From Dehalococcoidia bacterium (GTDB taxonomy: Bacteria; Chloroflexota; Dehalococcoidia; SM23-28-2; RBG-16-64-32), in contig CAXXTF010000002.1 in NCBI GenBank assembly GCA_963665775.2, positions 1,120,001 to 1,184,000 of the forward strand: a DNA stretch of 64,000 nt. The letters run 5' to 3'. Shown in pieces: positions 1 to 64,000 of this stretch. How positions within the stretch are numbered: the first letter of the stretch is position 1; the number at the start of each line of letters is the position of its first letter. The position numbers and the translations under genes were made by a program. The notes beneath the pieces are model-generated. The model did not search any database. It had not been told where the DNA came from and was given only the letters and a program-made list of their open reading frames with translations.

Positions 1-477
1 GCGGTACATCCAGAGTTGAACGCCGGGCCCGACGAGCTGGGCGATGTCCGAATCCAGGCTGACGAGGGTCGTGTCGACCCCTTGTTCCGCGGCCTGGCGG
101 GAGAGGGTACCCAGGAGATCGTCGGCCTCGTAATCCGCCAGCTCGTAGATGGGGATGCCGAAGGCCTCGATGAGCTGGCGGCAGCGTCCCATCTGAGCAC
201 GGAGCTCGTCGGGCATGGGCGGGCGGTGAGCCTTGTAAGTCTCGGTGATCCGGTTGCGGAATGTGACCTCGCTAAGGTCCATGGCGACGGCGACGTGAGT
301 GGGCTTCAGCTCCTGGAGGACGGAGAGGAGGGTGCCGGCGAAGCCATAGACGGCGGAGACCACTTCACCCGTACTCTTGACGGTGAGGGGCTGCGCCTTC
401 TCAAAGGCGTGGAAGGCGCGGTGAATAAGGCCATGGCCGTCTATGAGTACGAGGCGGGCCTCAGCTTGGGGGCTCAC
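1..477 (-). CDS. polA: DNA polymerase I, N-terminal 5'-3' exonuclease domain (partial, runs off window start)
   Basis: Manual minus-strand translation from GTG 477: MSPQAEARLVLIDGHGLIHRAFHA...VYGF...TFR...YKAHRPPMPDEL..Q...YEADDLLGTL...SLDSDIAQLV. These are the classic PolI 5' nuclease motifs. Not in the ORF track. Confidence 0.93.
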   Translation of the reverse strand, partial: MSPQAEARLVLIDGHGLIHRAFHAFEKAQPLTVKSTGEVVSAVYGFAGTLLSVLQELKPTHVAVAMDLSEVTFRNRITETYKAHRPPMPDELRAQMGRCRQLIEAFGIPIYELADYEADDLLGTLSRQAAEQGVDTTLVSLDSDIAQLVGPGVQLWMYR

Positions 478-685
478 GAGGCGATTATAGCACCGCGGGC
501 GAAGCCGGCACTTCATCACCGCCGTCGCAGGCAGCGCCAAGCGCCAGTAACATTACGACCGGCGCCAGAGCGAATAGTCGCATGGAAGCCGCTTTCACGT
601 TGGCAGTATAACGCGGGGGCAGCGCCCGAGATACGCTCCCCATTCGTTGACGGCAGCTCTGGAAAGACCTATCATCGGCTCAATC

Positions 686-1552
686 ATGACAGACCTCACG
701 TACGACAGCATCGAGGTGGGCAGCGAGTTCGGCCCCTGGCAGTACCCCCTACAAGAGCGTATCGCGCGGCACCTGGAGGCGGTGGAGAACAGCTTCTCCT
801 GGCATCGGGAGAAGTCCCCCTGGGGCCCGCCCGTGGCTCCGCCGGCCATTCTCACGATCGCCACCCTGCGCTTCCTGGACTCGATCGGACCATTGCCGCC
901 GGGCACCGTGCACGCCGAACAGGAGCTCGAGCTCATCTCTGTCCTGCGGCTGGACCGGCGCCTCGTCGGCTACGGGCGGTTCGTGGACAAGTACGCGGTA
1001 GAGGGACGCCGCTACGTCGTGTTCGAGGCACGATACCGAGCCGAGACCGGCCTGATCATCGGCCACTCCCGCGCCAAGATCGCCTTCCCAGAGCAGGGGA
1101 AGGCGTCAGAGACGGGAAAAGAGAAAGAGGCAACGGGCCCGGGAGAGCTGCCCGCCATCTCACGAACGCTGACACAGGAGAGTATAACGGGCTACTCGGA
1201 GGACTCAGCCAGCGCCTTACGCGGGCAGTCGATCCACCTGCAGCCAGAGGTGGCGAAGGAGGCGGGCTACGGAGCGACGGTGGCCGAGGAGCTGATGTCC
1301 GCGGACTACATATCGGAGCTGATGACGGGCGTATTCGGACAGGGATGGCTGCTGACCGGCCGAATGTCGCTCGCCTTCGTGCGACCGGCCCTGTGCGGTG
1401 ACACCCTGACGGCCAACGGTCGGGTGACGGAGCGGATCTACGAGGGATCCTTCACACGGCACGTTTACCAGGTGTGGTGCGAGAACCAGCGTGGAGAGAT
1501 GGTGGCCGTGGGCACGGCCAGCGGCCTGCTGCCGAGCGCGGGCGAAAAGTAG
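686..1552 (+). CDS. Double hot-dog fold MaoC-like (R)-specific hydratase/dehydratase
   Basis: Two MaoC-like halves (SPWGPPVAPP; SIHLQPEVAKEAGYGATVA..FVRPALCGDTL). ATG 686 preferred over the track start at 647. Confidence 0.75.
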   Translation: MTDLTYDSIEVGSEFGPWQYPLQERIARHLEAVENSFSWHREKSPWGPPVAPPAILTIATLRFLDSIGPLPPGTVHAEQELELISVLRLDRRLVGYGRFVDKYAVEGRRYVVFEARYRAETGLIIGHSRAKIAFPEQGKASETGKEKEATGPGELPAISRTLTQESITGYSEDSASALRGQSIHLQPEVAKEAGYGATVAEELMSADYISELMTGVFGQGWLLTGRMSLAFVRPALCGDTLTANGRVTERIYEGSFTRHVYQVWCENQRGEMVAVGTASGLLPSAGEK

Positions 1553-1723
1553 TCACTCCACCTTCGCCATTCGTGCTAGAATACGTGTCGCCCTCTCAAC
1601 GGCAGTAGCCCACAATAGCGAGCACCGCCTGCTACCCCTGGGAACAGTTGAGCGCTCTTTCCCCCAGACTTGACCACACCATCGCACTCCTCCGTATCGG
1701 CAGTGCGAAACAGCAACTAGACG

Positions 1724-2992
1724 TTGAGTAGCCGAAGACAGGTCTTCTATGGATGGTGGCTGCTGGCCGGGTCGGTGGTTGCCATGGCCGTGGGAAGCGG
1801 GGTCTCCCTCTGGTCCTTTGGGCTGTACATCGGCCCCCTGGAGGAAGAGTTCGGCTGGTCGCGAGCGGAGGTATCGCTGGGCTTTTCCGCCTCTTTACTC
1901 ATCGGCGGCCTGTCCAGCCCATTTATCGGCAAATGGATTGACATCCGGGGCCCCAGGCTGGTGATCATTGTGGGTGCGGCCCTGACTGCTGCCTCCTACG
2001 GGCTCCTCGCCACCACGAGGGAACTCTGGCAGTGGTACGTCTTCCTATCGGTCAACGCCCTATTCCGGCAGATGATGTTCTTCATCCCCTTCCAGGCGCT
2101 GATCTCCCGCTGGTTTGAGCGCAAACGGGGCATTGCGCTGGGTATCCTGGGCACGGGGTTCTCCATGGGCGGCTTTGTGGTCGTGCCCGTGCTGCGGCTG
2201 ATCATCGACAGCGCTGGTTGGGAGGCCGCCTTTATCGTCTCCGGCATCGTCATCGGCGCAGTGTTCGTGCCGCTGGGGCTGTTCCTCGTCCGCGACAGCC
2301 CGGCGGATGTGGGCGCCGCTCCCGACGGGGTGCTCCTCGCCAAGGATGAAGCTCCGCAACCTCAGACCCCGACCGGCCTGAGCCTGGGACAGGCGTTGCG
2401 GACGCCGCTCTTCTGGACACTGTCGGTAGCCCTGACGCTGTTTTTCTACGGTGTATTCGGTTGGATAGTGCACCAGGTGCCGTTCTATGAGTCGATCGGG
2501 CTCTCGCGGGGCGTGGCGGCGGCGCTCGTATCCGCAGCGGCTGGCCTTGGCGTCCTCTCGCGACTGGCGTTCGGCCTGCTGGCGGACCGCATGCCACGCA
2601 TCGAGAAGGCGGCAATGGGGCTGCTCGCCTTCCTCATCGCCGGGATGACCGTACTCCTCCTGAACTCGGGAGCGGCTGGCATCGTAGTCTTTATTATTTT
2701 CTGGGTCGTGGGCAGCAGCGGCGGCCCCCTGCTGGAGCCGCTGCTCATTACCCGCGCCTTCGGGTTGTCCCATTTCGGGGCGATCCTAGGAGCGTTCGTG
2801 GTGATCGAAACCGTCGGCTTCATCGCCAGTCCCACCATCGCCGCCGCCATCTTCGATGCGACCGGCTCATACGACCTCGTCCTGGCGATGTTCGCGGGAA
2901 CCTTCGCAGCCTCAATCGCCCTCTTCTACCTGGCCGCGCGCCTGCCCTTTCCCTCGATTCCGCAGCCTGAGCCGGTTCCCGCCACCCCCTAG
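1724..2992 (+). CDS. MFS transporter (OFA/monocarboxylate-like)
   Basis: About 12 hydrophobic segments; FYGWW N-terminus; GKWIDIRGPR motif A; SRWFERKRGIALG. Confidence 0.9.
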   Translation: MSSRRQVFYGWWLLAGSVVAMAVGSGVSLWSFGLYIGPLEEEFGWSRAEVSLGFSASLLIGGLSSPFIGKWIDIRGPRLVIIVGAALTAASYGLLATTRELWQWYVFLSVNALFRQMMFFIPFQALISRWFERKRGIALGILGTGFSMGGFVVVPVLRLIIDSAGWEAAFIVSGIVIGAVFVPLGLFLVRDSPADVGAAPDGVLLAKDEAPQPQTPTGLSLGQALRTPLFWTLSVALTLFFYGVFGWIVHQVPFYESIGLSRGVAAALVSAAAGLGVLSRLAFGLLADRMPRIEKAAMGLLAFLIAGMTVLLLNSGAAGIVVFIIFWVVGSSGGPLLEPLLITRAFGLSHFGAILGAFVVIETVGFIASPTIAAAIFDATGSYDLVLAMFAGTFAASIALFYLAARLPFPSIPQPEPVPATP

Positions 2993-3160
2993 CCCCGCCA
3001 CTCCCGTAGCCCTCGTCCAGCCAGGGCGCGCAAGCCAGGACCCGGCTGTTCGTTCATGCTTCGCCCCCTTGCTAACCGGTCGATCATAAATTGACAACGA
3101 TTATACTTCTGGTGCGATGGCGCAGCGAACTCCACATTCGACCGCTGCTATAATGCTCTC

Positions 3161-3613
3161 GTGACCACCATCTCCGAATACGGGGAGCACTTCCGGGAGG
3201 CCTTCGCCGCCCTTCACGGAGGCCGTCCCGATGACCCTGAGGGCGCTGTCGAGCGCGAGCCGGCTGAGTCGTTGGAGGAGTTCCTGACGCGCAGCCGCGG
3301 TGAAGCGCTGGGCGGGCTTCAGAGGCGGCTAACGGCCCTGGCGCCTCCACCGCCGCTGCGCAAGGCCCACGACGTCCTGGTACGCCTCCTGGAAAGCTCC
3401 GAGGAGGCGGACGCCGCCCTGACGGCACAGGTGGCGGCGTACCGCTGCGACCAGTTCCAGGAGAGCATCGCTCACTCCGACCGGCTGCACAGCCTCGTGG
3501 CGGAGAGCGCGCGGCTGGACCGGGAGCTGATCCTGGCGCTACAGGAGGCAGAGTCGAACCGCAGTGGCACCCTGGCCGAACTGGGGCTGGCCGATATTGT
3601 ATCGCCCTCCTGA
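3161..3613 (+). CDS. Hypothetical helical protein
   Basis: 150-aa ORF with typical codon usage; extended -10 (TGcTATAAT) lies 6 nt before the GTG. Confidence 0.7.
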   Translation: MTTISEYGEHFREAFAALHGGRPDDPEGAVEREPAESLEEFLTRSRGEALGGLQRRLTALAPPPPLRKAHDVLVRLLESSEEADAALTAQVAAYRCDQFQESIAHSDRLHSLVAESARLDRELILALQEAESNRSGTLAELGLADIVSPS

Positions 3614-3689
3614 ATGCACTAGCATTGCGGCGTAGCGGTACGGAGCCCGCCACGAGCGCTCGGAGTTTTAACCAGCAGGGAGTGATCTC

Positions 3690-5333
3690 ATGGCCCTAGT
3701 TGACGGCGGCGACCTGGTCGTTCGCGCCATCAAGCAGGAAGGCGTGGACACCATCTTCACCCTCTGCGGCGGACACGTCCAGGCGGTCTACGACGCCTGC
3801 CTGGACGAGAACGTCCGCGTCATCGACGTCCGGCACGAGCAGGCAGCGGGCCACGCCGCCGAAGGCTGGTCGCGGGCGACGCGGGGCTGCGGCGTGGCGG
3901 TGCTGACCGCCGGCCCCGGCGTCACCGACACCGTCACGGCCATCGCCAACGCCTACCAGAACCGCTCGCCTATGCTCGTCATCGCCGGCCGCAGCCCCCT
4001 CTCACGATTCGAGATGGGGGCGCTGCAGGAGATGGATCAGGTGGAGCTGGTGCGGCCCATCACCAAATGGGCCCGCTGTGTCTATGAGACGGCGCGGATC
4101 CCGGAATACATCGCCGCCGGATTCCGGGCCGCCCTCACGGGCCGCCGGGGCCCGGCCTTTCTGGAGATCCCCGTAGACATCCTGTTCCGCAAGGTTAACG
4201 AGGATGATGTCTATTTCCCGGCCAGCTACCGGCCGCAGGGCCTGATCTATCCAGACCCGAAGGCGATCGGGCGGGCGGCGGAAGCGCTATCGAAAGCGGA
4301 ACGACCGGTCGTGGTGGCCGGCTCGGAGGTCTACTGGCAGGAGGCCCACGAAGAGCTGCGCCGGCTCGTGGAGCTTACACGGACCCCCGTCTACTTGAAC
4401 GCTATGGGTAGAGGCTCCCTGAGTCAGGAGCACCCTCTCTTCTTCAGCCGCAGTCGGCGGCGTGCCCTGAGCGAGGCGGACGCCATCGTTATTATCGGGA
4501 CCCAGATGGACTTTCGATTGGGCTACGGCAAGCGGTTCAACCCGGGGGCGACGACGGTGCAGATCGACGCCGACCCCCAGCAGCTGGCCCGAAACCGGGA
4601 CATAGACGTGCCCATCGAGGCGGACACCAAGCCCTCCCTGGAGGCGCTAGCAGGGAAATTGGCCGGTTACAGCTCCGACCACCAGGAATGGCTGACCAGC
4701 CTCCGTAACGAGGAAGAGAAGGCCCGCGCCCAAACGGAGGAGTGGATGAACTCGGAGCGGGTGCCCATCCACCCCCTCCGGCTCTGTCGCGACATCGCCG
4801 AGTTCGTGGATGAGAACACGATAGTGGTCGGGGACGGAGGCGACATCGTGACCCTGGCGGCGCGGGTGTTGCCTATCAATCAGCCGGGGCAGTGGTACGA
4901 CCCCGGCCCCATGGGGACGCTGGGGGTGGGGACCGGCTTCTGCATGGCCATCCACAGCGTCCACCCGCAGAAGCGCATCCTCATGGTGAACGGGGACGGG
5001 ACCTTCGGGCTCAACGGCTTCGAATTCGACACCTTCGTCCGGTTAAACATGCCCATAGTCTCCGTCGTGGGAAACGACCAGCAGTGGGGGAACATCGCCG
5101 TGGGCCAGCGGATGATGTACGGCAAAGAGCGGATGGTATCTACAACCCTCAGCGATAACGCCCGCTACGATAGGGTGGTCGAGGCGCTGGGCGGCCACGG
5201 CGAGTTCGTTACCGAGCCAGACCAGATTCGGCCGGCCATCGAGAGAGCCTTCGCCTCCGGGAAGCCAGCCTGCGTCAACGTGATCATGGACCCGGAGCCG
5301 CCGGGAATCATGGGCGGCACCGACATCATGTAA
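3690..5333 (+). CDS. Thiamine-diphosphate enzyme, acetolactate synthase-like / 2-hydroxyacyl-CoA lyase family
   Basis: RHEQAAGHAAEG, TAGPG, DPGPMGTLGVG and the ThDP motif GDGTFG...GND. Confidence 0.88.
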   Translation: MALVDGGDLVVRAIKQEGVDTIFTLCGGHVQAVYDACLDENVRVIDVRHEQAAGHAAEGWSRATRGCGVAVLTAGPGVTDTVTAIANAYQNRSPMLVIAGRSPLSRFEMGALQEMDQVELVRPITKWARCVYETARIPEYIAAGFRAALTGRRGPAFLEIPVDILFRKVNEDDVYFPASYRPQGLIYPDPKAIGRAAEALSKAERPVVVAGSEVYWQEAHEELRRLVELTRTPVYLNAMGRGSLSQEHPLFFSRSRRRALSEADAIVIIGTQMDFRLGYGKRFNPGATTVQIDADPQQLARNRDIDVPIEADTKPSLEALAGKLAGYSSDHQEWLTSLRNEEEKARAQTEEWMNSERVPIHPLRLCRDIAEFVDENTIVVGDGGDIVTLAARVLPINQPGQWYDPGPMGTLGVGTGFCMAIHSVHPQKRILMVNGDGTFGLNGFEFDTFVRLNMPIVSVVGNDQQWGNIAVGQRMMYGKERMVSTTLSDNARYDRVVEALGGHGEFVTEPDQIRPAIERAFASGKPACVNVIMDPEPPGIMGGTDIM

Positions 5334-5354
5334 CGGGGTCAGCCGCGGACTGAG

Positions 5355-5404
5355 ACAGATGATCACAGACCAGATTTAATCTGAGCCTATCTGTGCCCAT
5401 CTGT
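5355..5404. repeat. Intergenic inverted repeat (ACAGAT...ATCTGT type), terminator/REP-like hairpin
   Basis: ACAGATGATCACAGA pairs with TCTGTGCCCATCTGT (2 mismatches); inner CAGATT-T-AATCTG hairpin. Confidence 0.55.
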
Positions 5405-5447
5405 GACCCAAATGAAGGGGCCTGGTCGCTGCGCTATACTATATCCC

Positions 5448-5747
5448 ATGCAGGCGGGAGAGCGGCGACCAGGCGAGGGCGACGTTTCCGGACCCACCCG
5501 TGGTGACTTCACCGACTGGGATAATCCAGAGGACGAGTGGGAGGAAGCCGCAGACGAGTACGATGACGACGAAGCGTACGGAGAGATGGATCCTGACGAC
5601 CCGGACTACGACCTTTCGGAATCGGCCGGATACGCCGACCGGGAGCCGCCGAAGGGCCGGCCCTTCTTGCCGGAATGGTTCATAGTGGCCGTATCGCTGC
5701 TGCTGGTCCTGGCCCTGGTGCTACCCGCTCTGCGGCTGCTGAGCTGA
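5448..5747 (+). CDS. Small acidic protein with C-terminal transmembrane helix
   Basis: D/E-rich N-terminus and WFIVAVSLLLVLALVLPAL helix; TATACT 7 nt before the ATG. Confidence 0.65.
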   Translation: MQAGERRPGEGDVSGPTRGDFTDWDNPEDEWEEAADEYDDDEAYGEMDPDDPDYDLSESAGYADREPPKGRPFLPEWFIVAVSLLLVLALVLPALRLLS

Positions 5748-5951
5748 AGCCGCGGTCACGCCGCCGACCTCCTCGAGTTCGGTCTCCACATAGGAGTTGC
5801 CGTAGCGGTCGCGCTTGATCTCGGCGCGGCTGACCTGACCGTGGTGGAGGGTGTTCTCCTCCCAGTAGGACATCTTCTGCCCCACGAGAGTGGCAGCCAA
5901 CACCTTGAGCCCCTTCTCATCCATGGCGAAGCGAAGCTCTTTAATGGCCAT
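5721..5951 (-). CDS. Hypothetical protein
   Basis: 76-aa ORF with GAGGGA RBS, at the end of the lipid operon. Confidence 0.65.
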   Translation of the reverse strand: MAIKELRFAMDEKGLKVLAATLVGQKMSYWEENTLHHGQVSRAEIKRDRYGNSYVETELEEVGGVTAASAQQPQSG

Positions 5952-6044
5952 GCTTAATCCCTCACTTCGTAGTAGTCCACGATCATGATAGCGTACGCGA
6001 ATGTGGAGGCAAAGGGAGACCGTCAGCGGGGACGGATCGCGAGG

Positions 6045-6962
6045 TCATTCGGGCCGCGGTTCCGGGAGCGGCGAGCCCTCGTCTGGCCACATGTCTCGGA
6101 AGACGTACCACTGCTCGGGATAGCGCCGCACGAACCGCTCGAAGACGTTGACGATGGCCTGGGTGATCCGGCGGGCGTCCTCCTCCGGGTCGAGATCACG
6201 GTTCGAGAGGATGGGAGGAGTGACATGGGCGAGATAGCGGCCGCCCGGCCTGCGGACGGCGAGCCCGAAGACGATAGGAGCGCCGCTGAGTCGGGCCAGC
6301 CGCGCCGGGGCCACGGGAAAGACCGTCTCCTGACCGAAGAAGCTGATGGGGATGCCGCCTCCCCTGTCGATGCCCACATCGACGACCATGGCGACCATCT
6401 CCTTCTTGCGGAGGGCACGCAGAAGCGCGATGCCGGACCTCGTAGGCGTCAAGAGCGTGATCCCCATCCAAGCGCGGCAGGCTTCCGCCCAGTCCATGAG
6501 GCACTTCGGGCGTAGCCGCTCCGATACGGCCGTAATCTTGTAGCCCCTGAGAACGGCGATGGATGCCGCGATCTCCGCGCTGCCCATGTGGGCGCTGGTG
6601 AAGATGATGCCGCGGCCGTACGACTCTGCCTCGGCGAAGTGCTCCTCGCCCTCGACCTCCATCCGCTCCAGGGTAGACTCGGTATCCCAACCCTGGACGT
6701 GAATCATCTCCACGATATACTGCCCAAACTGCCGGAAGCAGTCCCGGGATAGGCGACGGACAACCGGGTCGTCAACGCTCTGGCCAAGAATGCGCGCGTA
6801 GTTACGGCGAGCCTTCTCACGCTTGCCCTTGAAGATGGCATGGGCCAAGTCGGCGAAGGGGAGCGACAGCCGGCAGGCGAAGCCAAAGGGGAAGATGGGA
6901 ATAGCAGTGCGATTGAAAACATAAAGCCCGGGGCCGGGAATCCAGCTCGATCGTTGGTTCAT
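6045..6962 (-). CDS. Lysophospholipid acyltransferase family (LpxL/PatA-like)
   Basis: SAHMGSAE (Hx4E), FFG...FPVAPARLA, RRYPEQWY. Confidence 0.88.
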   Translation of the reverse strand: MNQRSSWIPGPGLYVFNRTAIPIFPFGFACRLSLPFADLAHAIFKGKREKARRNYARILGQSVDDPVVRRLSRDCFRQFGQYIVEMIHVQGWDTESTLERMEVEGEEHFAEAESYGRGIIFTSAHMGSAEIAASIAVLRGYKITAVSERLRPKCLMDWAEACRAWMGITLLTPTRSGIALLRALRKKEMVAMVVDVGIDRGGGIPISFFGQETVFPVAPARLARLSGAPIVFGLAVRRPGGRYLAHVTPPILSNRDLDPEEDARRITQAIVNVFERFVRRYPEQWYVFRDMWPDEGSPLPEPRPE

Positions 6963-6970
6963 CGGAGCCG

Positions 6971-7444
6971 CTAGCCCCTCGCCGGCTGCCCTTCAGCGCG
7001 GCCCAGATAGAAGGCCTCTAGCTGGCGAGCGCGCTCCTGCGAGACCCGCAGGAAGACGGCGTTCGCCTCGGCCAGCAACCGTCCCTCAGGGCTACGAATC
7101 GCCGCCGCCACCTCTAGCCGACGACCGCGATCTCGCGTGACCTCACCCCTGACGGTGAGCTCCTGATCGAGGGGGAGCGGCCGCCGGTACCTGACCTCCA
7201 TCCTGGCCGTCACAGCCCAGATGCCGGCGGCGAACACCGCCCAACCCATCGCCTCGTCCAGGGCAGCCGCAGTGATGCCGCCGTGGACGAGGCCGGGGAA
7301 ACCCTGGTGCAGGGTGCGGGCCTGGAACCGACCAACCGCCGTCGTCCCCTCGACGGCGAACTCGATCTGGAGCCCCTCGGGATTGGCTTCGCCGCACCCG
7401 TAGCACCAGCGACGAGGGCTATCCACCGGCTCCTGTGTCACCAT
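6971..7444 (-). CDS. PaaI-family thioesterase
   Basis: CYGCGEANPEGL, HQGFPGLVHGGITAAALDEAM, VTARMEVRYRRP. Confidence 0.88.
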   Translation of the reverse strand: MVTQEPVDSPRRWCYGCGEANPEGLQIEFAVEGTTAVGRFQARTLHQGFPGLVHGGITAAALDEAMGWAVFAAGIWAVTARMEVRYRRPLPLDQELTVRGEVTRDRGRRLEVAAAIRSPEGRLLAEANAVFLRVSQERARQLEAFYLGRAEGQPARG

Positions 7445-8675
7445 GGTACTTCCGGAAGGCGATAACACCGTTCTGCCCCCCGAAGCCGAAGCCGTTGACC
7501 AGGACCACCTGCACCGGGGCCCGGCGGGCGGTCAGGGGCACGTAGTCCAGATCGCATTCCGGGTCCGGGTTCTCCAGGTTGATCGTGGGGGGGATGAGGC
7601 CCTCGTCCAGAGCCAGAATAGCGGCCAGGGCAGACACGGCGCCGGCCGCGCCAAGCTGGTGTCCAACCATGGACTTGGGGGCAGTGACGGCCAGGTTATA
7701 GGCGTGCTTCCCCAGGGCCCGCTTGATCGCGACGGTCTCGGCGACATCGTTGAGCGCGGTACTGGTACCGTGAGCGACGATACAGTCCACCTCTTCTGCT
7801 CTCAGGCCAGAGGCCTTGAGGGCGCGCTCTATGGCCAGGGCGGCGGCGTCGCCGGTGGGATCGGGGGCGGTGATGTGATAGGCATCGCAGGTGGTGGCGC
7901 CGCCGCAGAGTTCGGCGTAGATACGCACGCCGCGGGCCAGGGCGTGCTCCAGACGCTCCACGACCATGGCGGCGGCCCCCTCACCGTAGACGAAACCGTC
8001 CCGATCGAGATCGAAGGGGCGACAGGCGCGCTCGGGCTCGTCGTTGCGAGAGGACAGCGCCCGCACGTTGGCCATGGCGGAGACGGCGACAGGCACGATG
8101 TTGGCCTCCGCACCACCGACGATCGCAACGTCCACCTCACCCAGGTCGATGAGCCGCTTGGCGTCGACGAAGGCGAAGATGCCGGCGGCGCAGGCGGCGA
8201 CGGAGGTGATGGTGGGGCCACGGATGCCCAGGTTAATGGCGACCTGGCAGGAGGCCATATTCGGGGCCATGGCCGGCACGGTGAAGGGGCTGACCCGGGA
8301 AGGACCCTTCTCCAGGAGAACGGTCTGGCTATCGGCGATGGCGTCCACGCCCCCGCCGCCGGTGTTCATGATTACCGCGGTGTCGTCGCGGTTGCTATCG
8401 TCGATAACAAGGCCGGCGTGCTCCGCGGCTTGGCGGGCGGCCGCCACCGCGAACTGGGAGAAGCGAGCCGCCCGCCGCGCGGCCTTCGCCTCCATGTATC
8501 GTCTGGGGTCCCAATCCTTGACCTCGGCGGCGATCTGACAGTCCATGTCAGCCGGGTCAAAGAGGGTGATGCGCCGGACGCCGGAGACACCGGCGGTCAG
8601 GTTCGACCAAAACTCGTCCACGCTCTGACCGATGGGTGTGATACAGCCGAGGCCCGTGACTACCAACCTGGCCAT
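7419..8675 (-). CDS. fabF: Beta-ketoacyl-ACP synthase II
   Basis: RLVVTGLG, catalytic Cys (AACAAG), HGTST, GHQLGAAG, NGFGFGGQN. Confidence 0.93.
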   Translation of the reverse strand: MARLVVTGLGCITPIGQSVDEFWSNLTAGVSGVRRITLFDPADMDCQIAAEVKDWDPRRYMEAKAARRAARFSQFAVAAARQAAEHAGLVIDDSNRDDTAVIMNTGGGGVDAIADSQTVLLEKGPSRVSPFTVPAMAPNMASCQVAINLGIRGPTITSVAACAAGIFAFVDAKRLIDLGEVDVAIVGGAEANIVPVAVSAMANVRALSSRNDEPERACRPFDLDRDGFVYGEGAAAMVVERLEHALARGVRIYAELCGGATTCDAYHITAPDPTGDAAALAIERALKASGLRAEEVDCIVAHGTSTALNDVAETVAIKRALGKHAYNLAVTAPKSMVGHQLGAAGAVSALAAILALDEGLIPPTINLENPDPECDLDYVPLTARRAPVQVVLVNGFGFGGQNGVIAFRKYHGDTGAGG

Positions 8676-8727
8676 TAGCTAATCCCCCATTTAAACGATC
8701 CGGGCGGCGCCGGCCTGAGCGACACGA

Positions 8728-9141
8728 TCAAGCGACCACCTCAGCTTTAGCCGACAGCAGAACCTCGCCGTGCTGGTTACGGCACTCCACGGTGCAGAAA
8801 GTGCGGCCATTCTCCGTCCGTTCGACGCGGCCCGACGCTGTAACCGTGTCGCCGGGCCGGGCGGCAGTGCGAAAGCGCGCCTTGATCCGGCTGCTGGAGA
8901 GCCATCGCGATCCGAATGCCGCCGTCATCATCTCCGAGAGGTAGGCCAGGACGAGCATCCCATGGGCGATCGTGCCGCCGAACTGGGACTGGGCCGCAAA
9001 CTCCGGGTCCGTGTGCAGGGGGTTACCGTCCCCACCGGCGCGGGCATAGCGATCGATCTTCTCCTGGGTCAGCACTTTCGCTACGGAGGACAGCTCGCCC
9101 CCCACCTTCGGGCCTGCCTCCCGGTCAAACTGCTCGGTCAT
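8728..9141 (-). CDS. MaoC-family dehydratase (HadB-like catalytic subunit)
   Basis: YARAGGDGNPLHTDPEFA...IAHGML hydratase motif. Start reassigned to ATG 9141. Confidence 0.85.
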   Translation of the reverse strand: MTEQFDREAGPKVGGELSSVAKVLTQEKIDRYARAGGDGNPLHTDPEFAAQSQFGGTIAHGMLVLAYLSEMMTAAFGSRWLSSSRIKARFRTAARPGDTVTASGRVERTENGRTFCTVECRNQHGEVLLSAKAEVVA

Positions 9142-9146
9142 CGCTT

Positions 9147-9566
9147 TCAGGTCCGGCTCTCCTGGCCCTGATCCAGGGGCATGGTCACTGTAGTCCGACC
9201 CGTCATGACGAGAGCGAGAGCCTCGTCCTCGACCTTGAGATCGATCCTCATGATGACCCAACCCTGACGTTCGCCCCGGCTGGCGATCCGGCCAGCCGCC
9301 GAGAGCCGCTCGCCCATGCCCACCGGCCGGAAGAAGGCCACCTCTTGCCCCAAGTGGATAGCACCGGTGGGAAGCCTGGCGCTATCCAGGAGAGCGCGGA
9401 TGGAAAGGGCAGCCACGGCCATAGGGGGAACCATGTCCCGGCCCAGGCCAGCGATGGCTCCGTCCTCCACGGCTTCCGCATACTCGCGCACCCACTGTGA
9501 TGACAGGTGGAAGGCCACGGACGGGAACTCATGGCCTTTGGACAGCGCCTCCAGGTTCAGCGGCAT
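9147..9566 (-). CDS. MaoC N-terminal-type hot-dog protein (HadA/HadC-like)
   Basis: VREYAEAV..VPP..IHLGQEVAFFRPV..GERL; lacks the catalytic D..H motif. Confidence 0.75.
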   Translation of the reverse strand: MPLNLEALSKGHEFPSVAFHLSSQWVREYAEAVEDGAIAGLGRDMVPPMAVAALSIRALLDSARLPTGAIHLGQEVAFFRPVGMGERLSAAGRIASRGERQGWVIMRIDLKVEDEALALVMTGRTTVTMPLDQGQESRT

Positions 9567-9767
9567 TCGCCTTAACCGGCCCACCCAGCGAAGGGGCTCG
9601 CATCGATGATCGATATATGCCTCACGGGGTCGAGTAACCTCCGGTCTCTTGCTCCGCAGCGATGGCGGCTCGACCTCAGTATAAAGGATGAGGCGAGCCT
9701 TGCGGCAAGGGCCAAGCCGTACCGAAAGCGGCAGAGGCGTGCTAACATCAGATAAGAAAGCAGGTAC

Positions 9768-10079
9768 ATGCCAAAGGTAACCATCCAGCCCCTGAATCTG
9801 ACCATAGACGTGGAGGAGGGGGCCACGCTAATGGAGGCGGCCTGGCGTCACGGCCTGTACTGGCCCACCACCTGCGGCGGCCAGGGCATCTGCACCTCTT
9901 GCACCTGTAGCGTGGAAGATGGGGCCGAGAACCTGGAAGCCATGGGCCGCTCCGAGCGCAAGAGCCTGACCGCGGAGTTCAGCGAGGAAGCGCTCAGCCA
10001 GCGACGGCTACGTCTCGCCTGCCAGGCACGGGTACGTGGGGACGTGGCGGTCAGCAAGCGTGGAGTACGTCCGGCGTGA
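9768..10079 (+). CDS. 2Fe-2S ferredoxin
   Basis: CGGQGICTSC...RLACQ. Confidence 0.9.
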   Translation: MPKVTIQPLNLTIDVEEGATLMEAAWRHGLYWPTTCGGQGICTSCTCSVEDGAENLEAMGRSERKSLTAEFSEEALSQRRLRLACQARVRGDVAVSKRGVRPA

Positions 10080-10249
10080 CCCTCAGCGCCCACGCTAGGC
10101 TGACGCTGGGCAGCACAACAGGGGAACCGCCGTCGTCCCTGGGCCAGCTGACCGTTCACTGCCACTTGACGCTGGCGATATAAATCCTTAAGCTCTTGTA
10201 TGTCTCCTATAGACACAGTCGATAATGCCGTACTCTGGAGGCTTCCTTT

Positions 10250-11152
10250 TTGGACTTCGGGCAGGTTCAGGCCTTCGTGCAGGTGGCCGCCCACAACTCT
10301 TTCAGCAGAGCGGCGGAGGTCCTTCAGCTGACACAGCCATCCATCACGGCCCGCATTCAGACCATGGAACGCGAGCTCGGTGAGGAGCTGTTCGAACGGG
10401 GTGGCCGCGGGGTGCGGTTGACCGACGCGGGACGGACATATCACCCTTATGCGGAGCGGATCCTCCGGACGCTACAGGAGGGCCGCGATGCCCTGGAGGA
10501 GGTGGGAACCCTCCGGCTAGGTTCCCTTCGCCTCGGCTCGGCGCTGACCATCTCTACATACGTCCTGCCCAGGATTCTCCACACCTTCCGTCAGCGCTAT
10601 CCAGGTGTCGATGTTGTCATCCGGACCGGCCGCTCCGAGCAGGTGCTGAGCATGCTCCAGGCTGACGAGATCCAGATAGGACTGGTTCGCGCCCTCTCTC
10701 ACCCAGACCTAGAGACAGTCCACCTTTACAACGATGAGATCGCCCTAATCGCCTACCCCGAACACCCGTTCGCCGGCGGCCCCAGAATCAGCGTGGAAGA
10801 TCTGGCAAGCCAGCCCTTAATCCTCTTCGACCGAGGCTCTTCCTATTACGGACTTATTCACAACCTCTTCCGCCAGGCAGGCGTCATTCCCAATGTGGCC
10901 ATGGAGTTGGACTCCCTGGAAGCGACGAAGCGCATGGTGGAGGAGGAGCTGGGCATCGCGCTAGTGCCTCTCGTCACCGTCGAGCGGGAGCTGGCAGCGG
11001 GAACCCTGGTAAGGGTGGATATGAGCGATGCGGAGCCGCTTGAGCACCCCATCGCCCTCATCTCCCGTCGCAACCGCAAACGGCCGCGAACCGTTCAGGC
11101 GTTCGTGGACACCTTAGCCGAGATGTACGCCCCGAGCTTGCCCGTAGGGTAG
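10250..11152 (+). CDS. LysR-family transcriptional regulator
   Basis: N-terminal HTH SFSRAAEVLQLTQPSITARIQTMERELG plus substrate-binding domain; ATAG-N7-CGAT LysR-like box upstream. Confidence 0.93.
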   Translation: MDFGQVQAFVQVAAHNSFSRAAEVLQLTQPSITARIQTMERELGEELFERGGRGVRLTDAGRTYHPYAERILRTLQEGRDALEEVGTLRLGSLRLGSALTISTYVLPRILHTFRQRYPGVDVVIRTGRSEQVLSMLQADEIQIGLVRALSHPDLETVHLYNDEIALIAYPEHPFAGGPRISVEDLASQPLILFDRGSSYYGLIHNLFRQAGVIPNVAMELDSLEATKRMVEEELGIALVPLVTVERELAAGTLVRVDMSDAEPLEHPIALISRRNRKRPRTVQAFVDTLAEMYAPSLPVG

Positions 11153-11202
11153 GTGGTCCCCAGCGTTCCACCCTCTACTTCTGTCTATCACCGCTTGCGG
11201 AT

Positions 11203-11931
11203 TCAGCGTTTTTGCTTCTCCGCCTGAACTCGATCGCGCAGCCGTTTGAGGGCGCGGAAGACGGCGACGCGCACATGACTCGCGGTCATACCCATGACCT
11301 GAGCGATCTCTCCATGCGTTAGCCCCGCTTCGAACTTGAGGGACAGGATCTCCTGGTCACGGTTGATCAGCGTGCGAAAGTGGCGCATGAGCTCGGCAAT
11401 CTCTTCGTCTTGAACTGCCTGTTCCGCGGGATCCGGGGGCCGATCCGCTAGCCAGACGGACTCTTTGGCCCGATCCATTGTGTTGAGCTCTCGCTTGCGC
11501 CTACGGAAGGAGCCCACAACCACGTTCCTGGCGATTGCGAACAGCCAGGCGCCATAGGCCCCCGCTTCCCTCAGGCTATGACCCTTGGCGTAAGCCCGCT
11601 CGAAGATCTCGGCAGTGAGGTCTTTGGTCAACTCCACGTTGTTGACACGGCTGTACACGAAGGCGAACACCCTAGTGTAATAGCTCTCGTATAGCTCCGT
11701 GAAGACCGAGTCATAGTCCTTCTTGCCCGTCATCTGGGCCTGCCTGACTTGCGAAGCCCTCCCCCGTTTCGATGGCCATCTCCCCTCAGCCATTTCTCGT
11801 GCTTCCATGCCCAGGAGGAGGATCTTCGCCAGCCGGACCGCGACGTTCAGGACGGCCTGGGGAAGATCCTCCTCCTGGGCATGGAAGAGTCGCACCGCCA
11901 GCTGCCGCAGGTGCCCTGTATCTACCGACAC
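11203..11931 (-). CDS. ECF sigma-70 factor (start uncertain: 11931, 11793 or 11733)
   Basis: Region 2 FTELYESY...DLTAEIFERAY...AWLFAIARN; region 4 EILSLKFEAGLTHGEIAQVMG...RALKRLR. Confidence 0.88.
   Translation of the reverse strand: MSVDTGHLRQLAVRLFHAQEEDLPQAVLNVAVRLAKILLLGMEAREMAEGRWPSKRGRASQVRQAQMTGKKDYDSVFTELYESYYTRVFAFVYSRVNNVELTKDLTAEIFERAYAKGHSLREAGAYGAWLFAIARNVVVGSFRRRKRELNTMDRAKESVWLADRPPDPAEQAVQDEEIAELMRHFRTLINRDQEILSLKFEAGLTHGEIAQVMGMTASHVRVAVFRALKRLRDRVQAEKQKR
11802..11887. repeat. Perfect 26-bp inverted repeat with 34-nt spacer
   Basis: CTTCCATGCCCAGGAGGAGGATCTTC (11802-11827) is the exact reverse complement of 11862-11887. Confidence 0.95.
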
Positions 11932-12095
11932 CCCGTTCTCTCACATCAGGTCACAATGGCATGCAAGCACGAACCTTGACTATAGCGGAAAGACGGAGGC
12001 AGCAAACGTGATATCTGTGAAGGATGCCGTGAAGCTTATCGCTTCACGGGGCCTATGGCAGGAGGAACAGGGCTGGGCAGCGCTTCGGCAGGCTG

Positions 12096-12950
12096 CTAGG
12101 GGCGCCGGCCGGTGGCCCAGATCTCTTTCAGTATCTCCAGGTTCTCGCGGTCGGGACCCTGCTTGGCGAATCCTGGCACCTCTAGGAGGAAGGGCACGTC
12201 CGCGAAGGCCGCGTGGGCCATGATCTTCTCGAAGCCGCCGCGGCCGATGTGACCCTGGCCAATGTTCTCGTGCCGGTCGACGCCACCGCCCAGCGGACAC
12301 TTGGAGTCATTGGCGTGAACGGCTACCAGCCTCTCCAGGCCGATCTCCCTATCGAACTCCGCCATGGCGGCTTCCAGCCCGGCCTGGGACTTCAGATCGT
12401 AGCCGGAGGCGAAGGCGTGCTGGGTATCCAGGCAAACCTTGACCCGCGGGCTACCGGCCTCCCGTATAATGGCGGCCAGCTCGCCGAACTTCGAGCCGAT
12501 GGCGTCGCCCATGCCGGCGCTGTTCTCCAGGATGAGCCAGACCTCCTCTGGCGTGGCCGCGATGATCCCGCGGACGGACTCCACAACCTGACCAAACACC
12601 TCATCGTAGCCCCTACCACGGTGGCTACCGATGTGGAAGATAACGCCCGTAGCGCCCAGCAGGTGACAGACCTTCATGTCGTGGACGAGGGCCTCGCGGG
12701 ACTTGGCCAGGTTCTCCGGGTTGCCAGTGGCCAGGTTCACCAGATACACGCCGTGGAGGAAGGTGGGGGAGATGCCGGTCTCCTCCACCCTGGCCGCATA
12801 GGCCTGCACCTCGTCCGGCTTGTACTCCTTACGACGCCAGGCCTGAGGGGCACCGCTGAAGATCTGAACCGCTTCCGCGCCTATCTCCTGCGCGCGACCG
12901 ATGGCCTTATCGACCCCGCCAGAGGCGGAGACGTGAGCCCCTATCTTCAT
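12096..12950 (-). CDS. nfo: Endonuclease IV (AP endonuclease)
   Basis: IGAHVS, HGVYLVNLA, FHIGS, LENSAG, CLDTQH, HANDSK...DRHENIGQG, LE.P zinc ligands. Confidence 0.94.
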   Translation of the reverse strand: MKIGAHVSASGGVDKAIGRAQEIGAEAVQIFSGAPQAWRRKEYKPDEVQAYAARVEETGISPTFLHGVYLVNLATGNPENLAKSREALVHDMKVCHLLGATGVIFHIGSHRGRGYDEVFGQVVESVRGIIAATPEEVWLILENSAGMGDAIGSKFGELAAIIREAGSPRVKVCLDTQHAFASGYDLKSQAGLEAAMAEFDREIGLERLVAVHANDSKCPLGGGVDRHENIGQGHIGRGGFEKIMAHAAFADVPFLLEVPGFAKQGPDRENLEILKEIWATGRRP

Positions 12951-13270
12951 CGTCGTCTCCTGGCCAGGGATGGGGTTCGGGCCAGAAGGCCGCGAGCCCA
13001 GGGGAGAAATACTTTATCCTGCACAGCTTCAACCGCCTCCTCGTCTGTCAGGCCGAAGCCGGCCCGCACCGTCGCTATCCCCATCCCCAGGTCGACTTCC
13101 GCCGACGCCGCACCGGGCAGCCCGTCCAGGGCCGCTCTCACGCGACGCGCTCATAAGCCACATATCATCCCCCGCACCTGAAGGCGAAGGGTCTGCCCTT
13201 TCTCATCGGACTCCAGGGATATCACCTGGGCTTCCGGGAAGACGAACAGATTACGGAGCCTGATGGACAT
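12947..13270 (-). CDS. HMA-domain (CopZ/MerP-like) protein with putative selenocysteine (GMICGLU)
   Basis: ATG 13270 with GGAGG RBS and TGgTATAAT promoter. In-frame TGA 13153-13151 sits at the second Cys of GMxCxxC. The frame continues ARRVRAALDGLPGAASAEVDL, and a stem-loop follows the UGA. Confidence 0.8.
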
Positions 13271-13454
13271 CAGCACCTCCAGTGGACCAATTATACCAAG
13301 TCTGATGCCCTAGGTCTCACAAAGGGCCCGCCTCTGACCGCCTGCTTGAGATCAATCGTGGCAGGGGCAGGATGGCAGCTACCTGAACGCTGGACTGGCT
13401 ACGTCTGGCAGCGGTAAAATGTTGATAGGATGTCGTCCCACACACGAGGTTGCT

Positions 13455-13871
13455 ATGTCCAATAGGCTCCAAAAGGAGGTTGAGGAGCTGCTGACCAAGC
13501 TGGACACCTTCCCACCCAAACGTCCCATCTGGGTCCGGGTTCGGGATACGTTCACCAGCCCCTTCAGGAGCACCGGTCGCTGGCTGCGCGATATGCGTCT
13601 GCCCCGCGTCTCTCCCGGTCATATCCTCCTGACCGCGATCGTGGTCATCATCGTCGCCTGGGTCGCCAAGCCGGGTGGCGACTCTATCGCCCGCTACCTC
13701 ATCGTAGCGGGGATCGTCCTCTTCATCGGCGCCTTCGTCCTCTCCCTGCGACACCAATCCCAGACCCACACGCCGCAGAAGCGGTGGCGCGGCCAGCCCA
13801 TGGATCTGAGCAGCCCCACAGCAGGTACCCGCCTGCGTTCCTGGTGGAGCCGCCGGCGTAGCCGCCGCTAG
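13455..13871 (+). CDS. Small two-TM membrane protein
   Basis: GAGG RBS; MSNRLQKEVEELL; two hydrophobic helices; basic tail. Confidence 0.7.
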   Translation: MSNRLQKEVEELLTKLDTFPPKRPIWVRVRDTFTSPFRSTGRWLRDMRLPRVSPGHILLTAIVVIIVAWVAKPGGDSIARYLIVAGIVLFIGAFVLSLRHQSQTHTPQKRWRGQPMDLSSPTAGTRLRSWWSRRRSRR

Positions 13872-13878
13872 CAAAGCC

Positions 13879-15201
13879 GTGGCTGCTCCTAGACCCTGGC
13901 TCCCGCTCCTGGCCACAGCGGTGACGCTCCTGGTGCTAGCCTGCAACGGCAACGGCACATCTCCCTCGGCAACCCCCTCACCATCAGCGACGCCCTCCCC
14001 CACCCTCACCCCTAGCCAGTCACCCGGCCGTGGCAACACCAGCGAAGGCCAGCAGTTTGACGGCGAGGCTGCGTTGGCCCACATACGAGCCCTGGCCGTG
14101 GAGATCGGCTCCCGTCGCAGCGGCAGCGAGGCGGAGGCCGCCGCAGCCAAGTACATCCACGAGCAGCTAGACGGATACGGCTACGACACGACCTTACAGG
14201 AGTTTAGCTTCGACGCCTTCTTCGACATCGGGACGACCCTACAGGTGACCTCGCCGGACCAGCAAGCGATCGACGCTGTCCCCCTCGAGCCGAGCATCAG
14301 CGGCCTCGCCGAGGAGCATCTCGTGGCCGCCGGGCTGGGCCGTCCGCAAGAGTTCCCTACGGAGACGGCCGGCAAGATCGCCCTCATAGAGCGGGGCGAC
14401 ATCTTCTTCAGCGATAAGGGGATCAACGCCGCCGCGGCGGGGGCCGTAGCCGCTATCATCTTTAACGACGAGCCGGGCCCCTTTGCGGGAACCTTACGGG
14501 ACGACGTTACCATTCCAATCGTGGGCATCTCTCGGGAGGACGGCCGGAGGCTCCTCACCCTACTCGGCTCGGGTCCCGTTTTCGTGCGCCTGGACGTGCT
14601 GACCGATTCCGGCTCCCAGCCTTAGCAAAACGTTGTAGCGAAGCCGCCAGGAGGCCAGTGCCAGGTCATCGTGGGTGGGCACTACGATTCGGTGCCGGCC
14701 GGGCCGGGTGCCAACGATAATGCCTCGGGAACGGCGACGGCGCTGGAGATCGCCAGCGTGCTGGCCGCCGACGGCGAGCTCGATGACGTCTGCTTCGTCC
14801 TCTTCGGGGCCGAGGAGGTCGGCCTCATAGGAAGCGGCGCGTTCGTCAGGTCACTCTCCCCGGACGAACGGAGTGACGTACAGGGCATGCTCAACTTCGA
14901 CATGGTGGGGGCGGGAACCGACTGGCTTCTGTCAGGCTCCGATGAGCTACGCGATCTGGCCGCGGCGGAAGCGGATCGTCTGGGCCTGGTGTACCAGACT
15001 TCCGGCGGTTTGCCGGCCGGGGCAGGCAGCGACCACGCCCCCTTCATCCAGGCGGGCATTCCGGCCATCATCTTCCACCGGCTGGGCGATCCCCACTACC
15101 ACACGAACGAAGATACGGCGGGGTTCATTCAGGTGAACTTTCTCGAGGAGATCGGCACCCTGGGCCTCGCCGTCCTTGACGCGCTGCTGATGGGACGGTA
15201 G
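13879..15201 (+). pseudogene. M28 aminopeptidase lipoprotein with PA domain, split by one in-frame TAG (14623-14625)
   Basis: Lipobox VLAC, PA domain (GKIALIERG), then SQP*QNVVA...GGHYDSV..GPGANDNASG, FGAEEVGLIGS, NFDMVG, SDHAPF, YHT, all in one frame. Confidence 0.85.
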
Positions 15202-15248
15202 AGGTTGCCCCCGTCACGCTATTGGGTTACGATGCGGCCGAGACTGCC

Positions 15249-15650
15249 ATGATCCCCCGCATACGGTTGACCACCGCTGGTCTCGCTCTACTGCTGGCGC
15301 TGGCCACGCTAGCCGCCTGTGGTGACGACGGTGAGCCGACCACGCTCCGCCCGGACGGCCAGTTGACGGATCCGGGCAGCGTCGCCACAGCCACCCCGTG
15401 GACCGTGCCGCCGGATGTGATCATCCTGGAGCCGGGGGCTCAGTCAACACCGGAGCCGAGCAACGGCGGCAACGGAGGTAACGGCGGTGTCACACCGGGA
15501 GTGTGCGGCGACACCTACGTCGTAGAGCCGAATGACAACCCGAGCCTCATCGCGGAGAAGTGCGGCGTGGACATAGACGAACTGATGCGGATCAACAGCA
15601 TCGATGACCCCACGACGCTACAGATTGGCCAAGAGCTCATCCTGCCTTAG
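15249..15650 (+). CDS. LysM-domain lipoprotein
   Basis: Lipobox LAAC; C-terminal YVVEPND..IAEK.GV..DELMRINSI....LQIGQELILP. Confidence 0.88.
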   Translation: MIPRIRLTTAGLALLLALATLAACGDDGEPTTLRPDGQLTDPGSVATATPWTVPPDVIILEPGAQSTPEPSNGGNGGNGGVTPGVCGDTYVVEPNDNPSLIAEKCGVDIDELMRINSIDDPTTLQIGQELILP

Positions 15651-15669
15651 AGGGAAGACCGGTGGGGAA

Positions 15670-15732
15670 TTGCGAAAGTTTTCACTAAAGGGCCTCGACT
15701 GCCTTGCGTAATCAACGAAGGGATGCTACCAT
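15670..15732 (+). promoter_or_regulatory. Rex-like operator followed by sigma70 promoter of the carboxyltransferase operon
   Basis: TTGCGAA-AGTT-TTCACTA (15670-15687) vs Rex consensus TTGTGAA-N4-TTCACAA; TTGCGT-17-TACCAT (15704-15732). Confidence 0.55.
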
Positions 15733-15765
15733 CGGGCCGGCAATAGACAGTCGCTATCACATATC

Positions 15766-15911
15766 GCACGAGCTATAGACCTCTCATGGCCATCGACGAG
15801 AAGCGCACGGAGAATCGACTCTCAGAGCTAGAGCGTCTGCACGAGCTATAGACCTCTCATGGCCATCGACGAGAAGCGCACGGAGAATCGACTCTCAGAG
15901 CTAGAGCGTCT
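15766..15911 (+). repeat. Perfect 73-bp tandem duplication spanning the start of the carboxyltransferase gene
   Basis: 15766-15838 is identical to 15839-15911. Confidence 0.95.
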
Positions 15912-17424
15912 GAAGGAGTCGGCCCAGCTCGGCGGCGGCAAGGAGCGCATCGAGGCGCAACACGGCCGCGGCAAGCTGACGGCCCGCGAACGTCTTAACA
16001 TCCTGATGGACGAGGGCTCCTTCGAGGAGTTGGACTCCCTGGTCACTCACCGGTCCCACGAGTTCGGTCTGGAGAGGCAGAAATGCTACGGCGACGCCGT
16101 AGTAACCGGCTACGGAATGGTCGAAGGCCGGCTGGTTTACGTCTTCGCTCAGGACTTTACTGTCTTCGGCGGCTCCCTGTCCGAAGCGGTGGCGGAGAAG
16201 ATATGCAAGGTGATGGACTTTGCGGTCAAGAACGGGGCCCCGATCGTCGGCCTCAACGACTCGGGCGGAGCCCGCATCCAGGAGGGCGTGGTGTCACTGA
16301 AGGGGTACGGCGACATCTTCCAGCGCAACGTCCTGTCCTCCGGTGTAATCCCTCAGATCTCAGTCATCATGGGGCCCTGTGCCGGCGGCGCCGTCTACTC
16401 CCCGGCCATTACGGACTTTGTCTTAATGACATCGGCCAATAGCCAGATGTACATCACCGGGCCGGACGTGATCCGCGCCGTAACCCAGGAAGAGGTGACG
16501 CACGACGATCTGGGCGGATCACTGGTGCACAGTACAAAGAGCGGCGTCGCTCACTTCGCCATCGATGGTGAGGAGGAGTGTCTGAACGAGGTACGCCGCC
16601 TGCTCTCGTTCCTCCCTCCCAACAACATGGAGGACCCGCCTATCAGCGAGCCGGCGGACGAGCCCGATCGTCGCTGTGACGAGCTACGGGGCCTCGTGCC
16701 AGAGGACCCCAGCAAGCCCTACGACATGCGGGAGATGATCTACACTATCGCGGACGATGGCGACTTCATGGAGGTGCACGCTTCCTGGGCTCGCAGCATC
16801 GTCGTCGGTTTCGCCCGCCTGAACGGCCGCCCCGTGGGGATCGTCGCCAACAACCCCGCGGTGATCGCCGGCGTCCTAGATGTCAACTCCTCCCGGAAGG
16901 CCGCCCGCTTCGTACGTTTCTGTGACAGCTTCAACGTTCCCATCGTCACTCTAGCTGACGTGCCGGGCTATCTGCCCGGCACTGAGCAGGAGTACAGCGG
17001 GATCATCACCCACGGCGCCAAGCTCATCTTCGCCTACAGTGAGGCGACGGTACCCAAGGTCACCGTCATCGTTCGCAAGGCCTACGGCGGCGCCTATATA
17101 GTCATGGGCTCCAAGCACCTAAGGGCCGATATCAACTACGCCTGGCCCTCAGCCGAGGTCGCGGTCATGGGCCCAGACGGCGCCGTCAACATCATCTTCC
17201 GCCGGGAGATCGAGGCGGCGGAAGACCGCGAGGCCAGACGGCAAGAGCTGGTCGAGGAGTATCGCCAGAACCTGGCGAACCCGTACGTCAGCGCCTCCCG
17301 CGGCTTCATCGACGACGTGATCGACCCCAGGGACACGCGGATCAAGATCATCCGCGCCCTAGAGATGCTTCAGAACAAAACGGACAGCAATCCGCCCAAG
17401 AAGCATGGCAACATCCCGCTATGA
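15859..17424 (+). CDS. Acyl-CoA carboxyltransferase beta (PccB/MmdA/transcarboxylase 12S-like)
   Basis: GKLTARER, DSGGARIQEG, GPCAGGAVYSPA, RKAYGGAY, KKHGNIPL. Confidence 0.93.
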   Translation: MAIDEKRTENRLSELERLKESAQLGGGKERIEAQHGRGKLTARERLNILMDEGSFEELDSLVTHRSHEFGLERQKCYGDAVVTGYGMVEGRLVYVFAQDFTVFGGSLSEAVAEKICKVMDFAVKNGAPIVGLNDSGGARIQEGVVSLKGYGDIFQRNVLSSGVIPQISVIMGPCAGGAVYSPAITDFVLMTSANSQMYITGPDVIRAVTQEEVTHDDLGGSLVHSTKSGVAHFAIDGEEECLNEVRRLLSFLPPNNMEDPPISEPADEPDRRCDELRGLVPEDPSKPYDMREMIYTIADDGDFMEVHASWARSIVVGFARLNGRPVGIVANNPAVIAGVLDVNSSRKAARFVRFCDSFNVPIVTLADVPGYLPGTEQEYSGIITHGAKLIFAYSEATVPKVTVIVRKAYGGAYIVMGSKHLRADINYAWPSAEVAVMGPDGAVNIIFRREIEAAEDREARRQELVEEYRQNLANPYVSASRGFIDDVIDPRDTRIKIIRALEMLQNKTDSNPPKKHGNIPL

Positions 17425-17501
17425 CTGGTTCAGCGTCAGGGGGAGGGCTGACGGCGCTCTTCCGGACCCCAGGCCTCTGACCCGGGCGGCGTAAGACGAT
17501 T

Positions 17502-18974
17502 ATGGGGATCAAAATCACCGACACGACACTCCGCGATGCCCACCAGTCGCTGCTGGCGACGCGGATGCGCACCGAGGACATGTTGCCCATCGCCCCGGAG
17601 ATGGACGAGGCGGGGTTTCACAGCGTGGAGGTCTGGGGCGGCGCTACCTTCGACACGGCGATACGCTTCCTGCGGGAGGACCCCTGGGAGCGGCTGCGGG
17701 AGCTGAAGAAGCGGTTCAAGAAGACCCCTCTTCAGATGCTCCTGCGGGGCCAGAACGTCGTGGGCTACCGCCACTATGCTGACGACGTGGTGGAGAAGTT
17801 CGTGGAGCTCTCGGTCAAGAACGGCATGGACATCTTCCGCATCTTCGACGCCGTCAACGACCTGCGCAACCTGGAGACGGCGATCCGAGCCGTCAAACGG
17901 GCGGGTGGCCACGTCCAGGGCACCATCTGCTACACCGTCAGTCCCGTGCACACGGCGGATATGTTCGCCAAACAGGCCAAGGAGCTGGTGGAGATGGGGT
18001 CGGACTCCATCTGCCTCAAGGACATGGCAGGCCTCCTCCACCCGTTCGACGCCTACACCATCATCCGTAGCATGAAAAAGGTCGTAAACGTCCCCATCCA
18101 GCTCCACTGCCACTGCACGAGTGGCATGGCGGAGATGGCCTATGTGAAAGCCGTGGAGGCCGGTGTAGACATCATCGATTGCGCCCTCTCTACCATGTCG
18201 CAGGGGACGTCGCAGCCCCCCACGGAATCCCTCATCGCCACCTTCGAGGGGACAGATCACGACGGCGGCCTGGACCTCGAACAGTTGACCCACCTTGCCG
18301 ATTATTTCGTCGATGTCCGCAAGAAGTACGCCGCTTTCGAGGGAAATGTACGGGTGGACGCCGGAGTGCTGTCACACCAGGTGCCCGGCGGAATGATCTC
18401 CAACCTGGTATCGCAGCTGCGGGAGCAGGGAGCGCTGGACAAGCTCAAGGACGTACACGAGGAGATTCCCCGCGTGCGTGCGGACCTGGGCTACCCACCG
18501 CTCGTGACACCCACGAGCCAGATCGTGGGTAGCCAGGCCGTCCTCAACACCCTCTTCGGGCAGCGCTACAAACAGGTCACCAAAGAGACCCGCGCCTATG
18601 TCCTGGGACAGTACGGCAACTCTCCGGCACCGATAAGTGAAGAGATCCGCAAGATCATCGCCCCTGATGCTGAGCCCATCAGCGGGCGACCGGCTGACCA
18701 CATCGCGCCCGAGATGGAGCAGGCCGCTCAGGAGCTGGGAGCGCTGGCCAGGAACGAGGAGGACACCGTCTCCTATGTTCTCTTCCCGCCCATCGTCCGC
18801 GAGTTCCTGGAGTGGCATGCGGGTGGGGCTAGCATCGAGCCAGATCTCGTGGCCGCCATCGCGACCGCCTTAACGCATAACCATCAGCCGGCCCAAGCGA
18901 CACCAGCGGCAGCACAGGACGGAGCCCGGAGCCCGTGGAGACTGGCCGGGCGCCAGAGGCTGCTGCGGGGGTAG
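17502..18974 (+). CDS. Pyruvate/oxaloacetate carboxyltransferase (transcarboxylase 5S/PycB/OadA-like, no biotin domain)
   Basis: LRDAHQSLLATRM, WGGATFD, LKDMAG, HCHCTSG, GYPPLVTPTSQIVG. Confidence 0.92.
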   Translation: MGIKITDTTLRDAHQSLLATRMRTEDMLPIAPEMDEAGFHSVEVWGGATFDTAIRFLREDPWERLRELKKRFKKTPLQMLLRGQNVVGYRHYADDVVEKFVELSVKNGMDIFRIFDAVNDLRNLETAIRAVKRAGGHVQGTICYTVSPVHTADMFAKQAKELVEMGSDSICLKDMAGLLHPFDAYTIIRSMKKVVNVPIQLHCHCTSGMAEMAYVKAVEAGVDIIDCALSTMSQGTSQPPTESLIATFEGTDHDGGLDLEQLTHLADYFVDVRKKYAAFEGNVRVDAGVLSHQVPGGMISNLVSQLREQGALDKLKDVHEEIPRVRADLGYPPLVTPTSQIVGSQAVLNTLFGQRYKQVTKETRAYVLGQYGNSPAPISEEIRKIIAPDAEPISGRPADHIAPEMEQAAQELGALARNEEDTVSYVLFPPIVREFLEWHAGGASIEPDLVAAIATALTHNHQPAQATPAAAQDGARSPWRLAGRQRLLRG

Positions 18975-18977
18975 CCC

Positions 18978-19487
18978 TTGAAGCTGACCATCCAGGGCGA
19001 GGAGTTCGAGGTCCAGCCGGGCGGCGATACCGTCACCGTCAGCGATAGGCAGTACACTGTCCGCGCGGCGCAGCAGGGCAATATCGTCACCGTCTATGTC
19101 AACGAGCGGCCCTTCCTGGTGCAGCTGCCCAGCCCGTTGGGACAGGGCAGTGCCATCAAGCTGCTGGTGGACGCCAAGGAGTACGAGGTGGAGGTCGAGG
19201 GCCGGGCCGCGTCTCCGCGTCCGAAGGCGCGGCCGGCCGGCCGGCGGCCAGAACCAGCGGGCGGTGCCGGTACCATCTTGGCCCAAATGACGGGGCGGGT
19301 CATCCGAGTGGACGTGCAGCCCGGTGACCATGTAGAGGCCGGAGCCACCTTGATCATCTTAGAGGCGATGAAGATGGAGAACGAGATCGCCGCGCCCGGG
19401 GCAGGGACGGTGACAGAGGTGGCAGTAGCCACCGGCTCCCGTGTCACGGAAGGGGACCTGCTGGTACGGCTAGACCTGGCCGAATAG
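18978..19487 (+). CDS. Biotin carboxyl carrier protein
   Basis: EAMKMENE biotinylation motif. Confidence 0.92.
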   Translation: MKLTIQGEEFEVQPGGDTVTVSDRQYTVRAAQQGNIVTVYVNERPFLVQLPSPLGQGSAIKLLVDAKEYEVEVEGRAASPRPKARPAGRRPEPAGGAGTILAQMTGRVIRVDVQPGDHVEAGATLIILEAMKMENEIAAPGAGTVTEVAVATGSRVTEGDLLVRLDLAE

Positions 19488-19528
19488 ACTGCGGACTCCG
19501 GAAGAAGGGGTTCGGATCGGTGGGTAAC

Positions 19529-19554
19529 GTCGCCCAGAGCCAGCTCTGGGCGAC
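19529..19554. terminator. GC-rich hairpin between convergent genes
   Basis: GTCGCCCAGAGC-CA-GCTCTGGGCGAC perfect inverted repeat; no clear U-tract. Confidence 0.55.
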
Positions 19555-19571
19555 CCCTCAAGAGCCCGGTA

Positions 19572-19808
19572 TTAGTCCGGTAACGTCACCAGGGAAGTCG
19601 TGCTCTGAATGCCGTCGATGCCGCGGATGCTTTCGCCGAGGATAGGCGGGATCTCTTGCAGAGTCGCCACTTCGATCTCCGCAACGATATCGTAGGGGCC
19701 CATCACCTCATGCATCTCTATAACAGCGGCGATTTTCCGTATCTCATCGACGACGTGCCTGGTCTTACCGGGGTCGGTAACCACCAGAACGTATGCCTTG
19801 ACCGCCAT
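19572..19808 (-). CDS. Stand-alone Lrp/AsnC ligand-binding (RAM) domain protein
   Basis: VKAYVLV...HEVMGPYDIVAEIE...IRGIDGIQSTTSLV. Confidence 0.85.
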   Translation of the reverse strand: MAVKAYVLVVTDPGKTRHVVDEIRKIAAVIEMHEVMGPYDIVAEIEVATLQEIPPILGESIRGIDGIQSTTSLVTLPD

Positions 19809-20052
19809 ACAGGCTCTCCTTAATGGGGCATTCCTGCCAGAAGCGAGAATCCGCGGTCATTATACAGCATGCGACACGTTCGGCCCTCGCATTTGGCAAA
19901 GAGAGGGCAAAAGGTGGTAAAATAAGCGAGGACTCTCCAAATTGACGCCTCTGTGCCTGGAGAGAGGACGAGTCAGCCTCTGTTCAGCGCGCGTCGACTG
20001 GAGTAGAATAAGGGACGGCGCCGCTGACCGGCGCATAGCAGGGAGCCTTGTC

Positions 20053-21780
20053 GTGCCTAAAGATGATTTCGTGATCCGGATAGGCGGCGACACTGCTATT
20101 GGCGGGGTGATCAGCACCGGCGAAAACTTCAGCGCTGCCGCATCTCACCAGGGCTTTCGGACATTCACTTTCCGCACCTATCCGGCGGAGATCAAGGGCG
20201 GCCACGCCTGGTTCCAGGTCAGGATCTCCAACCGGTCTGTCATCTCCATCGGCGACGGCTGTGACATCCTCATCGCCTTCGACCAAGAGGCGTATGAACT
20301 CCACCGGGACGATCTGAACCAGGGGGGCGTCCTCATCTACGATTCCGACCAGATCGAGATCGAGCATGGGAAGTTCATCGAGTACGGCATCCCCTTCCAG
20401 AAGATCGCCCGGGAGGAGCTGGAATTCGTTCGCGGCACCAACGTCCTCATCCTGGGGGTCATGGCCGGCCTGTTCGGCCTGGCACCGGCCGCCCTGGAGG
20501 AGCTGGTGCGCACCCGCTACAAGCGACGGGCGGAGCTGCTGGAGAAGAACCTGGAGACGCTGCACTACGGCTACGAATACACCAAGAAGATCCAGAAGAA
20601 GGACACGTTCTGGCTGGGCAGCGCCGACCAGGTGTCCCGCCTGGTGATGACCGGCAATGATGCCATCACGGCGGGCGCTCTCCACGCCGGCTGTCGCTAC
20701 TTTGCCGGCTATCCCATCACGCCCGCCTCGGACATCATGGAAACGATGGCCGCCCAGCTGCCGCACTTCGGGGGCGTCTGCCTGCAGGCCGAGGACGAGA
20801 TGGCGGCCCTGGCATCGGTCATCGGCGCTTCCTACGCCGGGACGAAGGCGATGACGGCCACCTCTGGGCCGGGCTTCTCGCTGATGACAGAGCTGCTGGG
20901 CCTGGCCTCCATGGCCGAGATCCCAATCGTCATCGTGAACGCCCAGCGGTCAGGCCCCAGCACGGGGATGCCCACCAAGCTGGAGCAGAGCGACCTGTTC
21001 CAGGCGCTATACGGAGGCCACGGCGACTTTCCGCGCATAGTGGTGGCGCCGGCATCGGTGCAGAACTGCTTCCGGGTCAGCGTCCTGGCCTTCAGCCTGG
21101 CCGAGAAGTACCAGTGCCCTGTGATCCTCCTCTCCGACCAGTCCCTCTCCCACCGGACGGAGACCATCGAGCGGGTGGACGCGGATGTCTTCCCAATCCT
21201 GGATCGCCTGCGGCCCGACGGCGTGAGCCCTGATGATTACCTGCGCTACCAGATCACGGACAACGGCGAATCGCCGATGGCGGTACCCGGCCTGGACCAC
21301 CACACCTACGTGGCCACCGGCCTGGAGCACGACGAGCGCGGCCACCCCCGCCTAACCCCTGAAACGCACGAAGCGATGACAGCCAAGCGGTTCGCCAAGC
21401 TGGAAGCGGCGCGACTGGATATCGACAACGAGGATCTGGCACCCCGCTATGGGCCAGAGAAGGCCGACCTGGGCATCATAGGCTGGGGAGCCACCCAGGG
21501 CTCCATCCGCGAGGGGGTGGATCGGGCGCTGGCGAAGGGCTACAAGGTGGCGGCTATGCACCCGCGCGTGCTCTGTCCGCTGCCGGAGGAGCGACTCAAG
21601 GAGTTCATCGGCTCCTGCAAGCAGATCCTGGTCCCGGAGGTCAACTATCAGGGCCAGTTCGCCCATCACCTGGCCGCCAGTCTGGGCGTTCGGCCCATCC
21701 GGCTCAACAAGATCGGTGGTCTCCCGTTCACACCCGCGGAGATCTTCAACAAGATCGAGGAGGTGCTCAATCATGCCTGA
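20053..21780 (+). CDS. korA: 2-oxoacid:ferredoxin oxidoreductase alpha (gamma-alpha fusion)
   Basis: YPAEIKGG, AGYPITP, QAEDE, TATSGPGFSLM, QRSGPSTGMPT. Start reassigned to GTG 20053. Confidence 0.9.
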   Translation: MPKDDFVIRIGGDTAIGGVISTGENFSAAASHQGFRTFTFRTYPAEIKGGHAWFQVRISNRSVISIGDGCDILIAFDQEAYELHRDDLNQGGVLIYDSDQIEIEHGKFIEYGIPFQKIAREELEFVRGTNVLILGVMAGLFGLAPAALEELVRTRYKRRAELLEKNLETLHYGYEYTKKIQKKDTFWLGSADQVSRLVMTGNDAITAGALHAGCRYFAGYPITPASDIMETMAAQLPHFGGVCLQAEDEMAALASVIGASYAGTKAMTATSGPGFSLMTELLGLASMAEIPIVIVNAQRSGPSTGMPTKLEQSDLFQALYGGHGDFPRIVVAPASVQNCFRVSVLAFSLAEKYQCPVILLSDQSLSHRTETIERVDADVFPILDRLRPDGVSPDDYLRYQITDNGESPMAVPGLDHHTYVATGLEHDERGHPRLTPETHEAMTAKRFAKLEAARLDIDNEDLAPRYGPEKADLGIIGWGATQGSIREGVDRALAKGYKVAAMHPRVLCPLPEERLKEFIGSCKQILVPEVNYQGQFAHHLAASLGVRPIRLNKIGGLPFTPAEIFNKIEEVLNHA

Positions 21781-22642
21781 TGGCACACAGGTTGCCGAGG
21801 TACCAGAGGCGGAAGTCCTAACCGTAAAGGACTACAAGAGCGAGGTCAAGCCCATCTGGTGCCCCGGCTGCGGCGACTTCGGCGTTCTGAGCGCCACCTA
21901 TAAGGCCCTGGCCACCCTCCAGCTCCAGCGACACGACGTCGTGGTCGTCGCCGGCATCGGCTGCTCCAGCCGGACGCCGTACTTCATGAGCACGTTCGGG
22001 CTCCACGGCGTGCACGGGCGCTCCCTACCCATCGCCACGGGGATTAAGCTGGCGAACCCGGATCTGACGGTCCTGGTGATGGGGGGCGACGGCGACCTGC
22101 TGGCCATCGGCGCCGGCCACTTCCCCCACGCCGCGGCCCGCAACATCGACCTGACCTGCATCATGATGGATAACCAGACGTATGGCCTGACCAAGGCTCA
22201 GGCCTCCCCTACGTCCTTCCTGGGACATACGAGCAAGACAACGCCCTACGGCGTCATCTCCAAACCGATGAACCCCATGCTCTTCGCCCTAACCAACGGT
22301 GCCACCTTCGTGGCGCGGGGCTACTCCGCGAAGCCCAAGGACCTTACCGAGATGATCGTGCAGGGAATGGAACACAAGGGGTTCTCTTTCATACACGTGC
22401 GAAGCCCCTGCTCCGAGTTCTTGAACACCTACGACTACTACGATGAGCGGGTCGTGGAGATGCCCTCCGATTGGAACAACGGCGACCTCCAGGCAGCGAT
22501 CGACTTGACGCTCACTGAGGAGAAGGACCACCTTGGCCTCTTCTACAAGGAGGAGCGCCCCATCTATGAGCGGTCGGCCCGGGAGTTCGAGCCGGAGCAG
22601 CAGCAGTTCGATCTGGAGACGTATCTCAAGCGGTTCGCTTGA
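21773..22642 (+). CDS. korB: 2-oxoacid:ferredoxin oxidoreductase beta
   Basis: WCPGCGDFG, GIGCS, HGVHGR, GGDGD, YGLTKAQASPT. Confidence 0.92.
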   Translation: MPDGTQVAEVPEAEVLTVKDYKSEVKPIWCPGCGDFGVLSATYKALATLQLQRHDVVVVAGIGCSSRTPYFMSTFGLHGVHGRSLPIATGIKLANPDLTVLVMGGDGDLLAIGAGHFPHAAARNIDLTCIMMDNQTYGLTKAQASPTSFLGHTSKTTPYGVISKPMNPMLFALTNGATFVARGYSAKPKDLTEMIVQGMEHKGFSFIHVRSPCSEFLNTYDYYDERVVEMPSDWNNGDLQAAIDLTLTEEKDHLGLFYKEERPIYERSAREFEPEQQQFDLETYLKRFA

Positions 22643-22825
22643 TCCGCATTTGAATAGGACCAGAAAGAAGACCCTTCGCCACAGCTCTCAGCGACGGCCC
22701 CGGGATCGTGCCCTGACCGAGCGTTCCCTCGAGCCTCTCCCGGACTGTCACCCTGAGCGGAGCGGAGAGCCCCATTCGAGGCGCAAACCACCACAACCAA
22801 GCGCCTGTAGAGAGGGAGACCTGAC

Positions 22826-24751
22826 TTGGGCAAGAGCCTGACCCGAAAGATCATCGAAGAGCACCTGGTATCAGGCAAGATCGAGCCCGGCGAGGAGATC
22901 GCGCTCAAGATAGACCAGACCCTCACTCAGGATGCCACCGGGACCATGGCCTATCTTCAGTTCGAGGCGATGGAGATCCCGAGGGTGCGCACCAAGCTGT
23001 CCGTCTCTTACGTGGATCACAACATGCTGCAGACCGGCTTCGAGAACGCCGACGACCACCGCTTCCTGCAAACGATAGCCGCCAAGTACGGCCTGTACTT
23101 CTCACGGCCCGGGAACGGGATCTGCCACCAGGTGCACCTGGAGCGGTTCAGCTCACCCGGCGATATCCTCCTGGGCTCCGACAGCCATACACCGACATCC
23201 GGTGGTGCCGGGATGCTGGCCATAGGCGCCGGGGGGCTGGACGTGGCGGTGGCCATGGCCGGTGGCCCCTACTACCTGACGATGCCCAGGATCGTCGGCG
23301 TGCATCTGAGAGGCCGGCTGCAACCCTGGGTGGCGGCCAAGGACATCATCTTCGAGCTGCTGCGCCGTCTCAACGTCAAGGGCGGCGTGGGCAAGATCTT
23401 CGAGTATTTCGGGGAAGGCGTAGCCTCCCTCAGCACGCCGGAGCGCGGCACTATCACTAACATGGGCGCCGAGCTGGGGGCCACGACGTCGATCTTTCCC
23501 TCCGACGAGCGCACTGCCGAGTACCTCCGAGCCCAGCAGCGTGAGAGCCAGTGGAGGCCGCTGGCGGCGGACGCCGACGCCGACTACGACGAGGTCATCG
23601 AAATCGACCTCGACAAGCTGGGGCCCATGGTGGCCCGACCGCAGAGCCCGGACAACGTGGTGCCTATCGAGGAGGTGGAGGGGACGAAGCTGGCCCAGGT
23701 CTGCGTCGGCTCCTGCACCAACTCCTCCTACTACGACCTGTCGGTGGCGGCGGCTATCCTTAAGGGCCAGAAAGTAAACCCTGGCCTCAGCCTGACGGTT
23801 ACCCCCGGCTCCCGTCAGGTGTTCACCATGATCGCCCGCGGCGGCGCCCTCACAGACCTTATCGAGGCTGGAGCGCGCATCCTGGAATCGGCCTGCGGCC
23901 CCTGCATCGGCATGGGGCAGGCACCGCCCTCGGATGGCGCTTCTCTGCGCACCTTCAATCGCAACTTCCCGGGCCGATCGGGCACGGCCAACGACCAAGT
24001 CTACCTGGCCTCGCCGGAGGTGGCCGCCGTCTCCTCACTGCAGGGACAGATCACCGACCCGCGCAAGTGGGGAGAGCCACCCTCGGTGCCGCAGCCCACG
24101 GAGTTCACCATCGATGACGACCTCATCCTGCCGCCGGCCGCGGATGGCGAATCGGTGGAGGTGCACAGGGGACCCAACATCAAACCGCTACCCATTGCCC
24201 ACCCTCTGGACGAGACGATTCGGGCGCCGGTCATCATCAAGCTGGGCGACAACGTCAGCACGGATCACATTTTGCCTGCCGGCTCCAAGATCCTGCCGTT
24301 GCGCTCCAACATTCCGGCGATCTCCGAGTTCGTTTTCCACTACGTTGATCCGGAGTTTCCCCAGAAAGCGAAGGCGGCGGGAACCAGCATCATCGTGGGC
24401 GGAGCGAACTACGGGCAGGGCTCCAGCCGAGAGCATGCCGCCATCGCCCCCATGTACCTAGGGGTGAAGGCGGTGTTGGCCAAGAACTACGCCCGCATGC
24501 ACCACACCAATCTGGTCAATTTCGGCATTGTCCCCCTGCTCTTCGCCCGCGAGGAGGACTACGAGCGCATCAACGTAGGGGATCAACTGGAGTTCCCCGG
24601 CATAGGCAGCACCATCGGCAGTGGAGAAATTGCTGTGCGCAACGTCAGCCAGGGGTTCGAGATAAAGGCCCGTCATAACCTCAGCGAGCGGCAGGTGGAT
24701 ATCCTGTTGAAGGGCGGGCTGCTGAGCCACGTCAAGGCCCAAGCGGGCTAG
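22826..24751 (+). CDS. Aconitate hydratase (short bacterial/archaeal type)
   Basis: QDATGT, GSDSHT, GSCTNSS, CGPCIG, NRNFPGR, STDHI, NYGQGSSREHA. Confidence 0.92.
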   Translation: MGKSLTRKIIEEHLVSGKIEPGEEIALKIDQTLTQDATGTMAYLQFEAMEIPRVRTKLSVSYVDHNMLQTGFENADDHRFLQTIAAKYGLYFSRPGNGICHQVHLERFSSPGDILLGSDSHTPTSGGAGMLAIGAGGLDVAVAMAGGPYYLTMPRIVGVHLRGRLQPWVAAKDIIFELLRRLNVKGGVGKIFEYFGEGVASLSTPERGTITNMGAELGATTSIFPSDERTAEYLRAQQRESQWRPLAADADADYDEVIEIDLDKLGPMVARPQSPDNVVPIEEVEGTKLAQVCVGSCTNSSYYDLSVAAAILKGQKVNPGLSLTVTPGSRQVFTMIARGGALTDLIEAGARILESACGPCIGMGQAPPSDGASLRTFNRNFPGRSGTANDQVYLASPEVAAVSSLQGQITDPRKWGEPPSVPQPTEFTIDDDLILPPAADGESVEVHRGPNIKPLPIAHPLDETIRAPVIIKLGDNVSTDHILPAGSKILPLRSNIPAISEFVFHYVDPEFPQKAKAAGTSIIVGGANYGQGSSREHAAIAPMYLGVKAVLAKNYARMHHTNLVNFGIVPLLFAREEDYERINVGDQLEFPGIGSTIGSGEIAVRNVSQGFEIKARHNLSERQVDILLKGGLLSHVKAQAG

Positions 24752-24877
24752 TGCGCTAAGCGCAACTCCGGACCTAATCGCCGGACATCACCATGGCCGG
24801 CAGTCACGCCCCGGCGAGGGCACCACGTCCCCACAGCCCCATCTGGTCGGAGAAGGTGCCGGTCGCGATGTTCCTGG

Positions 24878-26029
24878 CTACTGACCCCGCGTCAGGGCCA
24901 GAAACTGCTCGGCCATATACGACACTGTCCTCAGTACCGAGCCGTGGCTGTCCAAGACGCTCAGCCGTTCCCACCAGGGCCTGACCTGCGACGCTATCTC
25001 CTGCCAGCTAGGCGTCTCCCTGACCGGATCGGTTCTGAACTCGCTGCCGGCCTCCGTGATCAGATTCGGCGTCGGAGATGGCGACGGCGTAGGCATCTGC
25101 GAAGGTGCTGGGGACGGAGATGGAGACGGCGGTGGCGGTGTGGGCGATGGCCTCGGTGTGGGGGACGGCGCTGACGTCGTCGGCACCGGTGTGGGCGATG
25201 GTGTCGCCGTCGGCACCGGCGTGGGCGATGGTGTCGCCATCGGCTTCGGCGTGGGCGATGGTGTCGCCGTCGGCACCGGCGTGGGCGATGGTGTCGCCGT
25301 CGGCACCGGCGTGGGCGATGGTGTCGCCGTCGGCACCGGCGTGGGCGATGGTGTCGCCGTCGGCACCGGTGTGGGCGATGGTGTCGCCGTCGGCGCCGGT
25401 GTGGGTGATGGTGTCGCCGTCGGCACCGGCGTGGGCGATGGTGTCGCCGTCGGCACCGGTGTGGGTGAGGCCGTCGGCACCGGAGATGGTGACGGCGTTG
25501 TTGCCGGGGGCAGCGGCTCGCTCTGCCCCCCGAACTCGGTCGCCCAGTACCAACCGTACTTCGTCTCCGGCCCATAGGCCCGAGCGATGCCAATCACCTT
25601 AAAGTTCGGGTTCAACAGGTTGGCGTTGTGCCCAGGCGAGTTCCTCCACAGCTCGAAGGCCGCCTGCGCGTCCGCCACCCCCGCCGCCAGGTTCTCTCCC
25701 CTCCACGTGTTGTACGTGTAGCCGAAATCGTCCATCCTCTGGAAGGGATCCCGCCCCAGCGAGTCCGTATGGCCAAAGTAGTCGTTGGCTACCATGTCCT
25801 GGCTCATCCAACGGGCGATATCGTTCAGCCGGCTATTCACTGAGAGTGGCGCCAGGCCATCCGCCGCGCGGTAATCGTTAATGATCCGCAGGAACGCCTG
25901 CTCCTCGGCGTCCAGCGCTACTGCTGAACCGGACAGCGTGACCGCCGATAGCCCGATTACGGCCACCACCAGCACGGCCAGAAGGGATGCGCGAGAGAGC
26001 GCCCGCCCAATGCTGCCCCTGAAACCCAT
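24878..26029 (-). CDS. Secreted CAP/SCP-domain protein with long Pro/Thr linker
   Basis: Signal peptide; [25 protein letters not shown]; [10 protein letters not shown] repeats. Confidence 0.88.
25191..25460. repeat. 30-bp coding tandem repeat, 9 full units
   Basis: Unit GTGGGCGATGGTGTCGCCGTCGGCACCGGC with few variants; no spacers. Confidence 0.95.
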
Positions 26030-26166
26030 GTGCTATACTCCGAAACGGACCTAACCCTAGCTGGGCGCGGTTCGTCTTGGACGGGGACCTTGGTTTCCAG
26101 GCCGACATCCCCCGTCCTTTACTGTTTCTAGATAGTGAGACGGCCCGCGCGGGCCGCTGTTACGGA

Positions 26167-26883
26167 ATGAATACCCTGATCAAAGGTGCGAAACGGTTAA
26201 GATTCGATCTGGCCCCTCGGCAGGTCGAAGCCTTCCGCATCTACCAGAAGGAGCTCATCGCCCAGCGTAGCCGGGCCGGCCTCACCTCCCTCACCGATAG
26301 CGGGGCCATCCAGCACCGCCACTTCCTGGAGTCGCTAGCCCTCCTGCGCGCCCTAGAGGATGCCGGCGTTTTCGCCTCCACCGCCATCGATATCGGCGCC
26401 GGGGCCGGTTTCCCCGGCCTCCCCATGAGAATCGTGCGCCCCGACCTAACCCTTACGCTGGTCGAAGCCACCGGCAAAAAGGCCGCCTTCCTGGAGCGTC
26501 TGATCGAGCGGCTGGGACTGACTGGCGTCACCGTAGCCAAGGCCCGAGCCGAGGAGCTGGCACACGACGGGGCGCACCGTGCCGCCTACGAGTTGGCCCT
26601 GGCCCGCGCCGTGGCCCCTCTTCCCACCCTGGTGGAGCTGGCCCTGCCGTTCCTCCGCCTGGGCGGCTATCTGGCCACCCCGAAGGGGAGCGCCACCCCC
26701 CGCGAGGTGCCGGACGCTGCCGTCGCTCTCCAGACCTGCGGCGGCCAGGTGGAACTCCTGCGGGCTCTGGATGTCGAGGGGCCTGAACCTGCGCCTACCA
26801 TGGTCCTGGTTCGGAAGATCGCGGATACACCGGATCGCTACCCGCGGCGACCGGGCATGCCGGCCAAGCGACCCCTGCGCTAG
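26167..26883 (+). CDS. rsmG: 16S rRNA m7G527 methyltransferase
   Basis: RHFLESL, DIGAGAGFPGLP, EATGKKAAFL, ARAVA, YPRRPGMP. Confidence 0.92.
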   Translation: MNTLIKGAKRLRFDLAPRQVEAFRIYQKELIAQRSRAGLTSLTDSGAIQHRHFLESLALLRALEDAGVFASTAIDIGAGAGFPGLPMRIVRPDLTLTLVEATGKKAAFLERLIERLGLTGVTVAKARAEELAHDGAHRAAYELALARAVAPLPTLVELALPFLRLGGYLATPKGSATPREVPDAAVALQTCGGQVELLRALDVEGPEPAPTMVLVRKIADTPDRYPRRPGMPAKRPLR

Positions 26884-26964
26884 TGGCGGAGTGCTTGCGC
26901 CAACCGACCGGACAAGATGTAGAATAGTTCCAGCCCTCGGCGGACAGCCGCAAGGGAGAAAGTT

Positions 26965-27585
26965 ATGAAATTACAGGGAACAAATCTCCAGACGGTGGGC
27001 AGCTGGCTCGGGCGGCTCCTGAGCCTCGACTTCAGCGTCCTCGACGAGATACGCGCCGAGCCGGCCGCCACCAGGGCCGCTGTTGGTATCGTTCTGACCG
27101 CCAGCGCTCTGGCCGGCCTCGGCTCCTGGCTCTGGGCCGTACAGAGCACTAAGCTGGACGGTGTCGACACGGCCGAAGTGTTCCTCAAGTCACTGCTTCT
27201 GGGCAGCATAATACAGACGATGGTCTGGCTTCTCTGGGTCTACCTCACGTACCAGATCCTTGCGCGAGCCTACGGCGTCCCCACCAACTTCTCGGAACTC
27301 ACTCGCATCATGGGCTTCGCGTTCGCCCCTGTGGGCCTCAGCTTGCTCGTCGCCGTCAAGGGGCTCGCCATCCCCTTTGGTGTCATCGCCTTCGCTATGG
27401 CCGTCCTCATCACCAACATCGCCGTCCAACAGACCACGAACTCTGGCGCCCGGGAGACGACGATCGCCAATCTCTCCGGCTTCGCTGTCTTCGCCATCGT
27501 CATGGGCGCTTTCGCCAACATCGCCGAGGTCGAGGCTTTCGGCGGTCTCGCTCCCGGCATCTTCTTCTTCTCACTCGATCTCTGA
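26965..27585 (+). CDS. Yip1-like membrane protein
   Basis: Five to six TM helices; TRIMGFAFAP pattern. Confidence 0.6.
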   Translation: MKLQGTNLQTVGSWLGRLLSLDFSVLDEIRAEPAATRAAVGIVLTASALAGLGSWLWAVQSTKLDGVDTAEVFLKSLLLGSIIQTMVWLLWVYLTYQILARAYGVPTNFSELTRIMGFAFAPVGLSLLVAVKGLAIPFGVIAFAMAVLITNIAVQQTTNSGARETTIANLSGFAVFAIVMGAFANIAEVEAFGGLAPGIFFFSLDL

Positions 27586-27657
27586 TCCCGCTGTCCAGCC
27601 CGAAACGGGCGCCTCCCTTGCCTGCGAACCGCCGTTCTGCTACGATGCTTTCGGCTA

Positions 27658-27733
27658 GGGGCTGTAGCTCAGCTGGGAGAGCGCCTCAATGGCATTGAGG
27701 AGGTCAGGGGTTCGAGCCCCCTCAGCTCCACCA
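27658..27733 (+). tRNA. tRNA-Ala(GGC)
   Basis: GGGGCTG acceptor stem, anticodon arm CCTCA-ATGGCAT-TGAGG, GGTTCGAGCC, 3' CCA; 76 nt. Confidence 0.97.
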
Positions 27734-27778
27734 ACTCCGTTTCTAACGACACAATGGCTACCGAAGGGAATGGCACAG

Positions 27779-27807
27779 GGCCCTCCGTCCCTGGACGCGG
27801 GGCCTTT
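27779..27807 (+). terminator. Hairpin downstream of tRNA-Ala
   Basis: GGCCCTCCGTCC-CT-GGACGCGGGGCC followed by TTT. Confidence 0.45.
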
Positions 27808-27855
27808 AGGTTATCATAGACATTGGCTAACAGCTTCTTTCGGGGGTAAATCAAG

Positions 27856-28209
27856 ATGCCAGAAGGACAATCGCATAAGAGAGCCAAATCAGAGGCCGCG
27901 GGCAAGAGCGGCCGCACCGAGGTCAAGATCAGCGGCGGACAACGATTGGATGCCATGACCAAGAATCGAGCTGTAGAGGTGGAGACCAGCGGTGCTTCAG
28001 CCAGATTAACGCAAGCCGCCCGAAGGCTACAAGCAAGCGGAAAATTTCAACGCGTTCTAGTGGTTCCACAGAGAGATTTCCCTAAGGCCCGTCAAGCCAT
28101 GCGGGGGGCCAAGGTTTCCGGTACGGTTAGAAACCTCACAGGGACAAGATCGAGTCATGTCCGTCCGTCCAAGGGACCCACAAGGACCTCGTCGTCTCGC
28201 AAGAAATGA
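27856..28209 (+). CDS. Small basic protein, minimal PD-(D/E)XK-like fold
   Basis: H...E-V-K-I-S-G-G-Q-R-L-D-A...A-V-E-V-E pattern; overlaps the next gene by ATGA. Confidence 0.55.
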   Translation: MPEGQSHKRAKSEAAGKSGRTEVKISGGQRLDAMTKNRAVEVETSGASARLTQAARRLQASGKFQRVLVVPQRDFPKARQAMRGAKVSGTVRNLTGTRSSHVRPSKGPTRTSSSRKK

Positions 28210-28790
28210 TGCCGACGCTGGAGGAATTCGTCAAGGAAGAAATCCAGGAGCACGGATTGCGCCTCTACTTCGACACTAGCGTAATCCTGGATCTCTTAAG
28301 GCCAAATCGGCGACCACAGTCCCAAGAACTCCTTGATCTCACGATGGCAAATGATTCGGAGTGTACGAGTTCTTATTTCGCGTTGATGGAGGCCCTCGAT
28401 ATCGAGCAAGAGAATATGTGGTTCCGAAACAAGATACGTGCGGGGGAGGATGTAGCTAGTCTTCTCCGTCGCCGCCAGAAGCGGGACCCCCTCAGCCCTC
28501 AAGCGTCAGGAAGATTGTTTAACCAGATGTATGGAAGGTTTGTTAAAGAAAAACAGGACTTCATCTCTTGGGTCATCCTTGATGAAGAGGCATGGGATGA
28601 AGCCCTCAGGCTGGCAATGACGAGCAACATCAGGGCTCCTGATTGTATCCATGTCGCGGCGGCAGTCACTATGAATTGCAACATGATGATCACCTCGGAC
28701 GAAATACTGCGAGACCTAGCAAATCAGCATGTCCATACCGCCAACCCGATCCAGATGACCGCGCTGCTAAATCGGATATCTGGTAGCTAG
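28206..28790 (+). CDS. PIN-domain (VapC-like) ribonuclease
   Basis: LYFDTSVILD, ALME, IRAPDCIHVAAA, MITSD acidic tetrad. Confidence 0.85.
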   Translation: MMPTLEEFVKEEIQEHGLRLYFDTSVILDLLRPNRRPQSQELLDLTMANDSECTSSYFALMEALDIEQENMWFRNKIRAGEDVASLLRRRQKRDPLSPQASGRLFNQMYGRFVKEKQDFISWVILDEEAWDEALRLAMTSNIRAPDCIHVAAAVTMNCNMMITSDEILRDLANQHVHTANPIQMTALLNRISGS

Positions 28791-28901
28791 CTAGTCCGGA
28801 GGCGAGGAGCGCCGCTACATCGAGGGCAGTACTGGCCTCATCCCGGATATAATCTAAGCCAGGCAAGCCAGTGACCAGTTAGGCCCGACCCGGAGTACGA
28901 C

Positions 28902-31352
28902 ATGAGTGACCGCTACAACCCACAGGCCATCGAAAGCAAGTGGCAGGGGCGGTGGGAGGCGGACGGCCTCTACCGGACAGACCTGGGCGATGCCAGCTCC
29001 AAGTTCTACTACCTCACTATGCTCCCGTACACCTCGGGCGATCTCCACATTGGCCACTGGTATAGCTACATCGGCCCCGACATCCAGGCCCGCTACCGCC
29101 GCATGCAGGGCCAGAACGTCTTCTTCCCCATAGGCTTCGACGCCTTCGGCCTGCCGGCGGAGAACGCCGCCATCAGGCAGGGCATCCATCCCCACAAGTG
29201 GACCTACGACAACATCGACCGCATGCGGGGACAGTTCCGTTCCATGGGCGCCATGTTCGACTGGTCGAAAGAGGCCATCACCTCTGACCCGGAGTACTAC
29301 CGTTGGAACCAGTGGTTCTTCCTGAAGCTGTTCGAAAAGGGGCTGGCCTACCGCGCCCTGGCTCCCACCAACTGGTGCCCCTCCTGCCAGACCGTCCTCG
29401 CCAACGAGCAGGTCCTGGCCGACGGCACCTGCGAGCGCTGCCACACCGCCGTCACCCATCGCGATCTGGAGCAGTGGTTCCTCCGGATCACGAATTACGC
29501 CGACGAGCTCCTCGACTTCTCCGGCCTGCAGTGGCCGGAGAGGGTCATCACTATGCAGAGGAACTGGATCGGCCGCTCCGAGGGCGTGGAGATCACCTTC
29601 GGCCTCGACATACCCGGCGTCGACCAGAAGGAGCTTCGGGTCTTCACCACCCGCCCCGACACGGTATTCGGCGTCACCTTCATGGTCCTCGCCCCGGAAC
29701 ACCCCCTGGTCCCCCTCATCACCACGCCCGACCGTCGCGCCGAGGTCGAAGCCTACGTCGAGCAGGCCCGCCGTCAGACAGAGATCGAGCGCCTCAGCAC
29801 CGAACACGAGAAGACCGGCGTCTTCACCGGCGCCTACTGCCACAACCCCCTCTCCGACGAGGACGTACCCATCTGGATCGCCGACTACGCCCTCCTCTGG
29901 TACGGCACCGGCGCCGTCATGGGCGTCCCCGCCCACGACCAGCGCGACTTCGAGTTCGCTGAGAGATACGGCTTCCCCGTTCGCGTCGTCATCGCCCCAG
30001 CCGATTGGGACCGCGAACCCCTGGACGCCGCCTACCTGGAGTCCGGGGTGATGGTCAACTCCGCCCAGTTCAACGGCTTCCCCAGCGCGGAGGGCAAGGA
30101 CGCCGTGGCTGATTATGTCGAGTCTAAGGGCTCGGGCCGCCGCACCGTCTCCTACCGACTCCGCGACTGGTTGATCTCCCGCCAGCGCTACTGGGGCACC
30201 CCCATCCCCATCGTTCACTGCCCCACCTGCGGCGCCGTTCCCGTACCGGAGGAGCAGCTACCCGTCATCCTGCCTCAAGACGCCGAGTTCAAGCCTACCG
30301 GCGAGTCCCCCCTGGCCCGCCACGAGGGCTTCGTCAACACCCCCTGCCCTCGCTGCCAAGAACCCGCCCGCCGTGAGAGCGACACCATGGACACCTTCAT
30401 GGACTCCAACTGGTACTTCATCCGCTACCTGAGCCCCCAGTACGACCAGGGCCCTGTAGACCCCGATCTCGCCCAGACCTGGCTCCCCGTGGACCAGTAC
30501 ACAGGCGGCACCGAGCACGCCGTCATGCACCTGCTGTACGCCCGCTTCTTCTGGAAGGTCATCCGGGACTTGGGCGTCACCCTGGGGAGCGAACCGTTCA
30601 TCCGCCTCTTCAACCAGGGCCAGATCCTGGGCCCCGACGGGCAACGCATGTCCAAGTCCCGCGGGAACGTCATCGCTCCCGACGAGCAGGTGGCCCGCCA
30701 CGGTGCTGACACCTTCCGCTGCTACCTCATGTTCATCGGCCCCTGGGACGAAGGCGGCCCCTTCGGCCTTGAGGGGATCGCCGGCATCTGGCGCTGGCTG
30801 AACCGCGCCTGGAGCCTGATCCTCAGCGAACCGAACTTCGGGGCCGCCGAACCGGCCACCACCCGAAACCTGCGGCGCCTTACCCATCAGACCATCCGCA
30901 AAGCCACCGAATGCCTGGAGGGCTTCCACTTCAACACACTCATCGCCGCCCTCATGGAGATGACCAACGGCCTCATCCGCGCTCGCGAGGCCGGCCCCGT
31001 CGATCGCGCCGCCTGGGACGAGGCGACCGGCGGCCTGCTCCTGATGTTGGCACCTCTGGCCCCTCACATCGCCGAGGAGCTGTGGGCCCGCACCGGCCGT
31101 CCCTACAGCGTCCACCAGCAGGCCTGGCCCAGCTGGGACGCAGACCTGGCCCGCGAGGACGAGGTCACCCTGGTCGTTCAGGTGAACGGCAAGCTGCGCG
31201 ATCGCATCCAGGTCGGCGCCGATATCGACGAGGCCCGGGCCAAGGAGTTGGCTCTGGCCAGCCCCCAGGTGCGAAAACACATCGATAACCAGGCGGTACA
31301 GCGGGTTATCTACGTCCCCGGCAAGCTGGTGAACGTAGTAGTAGTACGATAG
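28902..31352 (+). CDS. leuS: Leucine--tRNA ligase
   Basis: LHIGH, FTTRPDT, GTGAVMGVPAHDQRD, SRQRYWG, RMSKS, VQVNGKLR. Confidence 0.97.
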   Translation: MSDRYNPQAIESKWQGRWEADGLYRTDLGDASSKFYYLTMLPYTSGDLHIGHWYSYIGPDIQARYRRMQGQNVFFPIGFDAFGLPAENAAIRQGIHPHKWTYDNIDRMRGQFRSMGAMFDWSKEAITSDPEYYRWNQWFFLKLFEKGLAYRALAPTNWCPSCQTVLANEQVLADGTCERCHTAVTHRDLEQWFLRITNYADELLDFSGLQWPERVITMQRNWIGRSEGVEITFGLDIPGVDQKELRVFTTRPDTVFGVTFMVLAPEHPLVPLITTPDRRAEVEAYVEQARRQTEIERLSTEHEKTGVFTGAYCHNPLSDEDVPIWIADYALLWYGTGAVMGVPAHDQRDFEFAERYGFPVRVVIAPADWDREPLDAAYLESGVMVNSAQFNGFPSAEGKDAVADYVESKGSGRRTVSYRLRDWLISRQRYWGTPIPIVHCPTCGAVPVPEEQLPVILPQDAEFKPTGESPLARHEGFVNTPCPRCQEPARRESDTMDTFMDSNWYFIRYLSPQYDQGPVDPDLAQTWLPVDQYTGGTEHAVMHLLYARFFWKVIRDLGVTLGSEPFIRLFNQGQILGPDGQRMSKSRGNVIAPDEQVARHGADTFRCYLMFIGPWDEGGPFGLEGIAGIWRWLNRAWSLILSEPNFGAAEPATTRNLRRLTHQTIRKATECLEGFHFNTLIAALMEMTNGLIRAREAGPVDRAAWDEATGGLLLMLAPLAPHIAEELWARTGRPYSVHQQAWPSWDADLAREDEVTLVVQVNGKLRDRIQVGADIDEARAKELALASPQVRKHIDNQAVQRVIYVPGKLVNVVVVR

Positions 31353-31426
31353 GGGATGCCAGCAGCCGCCGCAGCCGGCGGTGAATGCTGAACGTAGCCG
31401 AACTTTCTGAGATAATCGATTCGCCA

Positions 31427-31915
31427 ATGCCAACGACCTCCGCTTCTCGAGTCATCGCCGCGCCCCAGCAGGAGATCTGGGCCACGCTAGCGGACGTCAC
31501 CAACGCCAGCCGCTGGAACAGCGCCTGGAGCCAGATCGAGTTCACTTCCAGCCAGCAGGAGGGTGCCGGCACGAGCTTCCGCGCCCACGCCGACGGCCGC
31601 CCCTTCGAGTTCGAGATAACCCACTGGACTCCCCCCGAGCACATCGCCTTCGCACCGATCCGCCGGGACGACTCAGAGCGTTACGCTATACACCTGGAAT
31701 CCCAGGCCTTTCGCCTGCAGCCGGCCGACGATCACCACACCAACGTAGAGATCATCGCCACCGCTTCCCTGCACGGTATCCGCGGCCGTCTAATCGGCTA
31801 CTTCCTCTGGCGAGGCTACCAGAAGCCAGGCCTGTACAGTGCCCTGGACGCCCTACAGGCCATCTTCGAGCCGCCGGAGGAAGATGACATCTCGGAGCCT
31901 GAGGAGACACCATAG
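31427..31915 (+). CDS. SRPBCC/polyketide cyclase-family protein
   Basis: IAAPQQEIWATLAD...RW...GAGTSF...ITHWTPPEHIAF. Confidence 0.75.
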   Translation: MPTTSASRVIAAPQQEIWATLADVTNASRWNSAWSQIEFTSSQQEGAGTSFRAHADGRPFEFEITHWTPPEHIAFAPIRRDDSERYAIHLESQAFRLQPADDHHTNVEIIATASLHGIRGRLIGYFLWRGYQKPGLYSALDALQAIFEPPEEDDISEPEETP

Positions 31916-32061
31916 TACTCGCCGGACTGATGGCAGTAGGGGCTCCCTGGGTCTGACTCCCGCTTCCCTGCACTCGACCCGCACTTCACTGTCCCTGAGC
32001 CCCTCGCCACGAGCGCGATCGCCCTGGCCCTCACCTGGCCACGCCGGCCGGGGTCCGGAAC

Positions 32062-32523
32062 CTAGCCCGAGTGGTCCACGGCCCGCCGCTCCAGCGTCTC
32101 GCTCCCCCGTTGCACCATCGCCAGGAACCCTTCCAGCTCCTCCTGCAACCGCTTCAACGTCTGGAGCGCGTAGACATCCGCCTCCCTCATCTGTGCCCGG
32201 CTCACCTCCTGGGCATCATCCAGGCGCGCCGCGGCCTGCTCCTCCGCAGCCTTCACGACCTCAGTCTCCGTCAGTCGCGCCTCCACCTCAGCCTGCGCCT
32301 GGGCCAGCAACCGGCCGGCCTCCTCCTGGGCCGCCAGCAACACCTCATCCCGCCTTTCCAACATCTCCCGGGCGTCATACACTTCCTTGGGCACCGCCAC
32401 CCGCATCCTGTCCACGAGGTCAAGCAGCCGCTGACGTGACATCACCGCGCCCCCGCCTACAGGCAGCCGTCTGGCATCTCCAGCCATCTGCTCCAGGCGG
32501 TCGATCAGATCTAGTATGTCCAA
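32062..32523 (-). CDS. Coiled-coil protein commonly found after coaD (DivIVA/ATPase subunit-like)
   Basis: LDILDLIDRLE...LLDLVDRMRVAVP.E...EADVYA; synteny rsmD-coaD-this gene. Confidence 0.7.
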   Translation of the reverse strand: MDILDLIDRLEQMAGDARRLPVGGGAVMSRQRLLDLVDRMRVAVPKEVYDAREMLERRDEVLLAAQEEAGRLLAQAQAEVEARLTETEVVKAAEEQAAARLDDAQEVSRAQMREADVYALQTLKRLQEELEGFLAMVQRGSETLERRAVDHSG

Positions 32524-32536
32524 ACGTGGAGTCCCT

Positions 32537-33022
32537 CTACCTCGTCCCGCCAAACTTGCTCTCGAGCGCCTTGAGCACGTTCGCCGGCACCAGCTCCCCT
32601 ACATCGTAGCCGAGACCAGTCACCTCGCGGATGCGATGCCCGCTCACGTAGAGGTGCTCCAGGCTCGCGATAAAGTATATCGACTCGATCTCCGGCGCCA
32701 TCTTCTTGTTCATCAGCGCCATATCCAGCTCTGTATCCAAGTCAAAAACCCCTCGAATCCCCCGCACCAACACCTTCGCCTGCTCCTTGCGGGCGAAATC
32801 CACCACCAGCCCGGAGAATGGCTTGACCTCGACACGATCCAAGTGACGCACCGCACCCTGAAAGAGCTTGACGCGCTCCTCGAGGGGAAAAAGAGGTCCG
32901 CCGGTCGCCACGTCGTACACCGCCACGACCACCCGATCGAACAGGGTCGCCGCCCGCTGCACGATGTCCACATGGCCATTGGTAACCGGGTCGAACCTGC
33001 CCGGATACACGGCTGTTACCAA
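32537..33022 (-). CDS. coaD: Phosphopantetheine adenylyltransferase
   Basis: YPGRFDPVTNGHVDIV, LVRGIR, ELDMALMN. Confidence 0.94.
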   Translation of the reverse strand: MVTAVYPGRFDPVTNGHVDIVQRAATLFDRVVVAVYDVATGGPLFPLEERVKLFQGAVRHLDRVEVKPFSGLVVDFARKEQAKVLVRGIRGVFDLDTELDMALMNKKMAPEIESIYFIASLEHLYVSGHRIREVTGLGYDVGELVPANVLKALESKFGGTR

Positions 33023-33033
33023 GACAACACCTC

Positions 33034-33582
33034 CTACCGGTAAATCGACACCATGCTATCGCCGTGCCTTCGTACGCTAGCCAGAGACAGCCGCCCTAGC
33101 TGAGCCGGCGGCTCCCCCCGCGCCCTGCTTTCGAACACGAGAACCGAACTCCCCGCCTCCACGAGCGGCGGTTCCGCCAACCGCTCCAACACTGAAAGAG
33201 CCATCGTGTCCGCGTAGGGCGGGTCCGCCAGCACCAGGGTATACACCCCCCCTAACCTCTCCACAGCCCGCTCCACAGGCAGGCGATGCACTCGCGCCTG
33301 CTCCTCGAAACCGGTGATGCGCAGGTTCTCCCTGATGACGACACAAGCCACGACCTCCCGCTCCACGAAGTCACACCACTCGGCCCCTCGGCTGAGGGCC
33401 TCGATCCCCAGGGCGCCGCTGCCGGCGTACAGGTCCAGCACGCGCGTCATGTCCGCGCCCATGGCAGTCAGAGCCGAGAACACGGCCTCCCGCAGCCGAT
33501 CGGTGCTGGGACGCGTTATCTGGGAGCGCCCCCGCGGGCCTTTCAGCCGATGCCCCTTCGCCCTGCCGGCGATGACCCTCAT
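33034..33582 (-). CDS. rsmD: 16S rRNA m2G966 methyltransferase
   Basis: MRVIAGRAKG, TRPSTDRLREAVF, LDLYAGSGALGIEALSRGA, DPPY. Confidence 0.94.
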   Translation of the reverse strand: MRVIAGRAKGHRLKGPRGRSQITRPSTDRLREAVFSALTAMGADMTRVLDLYAGSGALGIEALSRGAEWCDFVEREVVACVVIRENLRITGFEEQARVHRLPVERAVERLGGVYTLVLADPPYADTMALSVLERLAEPPLVEAGSSVLVFESRARGEPPAQLGRLSLASVRRHGDSMVSIYR

Positions 33583-33590
33583 CTCTGCTC

Positions 33591-35717
33591 CTACTGAGTA
33601 GGCTCCGAACATGCTTCATCGGCGGGCGGCCCTACGTTTCCGGAACTATTCACCGCCGTTACCACGTAGCAGTACGTTGTCCCAGGCTCCAAGTCTGAGT
33701 TCGTGTACAGCGTTAGTCCCACGGGCACGCTGGCCACGAAGGGGTACAGCCCTCCTGAGGCCGTACCGCGCCAGATGTTGTAGTGATCAACATCCTGACC
33801 CAGGATGGGGTTCCAGACCAGTGTGATCTTGCCGCTGGCCCCCCCGGGAATGGCCTCCAACCCGGTCACCTGGTCCGGCGGCGTACCGCCCGGCGTGGCG
33901 GTCGGTGTCGGCGTCGGAGACGGCGAAGCCCCAGGCGTGGGGGATGCCGTGGCTGTCGGCGCGGGCGTCGGCGTACCCGTCGGCGTGGGCGTGGGCGTAC
34001 CGGTCGGTGTTGGTGTCGCTGTGGACGTTGGCGTCGGCGTTAGTGTCGGTCCCGGATTCACCTTTACCGTAATCTCTTGGCCGAACCGATTCTCACCATC
34101 GCTTACGGCGAGCACTATCACGTACTCCCCCTCCTCAGCGGGAGCGATCCAGGTGGACGTCGTGCCTGCCTCCGGCTCCAGGTCACCCCCGTCCGGCGCC
34201 TGCCAGCGGGGCAACAGGGCATCGTCGTTGGGACGCACCAGGGACACGGCAGCGGCCTCCACCAGATCGTTCACAGCGGGCCAGATGTTCGCCACATCTG
34301 ACTGGGCAGAAGCATCGGACACCGCCAGGCCAGCCAATCCATGCGCCTGAACCATCTCCAGCTTGAAACCCACGCTGAAGCTATTCGCCAGGAAGATCGT
34401 CCTGCTCTGAGCGCCGCCGAAGGTGAACGTCACCGCCGCCGCGTCGTCGCTCCAGTGCAGCATAGTCCTTCCCTCACCGTTTACGAGATTAACCGCGACC
34501 AGCTCCACCGACACGCCCGGCAGTATCTGCCCCGGGTCCCCTGGCTCTCGCACCGCCACTTCCGACGCCAGCAGCATCGCCTGTCGATAGCCGATAAACC
34601 GCGTGACAGACCCCACACGTTCCACGCTGAGCGGGCTGACCACCAACATGACCTTCCCGGGGTCTACATCTTCCACGATCTGGCTGAGGGCATCGGGCAT
34701 CGTCGCCCAATACTCCAGCGGGTCGGCGATGGGCAACAGCTTGATCGTGTCCGCCACTTCCCCCAGCACCGGCCAATTGTAGGCCTGCGGCTCTCCCCTG
34801 GGAGGCGGCAGCGAGAGGCTGAGGCGCATCCCATTCTGGCGAAGCGCGACTCCCAGGCCCGTCACGAACTCCGTGAACGCCTCTTGAAGCGACGGGTCTA
34901 CAGACGAGTACTCCAGGTCGATACCATCGAACCCGCCCTCCTCAGCCAGCGCGGCGATCGCCTGAATGTGATCCGCGCGTAGCAACTCGTCGGCGAGTAT
35001 GGCATCGACTATGGCCCGCGCCCCCTCGTCGCCTCCCACAATGGTCGGTATCAGGAGGACACTTGAGCCTCCCTGAATCTGGGTCGGCGTCCCCAGCACG
35101 GAACCATCTGCCGCCGGCGCGTAGTCCCGCGGGCTCACGATGTCCACCACTGCTTCCGGATGCAAGCTCCCGCCTGCCGGGAGCGATCCCGCTACATCGT
35201 ATAGCTTGGCCGCCACCCTTAGAATCGCGAGATTGGAGGGCACGGACGAGAACTCTGCCGCACCCCGCGCGCCGTCGTCCACAAGATTAACGTCCGCAAC
35301 CCTTTCCCAGCGCGTATCCAGGAACGTGTAGAACCCCAACGTGGCAGCGTCGGTAATCCCGCTCTGCAGCGGTAGTTCAATAACGACAGCCAGCTCCTCC
35401 ACCGATTCGAACTCCACGAATTTGCTGGCCACCTTCAGGCCAGGCGGCAATGGCGGCGGATCCACGATCCTCCCTTCGATCCCCGCAGGTAGGGAGGGCA
35501 GGCCCGATCCGCCACCGTTATCATCCAATACGGATGAAAAGACCAAAACCAGGGCGATCACAACTGCCACGAAGGCGACGGTTCCGCCGATGATGAGGGG
35601 AGCCGGATCACGCTCCGGCCTCCGTCTCAACGCGCGGTCAAAGGGACCCTCGGACCTCGGCGGATCGCGCCGCGGCCGCCGCTCCGGTGGCAAATCAGGG
35701 GACGGTCTTTCTGACAT
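33591..35717 (-). CDS. Membrane-anchored GH18-like protein with Pro/Thr linker and C-terminal Fn3 domain
   Basis: N-terminal TM helix; FDGIDLEY, AYNW..LG..AD, GKVML; PT repeats; Fn3 LVWNP..YNIWR..LEPGTTYCYVVTAVN. Confidence 0.75.
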   Translation of the reverse strand: MSERPSPDLPPERRPRRDPPRSEGPFDRALRRRPERDPAPLIIGGTVAFVAVVIALVLVFSSVLDDNGGGSGLPSLPAGIEGRIVDPPPLPPGLKVASKFVEFESVEELAVVIELPLQSGITDAATLGFYTFLDTRWERVADVNLVDDGARGAAEFSSVPSNLAILRVAAKLYDVAGSLPAGGSLHPEAVVDIVSPRDYAPAADGSVLGTPTQIQGGSSVLLIPTIVGGDEGARAIVDAILADELLRADHIQAIAALAEEGGFDGIDLEYSSVDPSLQEAFTEFVTGLGVALRQNGMRLSLSLPPPRGEPQAYNWPVLGEVADTIKLLPIADPLEYWATMPDALSQIVEDVDPGKVMLVVSPLSVERVGSVTRFIGYRQAMLLASEVAVREPGDPGQILPGVSVELVAVNLVNGEGRTMLHWSDDAAAVTFTFGGAQSRTIFLANSFSVGFKLEMVQAHGLAGLAVSDASAQSDVANIWPAVNDLVEAAAVSLVRPNDDALLPRWQAPDGGDLEPEAGTTSTWIAPAEEGEYVIVLAVSDGENRFGQEITVKVNPGPTLTPTPTSTATPTPTGTPTPTPTGTPTPAPTATASPTPGASPSPTPTPTATPGGTPPDQVTGLEAIPGGASGKITLVWNPILGQDVDHYNIWRGTASGGLYPFVASVPVGLTLYTNSDLEPGTTYCYVVTAVNSSGNVGPPADEACSEPTQ

Positions 35718-35830
35718 TACTTACGGGGCTCGTTACCTAAGTTTATGGAACATTCGATGACGGCGCCTGGCGGTCAGGCGGATTGTAACACAGCCCCTTC
35801 CTTCATAAAACATATAGGGACTTGCCGTGC

Positions 35831-35917
35831 TTTACAAGCCAGTGACCGAGGGTTAAAATAGCGGGCAGAAGGTAACCGTAGTATCTGGCTGAGGGCCTAG
35901 CCCCCAGTCTCTTTTTT
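35831..35917 (+). promoter_or_regulatory. greA promoter plus leader intrinsic terminator
   Basis: TTTACA-17-TAAAAT (35831-35859); hairpin GGCTGAGGGC-CTA-GCCCCCAGTC (35887-35909) followed by TCTTTTTT. Confidence 0.65.
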
Positions 35918-35947
35918 ACCAGCGACCACGAGGAGTGTTAGGTAGCC

Positions 35948-36415
35948 ATGCCAGCCAAGGCAGTTCCCCTGACCAAAGAGGGCCTCGCCAAGCTCAAAGA
36001 GGAGCTGGAGAATCTCCTGACGGTGGGTCGTGCCGAGGTCGCCCAGCGTATCCATGACGCCAAGGAGATGGTGGGTGCGCAGAACTCCCCTGAATACGAG
36101 GACTCCCGCAACGCGCAGGCCTTCGTTGAGGGACGGATTCTCACGCTGGAGAACAGCATCCAGAACGCCGTCCTCATCGAGGAAGCCCACGACCACCAGC
36201 GCGTCAGCCTGGGCGCTACCGTCACCGTCATCAATCACAAGGGCGAAAAGGAGCACTACACCATCGTGGGCTCCGCGGAGGCCGACCCCAAAGCCGGCCG
36301 CATCAGCAACGAGTCCCCCGTTGGGCTGGCCCTCCTGGGCAAGGGAGTGGGCGACGAGGTTGAGGTCAAGGCACCCGCCGGCCTCCTCCACTGGGCCCTC
36401 GTCGAGATCACCTAA
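35948..36415 (+). CDS. greA: Transcription elongation factor GreA
   Basis: LTKEGLAKLKEEL, N.EYEDSR..QAFVEGRI, ISNESPVGLALLG; AGGAG RBS. Confidence 0.94.
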   Translation: MPAKAVPLTKEGLAKLKEELENLLTVGRAEVAQRIHDAKEMVGAQNSPEYEDSRNAQAFVEGRILTLENSIQNAVLIEEAHDHQRVSLGATVTVINHKGEKEHYTIVGSAEADPKAGRISNESPVGLALLGKGVGDEVEVKAPAGLLHWALVEIT

Positions 36416-36660
36416 CGCCCGCAATCATCGGCGCCACGCGGGCCCACCTCCAGTGACCGGCTGCTCCCACTTTGCCCCCTCCGCCCGACCGAGGAATCAG
36501 CTTTCCCGGCCCCTAACCTGGCGAACGACCCCAACGACAGGTAAAATCAGGCAGGGCATGAAATCACCGTCCGTCTGGGGCATAAGGGCTGTAGGCCCGC
36601 CCGAGATTCGGTCAGTCCCGGTCGACCTTCAGACGACGCGACGAGGACACAGCTAAAGCG

Positions 36661-38130
36661 ATGAGCGAAGACGAATTTATCGCCCTCCGCAGGACGAAGC
36701 TGGAGCGCATCCGCTCCCGCGGCGCTGACCCCTATCCCACCCGCTTTCATCGCACCCACACCGCGCAGGAAGCCACCGGTCTGCTCCAGGACGATTCCAC
36801 CCCTGAGGACACCGTTGTCGTGGCCGGTCGCATCACGGCCATGCGCCAGATGGGTAAGGCCACCTTCCTGGACCTGCGCGACGGCTCCGGCCGCATTCAG
36901 GCCTATCTCAAGCAGGAGACCCTGGGCCCTCAGACCTACGACACCCTCCGCGACATCGACCTCGGGGACATCCTGGGCGTTAGCGGCACCCTCTTCCGCA
37001 CCCGCACTGGCGAGCCCACCGTCCAGGTCCACAGCCTCACCCTTCTGGCGAAGGCCCTGCGACTGCCGCCCGAAAAGTGGCACGGCCTCCAAGATGTGGA
37101 GGTCCGTTACCGCCAGCGCTATCTGGACCTGATGGCCAATCCCTCCGTCCGCGACACCTTCGTCAACCGCTCCCGTATCATCTCCGCTATCCGCCGCTTC
37201 CTGGACAGCCGCGGCTTTCTCGAGGTCGAGACGCCCGTCCTCCAGGCCACCGCCGGGGGCGCCGCCGCGCGACCCTTCGTCACCCACCACAACACCCTGG
37301 ACCGGGACTTTTACCTGCGCGTCGCCCTGGAGCTCCATCTCAAGCGACTCATCGTCGGCGGCTTCGACAAGGTGTACGAGATCGGCCGTATCTTCCGCAA
37401 CGAGGGCGTCTCCACCCGCTACAACCCTGAGTTCACGATGCTGGAGAGCTACCAGGCCTACGCCGACTATACGGACGTGATGGAGATGGTGGAGGAGATG
37501 ATCTCCGGGGTGGCACAGGAAGTCGTGGGCGGCACCCGCGTCCCCTGGGGCGATACCAGCATCGACCTGACGCCGCCCTGGCCCCGCATCCCGCTCCGCG
37601 ATGCCATCCGCCAGCACAGCGGCGTCGACTTTGAGGCCCACCCCGACACGGAGTCGATGCGTGAGGCCGTCGCCGGCTGCGGCATCCCCGTCGACGAGAG
37701 CTGGGGTCGCGGCAAGCTCATCGACGAGCTCATGTCCGCCAAAGTCCAGCCCAACCTGGTCCAGCCCACTTACCTTACGGACTACCCCGTCGAACTGTCG
37801 CCCCTGGCCAAGCGGAAGCCCGACAACCCCCCTCTGGTCGAGCGGTTCGAGCTGTTCATCGCCGGCATGGAGGTGGGCAACGCTTACACCGAGCTCAACG
37901 ATCCGATCGACCAGCGACAGCGCCTCCTGGAGCAGGCCCGCCTGCGCGCGGCAGGGGACGAGGAGGCCGAGATCGCGGACGAGGACTTCCTCATCGCCCT
38001 GGAGCACGGCATGCCCCCCACCGCCGGCCTCGGCCTCGGCATCGACCGGCTGGTCATGGTCCTCACCGGCAACACCTCCATCCGCGAGGTGATCCTCTTC
38101 CCCGCCCTGCGCGAGAGGGGCCAGCAGTGA
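36661..38130 (+). CDS. lysS: Lysine--tRNA ligase (class II)
   Basis: RYRQRYLDL, GGAAARPF, FRNEG, ERFELF, GMPPTAGLGLGIDRL. Confidence 0.97.
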   Translation: MSEDEFIALRRTKLERIRSRGADPYPTRFHRTHTAQEATGLLQDDSTPEDTVVVAGRITAMRQMGKATFLDLRDGSGRIQAYLKQETLGPQTYDTLRDIDLGDILGVSGTLFRTRTGEPTVQVHSLTLLAKALRLPPEKWHGLQDVEVRYRQRYLDLMANPSVRDTFVNRSRIISAIRRFLDSRGFLEVETPVLQATAGGAAARPFVTHHNTLDRDFYLRVALELHLKRLIVGGFDKVYEIGRIFRNEGVSTRYNPEFTMLESYQAYADYTDVMEMVEEMISGVAQEVVGGTRVPWGDTSIDLTPPWPRIPLRDAIRQHSGVDFEAHPDTESMREAVAGCGIPVDESWGRGKLIDELMSAKVQPNLVQPTYLTDYPVELSPLAKRKPDNPPLVERFELFIAGMEVGNAYTELNDPIDQRQRLLEQARLRAAGDEEAEIADEDFLIALEHGMPPTAGLGLGIDRLVMVLTGNTSIREVILFPALRERGQQ

Positions 38131-38822
38131 ACACTCATCGCACGTTCCGCGCCGTCATCTTCGACATGGACGGCGTGCTATGGGACGGCGAGCCCCTCTA
38201 CCACGAGGCGTTCAACATCGTCCTCGCCCCCTACGGCCATCGCCTGAGCCAGGACGACTACATGCGGATCATCGGCCATTCCGTGGAGTGGAGCTGGGAC
38301 TGGGTGCACGACCGCTTTGCTCTACCGGACCCGCCGGAACGGTTCTTCCAGGCTTACGATGAGGCCGTCCTCCGGCTCCTACAGCGACCCGCGGAGCCCC
38401 TCCCCGGCACCCGTCCCCTCATCGACGAGCTGCGCCGCCGCGGCGTCCCCATCGCCGTCGCCTCCGCCTCCCTCCGACCGTGGGTGGACACCGCGTTGCG
38501 CGGACTCGGCCTCGACGACGCCTTCGGTGCTACCGTCTCCGCGAGCGAGGTGACCGAGTCCAAGCCGGCTCCCCATCTTTTCCTGGCCGCCGCCCGGCGT
38601 CTGGGCATCCCGCCGGACCGCTGCCTGGCCGTGGAGGACACCGCCGCCGGCATCGCCGCCGCCAAAGCAGCCGGCATGTTCGCCGTCCAGCTCCGCGCCG
38701 CCTCCACCGCCCTGCCCCCCCTTCCCGAGGCGGACCTGGTGCTGGACTCTCTGACGCAGTTCGACCTCTCACTTCTGGAGGCTTCCGCCTTCGAGGCGCA
38801 AGAGGAAGGGAGACCGCGCTGA
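38127..38822 (+). CDS. HAD-family phosphatase (beta-PGM/CbbY-like)
   Basis: FDMDGVL, SKPAP, AVEDTAAGIAAA. Confidence 0.9.
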   Translation: MNTHRTFRAVIFDMDGVLWDGEPLYHEAFNIVLAPYGHRLSQDDYMRIIGHSVEWSWDWVHDRFALPDPPERFFQAYDEAVLRLLQRPAEPLPGTRPLIDELRRRGVPIAVASASLRPWVDTALRGLGLDDAFGATVSASEVTESKPAPHLFLAAARRLGIPPDRCLAVEDTAAGIAAAKAAGMFAVQLRAASTALPPLPEADLVLDSLTQFDLSLLEASAFEAQEEGRPR

Positions 38823-39316
38823 GGCGTCACTTCACCGCCACCGGCTTCGTAGTGCAGGGGGATTGCACTATCCTGCACTGGCACAAACGGCTCCAGCAAT
38901 GGATGCCCCCAGGCGGCCACATCGAGCCGGACGAAGACCCCGTTGCCGCCGTCCTCCGAGAGATCCGCGAGGAGACGGGCGTGACGGCCGAGGTCATCCC
39001 CTCTGCCCCCGTCCTCCCTTTCGCCCAGCCCGGCCAGGTGCAGCCGCCGTACACGATCCTCCTGGAGGACATCCCCGAGCCCGACGAGCCCCACCAGCAC
39101 ATCGACTTCATCTACTTCTGCCGCCCCCTGGATGGTGCGCCCACCGATCCTTCCCCGGACCCTACCCTCCTCTGGGTGGAGGAAGGGACGCTGCGCGCCA
39201 ACCGACCCCTGAACGTGGCCGGCCGCGACCTCTCAGTGCCCATCGCCACGGACGTCCGGCTCCTCGCCCTCATCGCCATCGACACCGCCCGCCAGAGCCC
39301 GGATTCTAGGCCATAG
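38819..39316 (+). CDS. NUDIX hydrolase (probable CTG start)
   Basis: RHFTATGFV, PGGHIEPDEDPVAAVLREIREETG Nudix box, HQHIDFIY. Confidence 0.85.
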   Translation: MRRHFTATGFVVQGDCTILHWHKRLQQWMPPGGHIEPDEDPVAAVLREIREETGVTAEVIPSAPVLPFAQPGQVQPPYTILLEDIPEPDEPHQHIDFIYFCRPLDGAPTDPSPDPTLLWVEEGTLRANRPLNVAGRDLSVPIATDVRLLALIAIDTARQSPDSRP

Positions 39317-39325
39317 GTTCTGCCA

Positions 39326-40630
39326 ATGCTTAGCCTACCCTTGATCCGTGAGGAGCCAGAGGGGGTCCGCCGCGCCCTTGCCCGCCGCGGCGCCGAGGCC
39401 CCCCTGGACGACGTCCTCGCCCTCGACACCGACTGGCGCCGCGCCCTCCAGGAGGTCGAATCCCTCCGCGCCGAGCGTAATGACATATCGAAGGAGATCG
39501 GCGAACTGGCCCGCCTGGCCAGGACCGCCGAGACCAAGGAGGCCAAGCACGCCGAGCACCGCCGCAGCGACCTGGTCGCCCGCTCCGCCTTCCTCGGCGA
39601 ACGGCTGGAGGGCCTGGAAGGGCAGTTTCGGGAGATAGAGGGCCGCCTGCACCAGCTCCTGCTGGAGATCCCCAACCTCCCCGCGGATAACGTCCCCGAC
39701 GGGCCAGACGAATCGGCCAACGTCATCGTCCGCACGGAGGGCCAGCCCGCCGAAACCACGTTCCATAAGCCCCACTGGGAGCTTGGCGAGGCCCTGGACA
39801 TCATCGATTTCCAACGCGGCAGCAAGCTCTCCGGCAGCCGCTTCTTCATCCTCAAGGGCCTGGGCTCCCGCCTGGGGCGTACCCTCACCCAGTGGATGCT
39901 GGACTTCCACCTGGACCGTGGCTACACGGAGATCTCTCCCCCGGCCATGCTCAAGGAAGAGAACATGTGGGCCGGCGGCTGGCTCCCCAAGTTCGCCGAC
40001 AACATGTACCACGACGCCGAGGAGGACTACTGGTTCGTCCCCACCGCCGAGGTGGCCCTCACCAACCTCCACCGCGACGAGATTCTCGAGCCCCAGACCA
40101 TCCCCTTGAACTACGTCGCCTACACCCCCTGTTTCCGCCGCGAGAAGATGTCCGCCGGCCGCGACGTCCGCGGCATCAAGCGCGTCCATCAGTTCGACAA
40201 GGTAGAGCTGTACCGGCTCGTCGAGCCGGAAAGGTCGGAGGCGGCGCTGGAGGCGCTGGTGGAGGACGCCGAGGCGATCTGCCGCACCCTGGCCATCCCT
40301 CATCGCGTACTCCAGCTTTGCAGCGGCGATCTGGGCTTCAACGCGGCCAAGAGCTATGACATCGAGATGTGGGCGCCCGGCTGCGGCGAGTGGCTGGAGG
40401 TCTCCTCCTGCTCCAACTGCACCGACTTCCAGGCCCGCCGCGCCAACATCCGCTTCCGCCGCCAGAAGGGCGCCCGCCCGGAGCATCCCCATACGCTCAA
40501 CGGCTCCGGCCTGGCCCTCCCCCGCACCCTCATCGCCGTCCTGGAGAACTACCAGCAGCCGGACGGCTCCGTGACGGTACCGGAGGTGCTTCGACCGTAC
40601 ATGGGCGGTATCGAGCGGATCGGCCCGTAA
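39326..40630 (+). CDS. serS: Serine--tRNA ligase
   Basis: PTAEV, CFRRE, RVHQFDKVE, EVSSCSNCTDFQARR, HTLNGSGLA. Confidence 0.97.
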   Translation: MLSLPLIREEPEGVRRALARRGAEAPLDDVLALDTDWRRALQEVESLRAERNDISKEIGELARLARTAETKEAKHAEHRRSDLVARSAFLGERLEGLEGQFREIEGRLHQLLLEIPNLPADNVPDGPDESANVIVRTEGQPAETTFHKPHWELGEALDIIDFQRGSKLSGSRFFILKGLGSRLGRTLTQWMLDFHLDRGYTEISPPAMLKEENMWAGGWLPKFADNMYHDAEEDYWFVPTAEVALTNLHRDEILEPQTIPLNYVAYTPCFRREKMSAGRDVRGIKRVHQFDKVELYRLVEPERSEAALEALVEDAEAICRTLAIPHRVLQLCSGDLGFNAAKSYDIEMWAPGCGEWLEVSSCSNCTDFQARRANIRFRRQKGARPEHPHTLNGSGLALPRTLIAVLENYQQPDGSVTVPEVLRPYMGGIERIGP

Positions 40631-40684
40631 CCAGCCCCAGCGATCAACGGACACCCTCCAGCAAGTGGTAAGATAGAGAGTGCC

Positions 40685-41800
40685 ATGCGCATCCTCGCCA
40701 TAGACGTGGGCACCGGCACCCAGGACATCCTCCTGTTCGACTCCACGCAGCCGGTGGAGAACGCCCTCCAGATGATCATGCCCTCCCCCACGCAGATCGC
40801 CGCCGGCCGTATCCGGCGCGCCACCGGGGAGGGTCGCCCTGTCGTCCTCACCGGCATCATCGCCGGCGGCGGCCCCTGCCACTGGGCCCTGGAGGATCAC
40901 CTGAAGGCGAAGCGCCCCGCCTACGCCACCGCCGAGGCCGCCGTCACTTTCGACGACGACCTGGAGGCCGTCGAGCGCATGGGCGTGACCCTCGTCTCCC
41001 AGGACGAAGTCGCCTCGCTGGACGCCGATCACGTCGACCTGCGCGACCTGGATCTGCCCGCCATTCGCGCCGCCTTCGCCGCCTTCGATGTCGATACCCA
41101 CTTCGATGGCCTGGCCCTGGCCTGCCTGGACCACGGCGCGTCGCCCCCCGGCTACTCCGACCGTCTATTCCGCTTCGAGCACCTGCGCCGAGTGGTGGAG
41201 AGCCGCAACGACCTGCGCGCCTTCGCCTGCCTCCCCGATGAGCTTCCCGATTACCTCACTCGAGCCCGCGCCCTCGTCGCCGCCGCGGACGCCGACATCC
41301 CCACCGTCTTCCTGGACACCGGCCCGGCCGCCGCCTTAGGCGCCCTGCAGGACCCCCTCGTTGGCCAGGCGCCGGAGCAGCTCGTCCTCAACCTGGGCAA
41401 CATGCACGCCCTGGCCTTTCATCTCCGCGGCACCCGTATCCACTCCCTCTACGAGCACCACACCGGCGAGCTCACGGCCCAGCAACTTGAGGACTTCAGC
41501 CAGCGCCTTATCACCGGCGACCTACCCCACGAGGACGTCTTCAACTCCAAGGGCCACGGCGTCTACTATGTGGACCGCGACGGCGCCCGCAACCCCTTCG
41601 TCGCCGTCACCGGGCCACAGCGCGGCAAGCTCCGCGGCAGCTGCCTTGACCCCTACTTCGCCGTCCCCCACGGCGACATGATGGTCTCCGGCTGCTTCGG
41701 CCTCCTCTGGGCCTTCGCCGAGAAGCAGCCCCGGCAACGAGATGAGATCCTCACCGCCCTCGGCATCAGCGAGGTGCCGGCGGGGGAGTCAGTCGCGTAG
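40685..41800 (+). CDS. DUF1786-like protein
   Basis: ILAIDVGTGTQDIL, MPSPT, DHG...SDR.FRF, DTGPAAALGAL, NLGNMH, EHHTG, PHGDMM. Confidence 0.75.
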   Translation: MRILAIDVGTGTQDILLFDSTQPVENALQMIMPSPTQIAAGRIRRATGEGRPVVLTGIIAGGGPCHWALEDHLKAKRPAYATAEAAVTFDDDLEAVERMGVTLVSQDEVASLDADHVDLRDLDLPAIRAAFAAFDVDTHFDGLALACLDHGASPPGYSDRLFRFEHLRRVVESRNDLRAFACLPDELPDYLTRARALVAAADADIPTVFLDTGPAAALGALQDPLVGQAPEQLVLNLGNMHALAFHLRGTRIHSLYEHHTGELTAQQLEDFSQRLITGDLPHEDVFNSKGHGVYYVDRDGARNPFVAVTGPQRGKLRGSCLDPYFAVPHGDMMVSGCFGLLWAFAEKQPRQRDEILTALGISEVPAGESVA

Positions 41801-41986
41801 CGCTCGCCCTGATCCTAGCAAAGTGTACCGCCAGGTCAGCCTAGACGGGATAGGAAAGCCCGCCTGCAATTCGAGTTCGATGAGGTGTAGGGGGGCACAG
41901 CTACAGCTGTTGTCTGGCCTAAAGTCCACCTTCCCAGCCTGACCCCCTTACAAAGCGAGGCCCAAGAGTAATAGCCAGGAGGATCA

Positions 41987-42574
41987 ATGATGGCGAACCT
42001 GAACCTGGACAAGAACCGGACTGCCGTGATAGCAAGCGAGCTATCCAAGGGAAACTACGCCAACAATCAGATGGCTCAAGAGCGAAACCTCATTGGAAAC
42101 GCCAGAAAGGTTATCGATGCCGCAAGGGCCGCCGGCATTCCCGTGATTCACGTGACGATCGGTTTCCGAGAAGGTTACCCCGAGATCAATGACCGTAACA
42201 AGCTGTTTCGCATGATCAAGGAGTCAGGTGGCCTCAAGGCCGGCAGCGAGCACGTGGCGTTCCACGACGACGTGAAGCCGGCCCCCGGTGAAGTGGTCGT
42301 CAGCCGCCCGCGAGTCAACCCGTTCTACAACTCCGAGCTGGAGTCTATCCTCAAGGCCAGAGATATCGACACCGTGGCCGTTATGGGCATGCTGACCAAT
42401 TTCAGCGTGGAGACAACCGTCCGCCACGCCGCCGATGCCGACTATCGGGTCATCCTTCTGGAGGACTGCTGCGCCAGCCAGCGGCGGGAGGACCACGACT
42501 GGACGATCGAGAACTTTCTCTCTCGTCTGGCCGACATCGCATCCTCGGACGATTTCGTCGAGAGCGTGCGCTAG
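41987..42574 (+). CDS. Isochorismatase/cysteine hydrolase family protein
   Basis: ARAAGIPVIHV, RVNPFYNSELESIL, GMLTNFSVETTVRHAADADY..EDCC. The usual nucleophile Cys appears as Ser. Confidence 0.85.
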   Translation: MMANLNLDKNRTAVIASELSKGNYANNQMAQERNLIGNARKVIDAARAAGIPVIHVTIGFREGYPEINDRNKLFRMIKESGGLKAGSEHVAFHDDVKPAPGEVVVSRPRVNPFYNSELESILKARDIDTVAVMGMLTNFSVETTVRHAADADYRVILLEDCCASQRREDHDWTIENFLSRLADIASSDDFVESVR

Positions 42575-42913
42575 CGGCCCCTCATCCTGGCCAACCCGGA
42601 AGCGAGCGCGTCCGCCACTGACCGGCGACGCCCGGCGGACGGCCACTTTCCCCGCCCGCCCATTGTCACCTTTGCCGCTGAAGCCCCCTCCCACCGCCGG
42701 CGGCCCGGTTGGTGAGCAACCTTCCCACGTGGCCGTCGGCCGCCGCCCGGTTGGAATCTCCCGTTACCGTGAAATGGGCACCTATCTGGAGCTGGCCCAC
42801 GCCGACGAAATAGTCTGGTCGCGACGGCTGATGAGGTCTAGACAATAGCAGGCTGACGTGTCTATAATCACCAATCACGCCGTCTATGCGTTTAATCGCC
42901 AGAATCTATACCA

Positions 42914-43861
42914 ATGCATGAATACATACTGAGAAGGCTCCTCTACAGCATCCCGGTAGTATTCTTCACGCTGGTAATAATCTTCCTGATCATCAACGCC
43001 ATCCCCGGGGATGTAGTTGACGTCCAAACAGCCGGGACCACTCTTTCAGAAGAAGCGATCGCCGAGTACAAGCGCGAGGTTGGTCTGGACAAGCCGTTGC
43101 CCTTGCGTTTCTTCTCCTGGTTAGGCGACCTAGCCAGGGGCGATCTAGGAACGTCAATCTTCACCGGAGTGAAGGTGCAGACCGAGCTGGAGAGGAGGGT
43201 GCCTGTCACGCTACAGCTGGGGATTTTTGGTCTCACTCTGGCGATGATCATAGCCATTCCCCTGGGCATCATATCGGCCATCCGGGCTAACACACCTATT
43301 GACTACGTGGCCAGGTTCTTGGCCATCGGTGGCCTTGCCGTGCCGAACTTCGTCGTCGCCGTACTGGCCATACTCTTGCTCTCCAAATACCTGAACTACT
43401 TCCCAGGGGTTGGCTACGTGCTCCCGTGGGTCGATCCGGTGGAGAACTTTAGGCTGATGTGGCTGCCCGTGTTGCTCGTTGGCACAGCTCAATCGGCATC
43501 GGTCGCCCGCATGGTCCGCTCCACCCTTCTCGAGGTCCTCCATTCCGACTACATACGCACGGCCTGGTCGAAGGGCCTCCGGGAGAGAGCGGTCGTGATG
43601 CGCCATGCTATCAGGAACGCCCTGATCCCGGTGATCACGATAATCGGTCTGCAGGCCCGAGCGATAATCGGTGGCATCGTCCTTATCGAGATCGTGTTCG
43701 GCAAACCAGGAATGGGATCCTGGATGGTAGAATCGATCTTCCGTCGCGACCTCATTCCCCTCCAAGCTATCATCCTCCTTTTCGCCCTGACGGTAGTCGT
43801 GGTGAATCTGATAGTGGACATCTCCTATTCTTGGCTTGATCCGCGTATCAGGCTGAAATGA
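42914..43861 (+). CDS. Peptide/nickel ABC permease (DppB-like)
   Basis: YILRRLL, GDLGTS, DYIRTAWSKGL...RHAIRNALIPVIT, DPRIR. Confidence 0.93.
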   Translation: MHEYILRRLLYSIPVVFFTLVIIFLIINAIPGDVVDVQTAGTTLSEEAIAEYKREVGLDKPLPLRFFSWLGDLARGDLGTSIFTGVKVQTELERRVPVTLQLGIFGLTLAMIIAIPLGIISAIRANTPIDYVARFLAIGGLAVPNFVVAVLAILLLSKYLNYFPGVGYVLPWVDPVENFRLMWLPVLLVGTAQSASVARMVRSTLLEVLHSDYIRTAWSKGLRERAVVMRHAIRNALIPVITIIGLQARAIIGGIVLIEIVFGKPGMGSWMVESIFRRDLIPLQAIILLFALTVVVVNLIVDISYSWLDPRIRLK

Positions 43862-43872
43862 TGGTTTGAGAA

Positions 43873-44772
43873 ATGGCTGTGCAACAACCGAATGTGCTAG
43901 TGCGCAGGCAACTTCCCGTTCTCAATACGGCCCTATCCGTGGTACGGCCGGCCCGGCGCTTTGCCAGGCGCCAGCCTGTGGGATTCGTCGCGGTGGTCAT
44001 CTTACTTACCCTCATCGTGATGGCCGTCATCGGGCCGGAGATAGTCCCTTACGAGGCGACCGAATTTACCAGGGATCGGCTCGAGGCGCCCTCCTTGAAA
44101 CACCCCCTTGGGACCGACCAGGTATCGCGCGACGTCCTGAGCCGCGTAATCAGCGGTGCCCGCGTCTCCCTGCAGGTAGGGCTCGCCTCCGTGGCTCTGG
44201 GCATCGGCGGAGGGGCTGTTGTGGGCGTGACCTCAGGTTACTTCGGAGGTCAAGTAGACACACTGGTGCAGCGAATCATGGATGCCATGTTATCCTTTCC
44301 GTCGTTGGTCTTAGCGCTCGCCCTGGCGGCGGTTATGAACCCCGGCTTGACAACGGCCATCCTCGCCATAGGCGTCACCATCCTTCCCTCCGCCAATCGA
44401 GTGGTCCGCGGCTCCACGCTCTCCATTAAGGAGAACGTGTATGTAGAGGCGGCGCGCGCTCTGGGTGCGTCCAATCTGAGGATTATATTGTTGCACATCG
44501 TCCCGAACCTGTTCGCGGTGGTCATGGTGATGATCTCCATAACGATGGGCGCCGCCATCATCATCGAGGCCAGCCTGTCCTTCCTGGGACTGGGCGTTCA
44601 GCCGCCCTCGGTCTCTTGGGGCGCGATGATCAACTCTTCACGCGTATTCATGGAGGTCGCGCCCTGGCTGGTGTTGGTGCCGGGCATCGCGATCGCTCTC
44701 GTGGTACTCTCCTTCAACCTCCTTGGCGACGCCCTCCGAGATTACTTCGATCCTAGCCTGAGGGGACGCTAA
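43873..44772 (+). CDS. Peptide/nickel ABC permease (DppC-like)
   Basis: HPLGTD, YVEAARALGAS, EASLSFLGLG, FNLLGDALRD. Confidence 0.93.
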   Translation: MAVQQPNVLVRRQLPVLNTALSVVRPARRFARRQPVGFVAVVILLTLIVMAVIGPEIVPYEATEFTRDRLEAPSLKHPLGTDQVSRDVLSRVISGARVSLQVGLASVALGIGGGAVVGVTSGYFGGQVDTLVQRIMDAMLSFPSLVLALALAAVMNPGLTTAILAIGVTILPSANRVVRGSTLSIKENVYVEAARALGASNLRIILLHIVPNLFAVVMVMISITMGAAIIIEASLSFLGLGVQPPSVSWGAMINSSRVFMEVAPWLVLVPGIAIALVVLSFNLLGDALRDYFDPSLRGR

Positions 44773-44777
44773 ATCTC

Positions 44778-44842
44778 CTGAAAATCGGCTCTGAAAATCG
44801 CCCCTGAAAACTATTGACCTAAGGACCCGACCTGTCTAATAT
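44778..44842 (+). promoter_or_regulatory. Three CTGAAAA direct repeats (13-bp period) abutting a sigma70 promoter
   Basis: CTGAAAA at 44778, 44791 and 44804; TTGACC-17-TAATAT (44814-44842). Confidence 0.55.
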
Positions 44843-44904
44843 ATGAAACCAATTAAGATACTCCACAGCAGGGGAACCCGCCGCAACGGATAAAGGAGGC
44901 TACA

Positions 44905-46827
44905 ATGGCAGGCGACAGCAGCTACTGGCAGCGATACTGGTCCAAGAGAGTGACGCGCCGGGGAGTGCTTCGCGGCGGCGCCGTGGCGGCCGCTGGCTTA
45001 ACCGCGGCAGCCGTAGTGGGCTGCGGCGACGATGATGAGGCGCCGGCGGCCACCACACCGGCGGCCACGGCTACACCGCAGGCTACGAATGGACAGGTAG
45101 CCGGGAGGCCCTACTTCCGAACCTACCCGGCGGCCCCTTCCTACTCCTCGTCCGCAAACCAGGCACTCCTTAGGGAGTTCCACTTCTCTGTAATCGGGCC
45201 ACAGGTCCACGTGCTGGGGACACCGCAGCTGGGCGGCGTGTTCTCCCCGCAAACGTTCAACCCCCCACCGACGTTGCACCCGCTGGACCCGGCGGTCGCC
45301 AGCACCGGCCAGTGGCCGGGCGGTCCCTACGCCGCCAACCTGGTGATGGCCGACTGGTGGGACGACCCAGAGCAGAACGGCCCCACCACTCGCTACGCCG
45401 TTTCCGAGTCGTTTGAGACGCCGGATCCTACTACTTTCAACTTCAGGCTGCGTACGCCGCGGCCCTGGTTCCATGACGTCCCACCGGCCAACGGCGACCC
45501 GCTCACGATCGAGGACATTCAGGCCACGTACGAGCTCTACGCCGGGCACAAGTTTTTTGAAGCGAACTTCAAGGACATCACCAGCATCACGGAGCCGGAA
45601 CCGGGCCTCGTACAGATCAAGACCTCTCAGCCCGCGGTCCACCTCCTGGGCGCGCTGCGGAAGGAAGCCTTCACGATCCTTAACAGGAAGCTGATCGAGG
45701 AGGGTGACGAGGCGATGAACTCGAAGGCTATCAGCCTCGGTGCCTTTACCCAGCACACGTTCATCCCGAGCCAGCTTCGCGCTTATAAGCGGAACCCCAA
45801 CTGGTGGTGGCCCAAGGATCAGTTCGGCAACCAGCAGCCGTACCAGGACGGCTTCACGATGAACATCATTGCAGACCCAGCCGCTGGCTTAGCGGCGTTC
45901 CGTACCGGGCAGACCGACTACTATAGGCCCAACAGTGTTGAAGAGTTCGACCAGCTGCGCGGTGACCTCGGCGATGATGTGTGGCCGTTCGCATCGGTCG
46001 GCCCCGCTAGCTCAACAGTTGCCCTTGTTCCTAGCATGCGCGACCCAGCGTTGCAGAACCCCAACGTGCGGCGGGCCATATCGATGGGGATAGACCAGCA
46101 AACAATCCTCGATGTTGTGTTTGGTGGGGCGGCCACGCCCCGCCCCTGGATCCCCTGGTACTTCCGGGGTCTCAAATGGCCGGAAACCCTGGATCAGATG
46201 GGCCCATACTTCAAGTTCGACCCGGAGGGGGCCAAGAACCTCCTCGCCGAAGCCAATGTCCAGACGCCGCTCAAATTGCAGATGTTTTTCACGGGAACGG
46301 TGGAGCAAGCGGGCGGTGGTGGTGTGTTTGCCACCGGAGACCCGTACGTGGAGCCGGCACGGCAAACTCTCAAGGACATCGGTATCGAGTTGGACCTCGT
46401 GCCTCAGGACAGGACGAGCCTGAGACTGAAAACCTTCGACGGCGAGTGGATCGGCATGGGGTCTATCAGCATTGGAACCAGCGCCGTAGACGCGGACGAA
46501 TGGGTCCAACGGGCGGTGTCCGGCACCGGCTCCAACCCTAACGGGATATCAGACCCCAAGATAGACCAGTGGTTCCTCGACGAGCGGGCCGAGGTTGATC
46601 CCGTGGAGCGGGCCAAGATCTTCCAGAAGATAGAGCAGTACGCGGTTCAGGACCAGCTGCTGTGGGGTCCGGTGATGCCCAGGATCTTCAGCCTGGCCCT
46701 GTGGAAGCGGTACGTCCACAACATGATTGAGACCTCCCTGTACACCATCAACGGCGGCCTGCAGTTCCAGCAGACCGAGGTGTGGTTGGATAGCAACGCG
46801 CCCTCGCGCGACATTGACAACCTCTAG
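44905..46827 (+). CDS. Family-5 ABC solute-binding lipoprotein with Tat signal
   Basis: VTRRGVLRG twin-arginine, VVGC lipobox, YKRNPNWW, NVRRAISMGID; AAGGAGG RBS. Confidence 0.88.
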   Translation: MAGDSSYWQRYWSKRVTRRGVLRGGAVAAAGLTAAAVVGCGDDDEAPAATTPAATATPQATNGQVAGRPYFRTYPAAPSYSSSANQALLREFHFSVIGPQVHVLGTPQLGGVFSPQTFNPPPTLHPLDPAVASTGQWPGGPYAANLVMADWWDDPEQNGPTTRYAVSESFETPDPTTFNFRLRTPRPWFHDVPPANGDPLTIEDIQATYELYAGHKFFEANFKDITSITEPEPGLVQIKTSQPAVHLLGALRKEAFTILNRKLIEEGDEAMNSKAISLGAFTQHTFIPSQLRAYKRNPNWWWPKDQFGNQQPYQDGFTMNIIADPAAGLAAFRTGQTDYYRPNSVEEFDQLRGDLGDDVWPFASVGPASSTVALVPSMRDPALQNPNVRRAISMGIDQQTILDVVFGGAATPRPWIPWYFRGLKWPETLDQMGPYFKFDPEGAKNLLAEANVQTPLKLQMFFTGTVEQAGGGGVFATGDPYVEPARQTLKDIGIELDLVPQDRTSLRLKTFDGEWIGMGSISIGTSAVDADEWVQRAVSGTGSNPNGISDPKIDQWFLDERAEVDPVERAKIFQKIEQYAVQDQLLWGPVMPRIFSLALWKRYVHNMIETSLYTINGGLQFQQTEVWLDSNAPSRDIDNL

Positions 46828-46848
46828 GGGTCCCAAGCACTAGGCGCC

Positions 46849-46886
46849 CGGCGTGCCCGGTTGACGCGAGTCGGCCGGGCACGCCG
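46849..46886 (+). terminator. Strong GC hairpin with GCGA tetraloop after the binding-protein gene
   Basis: CGGCGTGCCCGG-TTGAC-GCGA-GTCGG-CCGGGCACGCCG. Confidence 0.55.
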
Positions 46887-47169
46887 TCTGGTTGAGTTGG
46901 GACAGCTTTGGGACTAAGGGCAGCAGGCTAGGCATGGCACTGAGCGCGAGACGCCCCGCTCGAATGTGTATCGTTGGAGGCTCTGCTAAAGCCCGAATCT
47001 TGCCGCGCCGGCACTTAAAAGCGTATCCTTCTGGCATTGTGAACTTCGCTATGTGTCCGGGAGGGGCCACGGGTTGACAGCGCTCCCGTAGGGATATAAG
47101 TTCTAAGTACCATATGTAAAGCGTATAGCGGCGGATGGCCCCCTCTTCTAACGTCAATGGAGGTGCTAG

Positions 47170-49770
47170 GTGGTAACAAGCGATCTAGCCAGCCCAGCTC
47201 ATTCCCCGACCAAGTTGGGGGAAGGGAAGACGATCCCCAGCGTCTGCCACCTGTGCGTCTACGGCCAGTGCGCTACGCTGGTGCACGTCGTTGACGGCGT
47301 GGCAGTAAAGATAGAGGGGAACCCCGAGGCGCCTCACAACGAGGGGAGGCTCTGCCCGAGGGGGAACTCAGCCATCATGGAGCTGTACGACCCCTACCGG
47401 GTCAAGGTGCCGATGAAGCGGACCAACCCGGAGAAGGGGCTGGATGTGGACCCCAAGTTCGTGGAGATCAGCTGGGATGAGGCCCTGGACATCGTGGCGG
47501 AGAAGCTGCGGGCCGTAAAGGAAGAGGATCCCAGACAGTTCCACTCCAGCGGAGGAATGGCCGGGGGCGGACTTGCGCGGGGGAGGTTCCAGTCCTTCTT
47601 CGGCGGAGCACCGATGCACATGTTCGGCGGGGTGGCGGCCTGCGGCAGTTCAGAGCACGCCGTCTCTACCTGGGCCCACAACGGCCACGTCTCAGGATAC
47701 GATCCCGACTACGTGGAGCTGCTCATCCTCCAGGGCACCAACGCCGGCTTTGGCACCTGGCTGGGCGGCGCCGCCGGTGGCGGCGTGAGCCGGCTCGCGG
47801 ACGCCCGGGCGGAGCGCGGTACCAGGATAGTGAGCATCGACCCCCGGTGCGGGGAGGGGGCGAACAAGGGCGAGTGGATACCGATAGTTCCTGGCACTGA
47901 CCTCGCCTTCAACCTGTCTATGCTGCACGTGATCCTCCATGAGATGAACCAGTTTGACGTGGAGTTCGTGAAGCTCCACACCAATGGCCCCTACCTCATC
48001 CAGCCCAACGGACACTACCTGAAGGATGCTGACGGTAAGCCCTTGGTGTGGGACGCGGATCTTCAGGCGACTAGACCCTTTGATGACCCGGAGATCAAGG
48101 ACTTTATCCTCGAGGGGTCTTACGAGATAAACAGCGAGTCCTACAAGACGGCCTTCCAGATGCTGAAGGATCGGATGGCGCCGTATACGCCGGAGTGGGC
48201 GGAGAAGCTCACCACGGTGCCGGCTGCCCGGGTAAGGAGCCTCGCCGCCGATTTCGTGAAGACGGCGAAGATCGGGGCGACTATCAAGATAGACGGGGTG
48301 GTGCTGCCCTATCGACCGGCGGCGATGATCGGCTATCACGGCTCAACGCGACACTACAACGGCCCCTACACTACGATGGCCCTGCGTCTCATCAACTGCC
48401 TCATGGGTAACTACGACGTGCCCGGCGGCAACAAGGGGATGCCGGAGATCGCTGCCCACCCGGAGATATATGACATGCCTCCCCAGACAGACGGCATGCT
48501 GGAGTTCATCCCTCCGTCAGAGATCAAGTTCCCGCCGGATCCAGACCTGAAGCAGTTCTACCCACTTGCGGTCGACTCCAACATAGTGTGGTTGAACTGG
48601 ACCCAAAAGGACGCTGCGATGCGGGAGAAGTTCAAGATCCCGTACAACCTCAAGGTCCTCTGCCTGGGAGGCACGAACCCCTTCCGGAACCAGGGCGATC
48701 CCCGGCACACCGAGGAGATGATGAGGGCCATCGACTTCATCTTCACCGTCTCCGTGTGGATCGATGACCCGGCCCTGTTCGCGGACGTGGTGCTTCCAGA
48801 GGATTGTGCTCCGGAGCGGCTCGAAGTACACAAGTACAACGCTATGTTCCAGATTGGGCTTCAGGGGACCATGTTGCGCCAGCCGCTCGTGGGGCGCCTT
48901 TACGATACTCGGCATACCGACGAGATGGTGATAGAGCTAACCGAGAAGCTGGGCATGCTGTACGGCGAAGGCGGCTACATCGACTTCTTGAATAGGACTC
49001 TCGGTGGTTTCTCGAACTATGTCCAGGACGCCGGGCCCGCAGAAGGCGATGGACTCCTGGACATTCACAAGAAGCCCACTTTGGAGGAGGTCGTCGACGC
49101 GAGGCTTAAAGCAGCGCGGGGCCAGGAGAAGGGGGTGGAGTGGTTCAGGGAGAACGGCTTAGAGTTCGACAAGCTCCCGGTCGAGAAGGATTACCACTGG
49201 GCACCCCTATCCGGGCGCCGCTTCCCCCTCTACTTCGAGCCGGTGAAAGAGTTGGGTGACTTGCTGAAGAAGAAGATCAACGAGGAGTACGGATGGGACT
49301 GGGACACCTCCTGGTACGACGCGCTACCACGCTGGGAACCATGCCCAGAACATGATACAGAGAAGTTCCCTCCGGACTTCGATCTGTATGTTATGAATTA
49401 CAAGACGCCGTTCAACACCAACAGCCAGACCGGTGCTAACCCCTGGCTGAGTGAGGTGTTCGAGGCTGACCCCTACTTCCTGCGGCTCTGGATGCACGAG
49501 GAGACAGGGAAGAGAAAGGGGCTTCGCGACGGCGACAAGGTCTGGATCGAGTCGACCATGGCGAAGCTGGAGGCGCGCGTGAAGCTGAGCCAGACAGTCC
49601 ATCCCCAGGTCGTCGCGGTCGGCGGCGCCGGGGGGAGCTGGGCCACCAGCCCCTTCGCCAAGAAGGGCATCAACTTCGCCAGCCTGCTGCCACAGACGCC
49701 GGAGCAGATCAACCCTATGCTCTGTAACCTCGATTGGTGCACGCGAGTCAAGATCACAGTACGGCAATGA
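47170..49770 (+). CDS. Mo/W-bis-PGD (DMSO reductase family) oxidoreductase catalytic subunit, copy 1
   Basis: CHLCVYGQC...LCPRG [4Fe-4S] motif, EISWDEALD, PGTDLA, ADVVLP, C-terminal dinucleotide-binding domain; no Tat signal. Confidence 0.92.
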   Translation: MVTSDLASPAHSPTKLGEGKTIPSVCHLCVYGQCATLVHVVDGVAVKIEGNPEAPHNEGRLCPRGNSAIMELYDPYRVKVPMKRTNPEKGLDVDPKFVEISWDEALDIVAEKLRAVKEEDPRQFHSSGGMAGGGLARGRFQSFFGGAPMHMFGGVAACGSSEHAVSTWAHNGHVSGYDPDYVELLILQGTNAGFGTWLGGAAGGGVSRLADARAERGTRIVSIDPRCGEGANKGEWIPIVPGTDLAFNLSMLHVILHEMNQFDVEFVKLHTNGPYLIQPNGHYLKDADGKPLVWDADLQATRPFDDPEIKDFILEGSYEINSESYKTAFQMLKDRMAPYTPEWAEKLTTVPAARVRSLAADFVKTAKIGATIKIDGVVLPYRPAAMIGYHGSTRHYNGPYTTMALRLINCLMGNYDVPGGNKGMPEIAAHPEIYDMPPQTDGMLEFIPPSEIKFPPDPDLKQFYPLAVDSNIVWLNWTQKDAAMREKFKIPYNLKVLCLGGTNPFRNQGDPRHTEEMMRAIDFIFTVSVWIDDPALFADVVLPEDCAPERLEVHKYNAMFQIGLQGTMLRQPLVGRLYDTRHTDEMVIELTEKLGMLYGEGGYIDFLNRTLGGFSNYVQDAGPAEGDGLLDIHKKPTLEEVVDARLKAARGQEKGVEWFRENGLEFDKLPVEKDYHWAPLSGRRFPLYFEPVKELGDLLKKKINEEYGWDWDTSWYDALPRWEPCPEHDTEKFPPDFDLYVMNYKTPFNTNSQTGANPWLSEVFEADPYFLRLWMHEETGKRKGLRDGDKVWIESTMAKLEARVKLSQTVHPQVVAVGGAGGSWATSPFAKKGINFASLLPQTPEQINPMLCNLDWCTRVKITVRQ

Positions 49771-49942
49771 CACCCTAGGCTGATACGTCAATGACACAGG
49801 TGGTAAACCTCTGGCGCGGAACCTGCCGTGAGAGGGGGTCCACGAGGCCGGCCTTACCAAGCGCAAGCGGTGCCCGTCCCGTTGGAGTTCGGGCCGCTCA
49901 GATCGCCATCATATACTCCTATCCGCAGTGGAGGTACGTATA

Positions 49943-52540
49943 ATGCTCTCCCCAACAAGTGCCGATACGACTGTCGCTAGGAAGCAGTTGGAGGACGGCA
50001 AGATAGTGCCCAGCGTCTGCCACCTCTGCGTCTACGGCCAGTGCGCCACACTGGTGCACGTCGTTGACGGCGTGGCAATAAAGATAGAGGGGAACCCCGA
50101 GGCGCCTCATAACGAGGGGAGGCTCTGCCCGAGGGGGAACTCAGCCATCATGGAGCTGTACGACCCCTACCGGGTCAAGGTGCCGATGAAGCGGACCAAC
50201 CCGGAGAAGGGGCTTGATGTGGACCCCCAATTTGTGGAGATCAGCTGGGATGAGGCCCTGGACATCGTGGCGGAGAAGCTGCGGGTGGTCAAAGAGGAAG
50301 ACTCCCGGCAGTTCCACTCCAGCGGAGGGATGGCCAGCTTCGGTCTCGCTCAAGGTTTGTTCCAGTCCTTCTTCGGTGGGGCACCGATGCACATGTTCGG
50401 CGGGGTGGCGGCCTGCGGCAGTTCGGAGCACGCCGTCTCTACCTGGGCCCATAATGGCCACGTCTCGGGATTCGATCCCGACTACGTGGAGCTGCTGATC
50501 CTGCAGGGGACGAACGCTGGATTCGGCACTTGGCTCGGTGGAGCTGCCGGCGGGGGAGTCAGTCGCGTAGCCGACGCCCGGGTGGAGCGTGGCTTGAGGA
50601 TCGTGAGCATCGACCCCCGGTGCAGCGAGGGAGGGAACAAGGCCAACGAGTGGATTCCGTTAGTTCCTGGCACTGACCTCGCCTTCAACCTGTCTATGCT
50701 GCATGTAATCCTGCATGAGCTGAATCAGTTCGACGTGGAGTTCGTTAAGCTCCACACCAACGGCCCCTACCTCATCCAGCCTAACGGCTATTACCTGAAG
50801 GATGATGACGGTAAGCCTCTGGTGTGGGACGCGGATCTTCAGGCGACTAGACCCTTTGATGACCCGGAGATCAAGGACTTTGTCCTGGAAGGTACTTACG
50901 AAGTCAACGGCGAGTCCTGCAAGCCGGCCTTCCAGATGCTGAAGGATCGGATGGCGCCGTATACGCCGGAGTGGGCGGAGAAGCTCACCACGGTGCCCGG
51001 GGCCACGGTACGGCGGCTAGCTGCCGATTTCGTCAAGACGGCGAAGATCGGGGCGACCATCAAGATCGATGGTCTGGAGCTGCCTTATCGACCGGCGGCG
51101 ATGATCGGCTACCACGGGGCGGAGCGCCACTACAACGGACCATACACGGCGATGGCCCTGCGCCTCATCAACTGTCTCGTCGGCAACTACGATGTGCCAG
51201 GCGGCAACAAGGGGATGCCGGAGATCGCTGCCCATCCGGAGATATATGACATGCCTCCCCAGAAAGACGGCATGCTGGAGTTTATCCCCCCATCGGAGAT
51301 CAAGTTCCCGCCGGATCCCGACCTCAAACAATTCTACCCACTTGCGGTCGACACACAGATAGTGTGGTTGAACTGGACCCAGAAGGACGCTGCGATGCGG
51401 GAGAAGTTCAAGATCCCGTACAACCTCAAGGTGCTGTGCCTGGGAGGCACGAACCCCTTCCGGAATCAGGGCGACCCCCGGCACACCGAGGAGATGATGA
51501 GGGCCATCGATTTCATCTTTACTCTGTCCATTCACATCGATGACCCAGCCCTGTTCGCCGACGTAATATTTCCGGAAAGCGTGGCCTCCGAACGGCTTGA
51601 GATGCACAAGTACAACGCTATGTTCCAGATAGGGCTTGAGGGGACCATGTTGCGCCAGCCCGTCGTGAAGCCTATGTACGACACCAAGCACCCTGATGAG
51701 ATGGCGATAGAGCTGGCTGAGAGACTGGGTATGCTCTACGGCGAGGGCGGCTATATAGACTTCCTGAACGGGACGCTGGGCGCCCGCGCCTGGGAAACGA
51801 GCGCTCAGGGTACAGGTCAAAGCGGCCTGGATATCAACAAGAAGCCCACTTTGGAGGAGCTCGTCGACGCGAGGCTCAAAGCAGCGCGGGGCGAGGAGAA
51901 GGGGCTGGAGTGGTTCAGGGAAAACGGACTGGAGTTTACCAAGATCCCGGTTGAGAAAGATTACCACTGGGCACCCCTATCCGGGCGCCGCTTCCCCCTC
52001 TACTTCGAGCCGGTGAAAGAGTTGGGTGACTTGCTGAAGAAGAAGATCAACGAGGAGTACGGATGGGACTGGGACACCTCCTGGTACGACGCGCTGCCAC
52101 GCTGGGAACCATGCCCAGAACATGACGCAGAGAAGTTCCCTCCGGACATGGATCTGTATGTTATGAATTACAAGACGCCGTTCAACACCAATAGCCAGAC
52201 AGGTGGTAACCCCTGGCTGAGTGAGGTCTTCGAGGCTGACCCCTATTTCCTGCGGCTGTGGATACACGAGGAGACGGGGAAGAGAAAAGGGCTTCGCGAC
52301 GGCGACAAGGTCTGGATCGAGTCGAGCATGGCGAAACTGGAGGGACGGGTGAAGCTGAGCCAGACCGTCCATCCCCAGGTCGTAGCGATCGGCGGCGCCG
52401 GGGGGAGCTGGGCCACCAGTCCCTTGGCCAAGAAGGGCATTAACTTCGCCAGCTTGCTGCCACAGACGCCGGAGCAGATCAACCCTATGCTCTGTAACCT
52501 CGATTGGTGCACGCGAGTCAGGCTTACTGCAAGGTCGTAA
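49943..52540 (+). CDS. Mo/W-bis-PGD oxidoreductase catalytic subunit, copy 2 (close paralog of copy 1)
   Basis: Same motifs as copy 1; ATG 49943 has a GGAGGT RBS. Confidence 0.92.
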   Translation: MLSPTSADTTVARKQLEDGKIVPSVCHLCVYGQCATLVHVVDGVAIKIEGNPEAPHNEGRLCPRGNSAIMELYDPYRVKVPMKRTNPEKGLDVDPQFVEISWDEALDIVAEKLRVVKEEDSRQFHSSGGMASFGLAQGLFQSFFGGAPMHMFGGVAACGSSEHAVSTWAHNGHVSGFDPDYVELLILQGTNAGFGTWLGGAAGGGVSRVADARVERGLRIVSIDPRCSEGGNKANEWIPLVPGTDLAFNLSMLHVILHELNQFDVEFVKLHTNGPYLIQPNGYYLKDDDGKPLVWDADLQATRPFDDPEIKDFVLEGTYEVNGESCKPAFQMLKDRMAPYTPEWAEKLTTVPGATVRRLAADFVKTAKIGATIKIDGLELPYRPAAMIGYHGAERHYNGPYTAMALRLINCLVGNYDVPGGNKGMPEIAAHPEIYDMPPQKDGMLEFIPPSEIKFPPDPDLKQFYPLAVDTQIVWLNWTQKDAAMREKFKIPYNLKVLCLGGTNPFRNQGDPRHTEEMMRAIDFIFTLSIHIDDPALFADVIFPESVASERLEMHKYNAMFQIGLEGTMLRQPVVKPMYDTKHPDEMAIELAERLGMLYGEGGYIDFLNGTLGARAWETSAQGTGQSGLDINKKPTLEELVDARLKAARGEEKGLEWFRENGLEFTKIPVEKDYHWAPLSGRRFPLYFEPVKELGDLLKKKINEEYGWDWDTSWYDALPRWEPCPEHDAEKFPPDMDLYVMNYKTPFNTNSQTGGNPWLSEVFEADPYFLRLWIHEETGKRKGLRDGDKVWIESSMAKLEGRVKLSQTVHPQVVAIGGAGGSWATSPLAKKGINFASLLPQTPEQINPMLCNLDWCTRVRLTARS

Positions 52541-52795
52541 AGGGGCCGCCCAACTGACGTCCGTCTGTATGTCGTCAGCATAATTGGGACAGTCGCCGCG
52601 ATTTTCTAATGGACGGAGGGTGGTCGCGCCCGCCTAAGCCGATGGCAGCGTCCGCGTTGTTGTAGCGTCCTCTGTCTGACCTCCTTCGAATCACCCGCCC
52701 TGTCGCCCTTCCTCCCGCCAGCGTCGAACGTCTACGCCTCGACAAAGTAAAGCAGGCCGAAGAGCGTCTCGCTATGTACTCAAGGTACGAAGACC

Positions 52796-52936
52796 ATGAC
52801 TGCTATTCGCGACGCCTCAAGCATCTGCATCACCACGGACATCTACAGCCATGTCCTGCCTGCCCTCGCTCCCCAGGCGATCGAGGGCCTGGGACAACTG
52901 CTATCCGGCACCGGTTGCCGCGAGGCACGCCGCTAA
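52796..52936 (+). pseudogene. Tyrosine integrase C-terminal remnant
   Basis: Translates SSICITTDIYSHVLPALAPQAIEGLGQLL; compare ATVSITLDTYSHAIPAMQEEAAEKVAALV in the intact integrase at 61190. Confidence 0.65.
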
Positions 52937-52995
52937 GAAATTGTCTGATCAACCGGTAACGAGCCTTAGCCCTAAAGTGTGCTATTTTGTATCTC

Positions 52996-53085
52996 GGAGG
53001 GGTGCCGGAGTGGTTGAACGGGGCGGTCTTGAAAACCGCTAGGGCTTCCGGGTCCTCGTGGGTTCGAATCCCACCCCCTCCGCCA
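52996..53085 (+). tRNA. tRNA-Ser(TGA)
   Basis: GGAGGGG acceptor, GCGGT-CTTGAAA-ACCGC anticodon arm, long variable arm, GGTTCGAATCC, 3' GCCA; 90 nt. Confidence 0.96.
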
Positions 53086-53286
53086 GCTAGATACAAAATC
53101 GGGCGTATCGGGCGTCGGTGCAGTAGAGTCCCAGCTAGTGGTGTTAGAGAGGTCTAACTACAACGAGACCACCGCGTGATCCTCACGACGAATGCAGCAT
53201 AACGTGAGGAGGTGACGAAGGTGGTCAAGGACAGCACTGACGTTCTCAGGCTAGTGTGCAAGCGCGGAGTGTACGACGCTAAGGAA

Positions 53287-53360
53287 GCACGTCCGCCACG
53301 GCCATCTACCTAGCAGGTGACGGAGTCGCAGCAGCGGAAGGGGCGTACGACAGGGCCTGG
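53287..53360 (+). pseudogene. XerC/D-like recombinase 3'-end remnant
   Basis: TSATAIYL then, after a frameshift, VTESQQRK..AYDRA; nucleotide similarity to 54351-54396. Confidence 0.4.
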
Positions 53361-53565
53361 GGGCCCAGGGATGGGAGTGCAGGTGCGGCCAGGACTCGGC
53401 ACCGGCCGTCGCCTTGTAGATCACCCTAAGAGCATTATCGCCTTCTCAATCGGTTGCCAACAATCCAGAGCCCGCCCATGCCTAGAAAGCCCAGCGCCAG
53501 GGCCGGTGTAACCGCTGCTGCGCTCGTGACTGGCGAACCGGAAGCAGGGCTGCTCGAACGGCGCT

Positions 53566-54018
53566 CTAGAGCGGGCTCCCGATATCCGGGCAAGGCTCCG
53601 TCTGGGTCACGGGCAGGACAACCACGAAGCGCAGTATTTTGAGGGCGTCAACAGCGTCGATATCGTTGTCACAGTCCACGTCTCCGAAGAGGGAAGCTAC
53701 TTCACTGCCGATGGCCGGACAGCCTGGCTGCTGGCTCACACGCAGCCCCGCGACATGCTGCTGCACGTTAAGGGCGTCAACGCTGTCCACGCCTGGTTTG
53801 CAGTTAACGTTGCCCTGGGTCAATGCAAGAGGTGTGGGAGCAGCAGTGGGAGCAGCAGTGGGTTCCCCGCCTCCGCATGGGTAATCCGGATCCGACACTA
53901 GGTGGCAGGCGGGAGTCGCCACGCGCACGTCAAAGGTTAGCCAGCCGACGAGAGCAATCACGGCCACCGCGATTGTGACAGCCACCAACTTGAGGCGTGT
54001 ACCAGACATCTCAGGCAT
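53566..54018 (-). CDS. Membrane-anchored/secreted protein with dockerin-like tandem Ca-binding repeats
   Basis: N-terminal TM helix; PTAAPTAAPT linker; GNVNC..GVDSVDAL and GDVDCDNDIDAVDALKILR. Confidence 0.75.
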   Translation of the reverse strand: MPEMSGTRLKLVAVTIAVAVIALVGWLTFDVRVATPACHLVSDPDYPCGGGEPTAAPTAAPTPLALTQGNVNCKPGVDSVDALNVQQHVAGLRVSQQPGCPAIGSEVASLFGDVDCDNDIDAVDALKILRFVVVLPVTQTEPCPDIGSPL

Positions 54019-54254
54019 TCCAATCGCTCCTTATTCTAGCCCGCTGCTGGGAGGCTTGCGGGATCTAGCGAAGCTGGCTCTTCGGGTTATGAATTCGCGA
54101 TACGCCACGACTCTCATACGATCAGTGAGGCGGTAGGGATTGCCACTCATTCACAGATATGGAGCCGCAGCGCTAGTCTACCTCATCGGAGCACGGTCGG
54201 GAAGTAATAGGGTACCGCCGCCGCCATTCTAGGAGATGCACTGATTCTAAACGG

Positions 54255-54445
54255 GTAGAGAAACGCAAGGGCACTCTCATCCCCCTTAGCTGGACTACGC
54301 TCAGGAGAACGCCTCGGGTAACGTGCAGCACCTCTTAGGCCACGCCAGCCCGTCTGCCACGGCAATCAGCCCGCGTGTCCCGAAGTCGCAACAGCGCAGC
54401 GTAAATGAGGCCGTTAGTATGGCTTCGAAGGCCGTCCTGAAGTAG
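54255..54445 (+). pseudogene. Degraded tyrosine recombinase (box I and box II fragments)
   Basis: AGLRSGERLG in one frame, then VQHLLGHASPSATAI in another. Confidence 0.55.
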
Positions 54446-54501
54446 ACTCGCTGTCAGTGGGGTATTTGTGGCGTACCGCCACCCAGCACTGGAGGAGTGA
54501 A

Positions 54502-54912
54502 GTGTCAGAAGAAAACAAGGAGATCGTCCGTCGATTCTATGCAGCTATTAATGCGGGAAGGCTGGAGATAATCGACGAGCTCGTGGCGGAGGACTTAGTT
54601 GAGCACGAGGAGTTTCCTGGCGTAGCCAGCGGTCGAGAAGGCGTGCGACAATTCATGCAGATGATGAGGACGGCATTCCCGGACTTCGCGATGACGATAG
54701 AGGACATCGTGGCGGAGGGAGACAAAGTATTCATCCGGGCAACCATGAGGGGTAGGCACCGAGGGGAGTTCATGGGCATCCCAGCGACGGGCAAGCAGAT
54801 CGAAGTCCCCTTTGGCGATTTCGTTCGCTTCGAGGGTGGCAAGGTGGTTGAACACTGGGGCGTGACGGACACAGGCAAGATGATGGAGCAACTGGGTGTC
54901 GCGGGTCAGTAG
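54502..54912 (+). CDS. SnoaL-like ester cyclase
   Basis: SEENKEIVRRFY, AFPD, IEDIVAEGDKV, GEFMGIPATGK, GKVVEHW; GGAGGAG RBS. Confidence 0.92.
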   Translation: MSEENKEIVRRFYAAINAGRLEIIDELVAEDLVEHEEFPGVASGREGVRQFMQMMRTAFPDFAMTIEDIVAEGDKVFIRATMRGRHRGEFMGIPATGKQIEVPFGDFVRFEGGKVVEHWGVTDTGKMMEQLGVAGQ

Positions 54913-55089
54913 CGAATCAATCCGATACGTACGCGCTGGCCTACGTGCGTAGAGCCCGGCCCGCTGTGTCTGGACACTAGTTACAACGGACGCGCACACG
55001 CTCGCCCTAAAACAGGTGGCGCAGGATGCTAACACTGGCGTGAGGCGCAAGCTTTGCCCCGATAGTATCTAGGCGGGCGAGGAACACCT

Positions 55090-55452
55090 ATGGTCAACAG
55101 CCAGGGGCTGACACACATCCACATAGCTGTGCGTGATTTGGAGCGCTCGCTGAAGTTCTACCAAGAAGCGTTCAGCATGGACGTGCGCTATTGGGACGGC
55201 CCAGCGATGGTATTCCTGAACACACCCGGCTCTAATGATACGATCACTTTGAGGCAGGCAGAAGAGGGAGAGCCGGTCGGCCCAGGTGGGGGAATCGCCC
55301 ACTTTGGCTTTCGGCTAAGGCACAAGGAAGACCTCGAATCGGCCATACGACATCTCGTTGACGCAGGGGGCTCATTACTTGAGCGCGGTGAACACCCGAC
55401 TGGCGCCTATGCCTACGTGTCCGACCCGGACGGGTACGTAATCGAACTGTAA
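55090..55452 (+). CDS. VOC/glyoxalase-family protein
   Basis: LTHIHIAVRDLERSLKFY, IAHFGF, YVSDPDGYVIEL. Confidence 0.92.
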   Translation: MVNSQGLTHIHIAVRDLERSLKFYQEAFSMDVRYWDGPAMVFLNTPGSNDTITLRQAEEGEPVGPGGGIAHFGFRLRHKEDLESAIRHLVDAGGSLLERGEHPTGAYAYVSDPDGYVIEL

Positions 55453-55653
55453 GTTGGGGAGGCCCAGACCCAGGCTGCGATTAACAGCGTTGGCGTATCT
55501 AACCCATGACGGCTGCATCTAACGCAGCGCATCTATCAGGTGTACAATCTCGCCATGGAGAATGTCCCGCCTCCTGTCGAGGTGGTGACGCGCATAGAGG
55601 GCGTTACCCTTGCAGCAAGAGGTGCGGCTAACCACACTCTAGGAGGATTCGAA

Positions 55654-55869
55654 ATGCTCGATAATAGCGCAGTCGCCTTAGGCCGAATATTCGGCTGGCT
55701 AGTCGTAGTGGGGGCGGTAGCCCTTGGGGTCAAGGTCGCCGGAGACGCAGGCCAAAACCAGAGCGAGTTCTGGCTTGTCGTGAATGTCAGCATTACCCCA
55801 GCGGCCATCGGATTCCTAACCATTGTTGCCGCAGAGATCGCCAATCAACTTGGCACTCGCCGGGCATGA
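55654..55869 (+). CDS. Small two-TM membrane protein
   Basis: AGGAGGA RBS before ATG 55654; two hydrophobic helices. Confidence 0.6.
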   Translation: MLDNSAVALGRIFGWLVVVGAVALGVKVAGDAGQNQSEFWLVVNVSITPAAIGFLTIVAAEIANQLGTRRA

Positions 55870-55944
55870 ACCGCCTCGACCGATCGTCATGAGCATCACC
55901 ACAGCGCGACTTGCCCTTCGCGAGTTCGTAACTGAGGTACCCTA

Positions 55945-56763
55945 TTAATTAAATTCGATGACAGGATAGGGCGGCTCGAAGTCGGCGCTGGTGACGTTGC
56001 GGTCAACCTCCGTTGCCTCAAAACGGAAATCGACGGATCCCTCCGGCCCGGAGAACGAAACCGCCATCAGCAGCATGAGGCCGTCCTGCGCGAAGCACAC
56101 GTCTGACTCACCTGTTTCACCTTCCACAGTACCGCTGACGGTGAAGCACAGGGCCTCCTCGCCAGCGATGGTCCTCGTTGAGCGGTCGATGTCGAAGCCA
56201 GGAGGCGCATCCCCAAGGAACTGATCAACGAGCGCATCGGGGTCGGTGAAAAAGTCCGCAAAGGGTATAGGCGCTACCTGGTCAAACGGCCCTCCGCTCA
56301 GGGACAGGCATTGGCCCTGGGTGCAAAGGTGAACGTCGCCGTCAACCGTTATCATGGTAAGCGCACCAGCACCGCTGGTAAGGTCTCCGGACATATCTAT
56401 TCGCCAGTTAGGCGGTTGCCAGGTCAGAGTCATCTCGCCCTGCTGGGTTTCGCCGCCTTGCGCGATCCCTAGCCCATAGGTGACCTTGGCGGAGCTATTG
56501 GCCCATTGCTGGCCCAGGCTCAAGAGCTCGCTGCTGGCATCCGTGCCCGGCGTTCCGCCGCCGGGTGTCTCGCCCCCGGGTGTCTCGCCCCCGGGCATCT
56601 CGCCGCCACTGGGAGTCTCATCGCCGCTGCCACCAGTCGGAGTAGCCTGCGATGGAGACGTCGCTTGTGGCGATGGTGTGCTGTCGGCTTCGTCATCGCG
56701 ATCGCCGCCGCAGGCGGCCGCCACGAGGAGAGTTGCCAGAATCAGGCCGAGGCCTGGCACCAT
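55945..56763 (-). CDS. Lipoprotein (LolA/LppX-like beta fold suspected); 5' end abuts IS1380
   Basis: Lipobox VAAAC, GGETP repeats, C-terminal VTSADFEPPYPV. The track ORF's upstream extension lies inside the IS. Confidence 0.7.
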   Translation of the reverse strand: MVPGLGLILATLLVAAACGGDRDDEADSTPSPQATSPSQATPTGGSGDETPSGGEMPGGETPGGETPGGGTPGTDASSELLSLGQQWANSSAKVTYGLGIAQGGETQQGEMTLTWQPPNWRIDMSGDLTSGAGALTMITVDGDVHLCTQGQCLSLSGGPFDQVAPIPFADFFTDPDALVDQFLGDAPPGFDIDRSTRTIAGEEALCFTVSGTVEGETGESDVCFAQDGLMLLMAVSFSGPEGSVDFRFEATEVDRNVTSADFEPPYPVIEFN

Positions 56764-56781
56764 CCATCCTCTACGTATAAG

Positions 56782-58485
56782 CCCGAATCCACCGAAGGAC
56801 GGCCTTGGGGACAGTCCTTGAAGAAGCCATCGGGTGCTCCTCTGAATCTGGGATAATGGTTTTGGAACAGAAACCAGCCCGGAAACAAGGAGCACCCAAT
56901 AGATGCTACCACAGAACAAACCCGACCGTATCCGCATCCTCTTTGACGACCATCGCCTGGTGGCCAATGCCGGCCTGCTCCTGCCAGCCACCCTAGCCCG
57001 GCACCTGGGCCTGCGGGAACTCGTCGACCATCACCTTGACCTCGGCGGAGCGCCGGGACGGGCGAACACTGGGGACAAGATGCTGACGCTGGTCGCTTCC
57101 GCGCTGGCAGGCGGCGACTGCATCGACGACGCCGATGCGCTGCGCGCTGGTGGGACGGTCGGTGTTCTAGGCTGCGTGGTCAAGGCGCCATCCACCCTGG
57201 GGACCTTCCTGCGCAGCTTCCGGTGGGGGCATGTCCGTCAACTCGACCGCGTGAGCCGCCAGTTGTTGGCCCGGGCCTGGGCCGCTGGGGCCGGACCCGG
57301 CGACTCGCCCCTGACCATCGACCTGGACTCGACCATCTGCGAGACCTATGGACTGGCCAAGGAGGGAGCGCGCCACCACGGCTATACCGGCGCCCGCGGC
57401 TATCACCCGCTGCTGGCCATTGCCGCCGGCACCGGCGAGGTGCTGATGTCCCGGCTGCGCGAGGGCCGGGCCAACACCGCCCGTGGCGCCGCCCACTTCC
57501 TGCGTGAGACGGTGGGGCGGGTGCGCTACGGCGGGGCCAGGGGACAACTCACGGTGCGGGCCGACAGCGGCTTCTACGCCCACACTGTCGTTGCCGCCTG
57601 CCGGGAAATGGATGTCCGCTTCTCTATCACCATCCGCCAGCGCGCCAGCCTGCGGGACCTGATCGAGGCGATACCAGAGGAGGACTGGACTCCCATTCCC
57701 TACTGGATGGACGGCGCCGCCGATGTCGCCGAGACGACTTACACCCCGTTCCAGACCAAGCCGGACGCCGCGCCGGTGCGGCTCATTGTCCGGCGGGTGA
57801 AGCCGACGCCCGGTTCCCAGCTCGCCCTCTTCGCCAGATACAGCTATCACGCCTTCATCACCGACCGCGATGGGGAGACGCTGGAACTGGAGGCTGATCA
57901 TCGCCGCCACGCCGAGGTCGAGAACGCCATACGCGACCTCAAGTACGGCGTCGGGCTGAACCACATGCCGTCGGGGCGCTTCGCCGCCAACGGCGCCTGG
58001 CTGGCGGGCCAGGTGATGGCGCATAACCTGGCCCGCTGGACAGCCCGCATCGGCCTGGGTCAGCAGATCGTGACCACCAAGACCCTCAGGCGGCGGGTCT
58101 TCGCTCTCGTGGGACGGATCACCCGCTCGGCGCGCCGCCTCACTTTGCATCTCCCCCGGCGCTGGCCTTGGGAAACCCAGTTCAGTCGCGCCTTGGCCCG
58201 GCTGCAAGCCATTCCATTCCCGGCCTGACGGCCAGCCTGCAACTGACCCAACGTCCCCGCAATCTCGCGCCACCCCGGTCGCGAGAGTCCCCTGCTGCGT
58301 ATCCTCTCGCCATCCCGCGCATCGCAACTCCCGCATAGGGCCTTAGGGGCCCTGTGCGGCGACTGAAGACCGTCCGCCGGCCTCCCATCTACCCCAAGAC
58401 CCCAGGCCATCTCCCCTGTAGCTCCCTCACCCACCCCCTTCCGCTGTCCTCACGCCGTCCATCCGTGTCCTTCGGTGGATTCGGG
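56782..58485 (+). mobile_element. IS1380-family insertion sequence
   Basis: 19-bp perfect terminal IRs CCCGAATCCACCGAAGGAC (56782-56800 and 58467-58485) enclosing the transposase. Confidence 0.92.
56903..58228 (+). CDS. IS1380-family DDE transposase
   Basis: LVANAGL, APSTLGTFL, TIDLDST, GYHPL, VRADSGF, HAEVENAIRDLKYG, RRLTLHLP. Confidence 0.93.
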   Translation: MLPQNKPDRIRILFDDHRLVANAGLLLPATLARHLGLRELVDHHLDLGGAPGRANTGDKMLTLVASALAGGDCIDDADALRAGGTVGVLGCVVKAPSTLGTFLRSFRWGHVRQLDRVSRQLLARAWAAGAGPGDSPLTIDLDSTICETYGLAKEGARHHGYTGARGYHPLLAIAAGTGEVLMSRLREGRANTARGAAHFLRETVGRVRYGGARGQLTVRADSGFYAHTVVAACREMDVRFSITIRQRASLRDLIEAIPEEDWTPIPYWMDGAADVAETTYTPFQTKPDAAPVRLIVRRVKPTPGSQLALFARYSYHAFITDRDGETLELEADHRRHAEVENAIRDLKYGVGLNHMPSGRFAANGAWLAGQVMAHNLARWTARIGLGQQIVTTKTLRRRVFALVGRITRSARRLTLHLPRRWPWETQFSRALARLQAIPFPA

Positions 58486-58492
58486 GTTACCC

Positions 58493-58696
58493 CTATGCTA
58501 TTGCCCCGGATACCAGTCCCAGCAGCATGTGCCCCCTTAGCTGGCCCAACTGCTGGCGGAACTCCGGGTCTTCTAGTCGCCGGTAGACAGTCCGCTCGGA
58601 TATGCCGGCCTCAGTGGCTGCGGCCTCAACCGTCCTTCCGCCAGCCAATAGCGCGACGAGGCGAGAATTCGCCCTTGTCCTGTCACCGCCTGCCAT
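58493..58696 (-). CDS. Small HTH protein (terminase small subunit-like HTH), possibly truncated
   Basis: LLAGGRTVEAAATEAGISERTVYRRLEDPEF. Confidence 0.65.
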   Translation of the reverse strand: MAGGDRTRANSRLVALLAGGRTVEAAATEAGISERTVYRRLEDPEFRQQLGQLRGHMLLGLVSGAIA

Positions 58697-58854
58697 CTAG
58701 CGCCACCTCGACGATGCGAAGGCACCAATGCCCGATTTGTGATCCTCTTTATATAGGGCGTTACACCGTTCCTCTAGCCGCTTCATTCTTTGGTAATGGG
58801 GTAACGGCATATATACCGTAAGCGTTCCGTCGTTACGATCTCTAATGCACGTTC

Positions 58855-60060
58855 TCAGAGTGTCCTCCATCGGAAGGGTTTAGTGCCTTCCGAAGCCACC
58901 TTCCCCCTCTTCTTCAGCCGCTTCAGTCGTCCTAGCGCCGCATGTGTTTCGACACCCAGGGCTCCAGCGAATTCGGCGGTAGTAGGGCGATCCAGTCCTT
59001 TAAGAGCATCCAGGGTCTCTTCCTGGTCATCCGTGAGGCCGGCTGGCTCATGATGAAGCCGTCCCTCATGTCCCAGAGTAATGTCGAAATCGTCCGGAGG
59101 GGGCATCGTGCGGGACTCGATATGAACCCTCGCTCTGGCTGTCTCAGTACCCTGCCTGTCGACAGCCTTGAGAAAGATGCGGAGGTCAGGCGCATCGATG
59201 AGACGGCCGGAGCCCCTGGCCCGTCGTTCCCTGTCCTTCGGGTCATGGTGCACGAAAATGATGGTTCGACCCTTATCCCTGAGTTCCTTGAGGCGATCGA
59301 TTACTTCTGTGACGTCCGAGGCACGGTTCTCATCGAACACTCGGCCTCCTGGCCACATTTCGGACATGGGATCGAGGAGAAGGAAGGTGATATGCTCCTG
59401 GGTCATCAAGGTGTCAAGCTGTAGCATGTTTTCGGAGTCGATGCGAAAATTCTGGCGGCTAATAACGAGAAGGCGATCCCACCAATCGGCCTCGGGGCCG
59501 GCACGGGCTATCATTCTCCGGTCGAAGACCCCAGTGTGGATTTCGTTCTGAACGATAAGAGCCTTGCCTGGCCGCTGCACTGTGAACCTACCGAATGCTG
59601 GCAGGCCGGAAGCTATTGAGATAGCCAGTTCAGCGCCCATGCGGGACTTGAGGCGATTTGCCGGGCCGGTCAGTATACCGACTTTACCCTCCCTGCAGAT
59701 CCCATCTATCTGCATCGGTGGCTCTGGTACGGGGTTCGCCGCTATTTCGCGAAGAGTCCGATACTTCGGCTGACGGTCTGGCGTCCGTCCGTTATTGCTC
59801 CGGGCTTGAACGAAATGTTCCTTTCTGGCCTCGGCAGCGCCATCTGGAATTAAGTCACAGCGGTCTACGGGCAAACGGCAGTTCGTGCATAGCAGGGAGC
59901 CATCCGGCGCTTCCTTGACGGACTTCCGACAGAGAGGACAGGCGACCCCAGGGAGCGTTGGCAACGTCATCCCGCGCCTCGTCCCTTGCTGAAGGGTCGC
60001 TCCCTGGTAGCCCCGGTGAGCCAGCGCCTGTAAGTCAACCTCTACGACCCCCGAGCTCAT
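58855..60060 (-). CDS. AAA_25/RepA-like helicase with N-terminal Zn ribbon and C-terminal wHTH (start may be 59970)
   Basis: CPLC..CTNC; variant Walker A GPANRLKS; Walker B LLLDP; IFVHH; ARGSG. Confidence 0.8.
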   Translation of the reverse strand: MSSGVVEVDLQALAHRGYQGATLQQGTRRGMTLPTLPGVACPLCRKSVKEAPDGSLLCTNCRLPVDRCDLIPDGAAEARKEHFVQARSNNGRTPDRQPKYRTLREIAANPVPEPPMQIDGICREGKVGILTGPANRLKSRMGAELAISIASGLPAFGRFTVQRPGKALIVQNEIHTGVFDRRMIARAGPEADWWDRLLVISRQNFRIDSENMLQLDTLMTQEHITFLLLDPMSEMWPGGRVFDENRASDVTEVIDRLKELRDKGRTIIFVHHDPKDRERRARGSGRLIDAPDLRIFLKAVDRQGTETARARVHIESRTMPPPDDFDITLGHEGRLHHEPAGLTDDQEETLDALKGLDRPTTAEFAGALGVETHAALGRLKRLKKRGKVASEGTKPFRWRTL

Positions 60061-60235
60061 GTTCCTGCTCGCCTAGCAGGCGCTCCAGCTCGGCACGGGG
60101 CACTTTTAGAAGGCGGCCCACTCGCAGGATACGGCACGGAAATTTGCCCCTTCGAGCCAGGTCGTATGCAAGCCACCGTGAGATGCCGATCTCTTTCGCT
60201 GCTGCCTCGATGGACAATGTCCTATTGCCTTCCAC
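60035..60235 (-). CDS. Excisionase / HTH_17 DNA-binding protein
   Basis: TLSIEAAAKEIGISRWLAYDLARRGKFP..RVGRLLKVPRAELERLL; GAGGAGG RBS before GTG 60235. Confidence 0.85.
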   Translation of the reverse strand: MEGNRTLSIEAAAKEIGISRWLAYDLARRGKFPCRILRVGRLLKVPRAELERLLGEQEHELGGRRG

Positions 60236-60341
60236 CTCTTGCCTCCTCAGGATGGTGATGGGTTGACCTAGTTTCGTGATGAAGCGTAAAGTAGTATAGT
60301 ATGTAGAGACAAGCTGAGATGCTATTAGTTTTGCAATACTA

Positions 60342-61193
60342 GTGATGGAAACTACGACTATATCGGCTTTCACGTGGCCACGAGGCGAGTCCGAAGGGTG
60401 GAGCGTTCTGGCGGATGTGGCCAACCTCCCTCCTTTAATAGTCTACGACCAAGGCTGGCCGCATCCGTGGGACAATCCTTACCGGCCGTTGGATGAGGTG
60501 CCACGCCTCTTCGAGGAGCTAGCGGCGCTTGGCGCAAGAGCTTGCCAAGAGGGAGAGCGAATAGCGAGCGAAATTGATGCGGAAGTTCCGGCGTGGAGAG
60601 GACGGGGAGAACCAAGTGAGATAGCTAGACGAGGTGAACCACTCGGGCCACCTGATTGGAGTGTCTCGGCCGCAGAGGACAGGGGTATCCAACAGCGAGT
60701 TCTAAGATTCGTGCGCGATCATGGACCGTTACGTATTCCCCGAACCGAACTTACCCCCATTGGGTGGCGGGTGGCTGACTTTATCAGTGAAGCATACGAA
60801 CTCAACAAAGCACTAGTACTAACCCGGCAGGTACGCTCGCTTGAAAAAGATGCGCTGGACGACGAGGAGCGGCGCAGTGACAGCGAACTCTCCGGCCTGC
60901 AGCTGGATCTCCAGATGGCTATTTCAACCTACCTCCCGGTGGTATCCCTTGTCCTGCTTAGAGATGACCGTTCTGGTCGGCTCCAAACCGGATTTTCCTG
61001 TCAGAATCTGATCTCCGCAGCCTGGCTTCAAGCCTACGAGGCGTTCACGGGTGGTCGGAGTTTGAGCACCTGCAATGGCTGCGGACGCCTCTATGCGATG
61101 GTTGACCCACGTCAGGAATACCATGATGCGGGATGCAGGAATCGCAGTAATGCACGTCGTTCTCGCGAGAGACAGAAAGGAGCGCATCGATGA
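60342..61193 (+). CDS. Hypothetical protein with C-terminal CGNR-like zinc finger
   Basis: CNGCGRLY....RQEYHDAGCRNRSNARRSR; overlaps the integrase start (ATGA). Confidence 0.65.
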   Translation: MMETTTISAFTWPRGESEGWSVLADVANLPPLIVYDQGWPHPWDNPYRPLDEVPRLFEELAALGARACQEGERIASEIDAEVPAWRGRGEPSEIARRGEPLGPPDWSVSAAEDRGIQQRVLRFVRDHGPLRIPRTELTPIGWRVADFISEAYELNKALVLTRQVRSLEKDALDDEERRSDSELSGLQLDLQMAISTYLPVVSLVLLRDDRSGRLQTGFSCQNLISAAWLQAYEAFTGGRSLSTCNGCGRLYAMVDPRQEYHDAGCRNRSNARRSRERQKGAHR

Positions 61194-62329
61194 GAGGACA
61201 TATCAGGCGGCGCGGCGAGAAGTGGGTGGTCGTTGTAGATACCGGCGTCGACGTAAATGGCCGCCGCAAGCAGAGATGGCACTCGGGCTTCGACACTAAG
61301 CGAGACGCCTCGAAGGCGCTGACGGAGATCCTGGGCCGGTTGCAGTCCGGCCTCTACGTGGAGCCATCGAAGGAGACCCTCACCCATTTTTTGCGCGGCT
61401 GGCTAGCTGCTATCCGGCCGAAGCTTAGACCCTCGACCTGGGCGTCCTATCAGATGAACGTCGAGTCGCATATCATCCCGCGTATCGGCACGACACCCCT
61501 CCAGGGCCTCACTGCGGCTGGCCTGAACGCTTTCTACGCGGAACTGCTAGAGAGTGGCAGGAGGGGAGGCAGCGGAGGTCTAAGCGCCCGTACGGTGCGT
61601 TACAACCACACCATCCTGCGGAAGGCCCTCTCCGAGGCAGTGAGGTGGAATCAGCTTGCTCGGAATGTTTCGGATCTTGCCGATCCACCGCGCCAGAGCT
61701 CAACTAGTGGCCAGATGCGAACCTGGAGTGCCCAGGAGCTTCGCGCCTTCTTGGAGCAGGTGAACGATGATCGCTTATACGCGGCGTGGCTCGTGGCCGC
61801 CACGACAGGTATGCGGAGGGGTGAGGTGCTGGGCCTGCGCTGGCGGGATGTCGATCTCGACGCAGGCAGGATAGCCGTGACGCAGACTCTCGTTACAGTA
61901 CGGAACAAGCCATCGTATTCCACTCCCAAGACGGCGAAAGGGAGGCGATCCGTGGCGCTGGACGCGGCCACTGTGGCCGCCCTGCGTGAGCATCGCAGGG
62001 CTCAGATTGAGGAACGGCTCGTGTTCGGGCAGGATTGGCCGGACAGCGACCTAGTATTTCGTCTTGAGGATGGGGAGGCGATTCATCCCGACCGCTTCTC
62101 CGCCTGGTTCGAGCGGCACATCAAGGCCACTGGCTTACCACCTATCCGCCTTCATGATCTGCGGCACACACATGCGACACTCGCCCTAAGCGCCGGTGTC
62201 CACCCAAAGGTGGTTAGTGAGAGACTTGGCCACGCAACGGTATCCATTACTTTGGACACCTACTCTCACGCGATTCCAGCAATGCAGGAGGAAGCCGCTG
62301 AGAAGGTGGCTGCGCTGGTATTCGGCTAG
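61190..62329 (+). CDS. Tyrosine integrase (ICE/prophage type with arm-binding domain)
   Basis: MRGHIRRRG arm-binding domain, TGMRRGEVLGLRW, HDLRHTHAT, ERLGHA..ITLDTYSH. Confidence 0.95.
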   Translation: MRGHIRRRGEKWVVVVDTGVDVNGRRKQRWHSGFDTKRDASKALTEILGRLQSGLYVEPSKETLTHFLRGWLAAIRPKLRPSTWASYQMNVESHIIPRIGTTPLQGLTAAGLNAFYAELLESGRRGGSGGLSARTVRYNHTILRKALSEAVRWNQLARNVSDLADPPRQSSTSGQMRTWSAQELRAFLEQVNDDRLYAAWLVAATTGMRRGEVLGLRWRDVDLDAGRIAVTQTLVTVRNKPSYSTPKTAKGRRSVALDAATVAALREHRRAQIEERLVFGQDWPDSDLVFRLEDGEAIHPDRFSAWFERHIKATGLPPIRLHDLRHTHATLALSAGVHPKVVSERLGHATVSITLDTYSHAIPAMQEEAAEKVAALVFG

Positions 62330-62660
62330 GTCGTGGACGCCTTCCCGATTAAGGCCGTCACGGTGGCGGTCACTTGTGGCATTTGACCGCCTCTTCGGCG
62401 GGGGTATAATCCGAACGTATTTCCGAACTCTTGCCCGCGCCCGCCTGGTCGCCTGTGCCGTAGGAGGACTGTGATACAAGAACTCCGTTCGTATTGAAGC
62501 GGCAACTAGGCGGTGGGCGCATGTTTGCATTTCGTTTGCAAAACGGCACTCCCGTGATTCGCAGAACCTCTGGGCAAGTGCTAAATCGACCTGATTCAGA
62601 TACGATTTGGGTGCCTCTGGCGGGGTCATGCGAGCCAGGTCGGCGGTTAGCTAGGGGATT

Positions 62661-63848
62661 ATGAGGCACCTAGCTATAGCTCTATCGAACTCCGGCGGGC
62701 CACGCAGGCAGGGAATCGCGCTGCGCCTGCGGCGATTGAGCCTGTTGACGAGCCGCAAAGCCATGGTACCGGTGCCCCCAGTGATAGCGCCGCCGGCCTC
62801 CTCGGTGACAATCATCGTTCCGGCGCGTGACGAGGAGCGGGGCATTGAGGCCTGTGTCCGTTCTCTGCTCGATCAAACGTACGCCAACTACGAGTTGACC
62901 GTAGTCGATGACAGATCAGAGGACGCCACCCCGGCTATCTTGCAGCGGCTAGCAGGAGAGTCGTCGCGGCTACGGGTTATAGCGGCGCCGCCGCTGCCTG
63001 TCGGCTGGGTCGGCCAGACCTGGGCGTGGCGGACGGCAGCAGTTCCGGCAACCAGCGAATGGCTCCTCTTCACCGACGCCGATACCCAACATGAGCCAAG
63101 GACCCTGGCGGCGGTCGTCGCCTTCGCCGAGTCCCACGACCTGGACATGCTCTCGCTAATCACTGGGCAAGAGCTCGTGACCTTTTGGGAAAGAGCCATC
63201 ATGCCAGCTATCTTTGCCCTGGCAATGCAGGCGGGCGGCTCCCTGGAGGAGGTAAACGATCCTGCCTCTCCGGTGGCCAAGGCGAACGGACAGTTCATAC
63301 TCATCCGCAGGGCCGTCTTAGAAGCCGTGGGCGGTCACGAGGCGGTTAGAGGCGAGGTGCTGAACGACCAAGCCATGGCCAGGCTCATCAAAGGCCATGG
63401 TTACAGGATAATTTTGGCCGACGGTCGCGACTGGGTGCGAACGCGGATGTACCACTCCCTGAGGGAGATCTGGGGGGGCTTCACCAAGAACGTTTTCTTC
63501 GCCGCTAAACAGAGCCTCGCCAAAGTATTGTTCGGCGCGATCGTCCTCTTGAGCCTATCGTTGGGACCGTTTGCGCTGATCGGTTTAGGCATTGCCTGGC
63601 TGGTCACCGGCTCGGGCGGCTTCTGGCCCTGGCTGGCCCTCTCGCTGGGCGGGTTGGGAATCCTGTGGCAGGTGGTGCGCGGCGCAGGGATGGCAGCGGC
63701 GCTGCGCGTTCCGATTGCCTATGGTGTCTTCCATCCGTTGGGAGTCAGCGTCTTTGTGGGCATTATGCTCAATTCGGCCTTCCAGGTGCTGTCCGGACGC
63801 GGCGTCACCTGGAAGGGCCGCGCTTACATCAAGCGAAGTGACCGCTAG
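62661..63848 (+). CDS. GT2 glycosyltransferase (carotenoid/hopanoid glycosyltransferase-like); start uncertain
   Basis: IIVPARDEE, VVDDRSED, LFTDAD, ANGQFILIRR, RMY...W.GFTKN, WKGR. Confidence 0.85.
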   Translation: MRHLAIALSNSGGPRRQGIALRLRRLSLLTSRKAMVPVPPVIAPPASSVTIIVPARDEERGIEACVRSLLDQTYANYELTVVDDRSEDATPAILQRLAGESSRLRVIAAPPLPVGWVGQTWAWRTAAVPATSEWLLFTDADTQHEPRTLAAVVAFAESHDLDMLSLITGQELVTFWERAIMPAIFALAMQAGGSLEEVNDPASPVAKANGQFILIRRAVLEAVGGHEAVRGEVLNDQAMARLIKGHGYRIILADGRDWVRTRMYHSLREIWGGFTKNVFFAAKQSLAKVLFGAIVLLSLSLGPFALIGLGIAWLVTGSGGFWPWLALSLGGLGILWQVVRGAGMAAALRVPIAYGVFHPLGVSVFVGIMLNSAFQVLSGRGVTWKGRAYIKRSDR

Positions 63849-63914
63849 GCAGTATTTCTATATACCGCTGGCGTGGATAGGGAAACACCCCTGATCACGA
63901 AAACACGCTCAGGG

Positions 63915-64000
63915 CTAATGCCGCAGGTCGCGGACGCGCAGGGCCTTTGGCCCCAGATGCAGGTTCTCCACCGCTTCTACCTTCAGCTCAAACGCCTGGG
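63915..64000 (-). CDS. 3' end of an unidentified gene entering from beyond the window
   Basis: Open frame QAFELKVEAVENLHLGPKALRVRDLRH* ending at TAG 63917-63915. Confidence 0.35.
   Translation of the reverse strand, partial: QAFELKVEAVENLHLGPKALRVRDLRH

Follow-up and report, generated by a model that had tools for sequence, protein, structure and literature searches.

Copper chaperones of the CopZ/Atx1 type and MerP are built on a heavy-metal-associated (HMA) domain with a GMxCxxC-type metal-binding loop, and the CopZ/Atx1 chaperones are acidic. Other metallochaperones are dedicated to particular enzymes, such as UreE or HypA for Ni enzymes and CCS for Cu,Zn-SOD. HMA-type proteins containing selenocysteine (Sec), which the initial annotation had mentioned as already described, are indeed on record in the parts of the literature consulted, as the UxxU protein NF041115, a UxxC P-type ATPase and a MerT/CopZ fusion. 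In the portions consulted of two selenoproteome reviews, NF041115 ('UxxU_metal_bind') is the 'putative mercuric reductase' (Table 1 of PMC13188914; PMC9312934). Among the redox motifs of prokaryotic selenoproteins, the consulted part of PMC13188914 names CxxU and UxxC as the most frequent. Here, we analysed a 64,000-nt stretch of Dehalococcoidia DNA, referred to as the window, in which an apparently broken small gene upstream of nfo is, judging by its sequence, an intact selenoprotein gene. The features of this locus are as follows.

13290..13298, minus strand: extended -10-like promoter element TGGTATAAT, 19 nt 5' of the ATG, read from the sequence
13274..13280, minus strand: Shine-Dalgarno sequence GGAGGTG of the HMA gene, assigned from the sequence
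12947..13270, minus strand: HMA selenoprotein gene, 107 codons plus stop, with the ATG at 13270-13268
13151..13153, minus strand: predicted Sec codon UGA, codon 40, at the second Cys position of GMxCxxC
12947..12950, minus strand: ATGA overlap of the HMA stop (TGA, 12949-12947) and the nfo start (ATG, 12950-12948)
12096..12950, minus strand: nfo, endonuclease IV, 284 aa (TIGR00587 and PF01261)

The ATG at 13270-13268 opens a 107-codon minus-strand frame with a single in-frame TGA (13153-13151), around which the product reads ...RGMICGL-U-ARRV.... All sequence statements of the initial annotation were located on this strand where it had placed them. A GGAGG at 13280-13276 lies 5 nt 5' of the ATG, and the aligned Met is the start of the orthologs too, which supports this start. 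Additionally, a TATAAT/TATACT-like element was found upstream of 9 of 13 orthologs at a comparable distance, and we infer that TGGTATAAT may act as a promoter. A promoter/terminator scan based on two hexamers detected no -35/-10 pair and no other element on the strand of the HMA gene. With U read as C, the read-through product matched the Pfam family HMA (PF00403) at 41.4 bits against a cut-off of 24.8 (E 1.9e-10), over residues 30-84 and profile positions 2-57 of 62. Its metal-binding motif is GMICGLU, that is, C37-x-x-U40; Sec would take the place of the second Cys in GMxCxxC.

Read with table 11, the frame falls into a 41-aa and a 64-aa ORF, and a protein database search with the read-through product matched only the 64-aa ORF of the window itself. 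Both observations favour a true stop, whether in a pseudogene, between two small ORFs or through an assembly error. Several lines of evidence stand against this reading. The genome encodes a complete Sec machinery, comprising selA (437 bits), the selB wing domain (74.7 bits, within a 638-aa frame), selD (367.8 bits, in a frame that itself carries an in-frame TGA) and tRNA-Sec, the selC product (78.4 bits, anticodon TCA). SelA was also present in all five Sec-form genomes tested. Moreover, among 16 orthologs from the same order, the codon-40 column holds TGA in nine, from four genera, and TGC or TGT in seven, with conservation on both sides of the column, the pattern for which the initial annotation had proposed a search. 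In the class-level orthologs shown, this column is TGC or TGT throughout. Contigs from four runs of four studies all retained TGA without a differing letter there, and two of them carried a synonymous change in the adjacent Cys37 codon. Finally, downstream of the TGA lies a hairpin that sets the Sec forms apart. A true stop is thus very improbable, and UGA-40 is very probably decoded as Sec. The hidden HMA-type selenoprotein with a CxxU motif first proposed from the sequence is therefore backed jointly by the machinery, the Sec and Cys orthologs, the hairpin and the contigs. Since the gene itself terminates at a TGA, we rejected reassignment of this codon in an alternative genetic code.

The hairpin occupies the following interval.

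13109..13144, minus strand: SECIS-like hairpin, from folding and from pair counts against the Cys-form control

It folds in two stems, as first described. The lower stem pairs 13144-13140 with 13113-13109, and the 7-bp upper stem (GCGGCCC/GGGCUGC) pairs 13135-13129 with 13123-13117, enclosing an apical loop UGGAC at 13128-13124 that starts 23 nt after the UGA. The limits for a bacterial SECIS in the Fig. 2 legend of PMC13188914 are a loop of 3-9 nt, an upper stem of 4-16 bp, a spacing of 16-37 nt after the UGA and an MFE of at most -7.5 kcal/mol, with G required at loop position 1 or 2. With its loop UGGAC, its stem of 7 bp, a spacing of 22 nt and an MFE of -13.6 kcal/mol, the window hairpin lies within these published limits, and the bacterial SECIS geometry claimed for it holds to that extent. 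Across the Sec forms, the loop measures 3-5 nt, the upper stem at least 4 bp and the spacing 22 nt; a G occupies loop position 1 or 2 with G as the next base, and the MFE ranges from -7.5 to -13.6 kcal/mol.

A hairpin GCCC-UGGAN-GGGC follows the UGA in 9/9 Sec forms, and its 4-bp core GCCC/GGGC is paired in all of them. In the Sec forms, 88.0% of the hairpin cells are paired, compared with 33-57% when the partners are slid, and two pairs show compensatory changes. In the same columns of 18 Cys forms, only 53.7% of the cells are paired, and the upper helix falls to 40.5%. The hairpin is therefore kept in all nine Sec forms and is not conserved in the 18 Cys forms. Of the 12 codons within the hairpin, 4 show no variation at the third position, versus 4 of 52 in the rest of the gene. 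The folding energy of the window hairpin gave z = -0.96 against shuffled sequence, with 32 of 200 shuffles folding equally well, and column shuffles of the hairpin alignment attained the observed values in 92 of 500 cases because most paired columns never vary. The signal beyond chance comes from the comparative data and not from the hairpin energy alone. An Rfam search over 12900-13350 gave no match at E <= 10.

Full-length orthologs were found in 16 of 65 genomes of the order (E <= 1.1e-36), with 35-53% identity. At the class level, 54 of 401 genomes contained a full-length match, and Cys relatives occurred in several more families; in a sample of the phylum, only 2 of 401 genomes did, both of the same class. 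Among the genomes searched, the family is confined to some lineages of one Chloroflexota class, and its relatives bear Dehalococcoidia or Chloroflexota names. The motif is normally CxxC, with Sec at the second position in four genera of the bacterial family to which the window belongs. The nine Sec forms probably descend from a single Cys-to-Sec event, and they are for that reason not independent. In one genome, G011, the ortholog carries Cys, and the G011 nfo falls within the group formed by the nfo genes of Sec-form genomes. In G011, selA was not found and the hairpin has decayed, and its Cys form looks like a natural reversion.

The downstream gene encodes endonuclease IV, with 250.3 bits against a cut-off of 129.65 for TIGR00587 and an E-value of 3.9e-50 for PF01261. 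Among 25 linked Nfo proteins, no variation occurs at H66, H106, E142, D175, H178, H212, D225, H227 or E257; we take these nine columns to be equivalent to the metal ligands of E. coli endonuclease IV. Of 34 loci, 33 have nfo as the immediate downstream neighbour, and the remaining one is a false match to a P-type ATPase; nfo hence follows in 33/33 loci of the family proper, across several families of the class. The pairing noted in the window thus extends well beyond it, and the family gene always stands directly before nfo in the loci examined. The stop and start mostly overlap or are closely spaced, and Nfo proteins of the paired lineages are only 43-75% identical. A search for a third conserved operon gene yielded only a downstream sigma-70-family gene, whose conservation is limited to the window and to a single family (f2, 5 of 6 genomes). 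It is highly likely that the HMA gene and nfo are co-transcribed as a two-gene unit with the HMA gene first.

The ATGA overlap seen in the window recurs as a 4-nt overlap in 16 of 20 loci with both ends placed, comprising 9/9 Sec forms versus 7/11 Cys forms evaluated. The initial annotation had further proposed that translation of nfo may depend on Sec read-through. This part fared less well, given that a purine-rich Shine-Dalgarno-like stretch precedes nfo itself in 13 of the 20 loci and that the overlap also occurs in those seven Cys forms. We accordingly judge it unlikely from these sequences that nfo translation depends substantially on Sec insertion.

We propose that SelA, SelB, SelD and tRNA-Sec would decode UGA-40 under the guidance of the coding-region hairpin with its GG-containing loop. 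The resulting HMA protein may serve as a dedicated metal-handling partner of endonuclease IV that delivers metal to, or guards, the trinuclear metal site of Nfo, and the selenolate might raise the metal affinity or the exchange rate. This explanation combines a well-supported Sec-HMA identity with a conjectural partner role, and as a whole it stands at about even chances. Some direct functional link between the HMA protein and Nfo is slightly favoured. Metal delivery to, or protection of, Nfo specifically is a tentative suggestion, somewhat less likely than not. No chaperone or accessory protein of endonuclease IV was found among the titles and abstracts consulted.

The suggestion that the protein is a metallochaperone for Nfo, also made in the initial annotation, is tempered by three observations. 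First, of 73 other nfo loci in Chloroflexota, a single one has the family gene upstream, and the 72 unpaired loci include the nearest nfo relative detected (72% identity); Nfo therefore does not require the protein in general. Second, no Nfo column separated linked from unlinked proteins (at least 85% in the linked and at most 25% in the unlinked). Third, the protein exceeds CopZ-type chaperones in length and is basic. The prevalence of Nfo without this neighbour would suit a general soft-metal (Cu, Hg or Cd) buffer or detoxifying chaperone unrelated to Nfo, whose place in the gene order was inherited; indeed, the conserved order could reflect inheritance within one class. The best NCBIfam similarities, to CopZ, the MerA N-terminal domain, MerP and UxxU, all below their cut-offs, point the same way, as do the ties of known HMA-type selenoproteins to Hg or heavy-metal systems in the sources consulted. 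However, nfo follows the family gene in every family locus despite the low identity among the Nfo proteins, no mer gene or P-type ATPase is adjacent in the window, and the N- and C-terminal extensions reach beyond the CopZ models, whose matches cover residues 29-85 only. We regard a general soft-metal role as rather improbable and retain a partner of endonuclease IV as the preferred reading.

The architecture of the protein bears on two other possible links to Nfo. G34, C37 and C/U40 are invariant in 30 family members, three of which show Cx3C in place of CxxC. Oxidative lesions in DNA are among the targets of endonuclease IV, and the CxxU/CxxC pair might be a redox centre, making the protein a thiol/selenol oxidoreductase or an oxidative-stress switch that would repair or regulate Nfo or act as its sensor. 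The frequency of CxxU and UxxC among prokaryotic selenoprotein redox motifs, as reported in the part of PMC13188914 consulted, would agree with such a role. Nevertheless, the sequence scores as HMA and not as a thioredoxin-like fold, the Cx3C variants fit a chelating loop better than a dithiol pair, and no conserved redox partner gene lies nearby, leaving a redox centre a quite unlikely alternative to metal handling.

Outside the domain, the selenoprotein has a conserved 29-residue N-terminal extension and a basic C-terminal tail. The family alignment shows two invariant arginines, R43 and R93, and an Arg-rich tail; over the 30 members, the median pI is 10.75 and the median net charge is +5.5. 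These properties would also be expected of a basic accessory protein that binds DNA, or tethers Nfo to it, through its Arg-rich extensions, with the CxxC/U motif structural or regulatory. Since the pI is below 8 in 8 of the 30 members and profile searches gave no match to known DNA-binding families, we assign this possibility a low probability and keep metal handling for Nfo as the working interpretation. A Tat signal at the N-terminal RRLF was ruled out because no hydrophobic region follows RRLF.

Standard gene callers overlook this gene or shorten it, and the correction applies to at least nine genomes. The list of HMA-type selenoproteins gains a CxxU form, and the family encoded before nfo becomes a candidate for loading or protecting the three-metal site of Nfo. 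In the Sec genera, the arrangement hints at a connection of DNA repair with selenium status; if true, AP-site repair capacity in four genera would be tied to selenium supply. A joint reading would make the protein a lineage-specific Cys/Sec metallochaperone or metal-gating subunit for endonuclease IV, ancestral in part of the Dehalococcoidia-like class, lost repeatedly and upgraded to Sec in four genera, with AP-site repair coupled to selenium through the overlap and polarity after failed Sec insertion. We consider this full scenario doubtful.

Compared with the known systems, the protein reached none of the curated cut-offs of the known HMA-type selenoprotein families (UxxU and UxxC). NF041115 was the second-best NCBIfam match (31.3 bits, below the cut-off of 95). 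NF041115 and the window protein are both small, HMA-like and metal-binding, and both carry Sec within a CxxC-type motif, but NF041115 has two Sec residues in UxxU instead of CxxU, and its 74-position model covers only residues 26-68 of the window protein. A link of NF041115 to nfo is not recorded in the literature consulted. The UxxC P-type ATPase (E1-E2) and the MerT/CopZ fusion (NF045683) also hold Sec in a heavy-metal-binding CxxC-type motif. According to the sources consulted, both are transporters in the membrane and have Sec as the first residue of the motif, whereas the window encodes a free protein of 107 aa in which Sec comes second; NF045683 scored 17.9 bits against a cut-off of 375, and the ATPases scored far below their cut-off. 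The best NCBIfam match was CopZ_AFE_1862 at 40.7 bits. The CopZ models NF047957, NF033795 and NF033794 remained at 40.7, 28.5 and 27.4 bits against cut-offs of 85, 91 and 95, and the MerP model at 24.2 against 92.55. The window protein resembles CopZ/Atx1-type chaperones and MerP in its HMA domain and GMxCxxC-type loop. However, it is about 40 residues longer, has conserved extensions and is basic, and its gene adjoins nfo and not a P1B-ATPase gene or mer genes. By analogy with UreE/HypA and CCS-type metallochaperones, it may work as a small metal-binding protein that is encoded beside the one metalloenzyme it serves and expressed together with it. Beside the UxxU and UxxC forms found on record in the sources consulted, CxxU would thus represent an additional form of HMA-type selenoprotein.

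The HMA gene lies on the minus strand directly ahead of nfo (12096-12950, minus strand), with the following features, all read from the sequence (window positions).

13298-13290, minus strand: TGGTATAAT upstream of the HMA ATG
13280-13276, minus strand: GGAGG ahead of the HMA ATG
13270, minus strand: ATG start of the HMA gene
13153-13151, minus strand: in-frame TGA of the HMA gene
12949-12947, minus strand: terminal TGA of the HMA gene, after 107 codons
12950, minus strand: start of nfo; the final four bases of the HMA gene are ATGA, so that its stop overlaps the nfo ATG

Under translation table 11, the HMA frame is broken into two ORFs of 41 and 64 aa, and just the 64-aa fragment is present in the protein database. 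The read-through product was recognised as an HMA domain (Pfam PF00403, 41.4 bits against a cut-off of 24.8, residues 30-84), and the TGA occupies the second Cys of the GMxCxxC motif, giving GMICGL-U. The downstream gene encodes endonuclease IV (TIGR00587, 250.3 bits; PF01261, E 3.9e-50). The start codon, its upstream signals, the in-frame TGA at the motif Cys and the ATGA overlap had all been described in the initial annotation, and every detail was borne out. The HMA gene is a genuine, mis-annotated selenoprotein gene.

All components of the Sec machinery that had been proposed for a search were found in the genome of the window (2.35 Mb, 2 contigs, 91% complete): selA (437 bits), a tRNA-Sec (selC; 78.4 bits, ARAGORN anticodon TCA), selB (a SelB wing domain within a 638-aa frame) and two selD-like genes above the TIGR00476 cut-off (C2:1214863-1215795 and C2:1465008-1465940). 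One of these two has its own in-frame TGA and likely encodes a Sec-containing SelD, and in the other the match is interrupted by a TAG. In this genome, about 259 kb separate selA from the HMA-nfo pair; in three sister-family genomes with Cys forms (G025 C5, G036 C124 and G032 C42) the two are approximately 12-14 kb apart on the same contig. A tRNA-Ser (anticodon TGA) at 52996-53085 on the plus strand reached 49.4 bits with the Rfam tRNA-Sec model (gathering score 47) and was rejected as a false positive of the model, the true tRNA-Sec being on contig 1.

Based on a six-frame search of 65 genomes of the order, full-length orthologs (E <= 1.1e-36) were identified in 16, the window's own counted; a seventeenth match, in genome G049, was a P-type ATPase and was discarded. 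As had been anticipated for true homologs, both sides of the TGA were conserved (35-53% identity to the window protein over the whole length), and Cys occurred at the UGA column. Nine genomes from four genera, all within the window's family, carry TGA there (the window's genome, G009, G015 and six of one genus), and seven carry TGC or TGT (G011 of the window's family and 6/6 of the sister family). SelA was present in all five Sec-form genomes tested and in 4/5 Cys-form genomes tested, the exception being G011, which is 71% complete. The sequencing data, where TGC or TGT might have appeared at this codon, retained TGA: in four public runs, each from a different study, the contigs span it with zero differing letters. 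One or two of these runs may be the source of the window itself, and two represent variant strains in which the adjoining Cys37 codon has a synonymous change, at 13160. The TGA is no artefact of assembly, and UGA-40 is very probably decoded as selenocysteine, a reading that we regard as solid.

When the nine Sec forms were aligned without gaps, the hairpin element GCCC-UGGAN-GGGC was invariant except at N. The predicted two-helix structure paired in 88.0% of cells, compared with 33-57% when the partners were slid by 1-3 columns; four core pairs were kept in 9/9 sequences, and two flanking pairs showed changes on both sides. The same columns paired in 53.7% of cells in 18 Cys forms, with the upper helix falling to 40.5% from 82.5% in Sec forms. 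The hairpin is specific to the Sec forms. Third-codon positions across the four genera were invariant in 4/12 hairpin codons and in 4/52 elsewhere, although the Fisher's p of 0.035 is indicative only because the sequences are related. The bacterial SECIS model in the Fig. 2 legend of PMC13188914 allows loops of 3-9 nt and upper stems of 4-16 bp; it requires a G at loop position 1 or 2, a spacing of 16-37 nt from the UGA and an MFE <= -7.5 kcal/mol. The window hairpin (loop UGGAC, upper stem 7 bp, spacing 22 nt, MFE -13.6 kcal/mol) satisfies these constraints, in agreement with the SECIS geometry claimed for it earlier, and the nine Sec forms range from -7.5 to -13.6 kcal/mol. By itself, the folding energy does not stand out in DNA this rich in GC (z-score -0.96; 32/200 shuffles fold equally well), and 92/500 column shuffles matched the observed pairing values because most paired columns never vary. 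Rfam gave zero matches at the HMA gene and hairpin region.

A profile of 13 orthologs (full-length threshold E <= 1e-14) matched 54 of the 401 sampled genomes of the class, a count that takes in genome G296. The matches cluster in a few families, one of them with 22/25 genomes, and all matches beyond the window's family are Cys forms. In the phylum sample, 2/401 genomes matched, both of the window's class; in both searches at most 12 candidates per genome were scored, so absence means not found among the sampled genomes. Members share a conserved N-terminal extension of 29 residues (M-R-x-x-x-R-R-L-F/L-x-x-P), the HMA core and a basic tail (V-I-L-x-x-x-R-R-x-L). G34, C37, C/U40, R43, L48, A82 and R93 were invariant in 30 sequences, and the family is mostly basic (median pI 10.75). 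Three members from one family of the class (loci L126, L129 and L133) have Cx3C replacing CxxC; their metal-binding loop is GLVC-x-x-x-C, with a one-residue insertion, and the stop overlap with nfo is retained.

The proposed synteny was evident: of 34 loci examined, 33 had nfo as the next gene downstream, and the other was a false match to a P-type ATPase. Where both ends could be placed, 16/20 loci had the 4-nt stop/start overlap and the other four had gaps of 3-27 nt; in 17 loci without a placed nfo start codon, tBLASTn also located nfo immediately downstream. Conversely, of 73 nfo loci taken from MAGs named as Chloroflexota or Dehalococcoidia, just one had the HMA gene upstream. This set contains locus L036 (JACOUE010000026.1), whose nfo is the nearest relative identified (72% identity) and which has no HMA gene. 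A sequence like the window's divergent upstream gene sits close to its nfo, suggesting that the HMA gene was cleanly deleted there. In the Nfo tree (FastTree, midpoint root), enzymes linked to an HMA gene formed five groups, paraphyletic to a large unlinked group, suggesting that the pairing is old and was lost several times. Within the window's family, the sole Cys form is that of genome G011 (L022/L112). The nfo of this genome groups inside those of the Sec-form genomes, the columns of the hairpin have decayed and selA was not found in the 71% complete assembly. Taken together, this looks like a reversion from Sec to Cys, linked to the loss of the Sec trait.

A sigma-70-family (ECF-like) gene (11203-11931, minus strand) follows nfo at a distance of 164 nt, an arrangement shared by 5/6 sister-family genomes and absent from the other family loci examined. 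It is followed by a LysR-family regulator (10250-11152, plus strand). Two ORFs lie upstream of the pair (13879-15201, plus strand), the first of which has a relative with 53% identity in one g3 genome. No link of the regulator or these ORFs to the HMA-nfo finding was seen.

In 9/13 orthologs, a -10-like element precedes the HMA start by 15-25 nt, and a sequence scan found no terminator-like site between the two genes, so the HMA gene and nfo probably share one transcript. The suggested dependence of nfo translation on Sec read-through could arise by coupling and polarity, but a purine-rich Shine-Dalgarno-like stretch precedes nfo itself in 13/20 loci, and the overlap also occurs in 7/11 Cys forms evaluated. 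A substantial dependence of nfo translation on read-through is rather unlikely.

Nine His/Asp/Glu columns of Nfo were invariant in 25 linked sequences, and we take these to be the ligands of its three-metal site. For this reason, the most economical role for the HMA protein, which may act on or with Nfo, would be that of a metal-loading or metal-guarding partner. This part of the Sec-metallochaperone proposal is kept tentatively, as less likely than not; a direct functional link of any kind is slightly favoured. Against a chaperone, Nfo usually occurs without an HMA partner, and the comparison of linked with unlinked enzymes found no Nfo residue covarying with the partner's presence; also against a chaperone, the protein is basic, with extensions outside the CopZ models. 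A general soft-metal buffer is an alternative that we consider improbable. A DNA-binding accessory is a reading of low probability, and a redox CxxU/CxxC protein is equally so. The data show that the HMA gene exists in Sec and Cys versions, that a SECIS-like element is particular to the Sec forms and that the place ahead of nfo is invariant; the function of the protein is directly testable.

The initial annotation held that Sec-containing HMA proteins had been described, and several are on record in the review tables of PMC13188914, PMC9312934 and PMC2398784 and in NCBIfam: NF041115 (UxxU), a Sec-containing P-type ATPase (UxxC), a MerT/CopZ fusion selenoprotein and a 'MerP' in the GOS list. 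A small CxxU HMA family or a link to nfo does not appear in those review tables, nor was either found by literature searches of titles and abstract openings; the deep-Sep and BSepDB papers make no mention in their main texts of HMA, heavy metal, CopZ or copper. The window protein falls below every curated NCBIfam cut-off, with 40.7 bits against 85 for CopZ_AFE_1862, 31.3 against 95 for NF041115 and 17.9 against 375 for NF045683. In the window protein Sec occupies the second motif position, not the first or both. The nfo-linked HMA family is previously unremarked, and the window protein adds to the HMA-type metal-binding selenoproteins.
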